A stretch of DNA of 64,000 nt, taken from contig CAWEQH010000004.1 in assembly GCA_963811165.1 (NCBI GenBank), forward strand, positions 448,001 to 512,000, written 5' to 3'. The stretch is from an uncultured Nitrospiraceae bacterium. Lineage in GTDB: Bacteria > Nitrospirota > Thermodesulfovibrionia > Thermodesulfovibrionales > UBA6898. Both the position numbers and the translations under genes were made by a program. The notes under the pieces were generated by a model, which saw nothing but the letters and a program-made list of their open reading frames with translations, had not been told where the DNA came from and did no database searches. Below, piece after piece: positions 1 to 64,000 of the stretch; position 1 is the stretch's first letter, and each line of letters opens with the position of its first letter.

Positions 1-1
1 C

Positions 2-2179
2 GGTCCCAAGAACCTGGGAAACAGGATCGCTGGAGAGGTCCTGCTCGATCATGTGATAGGCACCGGCGAGCCTCCATTTCTGACCGATTACGACATCAAT
101 CTTATCGGCGAATATAACATAGCCGGCGACCTCCGGCTGGTAGAGCCGGTCCTTAAAGCGGCGGGCATCAACATCCTTTCGAGGATAACGGGTGATGCTA
201 CATTTAACGAAATCACCTATGCCCACAGGGCAAAGCTCAATGTCGTCGTCTGTAGCAGGGCCCTGATAAATGTGGCCAGGGAGATGGAAAAAAGATATGG
301 CATTCCCTTTGTCGAGGTCTCGTTCTTCGGTAAAACCGAGATGTCGAAGGCGATTAGAATGATTGTAGGGGCGTATCGCGATACGCCCGCATACCAAAGC
401 CTGGCAGACAAAGCCGAATCCGTCATCGAGGGGGAAGAAGGAAGACTCGATGGAAGACTGAAATCTTTCGAACACCTCAAAGGGAAAAAGGCAGTCCTCT
501 ATACGGGCGGCGTGAAAAGCTGGTCTTTTATTTCGGCCCTCATGGATTTGGGAATAGAGATAAAGGCTGTCGGGACTAAAAAAAGCAGCGTCGAAGATGA
601 AGAAAAGATGAAGCGGATACTCGGTGAAGACGCGCCCCTTATCGAAGACACGACACCCGGGAACCTCCTTAGGCTCTTGAGGGAGAATGAGGCCGACCTG
701 CTTGTCGCAGGCGGAAGAAACCAGTACCTGGGAATAAAAGAGGGATATCCCTTTATAGACGTCAACCAGGAGAGGCATACTGCCTATGCGGGATATGACG
801 GTCTTCTGAATCTGGCAAAACAGATCAGCGACGCCATGAGGTTTTATGGCCGTCAGCGGGCGGCTGCAGGCTGGCCAGGTATAGCAAAAAAAGTAAGAGA
901 CGAAGGCCATAAGGCGAACACGGATAGCTGTCTTATCGATCCCCTGAAACATTCTCAGTCCATAGGCGCTGCAATGGCCTTTCAGGGCGTGCATAATGCG
1001 CTCCCGATAATTCACGGCGCACAGGGCTGCACGTTTCTCGGCAAGGTCCTCCTGACGAAGCATTTCAGGGAGCCTATTGCGCTTGCAGGCACAAAGCTCT
1101 TCGCTGAAGACGTGATCATGGGCAGCGACGAAAAATTATCAAAAACAATAGACGGGGTCATCTCGAAAAACAGTCCCGAGGTGATTGCGGTGCTGAGTTC
1201 GGGCCTGTCGGAAGTGCGCGGTGACGATGTCAGTGAAATCGTAAAGAAGTTCCGGCAGACGTCGGAGGCAAGAGTCCTGCACGTCCCGACACCCGATTAT
1301 GAGGGGGGGCTTGAAACGGGTTATGCAAGGGCAGTGGAGGAAATGGTGCGTCTGGCCTTTGAGTTATGTCCTTCTCACTCCGCTTCAAAAGCGAACGGCC
1401 GGATTAATGTGCTTGTGGGCTCGCATCTGACGCCTGCTGATTTTACGGAACTAAGAGAGATCATCGGGTCCTTCGGACTAAGGCCGATCATGCTTCCCGA
1501 CCTTTCGGCCTTAGATGGAAGCAGGGTGGGTATTTCCCCCATTGCAAAGGGCGGCACTTCGAAAGAGGAGATCGCGCTTCTGGCGTCCTCGGAATTTACC
1601 ATTGCTATCGGGGCCAGTATGGAAGGTCCCGCAAAGCTCATAAAAGAGAAATTCAATATCGAATACAGGGTTTTCGAAAGTCTTACCGGACTCAGGGACA
1701 CGGATGTGTTTATGAAAACGATTTCCTTACTGGGCGGAAAGCCCATGGCCCCTAAATACGAAAGACAGAGAAGGGTCCTAGCAGACGGAATGAGGGACGC
1801 CCATTTCTATTTCGGGGGCAAGCGCATAGGCATCGCCCTGGAGCCGGACCTTGCGCTTCAGACATCGGCATGGCTCGATGAAATGGGGGCGAAGATAAAA
1901 ATTGTGGTGCTGCCGCAGTCTTCGAAGGCCGCCGATAAGATCCCGGCTGAAGATGTGGTTATAGGAGGACTCTCCGGGATTAAAGGCGGGCTGGACGTCC
2001 TGATCTCAAACTCGCATGCCGAAGACGCGGCAGGCAGGCTCGGCGTGCCGCTTTATCAGACTGGGTTTCCCGTCTATAAAGTCATCGGCAATACCGCAAA
2101 GGTGACCATAGGGTATGGCGGCACGCATGCCGTCATTAATGAAGTTGCTAACCTTCTTATCAGGGGAGGACATTCATGA
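2..2179 (+). CDS. nifEN: Fused nitrogenase FeMo-cofactor scaffold NifEN (5' end outside window)
   Basis: Frame is open from base 2 (GPKNLGNRIAGEVLLDHVIG). NifE motifs (INLIGEYNIAGD, YTGGVKSWS, DVNQERH) run in frame into the NifN N-terminus (DPLKHSQSIGA, HGAQGCT). Confidence 0.93.
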   Translation, partial: GPKNLGNRIAGEVLLDHVIGTGEPPFLTDYDINLIGEYNIAGDLRLVEPVLKAAGINILSRITGDATFNEITYAHRAKLNVVVCSRALINVAREMEKRYGIPFVEVSFFGKTEMSKAIRMIVGAYRDTPAYQSLADKAESVIEGEEGRLDGRLKSFEHLKGKKAVLYTGGVKSWSFISALMDLGIEIKAVGTKKSSVEDEEKMKRILGEDAPLIEDTTPGNLLRLLRENEADLLVAGGRNQYLGIKEGYPFIDVNQERHTAYAGYDGLLNLAKQISDAMRFYGRQRAAAGWPGIAKKVRDEGHKANTDSCLIDPLKHSQSIGAAMAFQGVHNALPIIHGAQGCTFLGKVLLTKHFREPIALAGTKLFAEDVIMGSDEKLSKTIDGVISKNSPEVIAVLSSGLSEVRGDDVSEIVKKFRQTSEARVLHVPTPDYEGGLETGYARAVEEMVRLAFELCPSHSASKANGRINVLVGSHLTPADFTELREIIGSFGLRPIMLPDLSALDGSRVGISPIAKGGTSKEEIALLASSEFTIAIGASMEGPAKLIKEKFNIEYRVFESLTGLRDTDVFMKTISLLGGKPMAPKYERQRRVLADGMRDAHFYFGGKRIGIALEPDLALQTSAWLDEMGAKIKIVVLPQSSKAADKIPAEDVVIGGLSGIKGGLDVLISNSHAEDAAGRLGVPLYQTGFPVYKVIGNTAKVTIGYGGTHAVINEVANLLIRGGHS

Positions 2180-3333
2180 TAAATCTCAAACGCAGTATAA
2201 GTCATTTGATGTGGGACATCTCAGGGGCCTTCGGCGATATAGGCGTCATGCTTCCGATTGCGCTGGTCCTGATCGGTAAAAACGGGTTCAACCCCACGGC
2301 GCTTTTCCTGAGTGCCGGACTTTTCTATATACTGGCCGCCTATTATTTTAAGGTCACCATGCCGGTTCAGCCGCTTAAGGCGATGTCTGCAATAGCGATC
2401 ACGGCCGGTCTCGGTCCGGACGTCATCAATGCGGCAGGGATAATGATCGGAGTCGTCTTTCTCCTTATCGCTTTCACGGGGCTGGGAAAAAGACTCGGAG
2501 GTTTCTTTCCTGTGCCGGTGGTCCGTGGGATACAGTTAGGACTGGGGCTCATGCTTATAAAAACTTCGGCGGGTCTTCTGAGTGCCGATTATATTACTGC
2601 TGCCGTGGCCTGTACAATCCTCATCCTGAGTCTGTCTTTTGCCAGGAGGGTCCCGCCTCTTATCCCGATTATGATATTCGGGACGGTCATGGCCGTGCTC
2701 AATGCCAAGGCAGCGTCTTTCGGGCCGGTCGGGCTTAAGGTATCGCTGCCGGAAGGGCATAATTTATGGATAGGGCTTACCGTACTGGTATTTCCGCAGC
2801 TGGCCCTGTCTTTTGGAAATGCGATCGTCGCTGCTGAGGCCACAGGGAAAATGCTTTACGGGGAAAGGGCGAGACGCCTGACGCTAAAGAGCATACCGTT
2901 AAGTATGGGAATAGCCAATGTTATCTCAGGCATCATTGGAGGCGTCCCGATGTGTCACGGCTCAGGCGGGTTTACCGCGCATGCTAAGTTCGGGGCGAAA
3001 AGGGAGACCTCTGGCTATATAATCGGGCTGGTGCTCATCGCAATCGCCCTTGTCCTGGGCAGATCCGGGCCTGCGGTTCTGTCGGTATTCCCCCTCGGTA
3101 TCCTGGGGGTGCTCCTTTGCTATGTCGGCATACAGCATGCATTTTACGTAAAGGACATCAGAGGCGATAAAAAGGCATTGGCGGTGGCCCTTTCGGTCGC
3201 CGCAATCAGTCTTCTTACGAACAACCTGACCACGGGCTTCATGGCAGGCATAGGACTCTACTATTGCCTTAGCTGGAGGCCGGGCGGCATAGGGCGTGCG
3301 GTGAAACAAACCTCGAGTGAGGCACGTTTATGA
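2176..3333 (+). CDS. MOT1-family (putative sulfate/molybdate) transporter
   Basis: Polytopic membrane protein with GAFGDIG, MPVQPLKAM and PMCHGSGG motifs; ATGA overlap with nifEN. Confidence 0.85.
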   Translation: MINLKRSISHLMWDISGAFGDIGVMLPIALVLIGKNGFNPTALFLSAGLFYILAAYYFKVTMPVQPLKAMSAIAITAGLGPDVINAAGIMIGVVFLLIAFTGLGKRLGGFFPVPVVRGIQLGLGLMLIKTSAGLLSADYITAAVACTILILSLSFARRVPPLIPIMIFGTVMAVLNAKAASFGPVGLKVSLPEGHNLWIGLTVLVFPQLALSFGNAIVAAEATGKMLYGERARRLTLKSIPLSMGIANVISGIIGGVPMCHGSGGFTAHAKFGAKRETSGYIIGLVLIAIALVLGRSGPAVLSVFPLGILGVLLCYVGIQHAFYVKDIRGDKKALAVALSVAAISLLTNNLTTGFMAGIGLYYCLSWRPGGIGRAVKQTSSEARL

Positions 3334-3390
3334 AAAGTGTAAGACCCTGTCATTCGTCAGTGTCTGACGGGTAAGGAAAGGAGGTTCAAA

Positions 3391-3798
3391 GTGATAAAAA
3401 TTGCATTTGCAACAACTGACGGCGTAGAGGTGAATGAACACTTCGGGAGGGCCGGGGCATTCGCGATCTACGATCTGACGACGGACGGCTTTGCCTTCAG
3501 GGAGATGAGGAAGTTTGCCGAAGGACGCGACACTAATATCGAGGAGACAAAGGGAGCTGGCGCTCTGCACGATGACCTTGTTGAGAAAAAAGTCAAAAGG
3601 CTTTCTGACTGCAAGATAGTCTACCTCACTGAAATCGGCGGCCCTTCTGCGTCACGCCTCATAAGAAGAGGCATAATGCCGATAAAGGTCAAGAGCGTTG
3701 TCACCATAAAAGAATCGCTCGAAAAGTTACTTGAGATGATCAGGACCTCTCCGCCGCCATGGCTGAGGAAGGAACTGAAAATCAAGGATGAAGAATAA
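3391..3798 (+). CDS. nifX: Nitrogen fixation protein NifX
   Basis: KIAFATTDGVEVNEHFGRA and IGGPSASRL motifs; GGAGG RBS before GTG. Confidence 0.9.
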   Translation: MIKIAFATTDGVEVNEHFGRAGAFAIYDLTTDGFAFREMRKFAEGRDTNIEETKGAGALHDDLVEKKVKRLSDCKIVYLTEIGGPSASRLIRRGIMPIKVKSVVTIKESLEKLLEMIRTSPPPWLRKELKIKDEE

Positions 3799-3870
3799 CC
3801 AAAAGACGCGGCGATCGTGGTCTTTTGTATCACCGATTGATACTATACAAACCATTGAGGAGGAAACAAG

Positions 3871-4188
3871 ATGAAGATGATAAGGGCGTTCATAAGGCCG
3901 GAAAAGGAACAGGAAGTGGTATTGGCTCTTGAGGGGGCGGGCTTTCCGTCTCTGACGAAGATGCCGGTATTCGGCAGGGGAAAACAGAAGGGACTTCAGG
4001 TCGGTCCCGTGCATTATGATGAATTACCGAAGACGCTCGTGATGATGGTGGTTCATGACGCCGAGGTGGACAAGGTCGTCGGCCTTATCTCAGGGAAGGC
4101 GCGGACCGGTTTTATCGGCGACGGAAAGATATTCGTCAGCCCAGTGGAATCTTCTTACACCGTAAGGACTGGAGAGGCGGTTTTATGA
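3871..4188 (+). CDS. nifI1: P-II family nitrogenase regulator NifI1
   Basis: P-II motifs GRGKQKG, YDELPK, GDGKIFV; first of a tandem pair inside a nif cluster. Confidence 0.88.
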   Translation: MKMIRAFIRPEKEQEVVLALEGAGFPSLTKMPVFGRGKQKGLQVGPVHYDELPKTLVMMVVHDAEVDKVVGLISGKARTGFIGDGKIFVSPVESSYTVRTGEAVL

Positions 4189-4601
4189 AAGAGATCACGG
4201 CAATTATCAGGAGGGACAAACTCCCCGAGACTAAAAAGGTCCTTGAAGACCTGGGTTATCCGTCACTGACGATTCAGAGCGTCGACGGCAGAGGCAGACA
4301 AAGAGGGGCCATGTGCGCCGAGATGGACTCGGAGATGCCTGAAAGTTATTGTACGGCGGTCAAGCTTAAACCGACGCCTTCGGCGTATGCACTGGAGCAT
4401 ACACTTCCGAAGGTCGCCCTCTTTGTGCCCAAAAGGTTGCTCACTGTCGTTGTCCCCGATGACGTGGTGACCAAGATCGTTAAGTCGATCATCAAGGTCA
4501 ATCAGACCGGAAGAAACGGTGACGGGAAGATTTTCGTCGCCCCGATCGAAAGTGCGGTAAGGGTGAGGACCGGGGAAAAAGGCGGCGAGGCTATTGCGTA
4601 A
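4185..4601 (+). CDS. nifI2: P-II family nitrogenase regulator NifI2
   Basis: MKEITAIIR...GRGRQRG, long T-loop, PKRLL, GDGKIFV; overlaps the nifI1 stop. Confidence 0.85.
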   Translation: MKEITAIIRRDKLPETKKVLEDLGYPSLTIQSVDGRGRQRGAMCAEMDSEMPESYCTAVKLKPTPSAYALEHTLPKVALFVPKRLLTVVVPDDVVTKIVKSIIKVNQTGRNGDGKIFVAPIESAVRVRTGEKGGEAIA

Positions 4602-4609
4602 GAAACGGC

Positions 4610-4694
4610 AGACAAAGGGTAAGGTTCAGGTTCAGGAAGAAGGAAATACGTTAGACCATGCGTGCTTATCCTTAATCTCAGCCTTAGCCTGTCT
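4610..4694. repeat. Imperfect inverted repeat built of hexamer units
   Basis: AGACA..GGTAAGGTTCAGGTTCAGGA at 4610-4637 versus CCTTAATCTCAGCCTTAGCCTGTCT at 4670-4694. Confidence 0.5.
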
Positions 4695-4711
4695 TTATCA
4701 AAGGAGGAACT

Positions 4712-4987
4712 ATGCCTATTATCGGATATACGCGGGGCGGAACCGAATGGACGCCTAAGTTTATTGAATCGATCGATGTCGAAAAATGTATCGGCTGCGG
4801 ACGCTGTTTTAAGGTCTGCAGCCGGGACGTCCTCGAGCTTATCGAAAAACCCTTTGAGGGGGAGGACGAATACGGCGATGACATGGGAAACAAGGTGATG
4901 TCGGTCTCGCATCCCGAAAATTGCATCGGTTGCGAGGCCTGCTCAAAGACGTGCACCAAGAAGTGCCATGTGCACGTGGAAACATAA
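4712..4987 (+). CDS. fdxB: Nif-specific ferredoxin III, 2[4Fe-4S]
   Basis: TRGGTEWTPKF N-terminus; CIGCGRCFKVC and CIGCEACSKTC motifs; AGGAGG RBS. Confidence 0.9.
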   Translation: MPIIGYTRGGTEWTPKFIESIDVEKCIGCGRCFKVCSRDVLELIEKPFEGEDEYGDDMGNKVMSVSHPENCIGCEACSKTCTKKCHVHVET

Positions 4988-5099
4988 ACCTATTTCTTCA
5001 TCCTCCCCTTACCTCAAGGGGAGGGCGGGGGAGTTACTTCGGCCAACTGCATCCCCGCGCACATATTTGTGTCTGATGGGGGAATATGGGAGCACGGTG

Positions 5100-5552
5100 A
5101 TGAACTTTACTATTAGGCCCGCGAGGGCCTCTGACATACCCGGGATGTGCGATCTCCTGGCCGAGCTTTTTTCGATAGAGTCGGATTTCTGCGCCGACCG
5201 AAAGAGGCAGTCCCGCGGGCTCGAACTTTTGCTTTGTGACACATCCGGCGCATCAATCGTTTTTGTTGCGGAGAAAGGCGATGAAATCGCCGGCATGTGC
5301 TCGGTACAGATATTGATTTCGACGGCGGAAGGAGGGCCCGTCGGCCTGCTTGAAGACCTGGTCGTCAAGAGCAAATACAGGGGCAATGGCATCGGAACAA
5401 GACTTCTTTCCGAAATCGTCGGCTGGTCTGCAAAGAAGAATTTGTCCAGACTCCAGTTGCTAAGGGACACGGACAATATCGGGGCCCTGAAATTCTATGC
5501 CGGCAACGACTGGAACGATACAAAGCTTATCTGCATGAGAAGACATCTCTAG
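5100..5552 (+). CDS. GNAT family N-acetyltransferase
   Basis: IRPARASDI start, YRGNGIGTRLL acetyl-CoA motif, NIGALKFY; start set at ATG 5100 after GGAG. Confidence 0.85.
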   Translation: MNFTIRPARASDIPGMCDLLAELFSIESDFCADRKRQSRGLELLLCDTSGASIVFVAEKGDEIAGMCSVQILISTAEGGPVGLLEDLVVKSKYRGNGIGTRLLSEIVGWSAKKNLSRLQLLRDTDNIGALKFYAGNDWNDTKLICMRRHL

Positions 5553-5596
5553 AGGTTTTACTAATAGGATCGAAAGTAAAGCTACATCGCTTATTT

Positions 5597-5823
5597 TGTC
5601 ATTCCGGCTTGTCCGGAATCGTTCTTGGGTCCCCTGCATGGAGGTGTGCAGGGGTGGGTTTGTTTCAGAAGGATTCCCGGCGCGCTTCGCTTGCGGGAAT
5701 CGACATGAGCTGTTGGCTCGCAAAGGAGTATGAAAATGACCCATGTCCGTCATACCGGTGAAAGCCGGTATCCAGTGACGTTGCCTTAAAGTCGCTGGAT
5801 TCCGGGTCAAGCCCGGAATGACG
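5597..5823. repeat. Two tandem REP-like palindromic elements (GTCATTCC...GGAATGAC type)
   Basis: TGTCATTCCGG...GCGGGAATCGACA (5597-5705) and CGTCATACCGG...CCGGAATGACG (5748-5823), both with internal hairpins. Confidence 0.75.
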
Positions 5824-6004
5824 ACTCTTGGACGCCATTTTCGGGTCGATGACAAAAGGAGAGATTTTATTTTGTGAATGCCTTAGTCCCTTAGACTTGC
5901 CGCAGCCGCAAAGACCAACAATATTGTAGGAAATCTCACTAAATTGAATGGCTGCCAATACCGTTTCCAAAGAATATTCCCTGTGTTTCGGCCTCTCTTT
6001 GTCC

Positions 6005-6020
6005 TGGCAGAACTATTGCT
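6005..6020 (+). promoter_or_regulatory. Sigma-54 (-24/-12) promoter of nifB
   Basis: TGGCAGAACTATTGCT has GG-N10-GC spacing and ends 34 nt before the nifB ATG; NifA-UAS-like TGT-N10-ACT at 5925-5940. Confidence 0.75.
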
Positions 6021-6054
6021 AAACAAAGTGGCATACGAATGGAAGGAGAGGACA

Positions 6055-6948
6055 ATGAACAAGATAAAGGCGTTCCATGGAAGCGATATCAAAAATACAC
6101 ATCCATGTTTTTCAAAAGAGGCACATCATAAGTTCGGCAGGGTGCACCTTCCCGTCGCTCCTGCATGCAACATCCAGTGCAGGTATTGCATACGTAAATA
6201 TGATTGCGCCAATGAATCGAGACCGGGCATAACGAGCAATGTATTGACCCCTTCGGAGGCCCTCGAAAGGGTGAGCGCAATCGTCGGGCGCAATGACCGG
6301 ATCAGTGTCATCGGGGTGGCGGGTCCCGGGGACCCCCTGGCCAATGACATGACGTTTGAGGCCATGAGTTCCATAAACCGTGAATTCCCGGAGCTGACCC
6401 TCTGTCTCTCGACAAACGGCCTGCTTCTTACGGAGCGGCTCGAAGACATAATAAGATCGGGCGTCAGGAGTCTCACGATCACGATGAATGCCGTTACAAC
6501 GGAAACCGCGGAAAAGATCTATTCGCGGGTCTCATACAGGGGCCGGCAATATACCGGCAGGGAGGCCGCCGAAATTCTCGTCGCCAATCAGTCGCGGGGC
6601 CTTAGAAACGCGGTGGATGCGGGACTTATGGTAAAGGTCAACACGGTCTACATCCCCGGGGTCAATGACGTTGAAATTCCACTGATCGCCTGGCAAGCCG
6701 GCGAGCGGGGAGCAGATATCATGAACATCATGCCCCTTATCCCGCAGGCGGAATTCGAAGGGTTCAGCAGGCCGTCTCAGGAGATGATAAAAAGTATGCG
6801 CAGTGAATGCGGGAAATTCATCTCCCAGATGACCCATTGCAGACAGTGCAGGGCGGATGCTTTCGGTATCTTGGGCGAGGACAAGGACATGGAACTCGAG
6901 GTATTAAACTCAAGGATCGGCGAGGACTACTGCGACATGGTCGTCTGA
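6055..6948 (+). CDS. nifB: NifB radical SAM protein (single domain, no NifX-like tail)
   Basis: HPCFS, CNIQCRYC, NESRPG, AGPGDPLAN and HCRQCRADA motifs; AAGGAG RBS before ATG 6055. Confidence 0.92.
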   Translation: MNKIKAFHGSDIKNTHPCFSKEAHHKFGRVHLPVAPACNIQCRYCIRKYDCANESRPGITSNVLTPSEALERVSAIVGRNDRISVIGVAGPGDPLANDMTFEAMSSINREFPELTLCLSTNGLLLTERLEDIIRSGVRSLTITMNAVTTETAEKIYSRVSYRGRQYTGREAAEILVANQSRGLRNAVDAGLMVKVNTVYIPGVNDVEIPLIAWQAGERGADIMNIMPLIPQAEFEGFSRPSQEMIKSMRSECGKFISQMTHCRQCRADAFGILGEDKDMELEVLNSRIGEDYCDMVV

Positions 6949-6971
6949 GCAGGATTAATTTATGCGGGCAT

Positions 6972-7087
6972 CGCATGGGACTGTATTTTCGCTCATTCTC
7001 GTCCCTGCGGGACTCCGAGGCAATTTCTCGACTCGCACAGGCGAGTCACTACGAGAAATTGAAGCCGCTCAAATTCAATCCCATACG
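6972..7087. repeat. Structured intergenic element, copy 1
   Basis: Outer stem, TTCGCTCATTCTCG, hairpin, TCCGAGG, bulged hairpin, GCCGCT; same architecture at 12977-13108. Confidence 0.7.
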
Positions 7088-7154
7088 TTATTGTGATCAA
7101 GGTCAGGGATAGGAATAAAATGGCCTTTGGATATGAAGAGGAGGTTGTAAGGTC

Positions 7155-7941
7155 ATGACAAAAGGATCGGCGCTCGAACTGCCGGATGCGTTACTAAGCG
7201 AAAGGGAGCTTGAAAGGTATAAAAGACAGTTGCTGCTTGGCGGTTTTACTATGGACCATCAGCGGAAGCTCAGGAATGCCTCGGCCCTTATCGCAGGGAT
7301 CGGCGGGCTGGGAGGCACAGCAGCGGTCTACCTAGCAGTGGCGGGCATAGGGAAAATGGTGCTGGCGCATTACGGCAACCTCACTCTTTCTAATATGAAC
7401 CGGCAGATATTGATGAAGAATGACCTGATCGGAGGCAGCAGGGTGGACCAGGCGAAGAAGACCCTGACTGATATCAATCCGGACGTGGAGATCGAGATTT
7501 ATAATGAGAGGACGACCGAAGACAACGTCGACTCGCTTCTTTCGAAGACCGATATCGCGCTTTCTGCGCGGCCCAACTTCGATGAGAGGCGGACCCTCAA
7601 TAACGCCTGCATAAGGAAAAACATCCCGATGGTGGAGGCGGCAATGAACGGGATGGAGGGATATATCTTTAACGTCGTTCCCGGCAAGACCCCCTGCCTG
7701 TCCTGTATATATCCGGAAAGCGACCCCGGATGGAAAGAGCTCGGGTTCCCTGTCTTAGGCGCGGTATCGGGAATGCTCGGCTGTATGATGGCGATCGAAA
7801 CGATCAAGCTCCTGACCGGTTTCGGGAAACCGCTTCTTTCTAAAATGCTCGTATTTAACACTATAGACCATGGAGTTCAGAAAGCTCCGCATAAGGAGAG
7901 ACGACAGCTGCAGTGTCTGTGGAACAAGGTGGGGAGGATGA
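7155..7941 (+). CDS. hesA: HesA/MoeB/ThiF family protein (apparent frameshift near 7869)
   Basis: RYKRQ, GIGGLG, LSNMNRQ and CLSC motifs; the second CxxC (MEFRKLRIRRDDSCSVC) lies in a shifted frame ending TGA 7941. Confidence 0.85.
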
Positions 7942-7998
7942 AGCGGGTTTATTTTTAGACATGCCATAAGCATGAAAACTGAGACTCGAAGAGGGCGC

Positions 7999-8253
7999 CT
8001 ACTTGCGCTTGCCCGCCCGACCCTTGTGCAGGAAATCGTATCCATTGCCCGTAAGAACCAAGCCGGTGTTCCCCTCCGCCAGATATCCCTTGTCTATCAG
8101 TTCTTCCACCGCAATATGGAAATTGTCCTGGTGTTCCCTGTTCCATCTTATTTTTGTCGATATAAGTGCCTTCATGGTCAAATGCTCATCGGCGAGGATT
8201 CTGCAATCCAGATATAAATCCAGCAGCAACTTTGCGGTGGGGGACACCTGCAT
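7999..8253 (-). CDS. Small hypothetical protein (possible winged helix)
   Basis: AAGGAAGG RBS; ELIDKGYL...LTGNGYDFL pattern. Confidence 0.55.
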   Translation of the reverse strand: MQVSPTAKLLLDLYLDCRILADEHLTMKALISTKIRWNREHQDNFHIAVEELIDKGYLAEGNTGLVLTGNGYDFLHKGRAGKRK

Positions 8254-8570
8254 CAAGGCCTTCCTTTTTTTGCGGGTAAATACTTTGGTTATGCCTATCC
8301 GCCCTATACAAATATATGTATATCGATTTAGACGTAATGTCAATCAAGGACGTATTGGCAGGCTATACTACCATCCTCGGCCTCTGTCGCAATCCTAAAT
8401 TTTCGAAGGGGGCTGGCTGGTATCTATCGCGTAAGACACCGAAGGGATGTGTACCGATAAAGAGGGTTCAGTATCGTATTGAAATAAGAGAATAATATTT
8501 TGTAAGATATTGCGTTTCTTATATAATGATACTGTGTGTGAATAAGGGTTTTTAATACGGAGGTAGTGAC

Positions 8571-10480
8571 ATTAAGCTCATAGGAGAAGACGGAAGCGAA
8601 CAGAATATCGGCGACGTTTCGGAGTTAGAAAAACAGCTCAAAAAATCCAAGGCCATTGCGGTAAAGATCAACGGTCAGCTCCGCGATCTCGGGTCGGTCA
8701 AGTCACTGGGAGAAAACGACGTGGTCGAAGCGGTAACCTTTGATTCGGAGGAGGGCAAGCAGATTTATCGCCACAGCACGTCCCATGTGATGGCCCATGC
8801 CGTGAAAAAACTCTTCCCGGAAGCGAAGGTCGCGATCGGCCCTTCCATCCAGGACGGTTTTTACTACGACTTTGATATCGAAAAGACCTTTACCCCCGAG
8901 GACATCTCCGCCATCGAAAAAGAGATGGATACGCTGACGAAGAAGAACTCGCCTTTCGTCAGGAAAGAGATTTCGAAACAGGAGGCGCTGCAAATTGTTC
9001 TGCGGACATGGGCGAGCCTTATAAGGTCGAACTCCTGAATGACATACCGGATGAAACAGTGACGCTTTACGAGGAAGACGGCTTTGTCGATCTCTGCAGG
9101 GGTCCTCATCTTGCATCGACGGGGAGGATCGCCGCCTTTAAGCTCCTCAGCGTTGCAGGGGCTTACTGGAGAGGCGACGAGAAGAACAAGATGCTCCAGA
9201 GGATCTACGGTACCGCATTTAATGACCGGAAGGACCTGAAGGCATATCTCGATTTCCTCGAGGAGGTCAAAAAACGCGACCACAGGAGACTCGGCAAGGA
9301 ACTGGACCTCTTCAGCATAAGCGACGACATAGGTTCGGGACTCATCCTTTGGCACCCAAACGGCGCATTGATCCGAAAGACGATCGAAGATTTCTGGAGA
9401 AACGAACACCTGAAGGCCGACTATAAGCTCCTCTTTTCCCCCCATATCGCCAAACTCGAACTCTGGAGGAGGTCCGGACACCTCGATTTCTACAGGGAGA
9501 ACATGTATTCCCCGATGGAGATAGAGGGCGTGGACTATGAGCTGAAACCCATGAATTGCCCCTTCCACTTAAGCGTCTACAAGAGTTCGTTGAGGAGTTA
9601 CCGCGATCTGCCGATACGCTACGCCGAACTAGGCACTGTATACCGGTACGAAAGGTCGGGGACCTGCACGGGCTCCTTAGGGTGAGGGGATTTACCCAGG
9701 ACGATGCGCACATCTTTTGCAGGGAGGACCAGATAGAGGAGGAGATACTTGAATATCCTCGATTTTACCCTTTTTATCCTAAAGACGTTCGGATTCGATT
9801 CGTATGACATATATCTTTCTACGCGTCCTGAAAAGTATGTCGGCAGTCCCGAAAACTGGGAAAGGTCGACGAATGCCCTGAAGAACGCGCTTGAGACAAA
9901 GGGCCTGTCGTTTATGGTCGATCCCGGCGAGGGTGTCTTCTACGGCCCGAAGATCGACATCAAGGTGAAGGATTCCCTCGGCCGGGCTTGGCAGTGCAGC
10001 ACGATACAGGTCGATTTCAACAACCCCGAGAGATTCGATATCACGTACAGGGGAGCGGACGGCAAGGAGCACAGGCCGATCATGGTCCATAGGGCGTTGA
10101 TGGGCTCACTCGAAAGGTTCTTCGGGGTCCTGATCGAGCATTATGCCGGGGCCTTTCCGCTCTGGCTGGCCCCGGTCCAGATATCGGTGCTCACCATTTC
10201 GGAGAGGCACGAGAATATGCCGAAAGAGTGTTGCGGCTGCTCTCAGGGCCGGGGCATCAGGGTTGAACTCGATGCCGACAGCGAAAAGATAGGCAATAAG
10301 ATCAGGAAGAGCAGTGTGCGAAAGATCCCGTATTCGGTTATAATAGGAGATAAAGAGGCGTCTGAAGCACAGCAGTAATGCTGAGAAGGCGGAATGGGGA
10401 GAATTTGGGCCCGTTTGCGATTGGATGAATTAATATCTTTTCTTGAGGAAGAGATAAACTCCATGGAGGTGAAAACATAA
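8571..10480 (+). CDS. thrS: Threonine--tRNA ligase (several apparent frameshifts; possible ATT start)
   Basis: [52 protein letters not shown] and [11 protein letters not shown] spread over successive frames; ends TAA 10480. Confidence 0.93.
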
Positions 10481-10996
10481 GCGGGAGAGACGTTGGCAAA
10501 GGCATAAGAGTCAACGAGCAGATCAGGGCAAGGGAGATGAGGGTCATCGACAGTGAAGGCGAGCAGCTTGGAGTGATGACGGTCAGAGAGGCCCTTAGCC
10601 ATGCGGCCGAAAAGGGAACTGGACCTGGTCGAGGTGTCGCCGACAGCGGCGCCGCCCGTATGCAAGATACTTGATTTCGGGAAATACAAGTATCAGCTCA
10701 ATAAAAAACATACCCAGAAAAAGACGATAGACGTCAAAGAGGTCAAGGTAAGGCCGCAGATAAACGAGCATGACCTTGGGTTGAAGATAAGGAACATAAA
10801 CCGCTTCATCGAGGAGGGAGACAAGGCCAAGATCGTGATGTATTTCAGGGGGCGGGAAATCATCCGTCCTGAATTGGGGATGAAGGTCTTCGAAAAAATA
10901 ACCCAGCAGCTGACGGGCAAATTTCAGATCGAGCAGCAGCCAAGACTTGAGGGCAACCACATCACCATGGTAGTTGCCCCCAAATCAGCGGGATAA
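10477..10996 (+). CDS. infC: Translation initiation factor IF-3 (ATA start; apparent frameshift near 10615)
   Basis: GGAGGT-N6-ATA then ...[42 protein letters not shown]. Confidence 0.93.
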
Positions 10997-11076
10997 TAAA
11001 ACCGGAACCAAGGCGGCCGACGTTCAAGCCTGGTTGTCTTTTGTCCATTGTTCTTCAGGGTGCCTGAAAGGTACCC

Positions 11077-11105
11077 GTGACAAATATATTTTTTTAGGTT
11101 ATAAT
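11077..11105 (+). promoter_or_regulatory. Sigma-70 promoter for rpmI-rplT
   Basis: GTGACA-N17-TATAAT. Confidence 0.6.
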
Positions 11106-11196
11106 TATATCTCTTATTTCTGATCGATCAAGAGAAGGATACCGATGCACGAGACTAGTGCGGCTTATTTCCGCATATTATTTTAAGGAGGAAGAG

Positions 11197-11394
11197 ATGC
11201 CAAAGATAAAGACCCACAGAGGGGCAGCAAAGAGGTTTAAAGTGACGGGACCAGGAAAGATCAAGAGGGGAAGGCCTACAAGGGCCATCTCCTGACGACA
11301 AGTCCGCAAAGAGGACGAGAAAGCTGAGGACAGCTGACACTGGTATCTACAAGCGATCATGACGGCATAAAGACGCTTTTGCCGTATCTTATAA
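11197..11394 (+). CDS. rpmI: 50S ribosomal protein L35 (apparent indels)
   Basis: [28 protein letters not shown] ... GHLLT ... LLPY; absent from the ORF track because of frameshifts. Confidence 0.9.
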
Positions 11395-11504
11395 GAAGCA
11401 GCAACTATAACTGTAATCAAGCAGTGAAAGTGCAACTGAAGAATAAGTTTCTGAGTCTGTCCTTTCATACCGCTTTACGTTTCTATGATTTTGAGGAGGA
11501 GAAG

Positions 11505-11861
11505 ATGCCCAGGGCAAAAGGTGGTTTTAAGACAAGAAGAAGAAGGAAGAAGATCCTTGACAGGGCAAGGGATATTACGGCGGAAAAGCCGTCTTTTCAG
11601 AGTCGCGACGGAGACCGTCGAAAGGCGCTTCAGTACGCGTATCGCGACAGGAAGGCGAAGAAACGCGAATTCAGGTCGCTCTGGATAACCAGGATCAGCG
11701 CCGCTGTCCGCGCCATGGGCCTGAATTACAGCCAGTTCATGCACGGCCTGAGGAAGGCCGATATTGTACTGGACAGGAAATCGCTTGCCGATCTGGCGTA
11801 CAGCGATCCCAAGGCGTTTAGCCAGATCGCCGAGACAGTAAAAACACAATTGGCCTCATAA
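11505..11861 (+). CDS. rplT: 50S ribosomal protein L20 (compensating indels)
   Basis: MPRAKGG..., [31 protein letters not shown]. Confidence 0.95.
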
Positions 11862-11870
11862 GCGCGTCCG

Positions 11871-12919
11871 GTGGATGAACATCTCTCTCCAGAACAATAC
11901 TCGGTTCACTCACACAGATAGAAGAGACCTTCCGGTCCGACATCGGGAGGGTCGCAACCTTGGCGACCTCCAGCAGGTCAGGGCCAAGTATTCAGGAAAG
12001 AAAGGGCTTTTAACGGAAAAGATGAAGGCCCTTTCCTCGGTCCCCGATCCCATCCAGAAGAAGCGCAATTACGGCAGGACGGATCAACGAGCTAAAGAAT
12101 TTTATCGAGGAGTCGTTAAAGGGCAGGGAACTTCTTCTTAAGGAAGTCGAGCAGGAGAGGCGGCTCCTCACTGAAAAGATAGACATCACCCTCCCGGGTA
12201 AATCCGTTAAGTTCGGCAGAAGACATCCGATAAACCAGGTCCTCTCAGAGATAAAGGACATATTCGTCTCGATGGGTTTCGGGATAGAAGACGGGCCCGA
12301 GGTCGAGCTCGACCACTATAATTTCGAGGCCCTCAATATTCCGAAAGACCATCCGGCCCGGGACATGCAAGACACCTTTTACATCTCCGGCGACGTAGTG
12401 CTTCGGACCCATACCTCTCCGGTACAGGTAAGGGTAATGGAAAAGAGAAAGCCGCCCCTCAAGATCATTGCGCCGGGCAAGGTATACCGCTGCGATGCAG
12501 ATGTCTCCCATACCGCCATGTTCCACCAGGTCGAAGGGCTCATGGTGGACACCGACGTTTCCTTCAGTGACCTTAAGGGTGTGCTCGAATTATTTATCCA
12601 CAGTTTTTTCGGCAAAGAGACCCCTGTGAGGTTCAGGCCCAGCTATTTCCCCTTTACCGAGCCGAGCGCCGAGGTGGATATCGGCTGTGTATTTTGTAAA
12701 GGGAAAGGCTGCAGGGTATGTAAGACAACCGGATGGCTTGAGGTGCTTGGCTCAGGACTTGTCAATCCCAGGGTGTTTGAGATGGCCGGATACGACCCCG
12801 GGCAATACTCCGGGTTTGCCTTCGGCATGGGAGTCGAGAGGATGACGATGCTCAAGTATTCGATAGATGATATACGGCTGTTCTATGAAAACGACCTGAG
12901 GTTTTTAAGGCAATTCTAA
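11871..12919 (+). CDS. pheS: Phenylalanine--tRNA ligase alpha subunit (5' part frameshifted, start approximate)
   Basis: [50 protein letters not shown]. Confidence 0.95.
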
Positions 12920-12976
12920 GAATGAGAACACATAAGAATTTCAATGTTTGTCCAAAATCCGCCATTAAAGACATAT

Positions 12977-13108
12977 GCATGAGAACAGCATCTTCGCTCA
13001 TTCTCGGTCCGTCGAAACGCCGGACCTCCGGGGGCCCCGGCGCGCATTACCGCGAGAGTGATGCAATACGCGCCGCTGACGCCGCTTTGATGCTGTCCTC
13101 ACGCATGC
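12977..13108. repeat. Structured intergenic element, copy 2
   Basis: TGAGAACAGCATC/GATGCTGTCCTCA outer stem enclosing TTCGCTCATTCTCG, two hairpins and GCCGCT, as at 6972-7087. Confidence 0.7.
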
Positions 13109-13132
13109 TCGGTGGCGACTGGACGTGGTAAT

Positions 13133-15190
13133 ATGAAAGTCTCTTTCGAGTGGCTTAAGGATTTTGTGGATGTTCAGGCCTCCCCTCAGGAAGTGGCGCA
13201 CAGGCTTACCATGGCGGGGCTTGAGATAGAGGGCATGGAGACCGTCGGTGACGACATTGTGTTTGAGGTAAATGTGACTCCCAACAGGCCCGACTGCCTC
13301 AGCATTCTGGGCATTGCGAGAGAGGTCGCGGCCGTCTTTTGCTTGCCGCTTAGAATGCCGGATACGGAAGTGAAGGACGTATCTGCCGCCCCCGGCGTTA
13401 CCGTGGAAATCCTCGACCCCGGTCTCTGTAACAGATACACCGGAAGGTCGATTTCGGGAGTGACGGTCGGCGATTCCCCTCAGTGGCTGAAGGACCGGCT
13501 TGAAAGATGCGGCATACGCTCTTTGCACAATAATGTCGTTGACATTACCAATTATGTGCTTTTGGAGCTGGGGCATCCTCTTCATGCCTTCGACGAAGAT
13601 ACATTATACGGCAGAAAGATAAGGGTCGCAAAAGCGGGTGAGGGCAGAAGCATCACTACCCTCGACGGCGCAGAGAGAAGATTATCTCCGGAGATGCTTC
13701 TGATATGGGACGGCAAAGACCCGGTGGCGATCGCAGGTGTTATGGGCGGCGAGGGATCAAGCGTCACCGCCCGAACCGGAAACATCTTTCTTGAGAGCGC
13801 TTACTTCGAACCGACCTCGGTGAGGCGGACATCAAAGGCGCTTGGGTTGAAGACCGAATCATCTTACAGGTTCGAAAGGGGAACAGACATCGTATTTCTC
13901 GAAAAGGCCCTGAACAGGGCAGCCCTTCTTATTGCCCAGACCGGCGGCGGGAAGGTCCATGATATCGTAGATGTCTATCCCGAAAAATATGCGGAGAATC
14001 CGGTAGAGGTGGAATACGAGAAGGTAAATACCTTGCTGGGTACTGCGCTTTCGAAGACCGAGATGCTCGGGACGCTCGATCGCGCGGGTATCCGTACGGA
14101 AGACAGAGGCGGAAAGTTTCTTGCGTACCCGCCTCCCTACAGAAGAGACGTAAGAGAGTATTACGATGTGGTTGAAGAGGTGGCCCGTATCTACGGCTTT
14201 GAAAACATCCCCGCCAGGACCCCCAAGACCACGCTTTCCGACGGTGTGCTTAATTGGAGAGAGATCAATGTCGGCAGGGTGAGGGAGTCGGTCAGAAAGA
14301 CCGGCTTTACCGAAGTGATCAACTATAGCTTTATGAACGGGACCGATCTGGACCTGCTTTCGGTCCCGGGCGGCGACACACGGAGGAGGCATATCAGTGT
14401 CATGAACCCGCTTAGGCAGGAGGACTCCCTCATGAGGACGACCCTTCTGCCCTCTTTGCTTAACAATTTCCTCTATAACCTTTCACGGGGCATGAGGGAC
14501 ATCAGGCTGTTTGAGGTCTCAAAGGTCTTTATAGACGAGGGGGGGGCGCTGCCCAAAGAAGAGCTGATGCTCGGCGGCATCTTCTTTAGAGAAAAACTTC
14601 CCTCTTTATGGAAAGAGGACGCGCCGTCTTTTTTTATCGCCAAGGGGACGATCGACTCTCTCTTAGAAGAGATGAAGATAAAGGAATATTCCTGGGCGCC
14701 TTCGGAAGAGGTCTTCCTTCATAAGGGCAAGTCTGCCGATATTTTGCTCGATGAGACACGGATAGGTTTTATCGGTGAACTCGGCCCGGCTGTCGTCGAA
14801 AAACTTGACCTCAAGATCAATAAACCCGAGATCGTGATGTTTGAGCTGAACCTGGACAAACTTCTTTCCTGCGTCCCCGTCAAGCTTACTTACATGCAGA
14901 TACCAAAATACCCGGCGGTAGAGCGTGACATCGCGATTATCCTGGACGAAGGGACCGCCTCCGCGGAGGTGATGAAAAAACTTACCGGGTATGCCTCCGA
15001 ATGTATCGAACGCGTCGAACTCTTCGACCTTTACAAGGGCAAAAACATCCCTCAGGGGAAAAAGAGCCTCGCCTTCAGGATCACGTACCGTGCTTCCGAC
15101 AGGACGCTGACCGACAACGAGGTCGAAGAGGTGCACGGCGGCCTGGTTGGATATATCCTCAGGGAGACGGGCGGGGAACTTAGGGCGTAG
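13133..15190 (+). CDS. pheT: Phenylalanine--tRNA ligase beta subunit (short form lacking the B2 OB domain)
   Basis: MKVSFEWLKDFV, TPNRPDCLS, VVDITNYV, SYRFERG, EEVARIYG, C-terminal anticodon-binding domain. Confidence 0.95.
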   Translation: MKVSFEWLKDFVDVQASPQEVAHRLTMAGLEIEGMETVGDDIVFEVNVTPNRPDCLSILGIAREVAAVFCLPLRMPDTEVKDVSAAPGVTVEILDPGLCNRYTGRSISGVTVGDSPQWLKDRLERCGIRSLHNNVVDITNYVLLELGHPLHAFDEDTLYGRKIRVAKAGEGRSITTLDGAERRLSPEMLLIWDGKDPVAIAGVMGGEGSSVTARTGNIFLESAYFEPTSVRRTSKALGLKTESSYRFERGTDIVFLEKALNRAALLIAQTGGGKVHDIVDVYPEKYAENPVEVEYEKVNTLLGTALSKTEMLGTLDRAGIRTEDRGGKFLAYPPPYRRDVREYYDVVEEVARIYGFENIPARTPKTTLSDGVLNWREINVGRVRESVRKTGFTEVINYSFMNGTDLDLLSVPGGDTRRRHISVMNPLRQEDSLMRTTLLPSLLNNFLYNLSRGMRDIRLFEVSKVFIDEGGALPKEELMLGGIFFREKLPSLWKEDAPSFFIAKGTIDSLLEEMKIKEYSWAPSEEVFLHKGKSADILLDETRIGFIGELGPAVVEKLDLKINKPEIVMFELNLDKLLSCVPVKLTYMQIPKYPAVERDIAIILDEGTASAEVMKKLTGYASECIERVELFDLYKGKNIPQGKKSLAFRITYRASDRTLTDNEVEEVHGGLVGYILRETGGELRA

Positions 15191-15326
15191 GCAGCACGGG
15201 TTTCCTTCCGGGCACGTTCTCTTTTCTCTTCGTCAGGACCCATCTCTCCTTTTTTTCGCCGACTGTTCATTATTGAATCCTTTTTGATATAGTAGTGATC
15301 ATGTGTCCGAATGACATACCTCTCTT

Positions 15327-17117
15327 ATGAAAAAAGATCCTAAAACCGGTAAGGGACATGCGGTCAGGGCCGAAAAACCGGACGTGAAAGCCAAAAGAAG
15401 TCCGGCCTCCTTCGGAAGTAAGCCCGGGGAAAAAATCCGCGTACAGAAGGGCCGTTCGTCCCGGGCGCTCCCGGCGGCCGGGCAAAGCAGAAAGGCCCAG
15501 GACAGGCTCTTTGATATACTTGAGAGTATTTCCGACGGGTTTTTCACCCTTGACCATACATGGCGGTTTACCTACGTCAATAAGGAGGCGGTGCGGCTTT
15601 GGAGAAAAAGCCTTGACGAATTGATCGGCGGAAGCATATGGGACATCGCCCCTAAAGCGGTCGGCACTGTCTTCGAAAAACTCTATCATAAGGCCGTAGA
15701 TGAACAGGTGCCTGTGGCGTTTGAGGCGCCTTCGCCGCTGCTTGGTGGTGTCTGGGTGGAGGTCCGCGCCTATCCTTCCAGGGAAGGGCTGTCAGTCTAT
15801 TTCCACGACATTACCGAGCGGAAGGCGGCCCAAGAAAATATCTTCCGCCTAAACCGCCTCTATTCCGTCCTGAGCAAGATAAATGAGGCGATCGTCCGCA
15901 TCCGCGAACCGGAGAAACTTTACGAACGGGTCTGCCGCATCGCCGTTGAAGACGGCCTGTTTAAGATGGCATGGATAGGGCTTAAAGATCCGGATACACG
16001 CGTGGTAAAGCCCGTTGCGCGGTGGGGAGATACGGGCGGTTACCTTGAAACGATTAAGGTCGTTGCGGACGATGTGCCGGAAGGCAGGGGTCCCACGGGA
16101 AGAGCGGTCTTTGAAGGAAAACATTTCATATGCAGCGACATAGAACGCGACCCGATCATGAGGCCCTGGCGTGAGAAGGCGCTTAGTCACGGGTTCCGCA
16201 CTTCTGCCGGGTTCCCGCTCCATATCGGCTCAGATGTCATCGGCGCCCTCACCATATACGCCGGCCAGCCGAGTTATTTCACTGAAGAGGAGATAATGCT
16301 GCTTGTTTCGATGGCGGAAGATGTCTCTTTCGCCATGTCCTCGATAGAAAATGAAAGGAGGCGGCAGGCGGCCGAAGATGAGCTGAAGAGGCTCAACGAA
16401 GAACTGGAGCATAAGGTCGCCGAGCGCACTACGAAACTCGAAGCCGCGAACAAGGAGCTGGAGACATTCAGCTATTCCGTCTCCCACGACCTTCGTGCGC
16501 CGCTTAGGACCATCAGCGGATTTTCGCAGATACTGATGGACGACCATGCGGAGAAGCTCGACGATGAGATGAAGAAACACCTCAACATAATTCGGAACAA
16601 CACCCGCAGGATGGACCTATTGATTAATGCCCTGCTGGATTTGTCGAGGATAGGACGGCAGAGGATGGAAATTGCCGGGGTCGACATGGAGAGGCTTGTA
16701 AAGTCCATGATCGGCGGGACCGTGGAAAGCCTGTCCGGACGGCAGATATCTTTTGACGTAAAGACTCTCCCGCCGGCAAGGGGTGATCTTGTTCTGTTAA
16801 GGCAGGTCTTCGAAAATCTTATTTCCAATGCGGTCAAGTTCACCGCTCCCAAAGACAGCGCTTCCGTTGAGGTCGGCGGGTGGACCGAAGAGAAGGAAAA
16901 TGTCTATTATGTGAAAGACAACGGTGCCGGGTTCGATATGAAATATGGGGAAAAACTCTTCGGCGCATTTCAGCGGCTGCACAGCCTAAGGGAATTCGAA
17001 GGGACGGGGATAGGGCTCTCGATCGTCCGCCGCATCATCAGGCGACACGGCGGACGGGTGTGGGCCGAGGGCAGGGTAAACGAAGGGGCGACGTTTTTCT
17101 TTTCCCTTCCTGAATGA
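15327..17117 (+). CDS. PAS-GAF sensor histidine kinase
   Basis: PAS (FTYVNKEA...DITERK), GAF, H-box [26 protein letters not shown]. Confidence 0.92.
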
Positions 17118-17159
17118 GGCGCTGAGGAGACCATAAAGAAGAAAAGATCGCCGAATTTT

Positions 17160-17241
17160 TGTCATCCCGGCTTGACCGGGACCCTTCTTTAAGAATGATT
17201 ATCGACAAGCCTGCCTGCCGGACAGGCAGGCGGGAATGACA
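17160..17241. repeat. REP-like palindromic element between convergent genes
   Basis: TGTCATCCCG...CGGGAATGACA ends; internal CCTGCCTG/CAGGCAGG hairpin. Confidence 0.7.
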
Positions 17242-17265
17242 GGGTACAACCGTTACAGAATCGAT

Positions 17266-17469
17266 CTATCCTTTGATCTTGTATCCGGCCTTGACGATGG
17301 CGTCTTCGATGTCTTGTTTCTTTATGAGTGCTTCGTCGAATGTCACCTTCGCCTGTCCCACCACTACGTCTGATTGGTTGATGCCTTTGAGTCCCTCGAT
17401 CGCTTTTTTTACCCTCATCACACAGTGCTGGCAGGACATCCCTTCGATAGCTATGGTTGTTTCAGTCAT
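17266..17469 (-). CDS. copZ: Copper chaperone / HMA domain protein
   Basis: GMSCQHC motif, 67 aa, AAGGAG RBS. Confidence 0.88.
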   Translation of the reverse strand: MTETTIAIEGMSCQHCVMRVKKAIEGLKGINQSDVVVGQAKVTFDEALIKKQDIEDAIVKAGYKIKG

Positions 17470-17505
17470 GTTTTCTCCTTTTAATAGAGTTTGGGCTGAT
17501 TATCT

Positions 17506-18741
17506 CTACACATTAACAGTAAGTATTTTCCTGACGATCTCCGGGTAGGTTGCGATGAAGCGAAGTTCGTCGTCCGTGAGCGCTTTCTGCGTATGGAGGT
17601 TGGCGTACTGGACGAGTTCGAGGACCTTTCTGGCCTCGTCGTCGGTCCGGAAATGGATGCCCAGTTTATCGTAGACATGCCTGAACCCTTTGACCCCGCC
17701 GTATTCTCCCGTTGTGATGATCCTGCCTGTTTCGAGCAGTTCGGGTTCGCCCCTGCCGACGTCTTCGGGATCATAGAGCTCGTAATTGCGCCTGTCTTTC
17801 AGCGCCCCGTCAGCATGTATCCCGGATTCATGGGCAAAGGCGTTTGAGCCGATCCCTGGCTGATTGATCGGGATCGGGAGGCCGAATGCGTAGGAAGCGT
17901 ATCTGGCGACCTTCCAGGACCTTTTCAGGTCTACATGCTCATCGAGGTGTACCTTCCGGCTCAGTCCGTGCGAGAACTTAAGGGCGAGGATTGTCGAAAC
18001 CAGGTCGCAGTTTCCGCAGCGTTCGCCGTATCCGTTTAAGGTAGTATTAATGTAGGTATCGACCCCCATTTCAATCGCACCCTGTGCACCGGCACACGAC
18101 ACGGCTTCGGCCATTCCGAGATCGTTGTGGCAGTGCATCTCAAGAGGGAACTTCGTTGCGGAGGCGAGCGCCTTGATCCTCTCGTAGATCGTGATCGGGT
18201 CGTCGGCACCGAGTGTGTCGCAGTATCTGAAGCGGTCTGCCCCGGCCTCTTTGCCGGCAAGCGTGAAGTCGATGAGCCGTTGCAGTTCCGTCCTCGAGGC
18301 ATCTTCGGCGTTTATCCCCACCGTCTCGGCCCCCAGTTCCCTGGCTGTTGCGACCGCCGCGACCATCGACTTTACTATGTCTTTCCAGGTCTTTTTTCCC
18401 AGGAACTTGCCGTGTATCATGATTTCGGAGGTGGACATGGAGATGTTTAGGTGCTTTATGTCGGGGCAGTTCTTAAAGGCAAGCCTCACGTCTTCTGGGA
18501 TCGCCCTGCACCACCCCTCCAGGTGGGTCCTTTTTATTGCGCCGACTTTCGCCAGTTCCAGGTTGCCGTTTATGTAGTTGACCTCGTGCTTGAGGGTCGG
18601 GAACCCTATCTCGCTCTGAAAGACCCCCATCTCGTCGAGATAGATATTGAGCATGGTCTTAGAAAGCTTCGGAAGCAGGATGCGCGACGTCTGCACCCCG
18701 TCCCTGTTGGTAACGTCTATGAGATATACTTTTCCCGGCAT
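17506..18741 (-). CDS. DRE-TIM metallolyase: homocitrate-synthase-like, probably Re-citrate synthase
   Basis: DVTNRDGVQ, HCHNDLGMA, NGYGERCGN, FAHESGIH. Confidence 0.8.
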   Translation of the reverse strand: MPGKVYLIDVTNRDGVQTSRILLPKLSKTMLNIYLDEMGVFQSEIGFPTLKHEVNYINGNLELAKVGAIKRTHLEGWCRAIPEDVRLAFKNCPDIKHLNISMSTSEIMIHGKFLGKKTWKDIVKSMVAAVATARELGAETVGINAEDASRTELQRLIDFTLAGKEAGADRFRYCDTLGADDPITIYERIKALASATKFPLEMHCHNDLGMAEAVSCAGAQGAIEMGVDTYINTTLNGYGERCGNCDLVSTILALKFSHGLSRKVHLDEHVDLKRSWKVARYASYAFGLPIPINQPGIGSNAFAHESGIHADGALKDRRNYELYDPEDVGRGEPELLETGRIITTGEYGGVKGFRHVYDKLGIHFRTDDEARKVLELVQYANLHTQKALTDDELRFIATYPEIVRKILTVNV

Positions 18742-18870
18742 ATAACCCTCTCTGCTTTCACGATTATTCGATTTTACGGTTTGCGGACGAAATTAATTAT
18801 ACCATAGAAAACTAGTGGAAAAGAAACTGTTACTTTGTTAAAATTATAGACGTTTTTTTAGGGGGTGGTT

Positions 18871-19611
18871 ATGGATTTCAAAGGACAGGTCGCTCTGGTA
18901 ACGGGCGGCGCAAGGGGCATAGGGAAAACTATTGCAGAGAACCTTGCGAAAAAGGGTGTGGCCCTCGCTATTGCCGATGTGTCGGTTGAGAGCGCCGGGG
19001 AGACGGCAAGAGAACTTGCATCATTAGGCGTAAAGACGTCGGCGCTCAGGCTCGATGTCTCGAAATCCGACCAGGTGGTGAAGGCGTTCGAGGATATCGT
19101 AAGAGAGTTCGGCAGGCTCGACATAGTGGTGAACAACGCCGGTATTACAAAGGACGGCCTTGTGCTGAGGATGAAAGAAGAGGACTGGGACGCGGTCATC
19201 AATATAAACCTCAAGGGCGTTTTCCTCTGTTCGAAAGAGGCGGTGAAGGTGATGGTGAAACAGAAGTACGGGAGGATAATCAATATCGCCTCGGTCGTCG
19301 CCTTCATGGGAAACCCGGGCCAGGCCAATTACAGCGCCTCCAAGGCGGGAATCGTGGGGCTGACAAAAACCGTCGCCCGGGAATATGCCAGCAGGGGAAT
19401 TACCGTCAATGCGGTGGCCCCCGGTTTTATTGCAACGGCGATGACGGACGCCCTTGCTGAAAATGTAAAGCGAGAAATGTTAAAATCTATACCGGTCGGA
19501 AAATTCGGGTCCGTGGATGATGTTGCAAACGCCGTCGCTTTCCTCGCATCGCCGGAGTCGGGGTATATCACGGGACACGTGATACATGTCAATGGTGGAA
19601 TGTATATGTGA
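18871..19611 (+). CDS. fabG: 3-oxoacyl-ACP reductase
   Basis: TGGARGIG, NNAGITKD, YSASK; fab operon context. Confidence 0.95.
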   Translation: MDFKGQVALVTGGARGIGKTIAENLAKKGVALAIADVSVESAGETARELASLGVKTSALRLDVSKSDQVVKAFEDIVREFGRLDIVVNNAGITKDGLVLRMKEEDWDAVININLKGVFLCSKEAVKVMVKQKYGRIINIASVVAFMGNPGQANYSASKAGIVGLTKTVAREYASRGITVNAVAPGFIATAMTDALAENVKREMLKSIPVGKFGSVDDVANAVAFLASPESGYITGHVIHVNGGMYM

Positions 19612-19707
19612 GGATTTATCATAGAGAATAGGGTGGCATGCCGGAGGCATGCGACCGGTCTTGTTCAGAGATGCATTTAAATTTGAAATTATGCGGGAGG
19701 TATAGTA

Positions 19708-19938
19708 ATGAATGACGAAAAGGTGAAAGAGATTATCGCAAAGCAGCTGGGCGTGAACATCGCCGAAGTGACGCCGGAGGCTTCGTTCGTCGAAGATCTG
19801 GGCGCGGACTCGCTCGATACCGTGGAACTCGTGATGGCCTTTGAAGAGACCTTCAATATAGAAATCCCCGATGAGGATGCGGAAAAGATAACGAAGGTAA
19901 AAGACGCTATAGAATATATAAAGAACAAACAGTCTTAA
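19708..19938 (+). CDS. acpP: Acyl carrier protein
   Basis: [14 protein letters not shown]. Confidence 0.97.
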
Positions 19939-21184
19939 TGAGCGGAAGAAGGGTCGTTGTTACAGGCCTGGGGCTCATAAGTCCTCTGGGCATCGGAGTA
20001 GAAAAAAGCTGGAGCGGGATGCTTCAGGGGAGGTCCGGCATCAGACGGATAACCCAGTTTGACGCTTCCTTGTTTGCAACGAAGATTGCCGGCGAGGTCG
20101 ACGGCTTCAACCCCGAAGATTACATCGAGCCGAAAGAAGTAAAGAAGATGGACAGGTTCATCCATTTCGGCGTTGCCGCCTCGACCATGGCCTTTGCAGA
20201 TTCGGGGCTTAAGATAGACGAGCATAATGCCGACGCGCGTCGGGGTTTATGTGGGGTCCGGAATGGGCGGTCTTCCGGCGATCGAGCATTACCATAAGGT
20301 ATTGCTCGAAAAGGGCCCGCGAAGGATCACGCCTTTTTTTATCCCGATGCTTATAATCAATCTTGCCGCAGGACAGATATCCATAAAGTTCGGAGCAAAG
20401 GGCCCGAACTCGGCCCCTGCTACCGCCTGCGCAACAGGCAGCCACGCCATAGGCGATGCGTTCAAGGTCATCCAGCGCGGCGATGCGGACGCGATGATCG
20501 CAGGCGGCACGGAATCCTGCATCACCTCGATGGGGATCGGCGGGTTCAACGCGATGAAGGCGCTGTCGACAAGGAACGACGAACCGGAGAAGGCGAGCCG
20601 GCCTTTCGACAGGGACAGGGACGGTTTTATCATGGGAGAAGGGTCCGGGATCATGATCATCGAGGAACTGGACCATGCGCTCGCAAGAAAGGCGCAGGAT
20701 CTACGCAGAAATTGTCGGGTATGGCCTGACTGGAGATGCCTACCATATTACTTCGCCGGCCCCGGGGGGTGAGGGCGCTGCGCGGTGTATGGCGATGGCC
20801 CTGAAAGACGCCGGCATGGGCCCTTCGGATGTCGATTACATAAACGCCCATGGGACGTCTACGAAATACGGGGACGAACTCGAGACCCAGGCGATCAAGA
20901 CGGTCTTTAAAGAGCATGCCTATAAGGTTGCGGTCAGCTCGACGAAATCGATGACCGGACACCTGCTTGGCGCTGCGGGCGGGGTTGAAGCGGTCATCTG
21001 CGCGCTAAGTATCCATAACAGCATCGTCCCGCCCACTATCAACCTCGACAACCCTGATCCGGAATGCGATCTCGATTACGTACCTAATGCGGCGAGAAAG
21101 GGAGATATCGGGGTTGCACTGTCGAATTCTTTCGGTTTCGGCGGCACGAACGCCTGTCTCCTGTTTAAAAAATTCTCAAATTGA
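19938..21184 (+). CDS. fabF: Beta-ketoacyl-ACP synthase II (two apparent frameshifts, near 20235 and 20690)
   Basis: [30 protein letters not shown] and NSFGFGG over three frames. Confidence 0.93.
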
Positions 21185-21888
21185 CCGACCCTGAAACAGA
21201 ACGGAAGTTAGAAGACCTCGAAAACAAACTCGGCTATTTTTTCGGGGACAGGGAACTTCTTTCCGAGGCCCTCACGCATAAATCCTACTATCACGAAAAC
21301 AGGTCGAAGGCCGCCCCATACAACGAACGTCTTGAATTCCTGGGCGACTCGGTCATAGGGCTGGTCGTTGTGGAATATCTCTTTCTCCTCGAAGAAAGGT
21401 ACAGCGAATCGGTCCTTGCAAAGATGAAGTCCTACCTTGTCTGTGAAGCGGTCCTGGCCGATATCGCTTCATCGATTTCTCTCGGCAAGTATATCCTCCT
21501 TGGAAAGGGAGAGGATTCGACGGGCGGCCGGATCAAAAAGTCGATCCTTTCTGATACCTTTGAGGCGGCCATAGGGGCCGTATATCTTGACGGCGGGTTT
21601 CCGAAGACCCGGGAGATCGTTCGCTCATTTTTTAAAGGCAGGGTCGATAAGGTGATCAAAGAGGGAGAATTTTACGACTACAAAACCGAGCTTCAGGAAA
21701 AAACGCAGCTCGACTACGGCACCCTTCCCGAATACAGGGTCATTAAAGAGGAGGGCGTAGAACATAAGAGGGTCTTCACCGTGGCCGTGTTCCTGGAAGG
21801 CAGGGAACTCGGGGTCGCCTCCGGCAAGAGGAAGAAAGAGGCCGAGGCCCTGGCTGCAAAAGAGGCGCTCGAAAAGCTAAAGGGATAG
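21181..21888 (+). CDS. rnc: Ribonuclease III
   Basis: [10 protein letters not shown] signature; C-terminal dsRBD ([13 protein letters not shown]). Confidence 0.95.
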
Positions 21889-21925
21889 AGAGCGAGTGGC
21901 CATGATCATGGTACAATAACAGCCA

Positions 21926-22813
21926 GTGGATATACACCATCTCAGGGTATTTGCATCTGTCTTCAAACACAGAAGCTTTTCAAAGGCTTCCGAGGAGTTG
22001 CACCTGACTCAGCCGACGGTGAGCGACCATATCAAGGCGCTTGAAGAGGAGCTCAACTGCAAGCTCTTCGACCGGCTCAGCAGAAAGATTATCCCCACAA
22101 AAGAGGCCGGCGTTCTTATTGGGCGCGCCGGTGAGATCATCGAGAAGGTCGAGGGCATTCAGGGACTTTTGGGGGAGTCCAGAAAAGAGCTTTCCGGCCA
22201 TCTCATCATCGGCGCAAGCACAATCCCTGCAACGTATATCCTTCCGGGTCTCACCGCGTCATACAGGAAAAAACATCCCGGCGTTTTTTTCGAGATAGTC
22301 GTTTCGGACTCGCGGGGGATAATAGATAAAGTCGCGGGGCACGATCTCCTTGTCGGCATGGTGGGGGCCAAGCTGGATAACGGGCAGGTCCATTACACCC
22401 CTTTTCTTGACGACGAGCTGATAGCAATAGCAGCGCCTTCCCCGGCAAAGATCAGGGGCCTCGGCCTCAGAGAGATTGCGGCACTTCCAATGGTCATGCG
22501 GGAACAGGGGTCAGGCACACGGAGGGAGTTTGAAAAGATACTCCTAAAGGAGGGTATCGATCCGCAGCAGCTCAGCATTGTCGGCCTGTTTGGCTCTACC
22601 GATGCGATTAAACAGGCGGTCAAGGAAGGGATGGGCATCTCGGTTATTTCCCGCCGCGCAGTGCGGGATGAGCTTAAGTGCAACATGCTTCGGGAGATCA
22701 AGATAAAGAATGCCGATATGAAACGGCAATTTTTTATCGTCACCCACAGGAAAAGAACGCTCCCGCACATCTACAGAGGCTTCCTTGAATTTCTTCTTCC
22801 CGGTTCCCAATAG
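21926..22813 (+). CDS. Selenium-metabolism-associated LysR family regulator
   Basis: LysR HTH (SFSKASEELHLTQPTVS), IGASTIPATYILP, REQGSGTR; upstream of a YedF gene. Confidence 0.88.
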   Translation: MDIHHLRVFASVFKHRSFSKASEELHLTQPTVSDHIKALEEELNCKLFDRLSRKIIPTKEAGVLIGRAGEIIEKVEGIQGLLGESRKELSGHLIIGASTIPATYILPGLTASYRKKHPGVFFEIVVSDSRGIIDKVAGHDLLVGMVGAKLDNGQVHYTPFLDDELIAIAAPSPAKIRGLGLREIAALPMVMREQGSGTRREFEKILLKEGIDPQQLSIVGLFGSTDAIKQAVKEGMGISVISRRAVRDELKCNMLREIKIKNADMKRQFFIVTHRKRTLPHIYRGFLEFLLPGSQ

Positions 22814-22874
22814 AGTTTCGGCGTAATTCCCCGACTCAATTATTATACCCGCCAGACTGCAATCCATTCGACCG

Positions 22875-22943
22875 ATAGGTAGTGCCCTATGGATAGATAT
22901 TATCTATTGGTAATATAGATTAAAGATATCTTATTATTTGACC
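22875..22943 (+). promoter_or_regulatory. LysR-type operator boxes and -35 element
   Basis: ATAG-N8-CTAT (22875-22890), perfect ATAG-N7-CTAT (22893-22907), ATAG-N7-ATAT (22915-22929), TTGACC at 22938. Confidence 0.6.
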
Positions 22944-22975
22944 GGTAGGGTATCCGGAAATGACGATGGATACCT

Positions 22976-23032
22976 ATGAAGCACTACGAAGAGAGAATGT
23001 ATAACGCGAAGAGATATAAGGGCTATACCTGA
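22976..23032 (+). CDS. Putative 18-aa leader peptide ending in TGA
   Basis: MKHYEERMYNAKRYKGYT*; the stop lies 3 nt before the tRNA-like gene; only a weak GGA SD. Confidence 0.3.
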   Translation: MKHYEERMYNAKRYKGYT

Positions 23033-23035
23033 AGC

Positions 23036-23130
23036 GGGGGGCAAGGGGTTGGTGCCCCTCCCGGTCTGCAAAACCGGCATATAGCCGAAAATAGGCTATT
23101 GTGGGTTCGATTCCCACTGTTCCCTCTCCA
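23036..23130 (+). tRNA. tRNA(Sec)-like scaffold with Cys anticodon GCA and U73 (selC*-type tRNA-Cys)
   Basis: 6-bp D-stem AGGGGT/GCCCCT with TGGT loop; anticodon arm CCGGT-CTGCAAA-ACCGG; long variable arm ATAGCC/GGCTAT; T-arm GTGGG-TTCGATT-CCCAC; 3' end T-CCA. Confidence 0.88.
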
Positions 23131-23185
23131 TCTAAACTCTCACGTCTCAGACGTTTAAATCTAATTATAAAAGGAGGATCAGAAG

Positions 23186-23632
23186 ATGGCGGAAGAAAAG
23201 AAGATGACCGTGGAAGAGGTGAATGAGTATATGAAGCAGAAATGCGGCTTTGTGCCGAGAATGTTTCAGATCATAAACACGGTAACGCCCGAGCCCGGAA
23301 GGACGTTTGCCGACTTTTATGCGAGTATTTTCGGAGACGGCGCATTGTCGAAAAAAATAAAGGAACTGATGTTCATGTCCGGCGGAGTCGCCTATTGCTC
23401 TCCGAGATGTATCATTCATGTCATCCCGGCGATTAATGCGGGAGCGACGACGGGAGAGATATTCGAGGCCGCATCTGTCGGCATGATTTTGGCAGGTTTC
23501 GTGCCCGGCGGCCCGGGAATACCCTATGCCTTCGAATATGCCCTTAAGTGTCTCGATATTGAGGCAAAATACAGGAAGGGCGAAAAATGGGAGTATCTGC
23601 CCGCGCCCAGGTTCGATCATGGGGTGTTCTGA
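23186..23632 (+). CDS. Carboxymuconolactone decarboxylase/AhpD-like protein
   Basis: DGALSKKIKELM...CSPRCIIH...AINAGATTGEIFEA; AGGAGG RBS. Confidence 0.85.
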   Translation: MAEEKKMTVEEVNEYMKQKCGFVPRMFQIINTVTPEPGRTFADFYASIFGDGALSKKIKELMFMSGGVAYCSPRCIIHVIPAINAGATTGEIFEAASVGMILAGFVPGGPGIPYAFEYALKCLDIEAKYRKGEKWEYLPAPRFDHGVF

Positions 23633-23690
23633 GCCGGCTCTCAAATATAGGGAATAATCTTGAGACGATTAAGGAGCATTAGGGGGATAT

Positions 23691-24449
23691 ATGCGTAATA
23701 CCAAGACGTCATTCCAGATAAGAGTCCTGTTGGTCCCACTGGTATTTCTCATCATGGTAATGGGAACATCATCTGTTTCCGCAGAGAACACGTATAGAAT
23801 CATTTCAACCGGGCAGCTTAAGACGATGCTCAGCGCAAAGGAAGATTTCACTCTTATCGACGCCAGGACAAAGGATGAATTCGACGAAGCGCATATAGTC
23901 GGGGCGATCAACATCCCTGAAAAAAACTTTGAAGCAATGATGTCCGCCCTTCCGGCAAACAAAAACGTCCTCCTGGTCATCTACTGTAACGGAACGAAGT
24001 GCGGCAAGAGCAAAAAGGTTGCGGCAAAGGCAGAGGCAGCGGGATACACAAACATCATGCTCTATGCGGAGGGGTTCCCGGTGTGGGAAGAAAAGGCAAT
24101 GCCTATCAGCGCAGGACCTGATTACCGCAAAAAGATTGAAACAACGAAGCTCAACCCGGCGGAGCTGAAAAAGATGATCGACAGCGGATCAAAGGACTTC
24201 GTCATTGTAGATGTCCGGGATGAAACAGAATACGGCGAGGGGCACATACCCACTGCCATAAACATTCCGGTAGAGACTTTCGCTGTCAGGTCGGAGGCGC
24301 TGCCGAAAGAAAAGAAGATCGTCGTTTACTGCAATACCGGAGGCAGAAGTTATACTGCCTATAGAAAACTGGTGAAGCTTGCCTATCCGAACATCTACCA
24401 GACGCTATTTGCCGATTGGAAAGAGTCCGGGCAGGCGGTGGAAAAATAG
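23691..24449 (+). CDS. Exported tandem rhodanese-domain protein
   Basis: Signal peptide; two DxR..E...HI..A.NIP repeats with YCNGTKCGKS and YCNTGGRS loops. Confidence 0.9.
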   Translation: MRNTKTSFQIRVLLVPLVFLIMVMGTSSVSAENTYRIISTGQLKTMLSAKEDFTLIDARTKDEFDEAHIVGAINIPEKNFEAMMSALPANKNVLLVIYCNGTKCGKSKKVAAKAEAAGYTNIMLYAEGFPVWEEKAMPISAGPDYRKKIETTKLNPAELKKMIDSGSKDFVIVDVRDETEYGEGHIPTAINIPVETFAVRSEALPKEKKIVVYCNTGGRSYTAYRKLVKLAYPNIYQTLFADWKESGQAVEK

Positions 24450-24458
24450 GAGGTAGAA

Positions 24459-25049
24459 ATGGTTATAGACGCAAGAAATCAGGGCTGTCCGAAACCTGTG
24501 ATGATGGCTGAAGAAGCCCTCTCGAAAATCACGGAAGGAATTGTCGAGGTCATTGTTGACAATGAGCCTTCTGCAGATAACCTTGCATGGTTTGCAAAGA
24601 GCAATGCCTTCTTTTCTGAGACAATCAGGGATGGTCGAAACTGGCGGGTGAAGATAGTGAAAGGGTATGCTTGTGCGCCTGCGCCTGAAGCAGAAAAAGC
24701 ACCGGAGGCGAAAAAAGACCTGCTCATAGTCGTGGGCACGGATACGATGGGGAAGGAAGAAGAACTCGGCAAGATTCTGATGAAGGGCTATTTTGAAACG
24801 ATGAAGACCTACAAGCAGATACCTGACGCGATCTTTTTTCTGAATGCCGGCGTAAAGCTTACCACTACAAATGCCGACATCTGTCCCATTCTGAAAGAGA
24901 TCGAGACTATAGGTGTGGAGATATATTCCTGCGGAACATGCCTCAAACACTACGGACTTGAAGCACAACTAAAGGTGGGCCACAGGGGGACGACGAACCA
25001 TATTGTGGAAGGCATGAAGGACTTTAATAAGACTGTCTGGATAGGATAG
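24459..25049 (+). CDS. yedF: Sulfurtransferase-like selenium metabolism protein YedF (TusA/SirA plus DsrE-like)
   Basis: IDARNQGCPKPV; ELGKILM; FLNAGVKL; SCGTCLKHY. Confidence 0.9.
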   Translation: MVIDARNQGCPKPVMMAEEALSKITEGIVEVIVDNEPSADNLAWFAKSNAFFSETIRDGRNWRVKIVKGYACAPAPEAEKAPEAKKDLLIVVGTDTMGKEEELGKILMKGYFETMKTYKQIPDAIFFLNAGVKLTTTNADICPILKEIETIGVEIYSCGTCLKHYGLEAQLKVGHRGTTNHIVEGMKDFNKTVWIG

Positions 25050-25076
25050 CTAAAAAAGACCCCTACTCTCAAAGCG

Positions 25077-25104
25077 TTGACACCCTAGCGGTTCGGGATA
25101 TACT
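25077..25104 (+). promoter_or_regulatory. Sigma-70 promoter
   Basis: TTGACA-N16-TATACT upstream of the small lipoprotein gene. Confidence 0.6.
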
Positions 25105-25176
25105 TAGTAATAAGAAGCCTGCGATATGGCATCAGTATGAGGGGGAAAACGGCAAATAACCGCTAAGGAGGTCTTT

Positions 25177-25338
25177 ATGAAAAGAATAGTCAGCTTCATT
25201 CTATTAAGTATCCTGCTCGTCGCATTAGGTGGATGTTTATGGGTGCATGAACGCGACGGGGGCGAGCGCGATCGCGGGGAGCGCTATGAACATGAACGCG
25301 GCGAGCATGAGCATCATGAAATGGAAGAGAGGCGGTAA
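25177..25338 (+). CDS. Small lipoprotein with His/Glu/Arg-rich tail (53 aa)
   Basis: TAAGGAGGT RBS; MKRIVSFILLSILLVALGG-C lipobox; ...HERGEHEHHEMEERR*. Below the ORF-track length cutoff. Confidence 0.8.
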   Translation: MKRIVSFILLSILLVALGGCLWVHERDGGERDRGERYEHERGEHEHHEMEERR

Positions 25339-25388
25339 GAATCTGTCGTCAATATTTTGAAATTAGCGATCTCAAAACTGGATTCATA

Positions 25389-25460
25389 ACTCCCCTTAAC
25401 CCCCTCTTATCTTAAGAGGGGGGGAGGCGAAGCCTTGGGGCATTATTTCAAAGAGGGGAG
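25389..25460. repeat. CCCCT...AGGGG palindromic repeat element
   Basis: CTCCCCTT...AGAGGGGAG ends with internal CCCCTCTTATCTTAAGAGGGG; related to 5001-5033 and the insert at 59221-59291. Confidence 0.55.
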
Positions 25461-27509
25461 CTACTGGATCGAGAGTCCGTTAACGGTAACGATTCCTAAG
25501 CCGCTTATCGTCACCGTGCCGTGAACCGCTGAGAACCCGGTTGCAGGCGAGAATGAAGAATCATAGCCTCCGTTAAGGGTCACATCGAAGTCATTATCGA
25601 GTGTCAGGTCTTCATAAAAAGTAATCGACTGGATGTCGAGGGTGTCGGCAGCGGCGATTGCGACGTAGGCGTCACTAATGCTGGAATAGAAGGAAACGTC
25701 ACCTACCTTCTTTACAAGGGCAGTAGGATCGCAGGTCGAAAACCTGAAGGCCCCTATCCGAGTATGCCAGTTGCCGCTGTCGCCATTTGTTTGGCTGTCG
25801 TAATATTCATTGACGTACCAAAAAGTGCAATCGTCTGACGGATCGACACTCATCGAGGAATAATCGCCCCAACGGTCGCAGGGCGCCCCACCGCAGTTGT
25901 TTGTCTGAGATCCCGTTCCCGAAAATAGCACGGTTTCGGTCTGCGGAAGCTGGTTAAAGGGATCGGATGCGAGCCTGCCTGAGTAAGCGATGCTTGGATA
26001 ATTAGGCGCAGTGCCGTTTGAGGTGCTATAACCCAGGGCCATGTTGCCGTCCTTGTCCGCCGACAGGCTCCCCATCCAGCGATAGAGAGTGATATCCGGC
26101 GCATAAATCTGCTCCTGGACAGGAGTTGTCTTGATGGTGCCTCCTGACACATCGATCTGTGACCACTGCGGCCGGACTGTGGAGGTCGGTGACGTCATTA
26201 CACTGTGGACCACCCATAGGGATTCGCTGGACCCGATCTTCCGATAGGGTACTTTCTGCATAAGCCGGTCTCCTAAACTGTCCAGCTTCGTTGTCGTACT
26301 CGGCTGGGGCACGATACTCGGAGCGCTTAAGAAAGCGTCATTATACGCTGTTTGAGATACCAGGACAGGCGCTGCATTAAACGTTCCGACCGAGCAGTTG
26401 CTGCTGGTCAAAAACGTGCGCACTTCAAATCCCCAATTGATCTGAGATTCCGAGACAAAGTAGTTCGGTGTTCCGGCGGGCGGTAAAGAACCCGGAGAAG
26501 CGCCGAGTATGGTGCTTGGTATCATGGTGAAGATGGGGTAGGTAGGGTAGGGAAGGAACCCTATCGTCCAGCTGAGCGTGTTGCCGGCCTCGAGGTCGCT
26601 CCGGCTGAAGGCGGCATAGAGCACGCCGACAAATGGGTTCACTGGGTCGTTGGTAAACTCATTTGCTGCCATATAGAGGCAGTCCGGCCATACGCCGAAT
26701 TTGGGATAATCGTTCAGCGCTCCCACAGGGGGGCGGCCAGTTCCCCCGGGGTCCATGCGAAGAGGATAGAGCCACCATCCGCCTGAAACAGGGTCACTCG
26801 TTTTCGATACCGCAATGCATTCGTAGTAAGGCGAAATAGGATTGGAGCCGCTGAAGCCAAAGGCAAAATGGGCGAGTATCCAGCGGTCGACTAAGGGATC
26901 GTAGACCACGATCGGATCACCTTGGGAGTTGCTTTTACAAGGGTTTGATCCGCCTGAGCCCCAGAGGTTGTCTTCGGTAAAGGACGCCAAAAGAGTCCCT
27001 GACTTGCTATAAATCGCATATGAGGTGTTTACTGCCAGGATGTAGTTGTTCGGACCAACATCGCCGTTCGGGTCCGGAGGCCAGCCGCCGCCGCATTGCC
27101 CTCCGGTGCAGCTGTCAGTAAAATTCAGTCCCAAAAAGTTCTCGACCGGGCTCGGCATGGAGGCCGCAGGCGGTTGGGCAAAAGGAGCAGATGGCGCGTA
27201 GACGGCCGCAGGGTATTTCGGCGTAACAGGCGCTCTTCTTTGTGGACGGTAAGGTTTCGGCGAATTAGCAGAGCTCTTTAGGGCAAAATAGGGCAGGCCC
27301 CTTAGATCGCCATCAAATTCGAAGGGAATGACGGGTTCCCCGGCGGAGGTGACAACGGTGTCGCTCACCGCGGCCGACGATGCGCCGCTGTTTTGATTTG
27401 CTGCGGATACCGGCCGGACGTAAAAAAGTAAAAGGAGCAAGCACCCGAGGAGGAGACTTGTTCTCATGTAATCGTATCCGGAATCGCTGCCTTTGTTGTT
27501 CTCTTTCAT
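25461..27509 (-). CDS. Secreted hypothetical protein with conserved C-terminal domain
   Basis: Signal peptide; PPDPNGDVGP, DYPKFG, RWGDYSSM motifs; C-terminal domain shared with 37934-38180. Confidence 0.85.
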   Translation of the reverse strand: MKENNKGSDSGYDYMRTSLLLGCLLLLLFYVRPVSAANQNSGASSAAVSDTVVTSAGEPVIPFEFDGDLRGLPYFALKSSANSPKPYRPQRRAPVTPKYPAAVYAPSAPFAQPPAASMPSPVENFLGLNFTDSCTGGQCGGGWPPDPNGDVGPNNYILAVNTSYAIYSKSGTLLASFTEDNLWGSGGSNPCKSNSQGDPIVVYDPLVDRWILAHFAFGFSGSNPISPYYECIAVSKTSDPVSGGWWLYPLRMDPGGTGRPPVGALNDYPKFGVWPDCLYMAANEFTNDPVNPFVGVLYAAFSRSDLEAGNTLSWTIGFLPYPTYPIFTMIPSTILGASPGSLPPAGTPNYFVSESQINWGFEVRTFLTSSNCSVGTFNAAPVLVSQTAYNDAFLSAPSIVPQPSTTTKLDSLGDRLMQKVPYRKIGSSESLWVVHSVMTSPTSTVRPQWSQIDVSGGTIKTTPVQEQIYAPDITLYRWMGSLSADKDGNMALGYSTSNGTAPNYPSIAYSGRLASDPFNQLPQTETVLFSGTGSQTNNCGGAPCDRWGDYSSMSVDPSDDCTFWYVNEYYDSQTNGDSGNWHTRIGAFRFSTCDPTALVKKVGDVSFYSSISDAYVAIAAADTLDIQSITFYEDLTLDNDFDVTLNGGYDSSFSPATGFSAVHGTVTISGLGIVTVNGLSIQ

Positions 27510-27626
27510 TCAGTTCCCTCTCTCATGTTCCACCTGATTCGTTTTGGACAGATCTTTTATTATACTTAATATCTCCCTTAGTTTAATTACTCCCGGGAAT
27601 TTTTTTTGTCCTGATCGCCAGGCTAA

Positions 27627-30059
27627 TTATCGAGGCGGGCGGAAAAGAGAGAAATATTTTTTCACTTCAACTGCGCCGATGATGATGAACGCAAATGCTG
27701 CTATCGCAAGAATCTGACTAAGACCGATCGGCACAAGGTTGAACCTTCCGCCCAAAGCAGGGACAAAGACTGCGAGAAATAGGAAGGAGATCGCACCCGC
27801 GGCCCAGATGTCGATGACCGGGTTGGTGAAGATGCCTATCGAAAATACTGGTTCCGTAGTCGAGCGGGAAACAATCGCCAGGAAGATGTGGCCGAAGATC
27901 CACGCGGAGAAAGCGAATGTTTGTGTCTCCCGTATGCCCAGGCCTCGGTGACGTGCATAGAAATAGGCACCCAGTACCGCAAGGAAGAGGGCAAGCCCGT
28001 TTATAAAGATGTCGCTTATCACCCGGGATGAAAGGACCTCCTCGCGCGGGTTGCGCGGCGGACGCGAGTATATATTTTTTTCTTTCGGCTCGGCCACGAA
28101 CCCCGCCGATGCGGCAAGGTCCATAAAGAGTTCGAGTATGACGATCTGTATGGGGCTGAAAGGCAAAGGCAGACCGAGGAGCACCGGGAGAAGAAAAATC
28201 ATGATAAGGGCGGCCTTTACCGAAAGATAGTAGGTGATCCCTTTTTGCAGGTTGTCGAAAAACTTCCTGCCCTCAAATATCCCCTCGGTTATCGTAACGT
28301 AGTTGTCGTCCGCAAGGACCACGTCCGCCGCGTCCCGTGCGACGTCGGTGCCCCTGATGCCCATGACGATGCCGATATCGGCTGCTTTAAGTGCAAGCAC
28401 GTCGTTTATGCCGTCGCCGGTGACCGCGACGACCTCTCCTTTTTTCTGAAGGGCGGTCACGATGCGGTATTTGTGCTGGGGCGATGTTCTGGCAAAGACC
28501 GAAGCGAGGCCCAGGGCCTCTCCGAGCCCCTCGTCGGTCATCTCGTCAATCTCTTTTCCTTCGATGACCTTCCCGTTTGGGATGCCTGTTTTTTCCGCGA
28601 CAAATGCAGCTGTAAGTGAATGGTCCCCCGTCACCATAATCGTCCTTATGCCGGCCTTCGAAGCTGCCTCTATCGTCTCTTTCACGCCTTCTCTCGGCGG
28701 GTCCTCGAAACTTATCAGGCCGCAGAGGTCGGCATCTCTTTCCATCTGCGTAAGATCGGGGTCCTCCTGCGCCGAAGCAAGAGTTTCGGAGGCGATTGCA
28801 ATGACCCTTCTGCCGCTTGACGATTCGCCGAGAAGTGCTGCGCGCATTTCCTCTGCACCTTTGCCGCAGATTGAAAAGAGCTCCTCGGGCGCGCCCGTCA
28901 CAAACATCTGATAGGAGTCTCCGTTTCTTCTTATGGAAGTTTTTGTCATCTTCCCGGCTTCTCCAAAGTTCCGTTGGCGTAAGATCCCGGGGAGGTCCTT
29001 ATGTATTCCTGCCTCTTCAGCCCTCTTTTTTATCTCTGTCTCCATGGGCGAAAGGACGAATTCCGGAAGTGCGCCGTATGCCGCCTCAAGGACTTCTTTC
29101 TCCCTTTCAGGCGGATAGACCGACGATATCCTCATCTTTCCTTCGGTGAGTGTTCCCGTCTTGTCGGTGACAATGACCGTGGTGTTGCCGAGTGTCTCCG
29201 CCCCCTGCAGTCTCTTTACGAGAAAGCTATGTTTCGAAAGGGTGTATGCGCCCAGCCCGAGCACCATAGTGATGATAATCGGCAGTTCCTCAGGTATTGT
29301 GGCGAAGGAGAGCGAGAGGCCGGTAAGGACCATGGTCTTAAAATCCTGCCCGCGGATAATGCCGATAACGGGTACTATCGTTGAAAAGAATACGGCAATG
29401 AAGACGAGTTTGTTTACGAGGGACTTCATCGCGGTCTGAAGGACGGTCCTTGGGGGTCTGATAGTCTTAAGGGCGGCGGCGATTTCACCCAGGCGCGTGC
29501 TCTTGCCGGTCAAACGGACCTCGGCCGCGCCCTCGCCGGAGAGGACAGTCGTTCCGGCATATACTGTGTCTCCGGTTTTTTTGTCCTTAGGAAAGGACTC
29601 CCCCGTCAAAGGCGACTCATCCACCTGCAGCCCGGTCGACTCGATGATCATCGAGTCCGCGGCGGTCCTTGTGCCCTGGGTAAGGATAAGCAGATCGCCC
29701 TGTACCACATCCTCAGCGTCTATTTCGGTGATCATTCCGTCCCTCATCGTCTTTGCCTTCGGGGCCGTCACCTTTGAGAGCGAGGCTATCGCCTTTTTCG
29801 CGCGAAATTCGTTATGCACCTCCGTAAGGATGAGAAGAAAGATGACGAGGAAGATAGTTATCGCGTCCCCGAGTTTCCCCCATATGCTATAGAGGAGGCC
29901 GACGACCAGAAGGAGAAGGATCATCGGCTCGGTCACCTCATGGCGTGCGATGCCGAAAAAGCTTATCTTTTGGGGCTCATAGATCCGGTTCGGGCCGGAC
30001 TCAAGGAGGCGTTTTCTCGCCTCTTCGGGTTTTAGTCCATCATATTTTTTTGCACTCAT
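27627..30059 (-). CDS. Cation-transporting P-type ATPase (P2-like)
   Basis: TGES, IPEELP, DKTGTLT, DPPR, TGDGIND. Confidence 0.93.
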   Translation of the reverse strand: MSAKKYDGLKPEEARKRLLESGPNRIYEPQKISFFGIARHEVTEPMILLLLVVGLLYSIWGKLGDAITIFLVIFLLILTEVHNEFRAKKAIASLSKVTAPKAKTMRDGMITEIDAEDVVQGDLLILTQGTRTAADSMIIESTGLQVDESPLTGESFPKDKKTGDTVYAGTTVLSGEGAAEVRLTGKSTRLGEIAAALKTIRPPRTVLQTAMKSLVNKLVFIAVFFSTIVPVIGIIRGQDFKTMVLTGLSLSFATIPEELPIIITMVLGLGAYTLSKHSFLVKRLQGAETLGNTTVIVTDKTGTLTEGKMRISSVYPPEREKEVLEAAYGALPEFVLSPMETEIKKRAEEAGIHKDLPGILRQRNFGEAGKMTKTSIRRNGDSYQMFVTGAPEELFSICGKGAEEMRAALLGESSSGRRVIAIASETLASAQEDPDLTQMERDADLCGLISFEDPPREGVKETIEAASKAGIRTIMVTGDHSLTAAFVAEKTGIPNGKVIEGKEIDEMTDEGLGEALGLASVFARTSPQHKYRIVTALQKKGEVVAVTGDGINDVLALKAADIGIVMGIRGTDVARDAADVVLADDNYVTITEGIFEGRKFFDNLQKGITYYLSVKAALIMIFLLPVLLGLPLPFSPIQIVILELFMDLAASAGFVAEPKEKNIYSRPPRNPREEVLSSRVISDIFINGLALFLAVLGAYFYARHRGLGIRETQTFAFSAWIFGHIFLAIVSRSTTEPVFSIGIFTNPVIDIWAAGAISFLFLAVFVPALGGRFNLVPIGLSQILAIAAFAFIIIGAVEVKKYFSLFRPPR

Positions 30060-30164
30060 ACCCGCATTATACTTTACTTTCCGATGTGTGTGAAATGTAT
30101 CGGCTGTACTTTGAAGACCTGGAAGCTTTCGCCCGCCGAAGAGATTTCCGGCGATCTATAAGTC

Positions 30165-30930
30165 TCAGGATCTAAGGGAATGGGCGAGAACGGATATCGC
30201 GATATCCAGGTGCGCCTCGGGGGTAAAGCGCGGTCCCAGCAGGCGGGACTGACCGGGTTTGTTTAAGAGACGGTCGTCGAATAATGCCGCGGGGCAGCGT
30301 TGTCTCAGTTGCCCAAGCAGGTGGATGAAGTTCGCCGTCCTCGTGAGCTGGAGCGCCGGGCCGAGGGAATCGTAGAGTACGCCGGATTCGAGAAAAACGA
30401 TCGGCTGAAGTGTGGCGCCATAGATATGCAGAAAGCCATCGCGCGAAGTCGGTGCTGGTCGTGCTTGTCACCGTAACCGACTTGGTCATCTTCAGGCCGC
30501 CTGACAAGATCGCCGCGCCGGGGTCGAACTTGGTTTTTTTTTCAGTTTCCGTCTTGCTGGTATGCGTTATCCGGGTCCCCCGGATGATGACGGTAATGCC
30601 TGTATAGGCCATCCGCACTTCCTCCCCCGTCCTTGTTCCTACCACCAGTTCGTTGTCCGCCAGGAAAAAGGTGCGGGCGATGATCCTTTTTTTGTCGGTC
30701 TCAATCTCATCCTGGCTGAGGACAAGGGGATTGATGCCTGCGGCACGCAGTTGTTCCGCCCTTTTGTCTGCGTCACGCTCATTGCCGAAACTTGCGATTA
30801 TGACCGGCCCCGCACCCGCACCCGCGATGCGTGTCCGCGCCTCATAGAGCGTAATTCCAAGGGCTTGTGCAAGGGCTTGGCCCATGGCTTCCCTGTCTTC
30901 TCCTAGGTGATCGACTGCCAGGATATGCAT
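30165..30930 (-). CDS. Hypothetical protein (apparent frameshift near 30445)
   Basis: The N-terminal ORF continues in another frame as RDGFLHIYG...FDDRLL...HLDIAISVLAHSLRS* ending at 30165. Confidence 0.7.
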
Positions 30931-31126
30931 CTATTCATTATACTCCGTGCTATCGGTTCACGCACTGACCGGCCGCAGGCCGGCCATTTTTCGGAGCTGA
31001 TCTGTCCACAAACTGGTCGGAAGGCAGACTGGAGTTCTTGACATCAAGTGGCAGCCGGTACTTTTGTCTGATACACTTGTAATAATGACGGCCCCTAGAT
31101 TATAGGTAACCGCAGTTTGGTTATGG

Positions 31127-32821
31127 ATGGAGGGTAAGATGTCCCTCGCTGATTTATTTTCTGCTCTAAAGACGTCCGCGGGAAGCCGGAAAATGTCTGG
31201 TCGAGTGCCGGCAGGTGCGGTGTTGTGCCTGGTGTTGGCGGCTGCGCTGTCAGTACAGCAGCAGGAAGCCGCGGCTGTTGTTACTGCCTGGCCGAATATC
31301 TCTTTGCTTAGACTAAACGGAGGACTGGTCCACCCCGTACATATCACTCACGCCGGCGACGGCAGCAGACGGTTATTCGCAGTGGAACAGGTTGGACGCA
31401 TCCGGATAATCAGGGCTGACTCACTTCTTACCGCGCCGTTTCTCGACATATCGGACCGGGTCTTGTCAGGGGGAGAGCAGGGCTTGCTTAGTGTGGCCTT
31501 TCCACCCGGTTTTGAATCAAGCGGCCGCTTCTATGTTAATTATACCCGGCAGCCCGACGGAGCTACGGTAATTGCGCGGTACCGGGTGACCGCCGATCCT
31601 GACATCACCGATCAGTTAAGCGAGGAGGTCCTCAAGGTTATCAGCCAGCCTTTTCCCAACCATAATGGCGGCCAGTTGGCCTTTGGGCCTGACGGGTTTC
31701 TCTATATCGGGATGGGCGACGGCGGGTATGCGGGTGATCCGCTCAAGAACGCTCAAAATCACGGCTCACTGCTCGGCAAAATGCTTAGGATCGATGTCGA
31801 GTCCGGCACTTTTCCTTATAGCGTGCCCCCAACAAACCCCTTTGTGTTTTCTTCAGATTACCTCCCCGAGATCTGGGCTCTCGGCCTGCGCAATCCATGG
31901 CGGTTTTCGTTCGACCGTCAGACAGGAGACCTTTATATCGGCGATGTGGGCCAGAATCTCTACGAAGAGGTCGACCTCCAGCCTGCATCGAGTACGGGCG
32001 GCGAAAATTATGGATGGAATATCATGGAGGCCTCTCATTGTTATCTTAGTCCATCATGCAGTTCCGCCGGCCTGGTACTTCCGGTTGCCGAATACGATCA
32101 TACCACCGGAGATTGTTCGATCATAGGAGGAATGATTTACCGGGGCCTGAAGTACCCGGGGTTGCATGGGGTCTATCTCTACGGAGATGAATGCAGCGGC
32201 CGGATCAGGGGTCTAAAGAAGAATGGAGGATCATCTCAAAATACCATCCTGTTGGATTCTCCCTTTGTCATTACCACCTTCGGCGAGGACGAAACCGGCA
32301 GCCTGTATCTTGCGGATTACACATCAGGGACGATATACAGGGTCGTTGAGGCTATTTCCGGTATCCCTGCTCCTACGGTGCAGGAGACCTTCGCCTTTCC
32401 TTCAGCCGATTCTCCCGTGGTGAGCCTGGACCTTGCGCAATTGAACCCATTTGGTTTCGGTCCTGTTGCTTCGGGTGGGGATATGCTTCAGTTCCAGGTG
32501 GCACTGGCCCAATTTACCGCGCCTGTTGATTTGTATGCTGCGTATTCGGTATCAACCGATCCGGCTAATATTTTCCTGATGAAATCCGACCTTACCTTTC
32601 AGGCCGTCTCATTCCAGGACGTCCAGCAGGTTCTCTCCGGAGTGGCCGTGGCAGGTATCGATCCCTGGATGAAAAATGTGACCGGCCCCATTGATGTCAA
32701 CCCGCTCACTCTTTCCGTCACAAAACTTTCTCCGGGCATATACACCGTATATCTGCTGGTTACACCCTCGGGCAGGCTGGATTCACATTACCTCGGAAAG
32801 GCATCTTTTGTTGTTCCCTAG
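31127..32821 (+). CDS. PQQ-dependent sugar dehydrogenase-family protein with extra C-terminal domain
   Basis: GEQGLLSVAF, NHNGGQLAFGPDG, GLRNPWRFSFD, NYGW; signal peptide; start may be 31193. Confidence 0.88.
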   Translation: MEGKMSLADLFSALKTSAGSRKMSGRVPAGAVLCLVLAAALSVQQQEAAAVVTAWPNISLLRLNGGLVHPVHITHAGDGSRRLFAVEQVGRIRIIRADSLLTAPFLDISDRVLSGGEQGLLSVAFPPGFESSGRFYVNYTRQPDGATVIARYRVTADPDITDQLSEEVLKVISQPFPNHNGGQLAFGPDGFLYIGMGDGGYAGDPLKNAQNHGSLLGKMLRIDVESGTFPYSVPPTNPFVFSSDYLPEIWALGLRNPWRFSFDRQTGDLYIGDVGQNLYEEVDLQPASSTGGENYGWNIMEASHCYLSPSCSSAGLVLPVAEYDHTTGDCSIIGGMIYRGLKYPGLHGVYLYGDECSGRIRGLKKNGGSSQNTILLDSPFVITTFGEDETGSLYLADYTSGTIYRVVEAISGIPAPTVQETFAFPSADSPVVSLDLAQLNPFGFGPVASGGDMLQFQVALAQFTAPVDLYAAYSVSTDPANIFLMKSDLTFQAVSFQDVQQVLSGVAVAGIDPWMKNVTGPIDVNPLTLSVTKLSPGIYTVYLLVTPSGRLDSHYLGKASFVVP

Positions 32822-32877
32822 CAGGAGCATTCAATAATTAAAGTGCGGTCCAATCAGCGGGAACGAGCACGGCCGGT

Positions 32878-33222
32878 TCAGAAGCCGAGGGGTTCCCATT
32901 TTCCAAACATGTTCACTTCGTCCCCGGGGTTCGGAAGCCCTGCAATCTTCCAGGCAATGACAGGCTCTATAAACTTTGCAATCACACAGTCTTTCGGCTG
33001 GCCGACATTCTTGCAGACGAAGCGCAGGATGGGAAAGAAATTGTATTCCTTATAGTACTGGCGCATGAATTTCAGGATGTCCATCTTGTCACCGGTCAAT
33101 TCTCCTGCTCCCTCTCTTTCGGCCAATGCACGGGCGACTGTTTCATTCCAATCCTCGTAATTTACGAGATATCCGTCATCGTCCAGATCGATCTTTATCC
33201 CTGAATATTCGATTACCGGCAT
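32878..33222 (-). CDS. TusE/DsrC/DsvC-family protein lacking C-terminal cysteines
   Basis: LDDDGYLVNYEDWNE, LAEREG, KIAGLPNP; GGAGG RBS. Confidence 0.85.
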   Translation of the reverse strand: MPVIEYSGIKIDLDDDGYLVNYEDWNETVARALAEREGAGELTGDKMDILKFMRQYYKEYNFFPILRFVCKNVGQPKDCVIAKFIEPVIAWKIAGLPNPGDEVNMFGKWEPLGF

Positions 33223-33327
33223 TCTGCATCCTCCTCCATCAATGAGACTGCAAATAGTGTGGCCCACCGCGATGCGTCGCCCCGGAAGAAAGACGCGGGG
33301 CGGCGCATCACGGAGAGTTCTTTTCTT

Positions 33328-34047
33328 TTATTCTACAGGATCGGGAACGATGAAATATGTGACCCAGCGGTAGAACCGATCAAAATTATTGTCTGCCGGA
33401 CTTGTCCTTGTCACATTAAGGACGAGAACATAAAGACCCGGAGGGATATCCTGCAGGTCCGTGGGGCCCAGAAGGGTATCGGTGACCCCGAGCACATTGG
33501 TTTTCCATGGGGTGAGTCTCTTCAACCTTTTCCTCGGCTCCGGATGGTAGCGATTGGACCCATGGCCATTGTCGGCGGACTGAACGGTAGGTTCAGAGGC
33601 CAATTCATCCTGGAGCGAAGTGATCTGATTGAAGATGTTTACGAAAAATATGTCCGCAGCGTCAAATGACGCCGCGAAGTAGCCGAACGACACGTCAACA
33701 GGCTCTTCAAACGGCCCAATGTCTACCGCTACTTCCAGAGAATTACCGCCACTGGCAACACTGCCTACCCCGATCGGCTTGGCTTTAGCCGGGTTGCAGC
33801 TTACAACAGGTTCTTCAACAGGAGTATAGGTGAATACACGCTTGCCGGTAGGCAGAGGCATAGTGCACGGCGGGGGCGCCGTAACGGTTTCGGTCACGGC
33901 CATAAAGTTCTGGACACCTCTTTGATTGAAATACTCATAGACGAGCTGATCGCCCGCACCCCCTGGATTGGCATACGCCTGTGCGGCCCCGAAAATACAG
34001 ATACCGATAACAAGAAATAATAATGCCGCGAAGCTTCTTTTACACAT
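33328..34047 (-). CDS. Secreted hypothetical protein
   Basis: AGGAGG RBS, AQA-YA signal peptide; domain shared with the C-terminus of 31127-32821. Confidence 0.8.
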   Translation of the reverse strand: MCKRSFAALLFLVIGICIFGAAQAYANPGGAGDQLVYEYFNQRGVQNFMAVTETVTAPPPCTMPLPTGKRVFTYTPVEEPVVSCNPAKAKPIGVGSVASGGNSLEVAVDIGPFEEPVDVSFGYFAASFDAADIFFVNIFNQITSLQDELASEPTVQSADNGHGSNRYHPEPRKRLKRLTPWKTNVLGVTDTLLGPTDLQDIPPGLYVLVLNVTRTSPADNNFDRFYRWVTYFIVPDPVE

Positions 34048-34387
34048 ACCGCCTCCTACTTTTATGGAATTATCTCCCGGTGACCCGGTTTGATGTCAAG
34101 TGCGTATCTTGCCGTATCGATGCGGACTGATCACCTCCTTCGCATTTTCTTCTGGATGAGGTCCCTCACAGACTCTTATACCACATCCAAAGCGCAATAA
34201 ATCATTAACTTTTTTTCATAATAGGTGTTCTGTGTTTATAGTCGTTAACGGCATGAATTGAGGATATCAAACGGCGGGATCCCGGTAGGTGATGAGGATC
34301 ACAATATAAATAAGTTTCAACAGAATCTTTCTCCTACGTTTACCACGGTGCTGAAATTTTCTGCGGAATTATTTCAAAAATGCGGCA

Positions 34388-34500
34388 TTATCTGAGCCCC
34401 GTATCGATAGAGATATCCACGGTGGTTGTCTTGCCGGACTCGATCACGACCGTCTTAGGCACGTCGGCACTCCTGTCGATCCCTATGTGGTTAATATCGT
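34388..34500 (-). pseudogene. Probable 3' gene remnant
   Basis: DINHIGIDRSADVPKTVVIESGKTTTVDISIDTGLR* reads like a protein C-terminus but is preceded by an in-frame TAG and has no start. Confidence 0.35.
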
Positions 34501-34531
34501 CCTATTGTAGCAAAAGAGATACTCTTGCACT

Positions 34532-35155
34532 ATGGCCCCTTTGCACTTTCGGACTGTTCTGGCTTATCATATTTTTGTTACGGGAGTAAGGGCGAAGAAA
34601 TTGTATCGGGGAATCTATGGGGCATGGACCGGGGCAGAGAGAGGAATCGATATTGCCTTGCCCTCGTTACGGCAGCGCATGAATGAAGACGCGACATATA
34701 AATTCGTAAACGATTTTTTCTATTTCGTTGTATGGCCTGATGAAAGCAGGGGCCGGGATGTTTTGATATGCTGTTCGGGGGTCAATCTGGACCGGTTTGC
34801 GCCCTTGACCAGGGGCCGGCATGGGTTGGCAGTAAGCCCCTCGATGAGGGGGCTTCAAAATACAAGGATCGCAATCAGCAGCATGGTGCTCGAAAAAGGG
34901 GCGAGACCGAAGTTTATCCGGGGAAGGGACTGCGCAGGCATCGCTCCTATAGAGGAGTCATGGTATACCGACCTTCTCCTTATAGAGAATGCTCCCGAGT
35001 CCCTTTGCGATGAAATAATCAGATGCGGGGTCGCCGCCCTTATCGCGTCGATCTTCAGGGCCTGCAGGATCCCGTTTCTGCTGCCCGAACCTCTCCCTGC
35101 GCCTGATGAACTTCAAAGGCTCCTCGAGGAGCAGTGCAGGATACACGCAAGATAG
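34532..35155 (+). CDS. Hypothetical protein (start may be 34679)
   Basis: 207-aa ORF; no family recognised. Confidence 0.55.
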   Translation: MAPLHFRTVLAYHIFVTGVRAKKLYRGIYGAWTGAERGIDIALPSLRQRMNEDATYKFVNDFFYFVVWPDESRGRDVLICCSGVNLDRFAPLTRGRHGLAVSPSMRGLQNTRIAISSMVLEKGARPKFIRGRDCAGIAPIEESWYTDLLLIENAPESLCDEIIRCGVAALIASIFRACRIPFLLPEPLPAPDELQRLLEEQCRIHAR

Positions 35156-35271
35156 GCTGTTTTCTATGCGGGGCTTTGCCCCGTACCCCAGTTACCCTTC
35201 TTGCGTGTCCAAGAAGCGTAACCGCAAGAAGGTCAATATTGCCGGACTTCACCCCTTCAGGGAGAACTTCG

Positions 35272-35568
35272 CTATTGAAACCTGGCCCCGCACTTTCTGC
35301 AACCGCGTTGGTAAATATTGCTGCCGAGATATTTATTACATGACGGGCATCTCCAGTTGGCAGCGGTGAATCCCATGAATGACGCGATGACAATGGCCTG
35401 CATCGCAAAGATGGCGCCCTTCGATATGTTTCCGAATAGGTCGGACCGGTGGTGTATCATGGCAAGTAAAACGATAAGCAGAAGCGCTACTGCTATAGCA
35501 AGGAGCTGACGGTCCTGACGCAATTTAAAATTCGCGACGGTCTGTTTAGGGTCTCTTTTTGGCGCCAA
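35272..35568 (-). CDS. Small membrane protein with C-terminal zinc ribbon
   Basis: Two TM segments then WRCPSC...CRKCG; GGAG before TTG. Confidence 0.7.
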   Translation of the reverse strand: MAPKRDPKQTVANFKLRQDRQLLAIAVALLLIVLLAMIHHRSDLFGNISKGAIFAMQAIVIASFMGFTAANWRCPSCNKYLGSNIYQRGCRKCGARFQ

Positions 35569-35684
35569 TGGAATTTCTCCGGTAGATATTATACCGGCAG
35601 AGTGCAGTTTTTCAAAAATCGTGCATAGCCGACCTTGCATACTGGGTTAGTGACCGCATTACCGGGGATGTCCCGTATGATCAA

Positions 35685-36332
35685 TTATCCTTTGGCACTG
35701 GGCGCCGAAAGACGGGCCTCGTCCTCTGAACGCCGTGCCCGTGAAATTTCCCCGCGCATCCGCAGCACTCTCGTTGCATACGCGGGATCTCCGCCTGCAT
35801 AACGGCTGAGGGCCGTTCTGAGATTGTTCGTCCTTGCCAGATACCTGCCAAGCACGTAGATGCCGGAGTTTATATTACTGGATATCGTATAGAGATCGTC
35901 CTGTTGGCTCACGATCCCTTTCGTTTTGAGTTCCTCAAGCCAGACATCGGGCATTATCCCCATCAGTCCTATTGCGCCTTTTTCGCTTTCCACGTGAGGG
36001 TTGAAGTTGGACTCAACAAGACAGATTGCAAGGATCAGGTCCGCGTTAGCGCTGTTCATGGCAACGCTATAGATCTTCGAAAGGACCTGTTCAGGCATTT
36101 CGGAGTGCTCTTTCATCCATTGCAGGATGACCGCCTCCGTCGCCTCTTTCACCTGCGCGCCGTCGGGGTTTTGAGAAACCTCATGAGGGGCATCCACCCG
36201 GACTGCGGGCGCGGTCGCCGTATATGCCAAAGCGAGACCGGCTGTCGCAACCAGCCCCAAAATAAGGTATTGCGCCAATGATACCTGCCTATTCCTAAGA
36301 TCCCTTAATTTTCCTATTACTTTTTCGAACAT
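35685..36332 (-). CDS. Lytic transglycosylase (SLT domain) protein
   Basis: VESNFNP, SEKGAIGLMGI, ALSRY motifs; N-terminal TM; AAGGAGGT RBS. Confidence 0.88.
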   Translation of the reverse strand: MFEKVIGKLRDLRNRQVSLAQYLILGLVATAGLALAYTATAPAVRVDAPHEVSQNPDGAQVKEATEAVILQWMKEHSEMPEQVLSKIYSVAMNSANADLILAICLVESNFNPHVESEKGAIGLMGIMPDVWLEELKTKGIVSQQDDLYTISSNINSGIYVLGRYLARTNNLRTALSRYAGGDPAYATRVLRMRGEISRARRSEDEARLSAPSAKG

Positions 36333-36532
36333 AGACACCTCCTTAAAACCAGGCCCCGAGCCAGTTACCATGGAAAGTAACGCTTTGAAAGTTGTCCAAT
36401 ATAGAGTTCCTGTTATTTTCGCCACAGTTTTCTCGATTGACTGGAAGTAGCTTGATGAGCTGGTTTGACTTTATGGGAGTTTTAAATAGTCGTAGGTATA
36501 TTACAGCACATACGGGGTATCTTGTCAACTCT

Positions 36533-36591
36533 TTGAACAAAAAAAATTGAACCAAAAATGTTGAACCAAAAAAAATAGAAAAAAATAGAAC
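36533..36591. repeat. Direct repeats TTGAAC with 14-bp period
   Basis: TTGAAC at 36533, 36547 and 36561, then TAGAA at 36576 and 36586, separated by A-tracts. Confidence 0.6.
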
Positions 36592-36680
36592 GAAGAGACC
36601 GTTTCTAAATTTTTTTTAATCAGTTGTTAATCGTTTTTTAATAATGAGGCATTATAATGATGCGTATACCCTTCCTTTTG

Positions 36681-36707
36681 CCCCGGTCCCCCCCGGGGTT
36701 TTTTTTG
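36681..36707 (+). terminator. Intrinsic-terminator-like hairpin
   Basis: CCCCGG-loop-CCGGGG followed by a T8 tract. Confidence 0.4.
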
Positions 36708-36774
36708 CGAAAAAGTCGGCAGCGTACCAAAAAGTCTGAAACTCCGGGAATCCGAAGTATGGTATAGTATGAAT

Positions 36775-36867
36775 ATGAAGACAGTAATGCTCACCGGTTT
36801 TATTTTAATCGTCGCGTATATCTACGCGATGGTATATTTCAGGATGGCGTACAGACGACTGCTCTGA
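36775..36867 (+). CDS. Putative leaderless 30-aa membrane peptide
   Basis: MKTVMLTGFILIVAYIYAMVYFRMAYRRLL*; extended -10 TGGTATAGT ends 6 nt before the ATG. Confidence 0.4.
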   Translation: MKTVMLTGFILIVAYIYAMVYFRMAYRRLL

Positions 36868-37145
36868 GGAGGGGGCATCTCCTCCGTGAGGGGAAAACTG
36901 ACCGCCCGCATCGAAAAAAAAGGGCTCAAGGTGCCGGCATGGCTTAAGGGAAAGTCCGTGTCTTGCAGCCGGTGATTCAATAATTAGCAATAATTACATA
37001 ATACTGAGACACTTCTTTTGTATGATTTTTCCCCCGTCTTATCATCGCCTTGCGTCCTGGGAAAATCCGGAGGCATCCGCACTAGTATGAGGACACGCTC
37101 TCATTGTGAATATTAATTATTTCTGATACAATTTTCAGACTCCCC

Positions 37146-37874
37146 ATGAAACGTACGCTGCTTGTGATACTGCTTCTTCTTCCGGTTGCGGCCTTTGCTG
37201 CTTCGAAGGACCCCGGTCCGCCATCCGTGACCGTGCGCTATTACGGCAACTTCAAAAAAATGATCCGGGAGAACTATGTGGAGGGTGTTGTCGAGCTGGA
37301 CCGGGCGCTGTCCGGCCCCCACGTATATGCGCTCGGTATCGTCAAGAATGCCGAAGGAGAAATTATGGTCCTTGACGGCGAAGTCTGGGTGAACTACGGA
37401 AAAGACGGCATCAACAAGACCACCAGCCAGATAAAAAAGGGGGAAAAAGCCTCCCTCCTTATCACTGCCGGCGTTGAAAAGTGGCAGACTATCGTTGTCC
37501 CTGCCGATATGTCGGAAAATGAGCTTCATGCGTTTGTCGTGGACCAGGCAAGGAAGTCCGGGCTGAACGTAAAGGCGCCGTTCCCTTTCCTGATTGAAGG
37601 CAAAATTAGAAAATTGGTCTGGGACGTTCTGGACGGGGCTGATACCGACATGGCGAGGAAAAGTAACCAGCTTTTTTTGAGAAAACTTGTCGGGTACAGG
37701 GATGAGGCGCCGGTTGTTCTTCTGGGCTTTTATCCTGCGGAGCTGCAGAGCGAATTCGACTATCCGGGCGAATTGTGGCACATCCATGTGTTATTCATGG
37801 ACGACGGCAATACGGGGCACCTCAATGCGTTTTCGGTAGTCAAGGGCTCTAAACTCGAAATACCCGCCAGGTAA
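37146..37874 (+). CDS. Exported acetolactate-decarboxylase-like protein
   Basis: Signal peptide; GEIMVLDG, PFPFLIEG, WHIHV..TGHL putative Zn ligands. Confidence 0.65.
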   Translation: MKRTLLVILLLLPVAAFAASKDPGPPSVTVRYYGNFKKMIRENYVEGVVELDRALSGPHVYALGIVKNAEGEIMVLDGEVWVNYGKDGINKTTSQIKKGEKASLLITAGVEKWQTIVVPADMSENELHAFVVDQARKSGLNVKAPFPFLIEGKIRKLVWDVLDGADTDMARKSNQLFLRKLVGYRDEAPVVLLGFYPAELQSEFDYPGELWHIHVLFMDDGNTGHLNAFSVVKGSKLEIPAR

Positions 37875-37933
37875 TAAAAAGTGCGTAAACGCCTTTCAGA
37901 TTTCCCAAGACCCAAAACTCAGGAAGCTCCAGA

Positions 37934-40535
37934 CTAGTATAGTATGAGGTTCTCGGCGGTGACCGCCAAAGAGTCCCTGCCGATCGTCACGGACCCGTGG
38001 ATGATCGAGTATGACGTCTGACTGCCGAACTCGCAATTCCAGCCGCCGCTCAGCGTGACCGCGATAGGGCGATTGAGATCCAATATCTCGGTCAGAGTTG
38101 TTGCGAGGAGCTGGATGGTATCATCAGGATCATGAGCATTGGCATAGGCGTCCGTAAGGCCCCCAACCGTAGCATATGATGTACCGTTGTTTACATTCTT
38201 TGCATAGTTACCTGGGCAGGTCGTATAACTCGCCGTGCAAGTCTTAACGCCATTCATCGTGACACCTGCCGAGGGGTTTGAGCCGGAACAGTTTCCTCCC
38301 CATGAATTAAATATATAGTCGCTGTTCGGGATGGCCAACAACCCTGCCGAGGTATCTGAATTATACCAGCATCCCAAAGAGCAATCAGGACTTACAGCAC
38401 CACCAGTCGGCGCAGGCACAGTCAACTGATACTGCGTCGTAAAGTTTGCCGTATACGTTCCGTCGGCTGCAGGCGAAATAGAGTGGCTCTGAGCCCCGCC
38501 GTCACTCCAGGACGAATAAATATACTGAGTCCCTGGGCCTCCGCTTTGGGGCGATGAGACCGCGATCGTATGGCCCGCGCCCGGGTTCCAGACATACATA
38601 TACGGCGCAACAGCATCACCCTCATCCAACGTAAAATGCAGGCCCGAAGGGGAAGTGACAATATTTATCCGCACAGAAAGAGTGGCGGTCGCGACAGCCC
38701 CAGTTGAGACATTTCCGACAGCGTCATACGCGCAAACACGGTAGTAATAAGTCATCCCGTTTGTGAGTCCTGTATCGGTCTTTGAGGTAGCACTGCCGAC
38801 ATAGACCTGTGTTCCGCTTGCGCACTGGGTGGCCGGAGTTCCCACTGTACTTCTTACGACTTTATACGTATTTGTTGGGTTAAGACCACCGCTGTCTGAT
38901 GCAGCGGTCCAACTCAAAAAGACCTGCCCATTGTCCGGCGTTGGCGTAAGTATTCCGTCTGCCGGAGGGGTTGTATCGCCCCCGGCAAACGCCTTGATGC
39001 AGACGTTTGTGTTTGAATCATATGAAAGTGTTATGTCTGACCAGCTTGTGCCACTACTGCTTATGAAACTCTGCCCGGCGCTGGCAGTGGCACCTGTACT
39101 ATAGCCGTCCCAAGGGTATTCCATTGGGATAGGCCAGTTGTACCCCGGCGTCGTGAGTTTTACCACAACAGAGAAGCTCTGGCCGTCCGTAACAGAGACA
39201 GGGGAGCTTAATGTAACTGTATGGTAACCTGGCATTGCCATCGTGCCTGTATTTGTAGAGCCTAGCGGGCCGCTTCTTGGGGCCCCGCCAGAGACATTTG
39301 AATAGACGTATATCTCGTACGGAGAATTCGGTGATGCCACATAGAAACTTACCGCAGTCAGCTGCTCGGTTGCGGCTGCAGTAAAGATATTGGCAAACCA
39401 TGGTGTTGTGCTTCCGTAGCCAATGCCGCTCATCCAGCCGAGCGGATCATACTGATATAACGCGTATAGTTGGTAGTCGATTGGGCTCCGTTAAAGACAT
39501 AGTTACTCTCCTTGCCCAATTGCGAGTCATCATAGTACGAGATATAAAAATATCCGCCGTTTACACCCCATGCTGTCCCCCAACTGTTTTTGATGATAAA
39601 GGCGCCATTGCCTGGCGGAGTAGGAGAAAAGTTGACTGAAGCTGTAGTTATCGTCCCACCCACAATATCTACCGCGTGGTTGCAGTACTGCGCCCGGAAT
39701 AATAATACGTCGTACAGGTGCCTGTGTGGTTGCTCATATGAGGTAGCCGTAGCCTCGCGGACCGGTCCAGAACAGGAAGTCATCGACGCCCCATAAGTCA
39801 TCACTGCCTGTTTGATGTTATCATTATCCGTGGATACTTCCCCTCGGCGGGATGATAAGGACCTCCTGCAGATGTTTTTGCAGAGTCGTCGAGACAGCGG
39901 CGTAAACACCGGTGGGGGAGGAAATGAAGCGTATAAGGATCATGCGGTTTCATTGATAGGTCCACTCTAAAGCCAGGATGCTCCCCAGCGCGCAAGATAT
40001 GCGATAGACATGTCCCCATTTCCGCCTTCACACGCGCAGCCAATCAAATCCATGAGTGTATGTTTCAGATTATATCTCTGAAAAGTCCCATGTTCCGGTT
40101 CCGCAGTAGGAAGGTCGGACTCCAGAGAGCCCATCGCTCCAAATGCCCAGCAATCGCCACAGCTAATTGGTTCTCACTGCCGTGACCTTGCCAGGGTGCG
40201 GAGATCATAACTCGCCGGCAGAGTGCAGCGGGCTCCCATAGAATGGCCCTGTGTGAATCTGCCGGAAAGATGGACTGCCCGGTAAGGTGCGACAGGTCAA
40301 GGGGAGAGGGTATATAGCCGAGGGCGTATCCGTCGGAGGTAACGTTTGGAATGCTTAAGCGTGGCACGCTCTTCAAATTCATATAATCGACGAATTTCGG
40401 GTTTAAAGGGGCCATTACAGGAATTTCCTGGTCCTGTGCGGACACCGGTATGCTTGTGAAAAGCATGAGACCGCACAATAGCAATACAGTTAGGACGATG
40501 TCCGTCAAGACCCTGTCTTTTCTGCAATAAATCAT
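37934..40535 (-). CDS. Secreted C1A (papain-like) peptidase with lectin-like, FN3 and repeat domains (heavily frameshifted 39430-40260)
   Basis: APLNPKF/GYIPSPLDLSH pro-region, NHAVDIVG, KNSWGTAWG, GYFYISYYD, NVCIKAF, FN3 (YYYRVCAYDAVGN). Confidence 0.8.
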
Positions 40536-40790
40536 CTGTTCTTTCGTTACCTCATCGCGATATGGGCTGCTGACAGTGAAAAAATGACATCGGCATACAT
40601 ACGTAGAGGATATACTAGCACGTTCGATGCCTGAAAATCATACTTCAGAAAATCAGGAATTACCGAGACTCTTATAAAAAGGAAGGGTCGGGGATGACAA
40701 AAAATGTTAATCCTTTCATAAGGGAAGCGTTATTTGCGGCAATAACCGGCTCACCCTTTTTTATGAAAAAAGAAAAGTTTTAGGCATTAC

Positions 40791-41906
40791 TCAGAGCGTT
40801 CTTTTGAAAGAAAGTATCGAGAGGGTCATCATCACGGCGGTAAAGGCCATGAGAAAGACAATGTCGCCTGAGATGTAGGCTATGCCCGCGTTCTTGAAAA
40901 GTACGGACTTCATCGCATCTACGGAATAGGCCTCGGGGTTTATCTTTGCAAACGCCTTGAGCCAGGGCGGAAAACTCGCTATCGGATAGACCGCGCCGCT
41001 TGGGAAGAAGAGCATGACGTTCAGAAACCCGCTCAAAATACCTACGATCCGCGGATGACCGACCCTTCCAAGGATGAAAAACATGAGACTGATCAGGCAG
41101 AGGGTCGTTAGGATGATAATTATTAACAGGGGAACACATTGCACTATCACCTTTGAAAAAGGGATCGCGGTGATCCATATGCTTACGACCAATATCAGGG
41201 TGGCGATGGCGGTTGTGATCGCCAGACCGCTGATGACAAGCCCCGTGACTATGTGACTCTTCGAAAGCGGTGTGAGCAGGTAGCTCTCATCGATGCCCAT
41301 GAACCTGTCCATGACGAGGTTGAACGCGCCCGTCGTCAGGGTACCCAGAAAAATCGCCATGATCACGACTCCCGGAACTAAGGATTGGTAATAATCGACC
41401 TTGGCATAGAGGTTGATGTCTCTAAGGAGCACCTCGTTCGCCCTCTCACGTATCGGCACATACGGTGATCCAAGCGGCACAACTGCCGCGTTGACAAGGT
41501 TCCTTATCATCTCCGATGATACCCCGTCGGTATTGTCGAGGAAGAGACCGATCTCGGGCCGGCCCTGAAGAGTAACGCGCCTGCTGAAATCCGGGGGTAT
41601 GACAAGGGCGGCCTTATAAAGGCCTTGCCGGACGCCCTCGACGGCCGTGTTTTCGTCGGTCATGATGATCAGGGTGAATGTCTGAGGCCCGGCCTCAATC
41701 GCCCTCAGGTTTTCTACGACACGCTTGGCAAACGGGCCGGTATCATGGCTGACGATGACCACGGGGAGCGATGTCAGTTTCCCCTGGAAAGAATTCCCGA
41801 GGATCACCAGGTAGATGATCGGCATGAGGATGCTCATTGCGAGGACGACCGGGTTTCTTCTGAATTTCTTCAGGTCCCTTTCTATTACTGCGAGCAGTCG
41901 TATCAT
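40791..41906 (-). CDS. ABC-2 type transporter permease
   Basis: LVPGVVIM, FFPSGAVYP, INPEAYSVDA. Confidence 0.9.
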   Translation of the reverse strand: MIRLLAVIERDLKKFRRNPVVLAMSILMPIIYLVILGNSFQGKLTSLPVVIVSHDTGPFAKRVVENLRAIEAGPQTFTLIIMTDENTAVEGVRQGLYKAALVIPPDFSRRVTLQGRPEIGLFLDNTDGVSSEMIRNLVNAAVVPLGSPYVPIRERANEVLLRDINLYAKVDYYQSLVPGVVIMAIFLGTLTTGAFNLVMDRFMGIDESYLLTPLSKSHIVTGLVISGLAITTAIATLILVVSIWITAIPFSKVIVQCVPLLIIIILTTLCLISLMFFILGRVGHPRIVGILSGFLNVMLFFPSGAVYPIASFPPWLKAFAKINPEAYSVDAMKSVLFKNAGIAYISGDIVFLMAFTAVMMTLSILSFKRTL

Positions 41907-41949
41907 TTCTGTGTCCCGATTTCTTGTCTTTTTATAAAGGCGCATCCGG

Positions 41950-41988
41950 TTTACCATTCACTTTTCACTATTTCACTATTTACTGTTT
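41950..41988. repeat. Degenerate heptamer tandem repeat (TCACTAT-like x5)
   Basis: TTACCAT TCACTTT TCACTAT TTCACTAT TTACTGT in the ATPase-permease spacer. Confidence 0.45.
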
Positions 41989-41989
41989 G

Positions 41990-42997
41990 TCATCTTCCCA
42001 ACTTTCGGGGGATCCCGGCGCCGACAAAGAAGTTCACCTTTTTTGCCTCTTCCTCCCTTATGGACTTTCCCGTATAGTGGATAAAGACGTCTTCGAGCGA
42101 CTGCTCATGAATTGTGGCGGAAAGGACCTTGCCTCCAATCCGCCTCACCTCGTCCATGAGCGAGGGAAGGTTCGTCGCCCCGCTGTCTACGTTAAACCGT
42201 AACAGGTCGTCCTCAAGGAGAATCTTGTGCACGAAAGAAAGCCCCCTGAGTGTTTCGACAGCTTCTTCCGGCAGGTGCTCCACCTTCAGGGATATGATAT
42301 CGCTTCCGGGTATCTGCGACTTGAGTTCGGCCTGACTGCCGATCGCAATGATCTTCCCCGAATCAATAATGGCGACCCTGTTGCAGAGGGCCTCGGCCTC
42401 CTCCATGTAATGCGTAGTAAGGAATATCGTCATGGAACTCCCGCCGATGAGTGTTTCGAGGAAGCCCCATACGACCCGCCTTGACTGCGGGTCGAGCCCG
42501 ATCGTCGGCTCGTCCAGAAAGAGTAATTCCGGTCTGTGCACCAGGACGCGCGCGATCTCGAGCCTCCTCCTCATGCCGCCCGAATATGTCGCAACAAGGT
42601 CATTTGCCCTCGATGTAAGACCCACCATCTCAAGGAGTGACTTGATCCGTTCTTTCCTGTCCCTGGCATGGATGCCGTAGAAGCGGCCGTAGATGTCCAT
42701 ATTCTCATAGGCGGTAAGGTCGAGGTCGCTCGTCATCGCCTGCGGGACGACACCGATATGTTTTCTGACTTCGGTGGGCTCCTTGACAACGTCGCAGCAT
42801 GAGACGACCGCGCGGCCGCTTGTGGGTTTAAGAAGTGTGGTGAGCATCCTTATGAGGGTCGTCTTTCCTGCACCGTTTGGACCGAGGAAACCGAAAAATT
42901 CTCCGCGCTCTACATCGAAGCTGACGTTGTCGACAGCGGTCACTGCGCCGAATTTCCTTGTTATTCCAGAAACGGTGATGGCATTATTATTAGTCAT
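41990..42997 (-). CDS. ABC transporter ATP-binding protein (DrrA-like)
   Basis: GPNGAGKTT, YSGGMRRRLE, LFLDEPT, TTHYMEEA. Confidence 0.93.
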   Translation of the reverse strand: MTNNNAITVSGITRKFGAVTAVDNVSFDVERGEFFGFLGPNGAGKTTLIRMLTTLLKPTSGRAVVSCCDVVKEPTEVRKHIGVVPQAMTSDLDLTAYENMDIYGRFYGIHARDRKERIKSLLEMVGLTSRANDLVATYSGGMRRRLEIARVLVHRPELLFLDEPTIGLDPQSRRVVWGFLETLIGGSSMTIFLTTHYMEEAEALCNRVAIIDSGKIIAIGSQAELKSQIPGSDIISLKVEHLPEEAVETLRGLSFVHKILLEDDLLRFNVDSGATNLPSLMDEVRRIGGKVLSATIHEQSLEDVFIHYTGKSIREEEAKKVNFFVGAGIPRKLGR

Positions 42998-43175
42998 TTT
43001 CCCGGGACTTGTAACACAGACGAAAAGAAGTGGACTTCCGTCATGATTGGCCCTGAATTATTATAATACGCGCAATATTCCCTGACAATGTTTTAATAGG
43101 AGTTGCTCAGAAGCACCACAGCCGCGGGTCCGGGTCGATGCGCCGGCGGAAATTGCAAGCCCGGCCATCAAAGGC

Positions 43176-45506
43176 CTATTCTCGTTCTAATGCCTCGCGC
43201 ACTTTAATCGCCAGCTCTTTCCTGGAAAAAGGTTTCTGAAGGAAGTGCACGCCCTTATCCAGTATGCCCCGGTGAGCGATAACGTTGGCCGTGTAGGCGG
43301 ATGAAAACAGACATTTCAGCCCCGGGATGATCTCTCCGAGCAATTTCGCAAGGTCCCGGCCGTTCATCTCCGGCATGACCACATCGGTGAGCAGCAGTTG
43401 TATCTCACCCGCATGGGACTTGACCCGGCGAAGCGCCTCGCCGGGTGCAGCTGCGGTCAATACATTATAGCCAAGCGATTTCAGCATATCCCGGCTCATG
43501 TTCAAAATCGAGGCCTCGTCCTCAACCAAAAGCACCGTCTCCCCATGGCCTTCGGGCGTTTCCGTCGTGACTGCAGCCGCCGGCTCGGCCGCTTCTCCCT
43601 CGAACCTGGGCAGATAGATCTTGAAGGTTGAGCCGCTGCCGGTTTCGCTGTAGGTGTTCATGAATCCCTCGTTTTGTTTGACGATCCCGTAAACGGTGGC
43701 GAGACCCAAACCAGTCCCCTTTCCCACCTCCTTGGTGGTGAAGAACGGCTCGAAGAGGTGATCGATAACTTCTTTGTTCATGCCGCAACCGTTGTCGCTG
43801 ACGGCGAGCATCACATATTTTCCGGGGACAAAACCCGCATGAACGTCACAATAGGACTTATCAATGACCGCGTTTTCGGTCTCGATAGTGATCTTGCCCA
43901 CCCCGGCGATAGAGTCACGGGCGTTGACGCAAAGATTCGCCAGAAGCTGGTCGATCTGTGAGGGGTCAATCTTGACCGGCCACAATGCCTCACCCGGCAT
44001 CCATGCAAAATCAATGTCCTCGCCCATCAGCCGCTGGAGCATCTTGAGCAGGTCACTCACGGTGTCGTTCAAGTCCAAAACCTTGGGTGCTACGGTCTGC
44101 TTGCGGGCAAAGGTCAGGAGTTGTCTGACAAGGGCGGCGGAACGTCGGGCGGCCTCCTCGATCACCTTGAGATAGGTATGTATCGCCCCCACTGAAGTGT
44201 CTTCCATCAGGGCCATTTCGGTATAGCCAAGTATCGCCGAAAGCATGTTGTTGAAATCGTGGGCCACTCCTCCAGCCAGCCGTCCCACAGACTCCATCTT
44301 CTGGGACTGGAACAACTGGGCCTGTAATTTCGCCCGTTCCTCTTCAGCCCGTTTTCGCTCACTGATGTCACGAACGATCGCCTGCACGCACATCTTGCCG
44401 CCCAGTTCGAGCCTGCTTAGCGTAATCTCCACGTCAAAGGGGCTTCCGTCCGCCCGCACCGGCTGCCACTCAAAGACCTGGGGGACGCCGTTCAACGCGG
44501 CCCGGATCTTCTCGCCGGCCACTTCGGACGAAAGCCGTCCATCGGGCTGCAGCTTTGGAGCGAACTCGCCGGGCGAACGGCCGATGATCTCCGCCTTCGT
44601 GAGCCCGTACATCTCGGCGCCTTTTTGGTTGCAGTCGATAAAGCCGGTCTCATCATGGATGAAGATCCCGTCATTCGCAGATTCAAAGAGCAATCGGTAA
44701 TTGCCTTCTTTTTCCCGGAGCTCTTCCTCGGCCCGCTTTCGTTCCGTGACATCGCGCGTCACGCCAAGCAGTGCGGTGATCTCATTTTTTTCGTTTCTTA
44801 AGGGAACGGCGTGGGTCTCCAGCCATAAGCGGCGCCCCTTCATGCCGACCATCTCGAACAGGAGAGTCCCGGACTCCCCCTGGAAAACGCGCGAGGTCAG
44901 CTCCATGAACGCCGTCCGGTAGTCGGACGTGACCAGCGGACAGATACACTGTCCCCTCACTTGGTCCAGGGAATCCACCTGGATCATGTCCAGGCCGGCG
45001 CGGTTCATCATAATAAGGTTGGCATTTTTGTCCAGGACCTTAACGCATTCCGGCTCGGCCTCGATAATCGTTTGCAGCATTTTTTCGCTTTTTCGGAGCG
45101 CCTCCTCCGCCTGTTTGCGGTCGGTGACGTCTTGCCAGATGGTATGAAGAACTTTTTGTCCGGATAAATTCACCACGTGAGAGATGATGTGAACGTCTCG
45201 TATTTCTCCTTTTTTGGTTTTATGCCGGACTTCGAATTCGGCCCCTCCTTTTTTGAGTACGTCCTCCACACTTTTCTGTATTTCCTCCGGCCCCTGGCAT
45301 GCATCAATTTCGCAGAGGTGAAGCCTCCCAAATTCCTCCCTTGAGTATCCAAGCTGACGATGTGCCGCTTCGTTAAAGTCCAGAATATTACCTTTCATAT
45401 CTATGGTCAGGATACCGTAAGGAGACTGTTCAAACAGGGTGCGATACTTAAGTTCAGCATCGCGGCCTTCAGTCTCTTTCCTTACTGCTATATCTTCAGA
45501 CTTCAT
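43176..45506 (-). CDS. Multi-PAS hybrid histidine kinase with receiver domain
   Basis: Three PAS domains, AHDFNN H-box, FFTTK..GTGLGL, LLTDVVMPEMNG. Confidence 0.93.
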   Translation of the reverse strand: MKSEDIAVRKETEGRDAELKYRTLFEQSPYGILTIDMKGNILDFNEAAHRQLGYSREEFGRLHLCEIDACQGPEEIQKSVEDVLKKGGAEFEVRHKTKKGEIRDVHIISHVVNLSGQKVLHTIWQDVTDRKQAEEALRKSEKMLQTIIEAEPECVKVLDKNANLIMMNRAGLDMIQVDSLDQVRGQCICPLVTSDYRTAFMELTSRVFQGESGTLLFEMVGMKGRRLWLETHAVPLRNEKNEITALLGVTRDVTERKRAEEELREKEGNYRLLFESANDGIFIHDETGFIDCNQKGAEMYGLTKAEIIGRSPGEFAPKLQPDGRLSSEVAGEKIRAALNGVPQVFEWQPVRADGSPFDVEITLSRLELGGKMCVQAIVRDISERKRAEEERAKLQAQLFQSQKMESVGRLAGGVAHDFNNMLSAILGYTEMALMEDTSVGAIHTYLKVIEEAARRSAALVRQLLTFARKQTVAPKVLDLNDTVSDLLKMLQRLMGEDIDFAWMPGEALWPVKIDPSQIDQLLANLCVNARDSIAGVGKITIETENAVIDKSYCDVHAGFVPGKYVMLAVSDNGCGMNKEVIDHLFEPFFTTKEVGKGTGLGLATVYGIVKQNEGFMNTYSETGSGSTFKIYLPRFEGEAAEPAAAVTTETPEGHGETVLLVEDEASILNMSRDMLKSLGYNVLTAAAPGEALRRVKSHAGEIQLLLTDVVMPEMNGRDLAKLLGEIIPGLKCLFSSAYTANVIAHRGILDKGVHFLQKPFSRKELAIKVREALERE

Positions 45507-45792
45507 CGTAATTCCATGAATTCATCAAGCAGTTTCTTATAAGAAGGTTGTCGGTTGAATGCACAAAAAACTTCACGACATGACTATAGGGCTTCCGTGG
45601 ATATTTACTTCCTGCACTGCCGCCTTTGGATGGCATTTCCATTCCCTGCCCCTGGTACATACTATCTCTTGATAGATGACTTGTCAATTTAGCGAATTGT
45701 CTCATGTAGCGAATTGCCTCATCGAAAATCCAAATGAAGGTGAATCGTTGCCTTATTTAAAAAAAGTGCTGCGGCTTTGAAACTGCTGCCCT

Positions 45793-46845
45793 TCAGGTCT
45801 TCTTCGGTATCTCGACTTCGACGGTCATTCCGGGTTTCAGCAGCCCCTCCGGGTCTTCCACCCTTACCTTGACCCTGAAGGTCTTTATGTCCTGTCTTCC
45901 GCGGATCACGTCCCTTTGGGTTGCAAACTCGGCGTACCGGCCTATCTCCGAAATTTTCCCCTTGAATTTTTTGCCGGGCATTCCCTCTACCGTCACTGCG
46001 GCAGGGCTGTTCAACGCCACCCCGCCGATCTTCATTTCGTCGATGTCGACCCTGGCGTAAAGACTGTTTAGGTCAACCAGTGTAAGGACCGTTACTCCCG
46101 GGCTCACTGTTTCACCTTTTTCCATGGCCTTGAATATGACGGTACCGGTCACCGGTGTTTTTATCATTGTATCGTCAAGTTTCGACATGGCGAACGCGAG
46201 CGCCGCTTCGGCCTCCTTACGCATCGCCGTGGATGAGCTTAGCTGGCTTACCGCGCTATTGAGCTGGCTGACTGAGGCGTCTTTTTTTGAGCGGGCGGAA
46301 TTAAGCTTTTCCTTCGAAGAATCGTAAGCCGCCGCATTTACGTCGTAAGCGGCGACAATCTGATCGCGGGACTCTCTGGAGATGAACTCTTTCTTAAAAA
46401 GTTCCTTCGCCCTCTCTGCCTCTCTTTGCGATTCTTCCATCTGCGCGCGGGCCCTTGCCATGTCGGCCACAGCGCTCTTCATGTCGGCATCGGAGGCGAG
46501 CATATTGGCCCTTGCGTTTTCGATCGAAGTTTGGGCGGTCTTGATATCGGCCGTCGCCCTTTCGACCCCTGCTGCCGCCTGATCGGCCGACGCCTTTAGG
46601 TCTTCACTTTCGAGTGTGATGACGGCGTGGCCTTCTTTTACCACGTCCCCTTCGTTACAGCATACCCACGAGATCCTTCCTGCAACTTTCGGGGAGAGGT
46701 TCACTTCTATCCCGTCGATTATGCCTGTTGCCCGCAGTGTCGGGGCGGTCTTTGCGGTGCGGGCATAATAATAGATGAAGAGTGCGGCAAGGACGGCGAG
46801 GAGGACCAGCAAAGGGACCGCCGTATGTACGATCGACTTTTTCAT
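45793..46845 (-). CDS. HlyD-family periplasmic adaptor
   Basis: N-terminal TM, SPKVAGRI, coiled coil, LKPGMTVEV. Confidence 0.9.
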   Translation of the reverse strand: MKKSIVHTAVPLLVLLAVLAALFIYYYARTAKTAPTLRATGIIDGIEVNLSPKVAGRISWVCCNEGDVVKEGHAVITLESEDLKASADQAAAGVERATADIKTAQTSIENARANMLASDADMKSAVADMARARAQMEESQREAERAKELFKKEFISRESRDQIVAAYDVNAAAYDSSKEKLNSARSKKDASVSQLNSAVSQLSSSTAMRKEAEAALAFAMSKLDDTMIKTPVTGTVIFKAMEKGETVSPGVTVLTLVDLNSLYARVDIDEMKIGGVALNSPAAVTVEGMPGKKFKGKISEIGRYAEFATQRDVIRGRQDIKTFRVKVRVEDPEGLLKPGMTVEVEIPKKT

Positions 46846-46925
46846 GCCCTTTCATCCATGAGTGAGGATTGGTAAAGGCCTTATAATCATAGGATGCATA
46901 CTTTAATTATGAGATTGTTAATAGG

Positions 46926-48245
46926 TTATCTTACGCCCATCGCTTTTTCGAGGGTCGCGCGGGCGACTTTATAATCGTAAAGCGCCTGGATATTTGCGGT
47001 CTTTGCATTGGTCAGCAATACCTCGGCGTCCGTCACCTCGATAGGGTTGCCCACGCCTGCGGCGTACCTGCCGTTTGCGATCTCGAAGTTCTCTGTCGCC
47101 TGCTGTACGGTAAGCTGCGTATTGGTTATGCTGTCCTGGGCGACCAATAGATTAAGGTATGCCTGCTGCACGTCGAGAAGGATGCTCTGTTTAAGCGTCT
47201 CCTCGTTTGCCCGTGCAACGCCCAGATTCGACTTCGCCTCCTCTACCTGATTTTTCGTAAGAAACCCGCTGAAGATAGGAAACGTTAGGGTCACGCCGGC
47301 GCTCCAGCCCTCACCGGCAGGAAAGAAGGTGGTGTCTGAGCGATCATACTGGGCGTTGCCCGTCAGTACCGGATAATATCCCGTTTTTGCGAGATCCACG
47401 GACCTTTGGACGGACATTCTTTTTGCGACGGAAGATTGCAGGTCGGGCCTGTTCTTATAGGCCGTATCGATGGCCTGGGGCAGGGTTATCTCGTACTTCT
47501 GGAATGCAAGGTTGTCCTCCGTGGTATAGTCGGGCGCATCCGGTACACCCATAGCATTGTTGAGCGTCACCTTGGCGACCTTCACGTTATTTTTGGCCTT
47601 TATAAGGTTCAGCTTGGAGTTGCTCAGGTCGACCTCGGCCTTGGTAACGTCGTATTTCGGATGGGTCCCCACCTCGTAAAACCCTTTTGCCTGGTCCAGA
47701 TGGAGCTGGAACTGTTTTACCGTATCTTCGGCGACGTCTCTGTTACGCTTCGTCTGTAACACTCCGTAGTATGCCTGTTTGACGTTCAGAAGCACCTGGT
47801 CGATCGTTGTCTCCATGTCGGCCTTTGAAGAATCGAGAATGAACTTCTGGACATCCACCTGCGAGCTTGTCTTGCCGAAATCATAGATAAGCTGAGAAAG
47901 TGCCAGGCTGCCCGAGTATTGGTCGAAGGACCCTGAGGAACCCGGCGTTTCAAGGACACCCGAACCGGAACTGAAGTTGCCGGAGTTGCCGTTAAGCGGA
48001 GAAATCCGGCTGTATCCGGCGGTCGCCGCGATCTGAGGATAATAGTTCGCCCTTGCCTCGAATACCCGGCTTTGGTTTGCACCTACGGTATTTTGCGCCG
48101 CGACGATGGTCGGATGTCTTATGATCGCGATCTCCATGCACCGCTGAAGCGTGAGCAGTTCGTCCTTCCTTATGATGTCTTCTGCGCCTGCCTTAAAAGG
48201 CGCGAAGATCAAGAGTAAAAAAACGAATGTAATGATCCTTTTCAT
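46926..48245 (-). CDS. TolC-family outer membrane efflux protein
   Basis: Signal peptide, YYPQI/YYPVL repeats, RYAAGVG; AGGAGGT RBS. Confidence 0.92.
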   Translation of the reverse strand: MKRIITFVFLLLIFAPFKAGAEDIIRKDELLTLQRCMEIAIIRHPTIVAAQNTVGANQSRVFEARANYYPQIAATAGYSRISPLNGNSGNFSSGSGVLETPGSSGSFDQYSGSLALSQLIYDFGKTSSQVDVQKFILDSSKADMETTIDQVLLNVKQAYYGVLQTKRNRDVAEDTVKQFQLHLDQAKGFYEVGTHPKYDVTKAEVDLSNSKLNLIKAKNNVKVAKVTLNNAMGVPDAPDYTTEDNLAFQKYEITLPQAIDTAYKNRPDLQSSVAKRMSVQRSVDLAKTGYYPVLTGNAQYDRSDTTFFPAGEGWSAGVTLTFPIFSGFLTKNQVEEAKSNLGVARANEETLKQSILLDVQQAYLNLLVAQDSITNTQLTVQQATENFEIANGRYAAGVGNPIEVTDAEVLLTNAKTANIQALYDYKVARATLEKAMGVR

Positions 48246-48329
48246 AATAAAGACCTCCTGTCGAAAGCTCAAAATAGTGTTTACGTTATATCGTTGAAGA
48301 CCTATTAACAAAATCAGGCGTCTCGAAAA

Positions 48330-51300
48330 TTATGCCTGCAGCACGCCCTCGCCTGTCTTGAGTTTTTTCCTCCCGAGCCAGCCTCCGACTTTCTTCTGGA
48401 ACTTGTCCATATAGTAATAGACGACAGGGGTGATGTACAGGGTCAGAAGCTGTGAAAAAATCAGCCCTCCCACAACGGCCAGCCCGAGAGGTCTGCGGGC
48501 GGAGGCGCCGGAGCCTATGCCCAAGGCGATCGGAAGGGTGCCCATAAGGGCTGCCATCGTCGTCATCATGATCGGTCTGAAACGGACCAGTGCGCCTTCA
48601 TAGATCGCATCAAGGGGCGTCTTGCCTTCCTTCCTTTCCGCTTCGAGGGCAAAGTCTATCATCATGATCGCGTTTTTCTTGACGATACCGATAAGCATGA
48701 TCACGCCGACGAAGGCGTAGATATTTAGCTCGTAGCCGAAAAGCATCAGCGTGATGAGCGCTCCGAATCCGGCCGCGGGAAGACCCGAAAGGATAGTGAG
48801 GGGATGGATGTAGCTTTCGTACAGTATACCCAGCACGATGTAGATAACGACGATCGCCATGACAAGAAGGACCCAGAGCCCTTTCATAGAGTCCTGAAAC
48901 GCCTGGGCAGACCCCTGAAAACTCGTCGTAACCGAAGGAGGAAGGGTCTCGCGGGCGGCCTTTTGCACCAAGTCGACTGCGTCGCTCAGGGCCACTCCCG
49001 GCTTTAGGTTGAATGATATTGTCACCGCCGGGAGCTGCCCCAGGTGGTTGACGGTAAGAGGCCCCAGGCTCCTTGTGAGTCTCGCTACGGTATTAAGAGG
49101 GACAAGGCTGCCTTTGACCGAGCGGACATAGAGCATCGAAAGGGCCGCAGGGTCCATCTGGTAATCGGGGTCGAGTTCGAGAATCACCTGATACTGGTTG
49201 TTCGGGGCATAGATGGTGGACACCTGCCGTGAACCGTACGCATAGTAGAGTGCGTCTTCGATCTGCTGGGCGGAAAGGCCGAGTGCGGCCGCTTTGTCGC
49301 GGTCGATATCGATATTTACCTGAGGAGATTTGATCTGCAGGTCGCTGGTAACGTCCTGAAGTTTGGAGATAGTCTTCATCTTTGTCTCAAGGCCGACTGC
49401 GCTTTTGTAAAGTTCCTCGGTATCGGGGCTCTGGAGAGTGAACTGGTACTGGCTCTTTGTCAGTGTTCCCCCGATCCTGATCGAAGGGAGGTTTTGCATG
49501 AACATCATGATGCCGGGCACCTTCGATACCTTCGGCCTGAGTTCCTGGATGATCTGGTCTGCAGTAAGCTCCCGCTTGTCGTGCGGCTTCAGCCGCATGA
49601 AGATGCGGCCCGAGTTGCTTGCGAGACTCAGCGTGCTGCCGCCGATTGCGGACATGAACTGGTCTATGTTAGGGTCTTTCGAGACGATCTCCGCCAGCTG
49701 TTTCTGGTGCTTTACCATATCATCGAAGGATATCCCCTGCGCCGCCTCGGTGAAGGCAAATATCTGGCCCGTGTCTTCCGTAGGGAGAAAGCCCATCGGC
49801 ACCTTCGTAAACAGCACCCCGGTCGCCAGAGTAATGACGATCGTAACCACTATCGTGGCGAAGCGGTGACGTATGACGAAGGACAAAGAGCGTTCGTAAT
49901 AGTTTCGCATGCCGTCAAAGACCTTCTCCATCGCAAGATAGAAACGGCCGTGTTTCTCCGCCCCCGGAGGTCTCAGAAAGCGGCTGCAGAGCATCGGCGT
50001 CAGCGTAAGGGAGACAAAACCCGAAATCAGTATCGCCATGCTGATCGTCACTGCGAACTCGTGGAGGAGTCTGCCCAGGATGCCGCCCATGAAAAGCACC
50101 GGGATGAAGACCGCCACGAGCGAGAGGGTCATCGAAAGTATCGTAAAGCCGATCTCTCGTGAGCCCTTGAGGGCAGCCTCCATAACGCCTTCCCCGTGTT
50201 CCATGTGCCTCACTATGTTTTCGAGCATGACTATCGCGTCGTCAACCACGAAGCCGACCGACAGTGTCAGTGCAAGGAGTGAAATGTTATTGATCGAAAA
50301 CCCCAGCAGATACATGGCGGCGAAGGTGCCGATAATGGAGAAGGGCAGGGCAAGGCTCGGAATTACCGTTGCCGAGATGTTTCGAAGGAAGAGGAATATC
50401 ACCAATACGACGAGGCAGACGGTCAGAAAGAGCGTAAATTTGACGTCATTAACAGATTCCCTGATCGAGACGGAGCGGTCATAGAGGATGTCCAGGTTTA
50501 CCGAGGCCGGGATCTGGGCCCGAAAGACAGGCAGCAGTTTCTTTATGCTGTCGACCACCTCGATGGTGTTGGTGCCGGGCTGGCGCTGAACGGCAAGGAT
50601 AATGCCGCGGGTGGTGTTGAACCAGCTTGCGGCCTTGTTGTTCTCTACGCTGTCTATGACCTTGCCGATCTGGTCGAGGCGCACGGGGGATCCGTTACGG
50701 TAGGCCACTATGAGAGGACGGTAGTCCGCCGCCTTGTAAAGCTGCCCGGTAGCCTGGATGGTGAATGCCTGGGTTTTCCCGCTCAGTAACCCTGTCGGAA
50801 GGTTCACGTTCCCGGCGTCAAGGGCGCTGCCTACCTCGTCGATACCGATCTGGCGCGTGGCGAGGGCCTTCGGGTCGACCTGGGCCCTTACGGCATATTT
50901 TTGGGACCCAAAGACGGACACCTGCGCCACCCCGCTGATCATCGAGATCCTCTGGGCCATGAAGGTCTCGGCAAAATCGTCGACGGTATAGAGAGGGAGC
51001 GTGGGGGAGCTCAGGGCAAGGTAGATGACCGGCTGGTCGGCCGGGTTCACCTTGTTGAAAGACGGCGGGGCCGGCATATTCTGCGGCAGCTGGCGCGAGG
51101 CGCGGGAGATGGCGGTCTGCACGTCCTGAGCCGCAGCGTCTATATTTCTGGACAGATTGAACTGGATAGTAATCTGGGTAGAACCGGTGCCGTTTTGGGA
51201 GGTCATGGAATCTACCCCTGCAATGGTTGAAAACTGGCGTTCAAGCGGCGTTGCAACCGCAGAGGCCATGGTGTCCGGGTTTGCTCCGGGCAGGCTCGCC

Positions 51301-51443
51301 GTCACCTGTATGGTCGGAAAGTCGACATTCGGCAGGTCGTTCACCGGAAGAAACCGGTAGGCGGAAATGCCGAACATGAAAATAGCGATCATGATCAGGG
51401 AGGTCATGATCGGCCTTCGGATAAAGATTTCAGCGATGTTCAT
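48330..51443 (-). CDS. RND efflux permease (MdtB/MdtC-like)
   Basis: FIRRPIMT, GFVVDDAIV, GIVKKNAIMMIDFA, RFRPIMMTT. Confidence 0.95.
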   Translation of the reverse strand: MNIAEIFIRRPIMTSLIMIAIFMFGISAYRFLPVNDLPNVDFPTIQVTASLPGANPDTMASAVATPLERQFSTIAGVDSMTSQNGTGSTQITIQFNLSRNIDAAAQDVQTAISRASRQLPQNMPAPPSFNKVNPADQPVIYLALSSPTLPLYTVDDFAETFMAQRISMISGVAQVSVFGSQKYAVRAQVDPKALATRQIGIDEVGSALDAGNVNLPTGLLSGKTQAFTIQATGQLYKAADYRPLIVAYRNGSPVRLDQIGKVIDSVENNKAASWFNTTRGIILAVQRQPGTNTIEVVDSIKKLLPVFRAQIPASVNLDILYDRSVSIRESVNDVKFTLFLTVCLVVLVIFLFLRNISATVIPSLALPFSIIGTFAAMYLLGFSINNISLLALTLSVGFVVDDAIVMLENIVRHMEHGEGVMEAALKGSREIGFTILSMTLSLVAVFIPVLFMGGILGRLLHEFAVTISMAILISGFVSLTLTPMLCSRFLRPPGAEKHGRFYLAMEKVFDGMRNYYERSLSFVIRHRFATIVVTIVITLATGVLFTKVPMGFLPTEDTGQIFAFTEAAQGISFDDMVKHQKQLAEIVSKDPNIDQFMSAIGGSTLSLASNSGRIFMRLKPHDKRELTADQIIQELRPKVSKVPGIMMFMQNLPSIRIGGTLTKSQYQFTLQSPDTEELYKSAVGLETKMKTISKLQDVTSDLQIKSPQVNIDIDRDKAAALGLSAQQIEDALYYAYGSRQVSTIYAPNNQYQVILELDPDYQMDPAALSMLYVRSVKGSLVPLNTVARLTRSLGPLTVNHLGQLPAVTISFNLKPGVALSDAVDLVQKAARETLPPSVTTSFQGSAQAFQDSMKGLWVLLVMAIVVIYIVLGILYESYIHPLTILSGLPAAGFGALITLMLFGYELNIYAFVGVIMLIGIVKKNAIMMIDFALEAERKEGKTPLDAIYEGALVRFRPIMMTTMAALMGTLPIALGIGSGASARRPLGLAVVGGLIFSQLLTLYITPVVYYYMDKFQKKVGGWLGRKKLKTGEGVLQA

Positions 51444-52621
51444 GGACGTCTGCCTGCTCCAGGCTGGGACCTTCCTTCGTCCCCTTTAGCCTGTTCAGGC
51501 TTTTTTATCTCGACCTTTGCCCCGGGGACGAGCCGCACCTGGCCGTCGGTCACCACTGTTTCGCCTGCGTTGACCCCCTTGTCTATCACGGTGTCGTCGG
51601 CGATTGCCAGGCCTGAGACCACAGGCCGGGACTCGATCGTGTTATCTTTTTTCACCACAAAGACATACTGGCCTTCCTGGCCTGTCTGTATGGCGCTTGT
51701 GGGCACTAAAAGCGCATTGGGCCGGGTCGTCAAGGTGAGGGCTACACTCACGAACTGTCCGGGCCAAAGCCTTTTCTGGGCGTTGGGGAACGTGGCCTTG
51801 AGTTTTATGGTGCCTGTCGTGGGATCGACCGTATTGTCCACAAAGGTGAGTATCCCCTGTTCGGGCGTCTTGTCCTCTTTCGAGATGTAGGTCTCCACCG
51901 CGACCTTCCCCTGGGACATATATTTCTTTATCTCGGCAAGATTTTGTTCGGGTATGGAGAACGTTACGTATATCGGCTGGATCTGGTTGACGACGACCAT
52001 CGAGGTGTCTGCGGTTGCCTTAACGAGATTGCCTTCGCTTACGATGAGGTTGCCTGTGCGGCCGGAGATCGGAGAATAGATGTAGCAGTATTTTAACTGC
52101 AGAAGCGCATTTTCGAGCATCGCCTTGTCCGCATTCACCGTGGCCCCGAGTGCGACCGCGTTGGTGCGGTATTGTTCATACTGCTCCTTTGCCACATACC
52201 CTTTCTTTACCAGCTCTCCATAACGGTCCGCCTCTTCGCGTGCGTTTTCCATCTGTGCCTTATCTCTTGCAAGGTTGGCCTCGGCCTGTTTGACCTGGGC
52301 CTCGTATTGTCTGGGGTCGATCGTGAAAAGGAGGGAGCCCTTGGCTACGTCCTGACCTTCCCTGAAATGGACCTTATGAAGTATCCCCCCTATCTGGGAC
52401 TTGACCTGTATCGTAGAGACGGCCTCTACGTTGCCTATTGCAGTCAACTGTACGGGCACGGTCCTTTGCGCCACCGTTCCCACCGAAACAGGCACCACCG
52501 GTTTTTTGGGCTGCTGGCTTGAATTGCCGTTCGAACATGAACCGAGGAATGACACCGAGATGGTGAATATGACTGCCATCAGCAGAGTGCTCCTCTTCCC
52601 GGACCGTCGGCCTTTTTTCAT
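51440..52621 (-). CDS. RND efflux periplasmic adaptor (MdtA-like lipoprotein)
   Basis: FLGSC lipobox; SPISGRTG, VDPTTGTI, LWPGQFV. Confidence 0.92.
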   Translation of the reverse strand: MKKGRRSGKRSTLLMAVIFTISVSFLGSCSNGNSSQQPKKPVVPVSVGTVAQRTVPVQLTAIGNVEAVSTIQVKSQIGGILHKVHFREGQDVAKGSLLFTIDPRQYEAQVKQAEANLARDKAQMENAREEADRYGELVKKGYVAKEQYEQYRTNAVALGATVNADKAMLENALLQLKYCYIYSPISGRTGNLIVSEGNLVKATADTSMVVVNQIQPIYVTFSIPEQNLAEIKKYMSQGKVAVETYISKEDKTPEQGILTFVDNTVDPTTGTIKLKATFPNAQKRLWPGQFVSVALTLTTRPNALLVPTSAIQTGQEGQYVFVVKKDNTIESRPVVSGLAIADDTVIDKGVNAGETVVTDGQVRLVPGAKVEIKKPEQAKGDEGRSQPGAGRRP

Positions 52622-52710
52622 CGAATCGTCTCCTTACTCTGGGTCCCTTTTGTTTTTTCTGAAAGCCGTGCCGCGTGTGAAACAGCAAGAGTTTTCGTGG
52701 CCTGCTTCAT

Positions 52711-52764
52711 AATGTTAGCGCTTACTTACATTTTACTTTATTCCAACGGCCGGATTTTTGTCAA
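52711..52764 (-). promoter_or_regulatory. Sigma-70 promoter and palindromic operator of the efflux operon
   Basis: Minus strand TTGACA-N18-TAAAGT followed by AATGTaAG..CTaACATT imperfect palindrome (52711-52732). Confidence 0.5.
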
Positions 52765-52878
52765 TACAGAAAGTGCCGGGGCGCGTACTCCATTCTGTTA
52801 TTGGCGAGGAGGGACAGAGGCAAATAGGCAGGGGCACCTTTGAACGTGCCCTTACGGGTATGGAATGGTTGCGACCTG

Positions 52879-53271
52879 CTATTTTTTCATCCAGCGCTCC
52901 AGGACATTTTTTATGTCTTCGCTGAACTGGTCGATGTCGAAGGCCTTATGGATAAAGCTGTCGGCGCCGGAGGCATAGGCTTCTTTCATGTCCGATTCAA
53001 GGGCTGAAGAGGTGACCACAATTACAGGGATGTCTTTCAGTTTCTCGTCCGCCCGGATTTCCCGAAGCGTATCGAATCCGCTCATGCCGGGCATTTTCAA
53101 GTCCAGAAATATCAACCCCGGCAATTCCTTCCCGTCCTTGAGAAACTCCAGTCCGGCGTGGCCGCTCAAGACGGCCTCAGCCCTTGTCTGCGGGCTGATT
53201 TTTGAAAGGATCCTTTTTGTTATCAGGATATCATCCTGGCTGTCGTCGATGATAAGCACCTTTTGTCCCAT
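52879..53271 (-). CDS. Single-domain response regulator (Rcp1-like)
   Basis: IIDDSQDD, FLDLKMP, VVTSS, GADSFIHK. Confidence 0.9.
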   Translation of the reverse strand: MGQKVLIIDDSQDDILITKRILSKISPQTRAEAVLSGHAGLEFLKDGKELPGLIFLDLKMPGMSGFDTLREIRADEKLKDIPVIVVTSSALESDMKEAYASGADSFIHKAFDIDQFSEDIKNVLERWMKK

Positions 53272-53350
53272 AATAATCTCTTTTTCTAAGTGTATCATCA
53301 TTACGCCGGGTTGCAACAAAATAATCCAAAACCATACATCGCACCCTTGA

Positions 53351-56300
53351 TTACGCTACGGTAAAATACACCGTTGCCCCTTTCCCGGACTGCCCTTCGG
53401 CCCATACCCTGCCGCCGTGGCTGTGGATGATGCGTTCGACAATGGTCAGGCCGATCCCGGTGCCGGGGAACTCCTTGTCGGAGTGAAGGCGGTGAAAAGG
53501 CCAGAACATCTTATCCGCATATTTCGGGTCGAAACCCGAGCCGTTGTCCCTGACATAATACACGGTCCTTCCGTCTTGCTCCAGGGCCCCCAATTCAATG
53601 ACGGCCTTCTCTGTCTTTGACGTAAACTTCCATGCGTTTCCGAGAAGGTTCGAAAGGACGATCTCGATAAGCCGGTGGTCTGCAAAGGCAGTAAGACCCT
53701 CCATGATGCGGACGTCCGCACTTCTTCCCGGACTGGCCTCGCGCAGGTCCCAGGCTATGGTAGAGGCCATTTTGCTCATATCGACCTTGTTCCGCCGGAC
53801 CTCCTGCCGGGAGATCTTCGCAAGATAAAGCAGGTCCTCGATGAGCCGGCTCATCTTTTCCGCGCCGTTATGGATGCGGGCCAGATAGTCCTGCCCCTGC
53901 ATGTCAAGCAGTCTGGCGTAATCCTCCACCAAAATCTTGACGAAGCCCGCTATAGACCGAAGCGGAGCGCGCAGGTCGTGTGAGATCGAGTAGATGAAGG
54001 ATTCGAGCTCTTTGTTCACCGCCTCAAGCTCGACGTTTCGCGCAGCCATGTCTTCGCCCAGTTTAAGGACATTCGTTTCGTATTTTTTGCGCTCGGTGAT
54101 GTCGTCGAATATCGCCACAAAGTGTTCCCGTGCAGGACTATAGACCGATATGGAGAGCCATAACTCAAGAGGTTTGAATTCTATTTCGAATTTCTCCGGC
54201 CGGCCTGTCAGAGCGACCCGTCCGTAAATTTCAAACAACTCAGGGTGGGCTGTTCTGATACCCGGTATGACCTCAGTAACTCTCTTGCCGGCGACGTTTT
54301 CGATGCCGGTCAACTTTCCGAATGCGCCGTTGACATCGAGATAGATGAAATCCGATGGGCGGCCGCTTTCATCATAAAGCATCTTACAGTGCGCAAACCC
54401 CTGCAGCATATTTTCAAAAAGCGAGCGGTACCGTTCCTCGCTCTCCCGCAAGGCCTCCTCGGCCTGTTTGCGTTCGGTGATGTCGGTATTTGTGCCGAAC
54501 CACCGGAAGACCCGTCCTGCCGAATCCTTCAAAGGCAGCACGCGCGTCAGGAAGGGCCGGAATATTCCGTCGGCTCCGCGCAGCGGGAATTCCATGTCAA
54601 AGGGCTCGCCGGTGGCGATGGATGTTTTCCAATTTTCCAGGACTTTCGGCAGCACCCGGGGATCGTGAACTGATTGCCAGCCCCATCCTTCCATCTGTTC
54701 GGCAGTGGTGCCGGTGTACTCATACCAGCGTTGGTTGTACCACGTTATGTATCCGTCGCCGTTTGCCCACCATGCAAGGTTGGGGATGGAATCGGCGAGG
54801 GCCCGGAACTGTTCTTCGCTTGCCAGCAGCGCCTTCTCGGCCCGCTTACGCTCCGTGATATCGTGCGCAATTTTTGATGCGCCTATCACCTTCCCTTTTG
54901 CATCTTTGATGGCGGAGAAGGTCAGGGAAACGGGAACAATCGTTCCATCTTTCCGCATGCGCACGGTTTCGAAGTTCTCGATATGCTCTCCTTTTTTGAT
55001 CCTTTCGAGAATTTCGGGCACCTCATCGGTATGCCCGGGCGGTATAAGGAGTGAAATGGGTTTGCCTATTACTTCCTCGGCCTTATATCCGAAGATATTC
55101 TCCGCTCCCGCATTCCACGTTTGAATAATACCGTCCAGGTCCTTACCGACGATCGCATCTTCGGCGCTCTCCACGATCGCCGCAAGACGACCCCTTATCT
55201 CCTCAGCCTTTTTTATCTCGGTGATGTCAAACGCGTAAATGCGCGCCACATTGAATTGGGGGCTAAGGTAGATGCTCTCTGCGAAGACCCTGTCCCTTAC
55301 GATGACCTCACGATAGAGAGACTGCTCGGTTTCCCTTTCCCAATCTTTTAAAATGTCGTCCAAGTCCGGCGGCAGAAGAACGTCGACGTCCCCTTTGTCC
55401 ATTCCGAGGCCTTCCAGTATCCTTTCCGTGGCCGGATTACAGAATTTTATGGTGCCGGAGGAATCCACTTCGCAAACAGGGTTTGGGTTCAGCTGCGGGA
55501 AAGAGGCGAGATGTTTTGTTCTCTCTTCAACCCTCTTGAGCTCCGTTACGTCGCTGTAAGTGATCACCACGCCCTCGATGCGGTTGTCCGAAGTCCTGTA
55601 GGGAAGCGCGGTCCGGACATACCAAGCAGTGCTTATCAGGAGCTCCTTCCTTATCGGCATGAGGCTGTCCAGGACTGCCTGTGCGTCGGCGATCAATTCG
55701 GGACCGAGGTTCTCCTGCGACATGTCAATGATCGGCCGGCCCACGTCCGAAGGGATCAGCTTGATGAGTCTCGACATCGCCGGTGTGAACCGCTTCACCC
55801 TGAACTGGTGATCGAGAAAGATCGTGGGGATGTTGGTGCTTGCGAGGAAGTTGTTGAGGTCGTTGTTCGTCTCTTCCTGCTCCTCGACTTTCGACTGAAG
55901 CTGCGCGTTCACCGTGATCAGCTCTTCGTTTAACGACTGGAGCTCTTCCCTTGAGGTCTCGAGCTCTTCGTTGGCAGCCTGGAGTTCCTCGTTCGATGAC
56001 TGGAGCTCTTCGTTGAGGCTCTTGAGTTGCTCTATATTGGTCTGAAGCTCAGCCCGTGTTGCGGCGAGCTCGCTTTCAAGCTGACGGACAGCGGTTTCAT
56101 CAACGCAGGCGACCTCTGCGGTAACTGCGTCAGCCCGCTCTGGGATACCGCCTTTTTCACGGAATACTACGAGAAAGAGGTTTTCTCTTAGTTTCGAGAT
56201 GCGCAGGGTGATCCGCCTTTTTTTTTCATCGTCGCCGCTGATACTTGTCCGGATCGAAACAGGCCTCGACTCCTGAGTTGTCCGATAGACCGCCCCCCTT

Positions 56301-57994
56301 ACCCTGTTTCGCAGACCTTCGGGAAGAAGCTCAAGGAGGTTATGTGTGGGGGCGCCCCGCGGTTGAAGGAAGTATCTGTTTGTGGGACCGTTATGGTAGA
56401 GGATATCGTAGTTCTGATCCATTGCGACCGCAGCAGGCGCAAACTCCCCTAGCAGAGTCTCTTGGGCAATCTCTATGGCGGACACCTTCTGCCCTGCAGG
56501 CGGCGTCTGCCTTGGAACCGCTGCGGCCTTTTCCGAGGCATAGGGGACGGTGAGGGACAGCCTCGAGGGCGGCGTGGTTTCGATCTTCTGGTATATCCGG
56601 CATTTCTTGTGGCTTAGGGACCGAAAGAGCGCCTTGTTTTTGCCGACCGACTCGGCGTTCCCCAGGAAGAGATATCCTCCTTCCTTAAGGGCATAATGAA
56701 AGAGCGCCAGGCATTTTTCCTGCGCCACAGGCTCGAGGTATATCAGCAGGTTGCGGCAGATGACAAGGTCGAGTTTCGAAAACGGAGGATCAGTAAGAAG
56801 GTCCTGTTTGGCAAATACGACTGATTCCCGTATCTGTTTGCTGATCGTTACGGAAAGGCCGTCTTCTAAGCAGGTAAAGAATCTCTTCATATACTCAGGC
56901 GGCACGTCGGCGGCTATACTGCCGGGATATTTTCCCTCCCTCGCCTTTTCAAGGGCCTGGTCGTTTACGTCCGTGGCAAAGACCTGTATCTCCCGTTTTC
57001 TGCCGGCCAGGTCGAATTCCTGCTGAAGCATCATTGCTATGGAATATGCCTCCTCCCCTGTTGCACAGGCAGGGGCCCAGGCACGGACCGGCGAGTCTTC
57101 TTCCCGCGCGGTCAGCTTCCTCACCGCACCTATTCTAAGGGCCTTCCATGCCAACGGGTCCCGGAAGAAGGAGGTAACCCCGATCATCAGATCGGATGCG
57201 AGTGAGACAGCCTCGGACTCCTTGGCAGTCAGAATCTGCAGGTAATCACCGACAGAAGAAACGCCGCGAAGGAACATCCTCCTTCTGATCCTCCGGCTGA
57301 CAACGCTCTTTTTATAGTCTTCGAAGCGATGCCCGGTCTTTTCCTTAATTACTTTGTAAAATTGCTGAAACTCCCCCGGCGAGACGACATCTTCGGCTGG
57401 GGTGGCTGAAGTCTCCGTGTCGTAGATCTTTACTATCTCCCGGGCGATGTCCTCCGGAGGAAGCACTCCATCAGCCTGGCCGGTTGCGATGGCGGCAGCA
57501 GGCATTGCAGGAAACTCGGCTGTCTCCGGGTCCTGAACAAAAACCGTCCCGCCGGCGTTTCTGATCGCCTGCACCCCGCGTGCCCCGTCGGTCCCCGCGC
57601 CGGAGAATATGACGCCGATGACGCGCTCCCCTGCCTCTTCGGCGAGCGAGGAAAAAAACTCATCTATAGGCAGATGAAAATGTTCTTTAGAGGGGACCGA
57701 TACCCGGAAGATCGATTTCATGATCCTGATCTCATTTCCGGGCGGGCAGAGATAGAGTTTCCCGGGAAGGACTTCCATCCCATCGGATATCTCGTTGATG
57801 TCCAGGCCCGGCCTTCGGTTGCGAAGCAGTTCGGGCAGGAGGCTCTTATGTTTCGGTGAAAGGTGCTGCATAAAGACGGCTGCAAAGCCGAATTTCCTCG
57901 GCAATATACTGAGGAAACACTGCAGGGAGTTAAGGCCCCCTGCAGAAGCCCCTATGCATACGATAGGGAAAGAAGCGAAAGGACCCTCACCCAT
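53351..57994 (-). CDS. CheB-CheR-PAS-histidine kinase fusion
   Basis: GASAGG/QHL/GTDG CheB triad, VTSFFRD/CATGEE/CRNLLIY CheR, NEELQS coil, several PAS domains, SHDLRAP kinase. Confidence 0.93.
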   Translation of the reverse strand: MGEGPFASFPIVCIGASAGGLNSLQCFLSILPRKFGFAAVFMQHLSPKHKSLLPELLRNRRPGLDINEISDGMEVLPGKLYLCPPGNEIRIMKSIFRVSVPSKEHFHLPIDEFFSSLAEEAGERVIGVIFSGAGTDGARGVQAIRNAGGTVFVQDPETAEFPAMPAAAIATGQADGVLPPEDIAREIVKIYDTETSATPAEDVVSPGEFQQFYKVIKEKTGHRFEDYKKSVVSRRIRRRMFLRGVSSVGDYLQILTAKESEAVSLASDLMIGVTSFFRDPLAWKALRIGAVRKLTAREEDSPVRAWAPACATGEEAYSIAMMLQQEFDLAGRKREIQVFATDVNDQALEKAREGKYPGSIAADVPPEYMKRFFTCLEDGLSVTISKQIRESVVFAKQDLLTDPPFSKLDLVICRNLLIYLEPVAQEKCLALFHYALKEGGYLFLGNAESVGKNKALFRSLSHKKCRIYQKIETTPPSRLSLTVPYASEKAAAVPRQTPPAGQKVSAIEIAQETLLGEFAPAAVAMDQNYDILYHNGPTNRYFLQPRGAPTHNLLELLPEGLRNRVRGAVYRTTQESRPVSIRTSISGDDEKKRRITLRISKLRENLFLVVFREKGGIPERADAVTAEVACVDETAVRQLESELAATRAELQTNIEQLKSLNEELQSSNEELQAANEELETSREELQSLNEELITVNAQLQSKVEEQEETNNDLNNFLASTNIPTIFLDHQFRVKRFTPAMSRLIKLIPSDVGRPIIDMSQENLGPELIADAQAVLDSLMPIRKELLISTAWYVRTALPYRTSDNRIEGVVITYSDVTELKRVEERTKHLASFPQLNPNPVCEVDSSGTIKFCNPATERILEGLGMDKGDVDVLLPPDLDDILKDWERETEQSLYREVIVRDRVFAESIYLSPQFNVARIYAFDITEIKKAEEIRGRLAAIVESAEDAIVGKDLDGIIQTWNAGAENIFGYKAEEVIGKPISLLIPPGHTDEVPEILERIKKGEHIENFETVRMRKDGTIVPVSLTFSAIKDAKGKVIGASKIAHDITERKRAEKALLASEEQFRALADSIPNLAWWANGDGYITWYNQRWYEYTGTTAEQMEGWGWQSVHDPRVLPKVLENWKTSIATGEPFDMEFPLRGADGIFRPFLTRVLPLKDSAGRVFRWFGTNTDITERKQAEEALRESEERYRSLFENMLQGFAHCKMLYDESGRPSDFIYLDVNGAFGKLTGIENVAGKRVTEVIPGIRTAHPELFEIYGRVALTGRPEKFEIEFKPLELWLSISVYSPAREHFVAIFDDITERKKYETNVLKLGEDMAARNVELEAVNKELESFIYSISHDLRAPLRSIAGFVKILVEDYARLLDMQGQDYLARIHNGAEKMSRLIEDLLYLAKISRQEVRRNKVDMSKMASTIAWDLREASPGRSADVRIMEGLTAFADHRLIEIVLSNLLGNAWKFTSKTEKAVIELGALEQDGRTVYYVRDNGSGFDPKYADKMFWPFHRLHSDKEFPGTGIGLTIVERIIHSHGGRVWAEGQSGKGATVYFTVA

Positions 57995-58217
57995 CGTTAT
58001 ATCCGGTCCCGCCCTGCATCCAAACGCGGTTGGCAATGAGCCGTAAAAGAAGCATAGGACTTATTTTATCATAGCCAATAAGTACTGTCACCAAGTTTGG
58101 ATTCCCGATGGATTAAGGGCCACAAGTGCGACGACACAGGGAGGAGTTATGCAATTTGATTTATTATTTACTCATTTGTAACTCTGGAAGAAAAAGATGC
58201 GAAAGCCCGAAGGTTCT

Positions 58218-59123
58218 TTAGTGGTGATGCGCGGGCTGGGAGTGGGTTATCTGGCAATAGGTGCCGTTTGTCTCGCATTCTGCGCATTCCATCTGGATTA
58301 CGGAATGCTTTATTCCGAGGTGCAGGAGCTCATGCTCGATCTCCTTTCTGACGGCGTCGGCCTCGCTGATCCTTTGGTCGCTGACCTGCACGTGGGCCGA
58401 AAAGGCAGGTATCCCGTGTCCTATCGACCAAACATGGACATCGTGCACGCAGACAACACCGGGTATGCCGGATATAAGCGAGGACATCTCTTCAGCGTGA
58501 AAGCCGACCGGGCTCAGTTCGAGAAATATCCATAGCGACTCTTTTATCACGCGGCCCCCTCCTATGATTATCATCACCCCGACGACTCCGCTGGCGATGG
58601 GGTCGGCCATTGTCCACCCGGTGAACTTTATGATGATGCCCGCGATGATGACCCCTGCCGAGGAGACGGTGTCCCCGAGCACGTGAAGCCATGCGCTTTG
58701 GATGTTGAGGTCCTTATGCCCCCTGCTTAGGATAAAGGCCATGCCGAGGTTCCCGACAAAACCCGCTGCGGCGACGACCAGCATCAGGGACGAGTTTATT
58801 TCAGGCGGAGCGTGCAGACGTTTATATGTCTCCACAAAAATGAAGACCGCTATTACCACGAGGGACACGCCGTTTAACAACGCCGCCAGAAGGCCTATCC
58901 TTTGGTAACCGTATGTCGCGCGGTAATCTGAAGGCCGTTTCATGATAAGCGCTGCGATAAGACTTAGGCCAAGGGCAAAGGCGTCCGTAAGCACATGCCC
59001 GGCGTCGCTCAAAAGTGCGAGGCTGTTGCTTAAAATCCCGCCTATCACTTCTGCGGCCAGGATAACGAGAGTAATCGCAAGGCTCCAGAGAAGTCTTTTT
59101 TCGGAGCTCTTATCGTTCTTCAT
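58218..59123 (-). CDS. Cation diffusion facilitator (CzcD/ZitB-like)
   Basis: SLALLSDAGHVLTD, WLHVLGD, VHDVHVW. Confidence 0.92.
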   Translation of the reverse strand: MKNDKSSEKRLLWSLAITLVILAAEVIGGILSNSLALLSDAGHVLTDAFALGLSLIAALIMKRPSDYRATYGYQRIGLLAALLNGVSLVVIAVFIFVETYKRLHAPPEINSSLMLVVAAAGFVGNLGMAFILSRGHKDLNIQSAWLHVLGDTVSSAGVIIAGIIIKFTGWTMADPIASGVVGVMIIIGGGRVIKESLWIFLELSPVGFHAEEMSSLISGIPGVVCVHDVHVWSIGHGIPAFSAHVQVSDQRISEADAVRKEIEHELLHLGIKHSVIQMECAECETNGTYCQITHSQPAHHH

Positions 59124-59174
59124 AACTTATTATAGAACACGGTCACAAAGATGGTTTTCAAAAGTTTCATCGTT

Positions 59175-59309
59175 TGTCATTCCGGCAATCCCGAATGCTT
59201 TCGGGAGGACTGGAATCCAACCCCCTTCGCTCCCCCCTTCTCAGGGGGGAAGATGCTGACTCCTCCCTTGAGAAGGGGAGGCAGGGAGGGGTTTTCAGCC
59301 GGAATGACA
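59175..59309. repeat. Composite REP-like element
   Basis: TGTCATTCCGGC...GCCGGAATGACA enclosing a CCCCCTT/AGGGGG-type palindrome. Confidence 0.7.
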
Positions 59310-59368
59310 GAACATGTGAAAATTTCGCTTATTTCTGCTTACAAAAGACCTCGCCATCACTCCGCCGT

Positions 59369-60226
59369 CTATCTGATAAGGACGTAATCGGCGTCTCCCG
59401 CAGTCACGTCCTCTTTCTTTATCCTGTCCTGAGCCGAGGGCAATATCACCTTAAACGATGTGTTTGGTTCAGTTCGTCTAACCTGCTCCGGCATGCCCCT
59501 CTTCCAGGAATGACCGCTCCCTGCAAGAACGACCATTTTCCTCCCCGGGTTTTTCTTCATGTATTTGATAAGGTGCCATGCCATTGCCTTGTCCCATAAC
59601 ATCTGGGCCTCGCAGAAGAAGACAAAACGCTCCTTTTTCATGCCGTGGGCCTCATAAGCGCTCTCGATAAAGTCCATGTAACTTGGGTCTACGTCGCAGC
59701 TTATGTTGGGGGGAAGTTTTGCCAGTTCTCCGCCGCTTAGGGAGTCGAACCCTTTTGCAGCCACCTTCTCTGAGATCTTGTCCGGTATGTTCAGCCCGAC
59801 CATCGGTATCCGTTTTTCTCTGGCGTAGAGGAAGATATCTTTGTAAAAGGGCCAGGGGATAAGCCAATTGTTGTAATACGCCCTGATGAACGTATTTTGA
59901 TCGAGGGTGCCGTCTGTCCAGCCGTCAAGTATGTTCTGGTTTTCCGCCCTGAACATCTCAAGTCCTATGGCGGGTCTGATCCCTTTTTTACGGAGTGCCC
60001 TGATGATGTCCAGTTGGGCCTGATGGTCCCTCAATTTGTCATGCGACTCGCCTATGAAGACGATGTCGGCCGTCTTCAGATCATCGACCATCTCTTCGAA
60101 CTGGATCACTTTTCCGTCACTTGTCCTAAGGACCTTCTGAAACGCGTGCGACCTTCCGGCCCCGCCTGAACATGAGACGAGAAAAATTAACAGGAATGTG
60201 AAAAAACCGTATCTCTTCATACCCAA
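59369..60226 (-). CDS. ChaN family lipoprotein
   Basis: LVSC lipobox; VFIGESHD, IGLEMF, AQMLWDKAMA, LAGSGH. Confidence 0.88.
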   Translation of the reverse strand: MGMKRYGFFTFLLIFLVSCSGGAGRSHAFQKVLRTSDGKVIQFEEMVDDLKTADIVFIGESHDKLRDHQAQLDIIRALRKKGIRPAIGLEMFRAENQNILDGWTDGTLDQNTFIRAYYNNWLIPWPFYKDIFLYAREKRIPMVGLNIPDKISEKVAAKGFDSLSGGELAKLPPNISCDVDPSYMDFIESAYEAHGMKKERFVFFCEAQMLWDKAMAWHLIKYMKKNPGRKMVVLAGSGHSWKRGMPEQVRRTEPNTSFKVILPSAQDRIKKEDVTAGDADYVLIR

Positions 60227-60276
60227 CTACATGGTACCGTTATTATGACGGGGTTTCAAGTGTACCGGAGGAAGGA

Positions 60277-61601
60277 TGTAGCGAGCCAATAAACTGTCCG
60301 TATCTGTAGCACATAAACTGTCCGGTTAAGATTGGATGGCACGGAGGTGCCATTGATGAAGAGGACAGCACTACTACAGGAGGTACGGAAGATGAGATTT
60401 GAGGAAGCATATGAGGGATGTCAAAGGGGGAGATTGACGCAGGAGGAAGCGGCGAGGCTGCTTGGAGTATGCGACCGGACGTACCGTCGATATCTGGTTC
60501 GATATGAGGAGCAGGGGATGGAGGGACTTATTGATAGGCGTTTAGGACAGATATCGCACCGCAGTGCGCCTGTTGATGAGGTAATGGCCCTGGCAGATTT
60601 ATACAGCCGCAGGTACCAGGGATTGACGGTTAAGCACTTTTACAGTTGGTACAGGCGGGCTCATGAGGGCATGAGGAGCTACACCTGGGTAAAGAATACT
60701 CTTCAGGGCAAGGGACTTGTGCATAAGGATTCGAGAAAGGGAACCCACCGGAGACAGCGTCCAAGAGCTCCGTATATTGGCATGATGCTGCATCAGGACG
60801 GCTCCACACATGAGTGGGTGCCTGGGAAGTTATGGGATCTGATTGTAACAATGGATGATGCCAGCAATGGACATTACTCGATGTTTTTTATCGATGAAGA
60901 AGGAACTCAGAGCAGTTTTCAGGGAGTTAGTGAGGTGATCGTCGAGCATGGAGTATTTGCCTCACTGTACACGGATCGCGGCAGCCACTACTGGAATACC
61001 CCAGAGGCTGGGGGGAAGGTGGATAAGGAGAATCTGACACAATTTGGCCGTGCCATGAGGCAGTTAGGGATAGAGATGATCCCGGCCTATTCCCCTGAGG
61101 CCCGAGGACGCTCTGAACGCGCCTTCCGCACTCATCAGGAGCGCCTTGTAAAGGAACTTGCCATGGCCGGCATCACTGAGATGAAACAGGCCAATGCCTA
61201 TATCCGTGATGTGTATCTTCCCGCCTTTAACGATGAATTTGCCGTATCCGCTGAGGAGCCTGCCAGTATGTTTGTCCCTTGGGCCGGAACACCTCTTCAA
61301 GACATCCTCTGCGAACAATATGAGCGGACGGTCGGCAACAACAACTGTGTCAAATTCGATGCCCTGACCCTTCAGATTCCAGCCGATAAATATCGCTTTC
61401 ACTATGTCAAAGTAAAGGTCCGTGTCCATCGCTATCCAAACGGCAACCTAGCAATATTCCATGGGCACAGAAAATTGATAGCCTTTAATTCCAAGGGGAA
61501 GGAGGTCTCAAAACTAAACAAAAAAGCAGCCTGATATCAACTAGCTACGGACCGGACAGTTTATCTGCTCTAAAACCGGACAACTCTATTTGTTGACAAC
61601 A
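60277..61601 (+). mobile_element. IS1202/ISNCY-type insertion sequence with 17-bp target-site duplication
   Basis: Ends TGT...ACA with repeated ATAAACTGTCCG motifs; GTGTACCGGAGGAAGGA duplicated at 60260-60276 and 61602-61618. Confidence 0.92.
60356..61534 (+). CDS. DDE transposase
   Basis: HTH (TQEEAARLLGV), HQDGS, YTDRGS, GRSERAF; GGAGGT RBS. Confidence 0.93.
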   Translation: MKRTALLQEVRKMRFEEAYEGCQRGRLTQEEAARLLGVCDRTYRRYLVRYEEQGMEGLIDRRLGQISHRSAPVDEVMALADLYSRRYQGLTVKHFYSWYRRAHEGMRSYTWVKNTLQGKGLVHKDSRKGTHRRQRPRAPYIGMMLHQDGSTHEWVPGKLWDLIVTMDDASNGHYSMFFIDEEGTQSSFQGVSEVIVEHGVFASLYTDRGSHYWNTPEAGGKVDKENLTQFGRAMRQLGIEMIPAYSPEARGRSERAFRTHQERLVKELAMAGITEMKQANAYIRDVYLPAFNDEFAVSAEEPASMFVPWAGTPLQDILCEQYERTVGNNNCVKFDALTLQIPADKYRFHYVKVKVRVHRYPNGNLAIFHGHRKLIAFNSKGKEVSKLNKKAA

Positions 61602-61710
61602 GTGTACCGGAGGAAGGACATGATTCTTCTACGCTTCAATGAGAGGGTATCGTTGTCCAAAGTATTCTCTTTACAAGGGCTTTCAGTATGCCATAGAATT
61701 TTATCATACT

Positions 61711-62820
61711 ATGAATTCATCCTTTTGCGTGATAGGCATAAGCGGTTACTCCGGGTCCGGTAAGACGACCCTTATTGAAAAGGTAGTCCGGAGGCTCAAA
61801 AAAGAGGGCCTTTTCATAGGCCTGCTGAAACATGCTTCACATCACGGCCTTTCTCCCGATGGAGAAGGAAAAGATTCCGAAAGGTTTTACAGGGCCGGCG
61901 CCGACTTCGTATTTGCCCACGACTCTAAGCAGGGGTTTGCGAGATTTCCGCTCAGGGCTGCGGGACTGTCCGATGCATTGGCCCGCTTCCCAAGAGGGCT
62001 CGATGTCGTGCTTGTCGAGGGGCATAAGAACTCCGATATCCCGGGGATATGGATTCTGCCTGGCGGCAAAAGGACCGAAAAACACGAGATTCCCGCGGGA
62101 ATATCCCGAAGGGTCATTTACAGGGATGACCCGAAATATGTCGAAAAGGTCATGGCATACCTGTATCATGAGGTCGGCAGGTTCCACGCAGAGCGTACAC
62201 TGATGGCCGGACTCCTCGTGGGCGGCAGGAGCCGCCGGATGGGGACAGCCAAGGCAATGCTCAAGATCGGGGAAGAGACGCTTCTTGAGAGGTCTTTAAA
62301 GACACTCGGCAAGATTGCCGGAAGGACCCTTTTTCTCGGTTCAGCCGAACTGCCGGGACATCTCTGGGGAGCTGACCGTCTGGCCGATGCGGCCGGGGTG
62401 GAGGGTCCCATGGCGGGCATACTGAGCGCTTTCCGATGGGCGCCCGAAAGCACGTGGATCATATCGGCGGTCGATATGCCGTTTATGGACAGGGAGGCAT
62501 GGGAATGGGTTTTGGGCCAGAGACGTCCCGGTGTATGGGCAGTCCTGCCCTTATTGAAAAGCGGCGCAAAGGCCGAGACGATGGCGGCCTGTTACGAGCC
62601 TATGATCTTTGACGAAGTAGAGGCCCTGGCGAGAAACGGAATACGAACGCTCCAGAAGCTGGCAGCTCACCCTAAGGTGATAACACCCCTTGTCCCTGAA
62701 TCTCTTTCGCATGCATGGAAGAATGTGAATACGTCGAAGGAGTGGAACGAGGCGTGTGCTTTAATGGAAGACATCTCTGCCCTTGCCTGTTTGCATCCGA
62801 AAAAAAATATGATAGATTGA
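61711..62820 (+). CDS. MobB-MobA fusion (molybdopterin-guanine dinucleotide biosynthesis)
   Basis: GYSGSGKTT and VLVEGHK (MobB), then VGGRSRRMG..KA, GPMAGI, AVDMPF, NVNT (MobA). Confidence 0.85.
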   Translation: MNSSFCVIGISGYSGSGKTTLIEKVVRRLKKEGLFIGLLKHASHHGLSPDGEGKDSERFYRAGADFVFAHDSKQGFARFPLRAAGLSDALARFPRGLDVVLVEGHKNSDIPGIWILPGGKRTEKHEIPAGISRRVIYRDDPKYVEKVMAYLYHEVGRFHAERTLMAGLLVGGRSRRMGTAKAMLKIGEETLLERSLKTLGKIAGRTLFLGSAELPGHLWGADRLADAAGVEGPMAGILSAFRWAPESTWIISAVDMPFMDREAWEWVLGQRRPGVWAVLPLLKSGAKAETMAACYEPMIFDEVEALARNGIRTLQKLAAHPKVITPLVPESLSHAWKNVNTSKEWNEACALMEDISALACLHPKKNMID

Positions 62821-62856
62821 AAATATGATGATCCGCTTTTTTATCGGGAGGCACAC

Positions 62857-63942
62857 ATGTGTGATTCGCTGAATGAAAGACAGGCGCACGGGGTGAAGAC
62901 AATACCGGTCACGCAGGCGGTGGGTACTGTCCTGGCCCACGATATCACCGAGATAAGACCAAACGAGTTTAAGGGCCCGGCGTTTAAGAAGGGACATGTC
63001 GTGAGGGCCGAAGACGTCTGTCATCTCCAGCGGCTCGGCAAGGAACATCTCTACGTTCTTAACATCAAAGAAGACGAGATGCATGAAGACGATGCGGCCT
63101 ATGCCCTCGCCCGGGCGCTCATGGGTGAAGGGGTTGCGATAAAGGGTGAACCGAAAGAAGGAAAAATCACGATCATTGCCGACAGGGACGGGCTTCTGAA
63201 GATAAACAGGGACGCTCTCCTTTGCTTTAATATGAACGGCGAGGTAATGTGCGCAACGGTCCACGACAACAGCCTCGTTAAGAAGGGCCAGGTCGTGGCA
63301 GGCACGAGGGCGATCCCCCTCGTTGTGAAGAAAGATGCAGTAAATGCAGCGGTCGAAGCGGCCTGTCAAGGCGAGAAGGTAATCCGGGTGAAGGAACTCA
63401 GGCGGCCCAGGGCCGGGGTCGTCATTACAGGAAACGAGGTCTACTACGGAAAGATAAACGACGCATTTGCGCCGATCATTAAGAAAAAGATAGAGTCGTT
63501 CGGAGGTACGGTAGCCGGTCTCTACTATGCCCCCGACGAGGTGGCGTTTATCGAAAAAAGACTTGCAGAGCTGATCGATGCCGGGGCCGACCTGCTGATC
63601 ACGACGGGTGGTATGTCTGTCGATCCCGATGACGTTACGAGATTTGCGATAAAAAATCTCGGCGCATCAGAAATCACTTACGGCTCTGCGGTGCTTCCCG
63701 GCGCGATGTTTCTGATAGCATATCTTACCCCCCAAGACGAGGGGAGGGCAGGAGGGGTCATCCCTGTCCTGGGCATCCCCGCCTGCGGCATGTATGCAAA
63801 TGCCACGGTCTTCGACCTGGTCATTCCGAGGATACTGGCTGGAGAGAGGATAGGAAGAAGAGAGCTCGCCGAACTGGGCCACGGCGGCCTTTGCATGAAG
63901 TGCGAGATCTGCAGGTATCCGGTCTGTCCGTTCGGGAAATAG
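62857..63942 (+). CDS. Molybdopterin-binding protein (MoeA-like)
   Basis: LAHDITEI, ITGNEV, TGGMSVDPDD, C-terminal GGLCMKCEICRYPVCPFGK. Confidence 0.88.
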   Translation: MCDSLNERQAHGVKTIPVTQAVGTVLAHDITEIRPNEFKGPAFKKGHVVRAEDVCHLQRLGKEHLYVLNIKEDEMHEDDAAYALARALMGEGVAIKGEPKEGKITIIADRDGLLKINRDALLCFNMNGEVMCATVHDNSLVKKGQVVAGTRAIPLVVKKDAVNAAVEAACQGEKVIRVKELRRPRAGVVITGNEVYYGKINDAFAPIIKKKIESFGGTVAGLYYAPDEVAFIEKRLAELIDAGADLLITTGGMSVDPDDVTRFAIKNLGASEITYGSAVLPGAMFLIAYLTPQDEGRAGGVIPVLGIPACGMYANATVFDLVIPRILAGERIGRRELAELGHGGLCMKCEICRYPVCPFGK

Positions 63943-64000
63943 CTACCGGTAGTTGATAAATTCGATATGAATACCGAGGTCTTTTTCTTTCAGTAATTTC

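Follow-up and report, generated by a model that had tools for sequence, protein, structure and literature searches.

We found that positions 23036-23130 (forward strand) of the window, the whole 64,000-nt stretch of DNA analyzed here, hold a real extra cysteine tRNA gene with the body of a tRNA-Sec, which stands as a third gene besides the selC and the canonical tRNA-Cys of the same genome. It belongs to the Nitrospirae type of the selC* tRNA-Cys class (tRNAReC); this class has been in print since 2017, and the tRNA as such adds nothing new. We posit, with a probability of about 0.7, that this tRNAReC likely receives Cys from the cysteinyl-tRNA synthetase (CysRS) and is likely taken by SelB to UGA codons with a SECIS behind them, such that Cys would stand in for Sec. 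According to the cited part of a 2026 paper (PMC13582414), the division of labor between tRNA-Sec and tRNAReC is still open, and with the operator, the candidate regulator and the short list of UGA-Sec genes (see below), it can be put to the test in cultured Thermodesulfovibrio, where the selC* in the cited portion of Mukai's list is of the same type as the window gene. For annotators, there is the caution that UGA may be read as Cys in such genomes. The gene and its parts are:

23036-23130, + strand: selC* tRNA-Cys (tRNAReC), Nitrospirae type (ARAGORN, Rfam, fold and homologue comparison)
23036-23043, + strand: acceptor 5' strand, 8 nt (from sequence)
23044-23059, + strand: D-arm, 6 bp, UGGU loop
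23061-23077, + strand: anticodon arm, 5-bp stem, GCA at 23068-23070
23078-23100, + strand: variable region, 6-bp stem
23101-23117, + strand: T-arm, 5 bp
23118-23126, + strand: acceptor 3' strand, 9 nt
23120-23121, + strand: TT where homologues show one base, in the 3' acceptor strand (homologue and contig comparison)
23127 and 23128-23130, + strand: U73 and the encoded CCA (from sequence)

The gene is 95 nt long, with a GCA anticodon, U73, an encoded CCA, a G1:C72 pair and no linker ahead of the D-stem. ARAGORN calls it tRNA-Cys(GCA), and the Rfam tRNA-Sec model (RF01852), with which the earlier note had proposed to score it, gives 57.3 bits, where the gathering score is 47; no other Rfam match within the window reaches gathering. 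The cloverleaf is the minimum-free-energy fold (z = -2.8; equally good folds in 3 of 200 shuffles), and a homologue-built model, R1, returns 88.7 bits with the window copy among its training rows. Sequence, Rfam score and fold thus agree with the earlier note in its description of a tRNA-Sec-shaped RNA carrying GCA, U73 and CCA. It was right as well that this is no ordinary or miscalled selC, since the genome also has a normal tRNA-Cys and a separate selC with UCA and G73. The other canonical genes, which it had suggested seeking elsewhere in the genome, were all found: selA, a single selB, a selD with an in-frame TGA, and the canonical tRNA-Cys; a full CysRS is present too (the last two at C1:280702 and C8:198529). 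ARAGORN also calls a third 'tRNA-Cys(aca)' at G000:C4:644207-644298, which lacks the normal tRNA motifs and is probably spurious.

The cited part of Mukai 2017 (PMC5389517) defines the selC* tRNA-Cys by a tRNA-Sec-like body, U73 and a GCA or UCA anticodon, with the UCA members occurring in other lineages, and has Thermodesulfovibrio and Nitrospirae among the named hosts. The working definition of tRNAReC (PMC13582414, cited in part), namely at least 80 nt, GCA or UCA, and U73, likewise applies to the 95-nt window gene with its GCA and U73. In a by-eye comparison with those of Mukai's Thermodesulfovibrio and Nitrospirae entries that we cite, the window gene agrees arm by arm, and the earlier note had named the right class: the 8/5 structure, the UGG-N D-loop and the long variable arm are shared, the T-arm and anticodon arm are near-identical, and GCA, G1:C72, U73, CCA and a genome with complete selABCD are common to both. 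The window gene departs from these entries in an extra 3' acceptor base, a probable error (see below), and an inserted leader of roughly 90 nt, and its uncultured relatives form a family outside the cited 2017 table. The earlier note took the 5-bp T-stem for a departure from the class, which does not hold: the Thermodesulfovibrio selC* sequences in the cited part of PMC5389517 combine an 8-bp acceptor with a 5-bp T-stem, and the 8/4 fold is stated there only for certain delta-proteobacteria. The 8/4 selC* of Syntrophobacterales and Desulfobacterales described in that part are of the same class, from which the window gene differs in being 8/5, with GCA and with neither the A51a bulge nor an adjacent selB* or cysS*. 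With bacterial tRNA-Sec (RF01852) it shares the 13-bp acceptor-T helix, the long D-stem with a 4-nt loop and the long variable arm, but differs from selC in having GCA rather than UCA, U73 rather than G73 and an acceptor-to-D-stem gap shorter by 2-3 nt. In contrast to canonical tRNA-Cys (7/5, with a short variable loop and about 74-76 nt), it has 95 nt, an 8/5 structure and a long arm.

Homologues were collected by BLAST over 61 related genomes with no anticodon selection, which found 30 loci, two of them selC and the other 28 with GCA, and by a pattern scan of genome contigs that imposed the anticodon loop and whose listed matches are mostly from Nitrospirota/Thermodesulfovibrionales, so that the organism of the window probably belongs to the latter order. 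Together these yielded at least 84 distinct sequences; four of the 84 among the matches listed were removed, three as G73 look-alikes and one for a mis-parsed start. G1:C72, U73 and CCA are present in all 80 retained homologues among these matches, and U73 in 15 of 16 metagenome loci, the remaining one (L167) having A73 and an acceptor mismatch and being a variant or an error. Across 64 aligned rows from the matches listed, 94.9% of the cells of the 8/5 structure are paired (50-66% in slid controls), two-sided changes occur in 15 of its 28 pairs, and all cells (100%) of the 5-bp T-stem are paired. Among the matches listed there is almost no variation in the anticodon loop, in part an effect of the search pattern. 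The homologue-built model separates selC* (at least 77 bits) from selC (at most 67 bits) and detects selC* in 30 of the 61 relatives and, in a sample of the phylum with 141 genomes, in 25; within the sample of its own genus the gene is patchy (3/8 genomes, that of the window included). Viral contigs gave no match. Several homologues have very long variable arms, with total lengths of 119-146 nt (L080, L152, L028, L067, L102, L114 and L022). Three further Sec-like GCA tRNAs (L052:2481-2575, a Cloacimonadota record; L145:281-375; L149:248-342) have G73, a 7-bp acceptor and C or A at the first position; these are not selC* and are possibly tRNA-Sec variants that read Cys codons.

As assembled, the acceptor stem has 8 pairs plus one surplus base, the 3' strand being 9 nt instead of 8 nt owing to a surplus T at 23120/23121. 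The irregularity that the earlier note saw in this stem is hence present, but the miscounted G-run to which it had tentatively ascribed it is ruled out, the run having the same length in close relatives. The extra T is missing from all 79 other homologues among the matches listed and from 16 of 16 metagenome loci, and the contigs of three of four sequencing runs from three studies, which represent relatives and not the same strain, omit one base at 23121. About 2.5 kb upstream, a gene that we take from its sequence to be fabF-like is broken into three frames by private 1-nt insertions at about 20233 and 20695, both absent from 4/4 relatives, which themselves show 9, 2, 5 and 1 private gap columns in this comparison. 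Given its absence from homologues and other contigs, and the private insertions nearby, the extra T is probably an assembly error, and the real gene is likely intact. The pheS gene also lies in two pieces (11875-12919); the assembly is indel-prone and other split genes of the window are suspect.

Were the extra U real, the window copy might instead be a decaying selC* whose acceptor, slipped by one base, leaves an overhang of 5 nt and would be poorly read by CysRS and SelB. We regard this as rather unlikely, although it is the best-surviving alternative. With the extra U, the slipped acceptor fold is the minimum-free-energy one (-41.9 versus -40.7 kcal/mol, a difference of 1.2; P(G1:C72) 0.27); moreover, the window copy is one base short, compared with most relatives, where the variable region begins, its leader pairs more weakly than most of theirs, and the gene is patchy in its genus as noted. 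On the other side, the private fabF insertions indicate that errors of this kind occur in the assembly, a U-A pair in the anticodon stem of the window copy has changed on both sides to C-G with pairing kept, and both the LysR gene and the operator are intact.

For an intact gene, the reading that we prefer runs as follows. The ordinary CysRS would charge tRNAReC with Cys through GCA and U73, an assignment taken from the family, and the housekeeping SelB, the single copy in this genome, would carry Cys-tRNAReC to UGA codons that precede a SECIS hairpin. For the window copy, three features suggest such charging and delivery: its identity marks, its 13-bp helix and its T-arm, which does not differ from that of the same genome's selC. 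GCA members of tRNAReC are reported to recode UGA-SECIS (PMC11415595 and PMC13582414, each cited in part), and the GCA copy of Desulfotomaculum nigrificans, according to the cited part of PMC11415595, binds SelB and not EF-Tu. The latter shares with the window gene a GCA anticodon on a tRNA-Sec-like body, but in that portion of the source it is a Clostridia-type sequence whose function was tested, whereas the window gene is of the Nitrospirae type. Against recoding, GCA on UGA requires a G:A mismatch.

With GCA only near-cognate to UGA, it is conceivable, if unlikely, that the RNA accepts Cys and binds SelB yet takes no part in decoding, acting as a SelB decoy or as a tRNA-bound sulfur carrier for the rhodanese and YedF proteins. 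Sulfur/selenium-trafficking genes are co-located in 52 of 67 loci among the matches listed, and the variable arms of some homologues are very long (up to 146 nt in total), both of which count in favor of such a role. These observations are countered by the recoding reported for GCA members in the cited parts of PMC11415595 and PMC13582414, by the near-invariant anticodon loop among the matches listed (in part a product of the search pattern), and by the UCA members of other lineages in the cited part of PMC5389517. That EF-Tu brings the tRNA to UGC/UGU codons as a second Cys isoacceptor is less likely still: GCA is cognate to these, all CysRS marks are present, and a 12-bp delta-proteobacterial copy functioned with EF-Tu in E. 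coli in the published part that we cite, but the 13-bp acceptor-T helix, the selC-identical T-arm, the normal tRNA-Cys already in the genome, the selB adjacency in relatives and the lack of EF-Tu binding reported for the D. nigrificans copy (PMC11415595, cited in part) all speak against it. Equally hard to credit, or slightly more so, is a tRNA serylated through its long arm and converted by SelA, which would insert Sec at UGC/UGU like the Aeromonas tRNA-Sec(GCA). The long variable arm and the Sec-like D-arm would suit this route; in the cited portions of the literature, U73 allo-tRNAs are proposed Ser acceptors and A. salmonicida has a GCA tRNA-Sec (PMC11415595). It is opposed by U73 in 80/80 homologues among the matches listed versus the G73 of the genome's selC, by the absence here of the linker that precedes the D-stem in selC, and by the use of TGA in the Sec genes detected in the window genome.

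The window genome has at least seven UGA-Sec genes, in each of which the TGA is at the position of a redox Cys: SelD, a peroxiredoxin, two ResA-like proteins, a Uxx-star glutaredoxin-like, an Rcas_1661-like and an OS_HP2-like protein. Only SelD exceeds its family cut-off among these matches; the screen was crude, with 31 of 16,014 TGA sites passing a codon filter, a motif list in addition and 7 followed, and some genes will have been missed. The genome's only selB is on a contig other than that of selC*, and a search of this genome for a dedicated selB* found none. Among the relatives, selB is present in 30/30 genomes with selC*, which says little as selB is near universal in the group (single-copy in 59/61, with both genomes that lack it also lacking selC*). 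The tRNA is directly followed by selB in 7 of 84 homologue loci among the matches listed, all in Nitrospirota (L035, L037, L039, L054, L064, L138 and L150), and all four genomes checked that have this adjacency carry 2-3 selB copies, versus one in a fifth genome without it. The cited part of Mukai 2017 (PMC5389517) names the selC*-selB pairing only for two delta-proteobacterial orders. A CysRS-like paralogue of 404 aa (L174:1498-2712; G000:C10:697737-698948), encoded behind a membrane-transporter-like gene, lacks the C-terminal part with the anticodon domain, has altered zinc-ligand motifs, and is found in 22/61 relatives, nearly all from one family. We considered it as a dedicated CysRS* and rejected it, as it does not track selC* (13/17/9/22, p = 0.29).

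The genes and sites around the tRNA are:

21926-22813, + strand: LysR_Se, an HrsM-like selenium-metabolism LysR gene (NF040786, 290 bits, cut-off 250), in tandem upstream of the tRNA
22893-22929, + strand: two-box inverted-repeat operator, the predicted LysR site (PWM and homologue conservation)
22976-23032, + strand: leader that separates the promoter from the tRNA in one sub-clade and can be read as an 18-codon mini-ORF with TGA as its stop
23186-23632, + strand: CMD/AhpD-like protein gene (PF02627)
23691-24449, + strand: tandem rhodanese-domain protein gene (PF00581, two stretches)
24459-25049, + strand: yedF, a sulfurtransferase-like selenium metabolism protein gene (TIGR03527, 193.8 bits, cut-off 110)

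The tie to Se/S status surmised in the earlier note is thereby strengthened, with LysR_Se upstream, yedF downstream and such neighbors recurring in other loci: among the matches listed, 67 homologue loci span 1.5 kb or more, of which 32 have a LysR upstream, 19 yedF downstream and 52 one of eight recurring neighbors. Across the 61 genomes, the LysR orthologue and selC* are both present in 26, selC* alone in 4, LysR alone in 7 and neither in 24, counts in which kinship inflates the test. The operator reads ATAG-N7-CTAT, with a second, degenerate box 22 nt on. A matrix was built from 46 homologue sites with the window's own site left out; its scan of the 3.66-Mb genome returned the window operator (33.5 bits) as the sole site, with 0, 0 and 2 weak matches in three shuffles. 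Thus, no second site that would point to a wider regulon was found in this genome, and none is near selA, selB or selD. An operator is upstream of 48 of 83 homologues among the matches listed, 28 of these at -50 to -53 from G1; the matrix was trained on these homologue sites, with the spacing not imposed. In the 28 loci a TTGAC-like hexamer directly follows the operator, a spacing that predicts a start at about G1 and would have the two boxes overlie the core promoter. In the window copy the -35 box is weak, and a consensus scan called no promoter there. The operator was absent nearby in 4 of 5 checked loci with LysR only.

In the cited parts of PMC5322559 and PMC11097638, HrsM, an archaeal orthologue, represses Cys-isoform genes under adequate Se. 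The window locus resembles this system in that a LysR_Se regulator is tied to a Cys-for-Sec backup and to yedF; it differs in that HrsM, as described there, switches duplicate Cys-isoform genes in an archaeon, whereas the predicted target here is a recoding tRNA in a bacterium. Based on the conserved and unique operator, the co-occurrence of LysR with selC* and the HrsM analogy, we slightly favor the view that the LysR represses the unit in adequate selenium and that starvation releases tRNAReC. The adjacent LysR is predicted to bind the operator over the promoter when selenium is adequate, and a shortage would release tRNAReC along with the S/Se-trafficking genes behind it. A literature search found no paper that links LysR_Se to tRNAReC control, though supplements or Vargas-Rodriguez 2018 may contain one. 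The first of the genes behind the tRNA, the CMD gene, begins 55 nt after it with no terminator called in between, and the unit probably ends at yedF, which is followed by a strong sigma-70-like promoter (11/12; 25077-25104); beyond the latter lies a small His/Glu/Arg-rich ORF (25178-25339).

That short, terminator-free gap would also suit the cis-acting tRNA mimic that the earlier note had offered as an option, here placed in the CMD-rhodanese-yedF mRNA leader, but this is very improbable, given the U73-CCA retained in 80/80 homologues and a promoter geometry that sets the start at about G1 in 28/83 (both among the matches listed), downstream genes that differ widely across the listed loci, and a relative (G040) in which the LysR, operator and yedF persist without the tRNA.

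For tRNAReC as we favor it, a second layer of control may be considered for the window's sub-clade, in which the promoter-to-tRNA distance is about 90 nt. Here, the leader could pair with the variable arm during transcription and gate the folding of the pre-tRNA, with a ribosome at the UGA of the mini-ORF deciding tRNA maturation. That both layers act jointly, with a LysR_Se switch at a sole site covering the tRNAReC promoter and a leader that gates folding, is a long shot, but if true it would amount to a selenium-starvation switch for the genetic code. Leader positions 23021-23030 can pair with the 5' strand of the variable arm, at 8/10 positions in the window and at 9-10 of 10 in 13 of 15 distinct well-kept leaders among the matches listed, and the same ten bases close the short ORF at its TGA. 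In modeled co-transcriptional folding, the leader/arm helix dominates in six relatives and is marginal in the window copy. Covariation between leader and arm is weak (one two-sided change versus nine combinations with a break, among the matches listed), and the complementarity could be chance kept by descent; we treat it as a lead only. Two other identities for the leader were rejected: a sigma-70 -10 box, in which the key bases vary among relatives and the promoter scan called nothing, and a hicB remnant, for which there is no ORF with the same start in the genome or the loci, the local HicB proteins begin differently, and a Pfam search of the mini-ORF gave no match. The final 14 nt of the leader are kept despite rearrangements upstream, and an exact copy of them occurs in 5/54 genomes of the family, always right before the tRNA.
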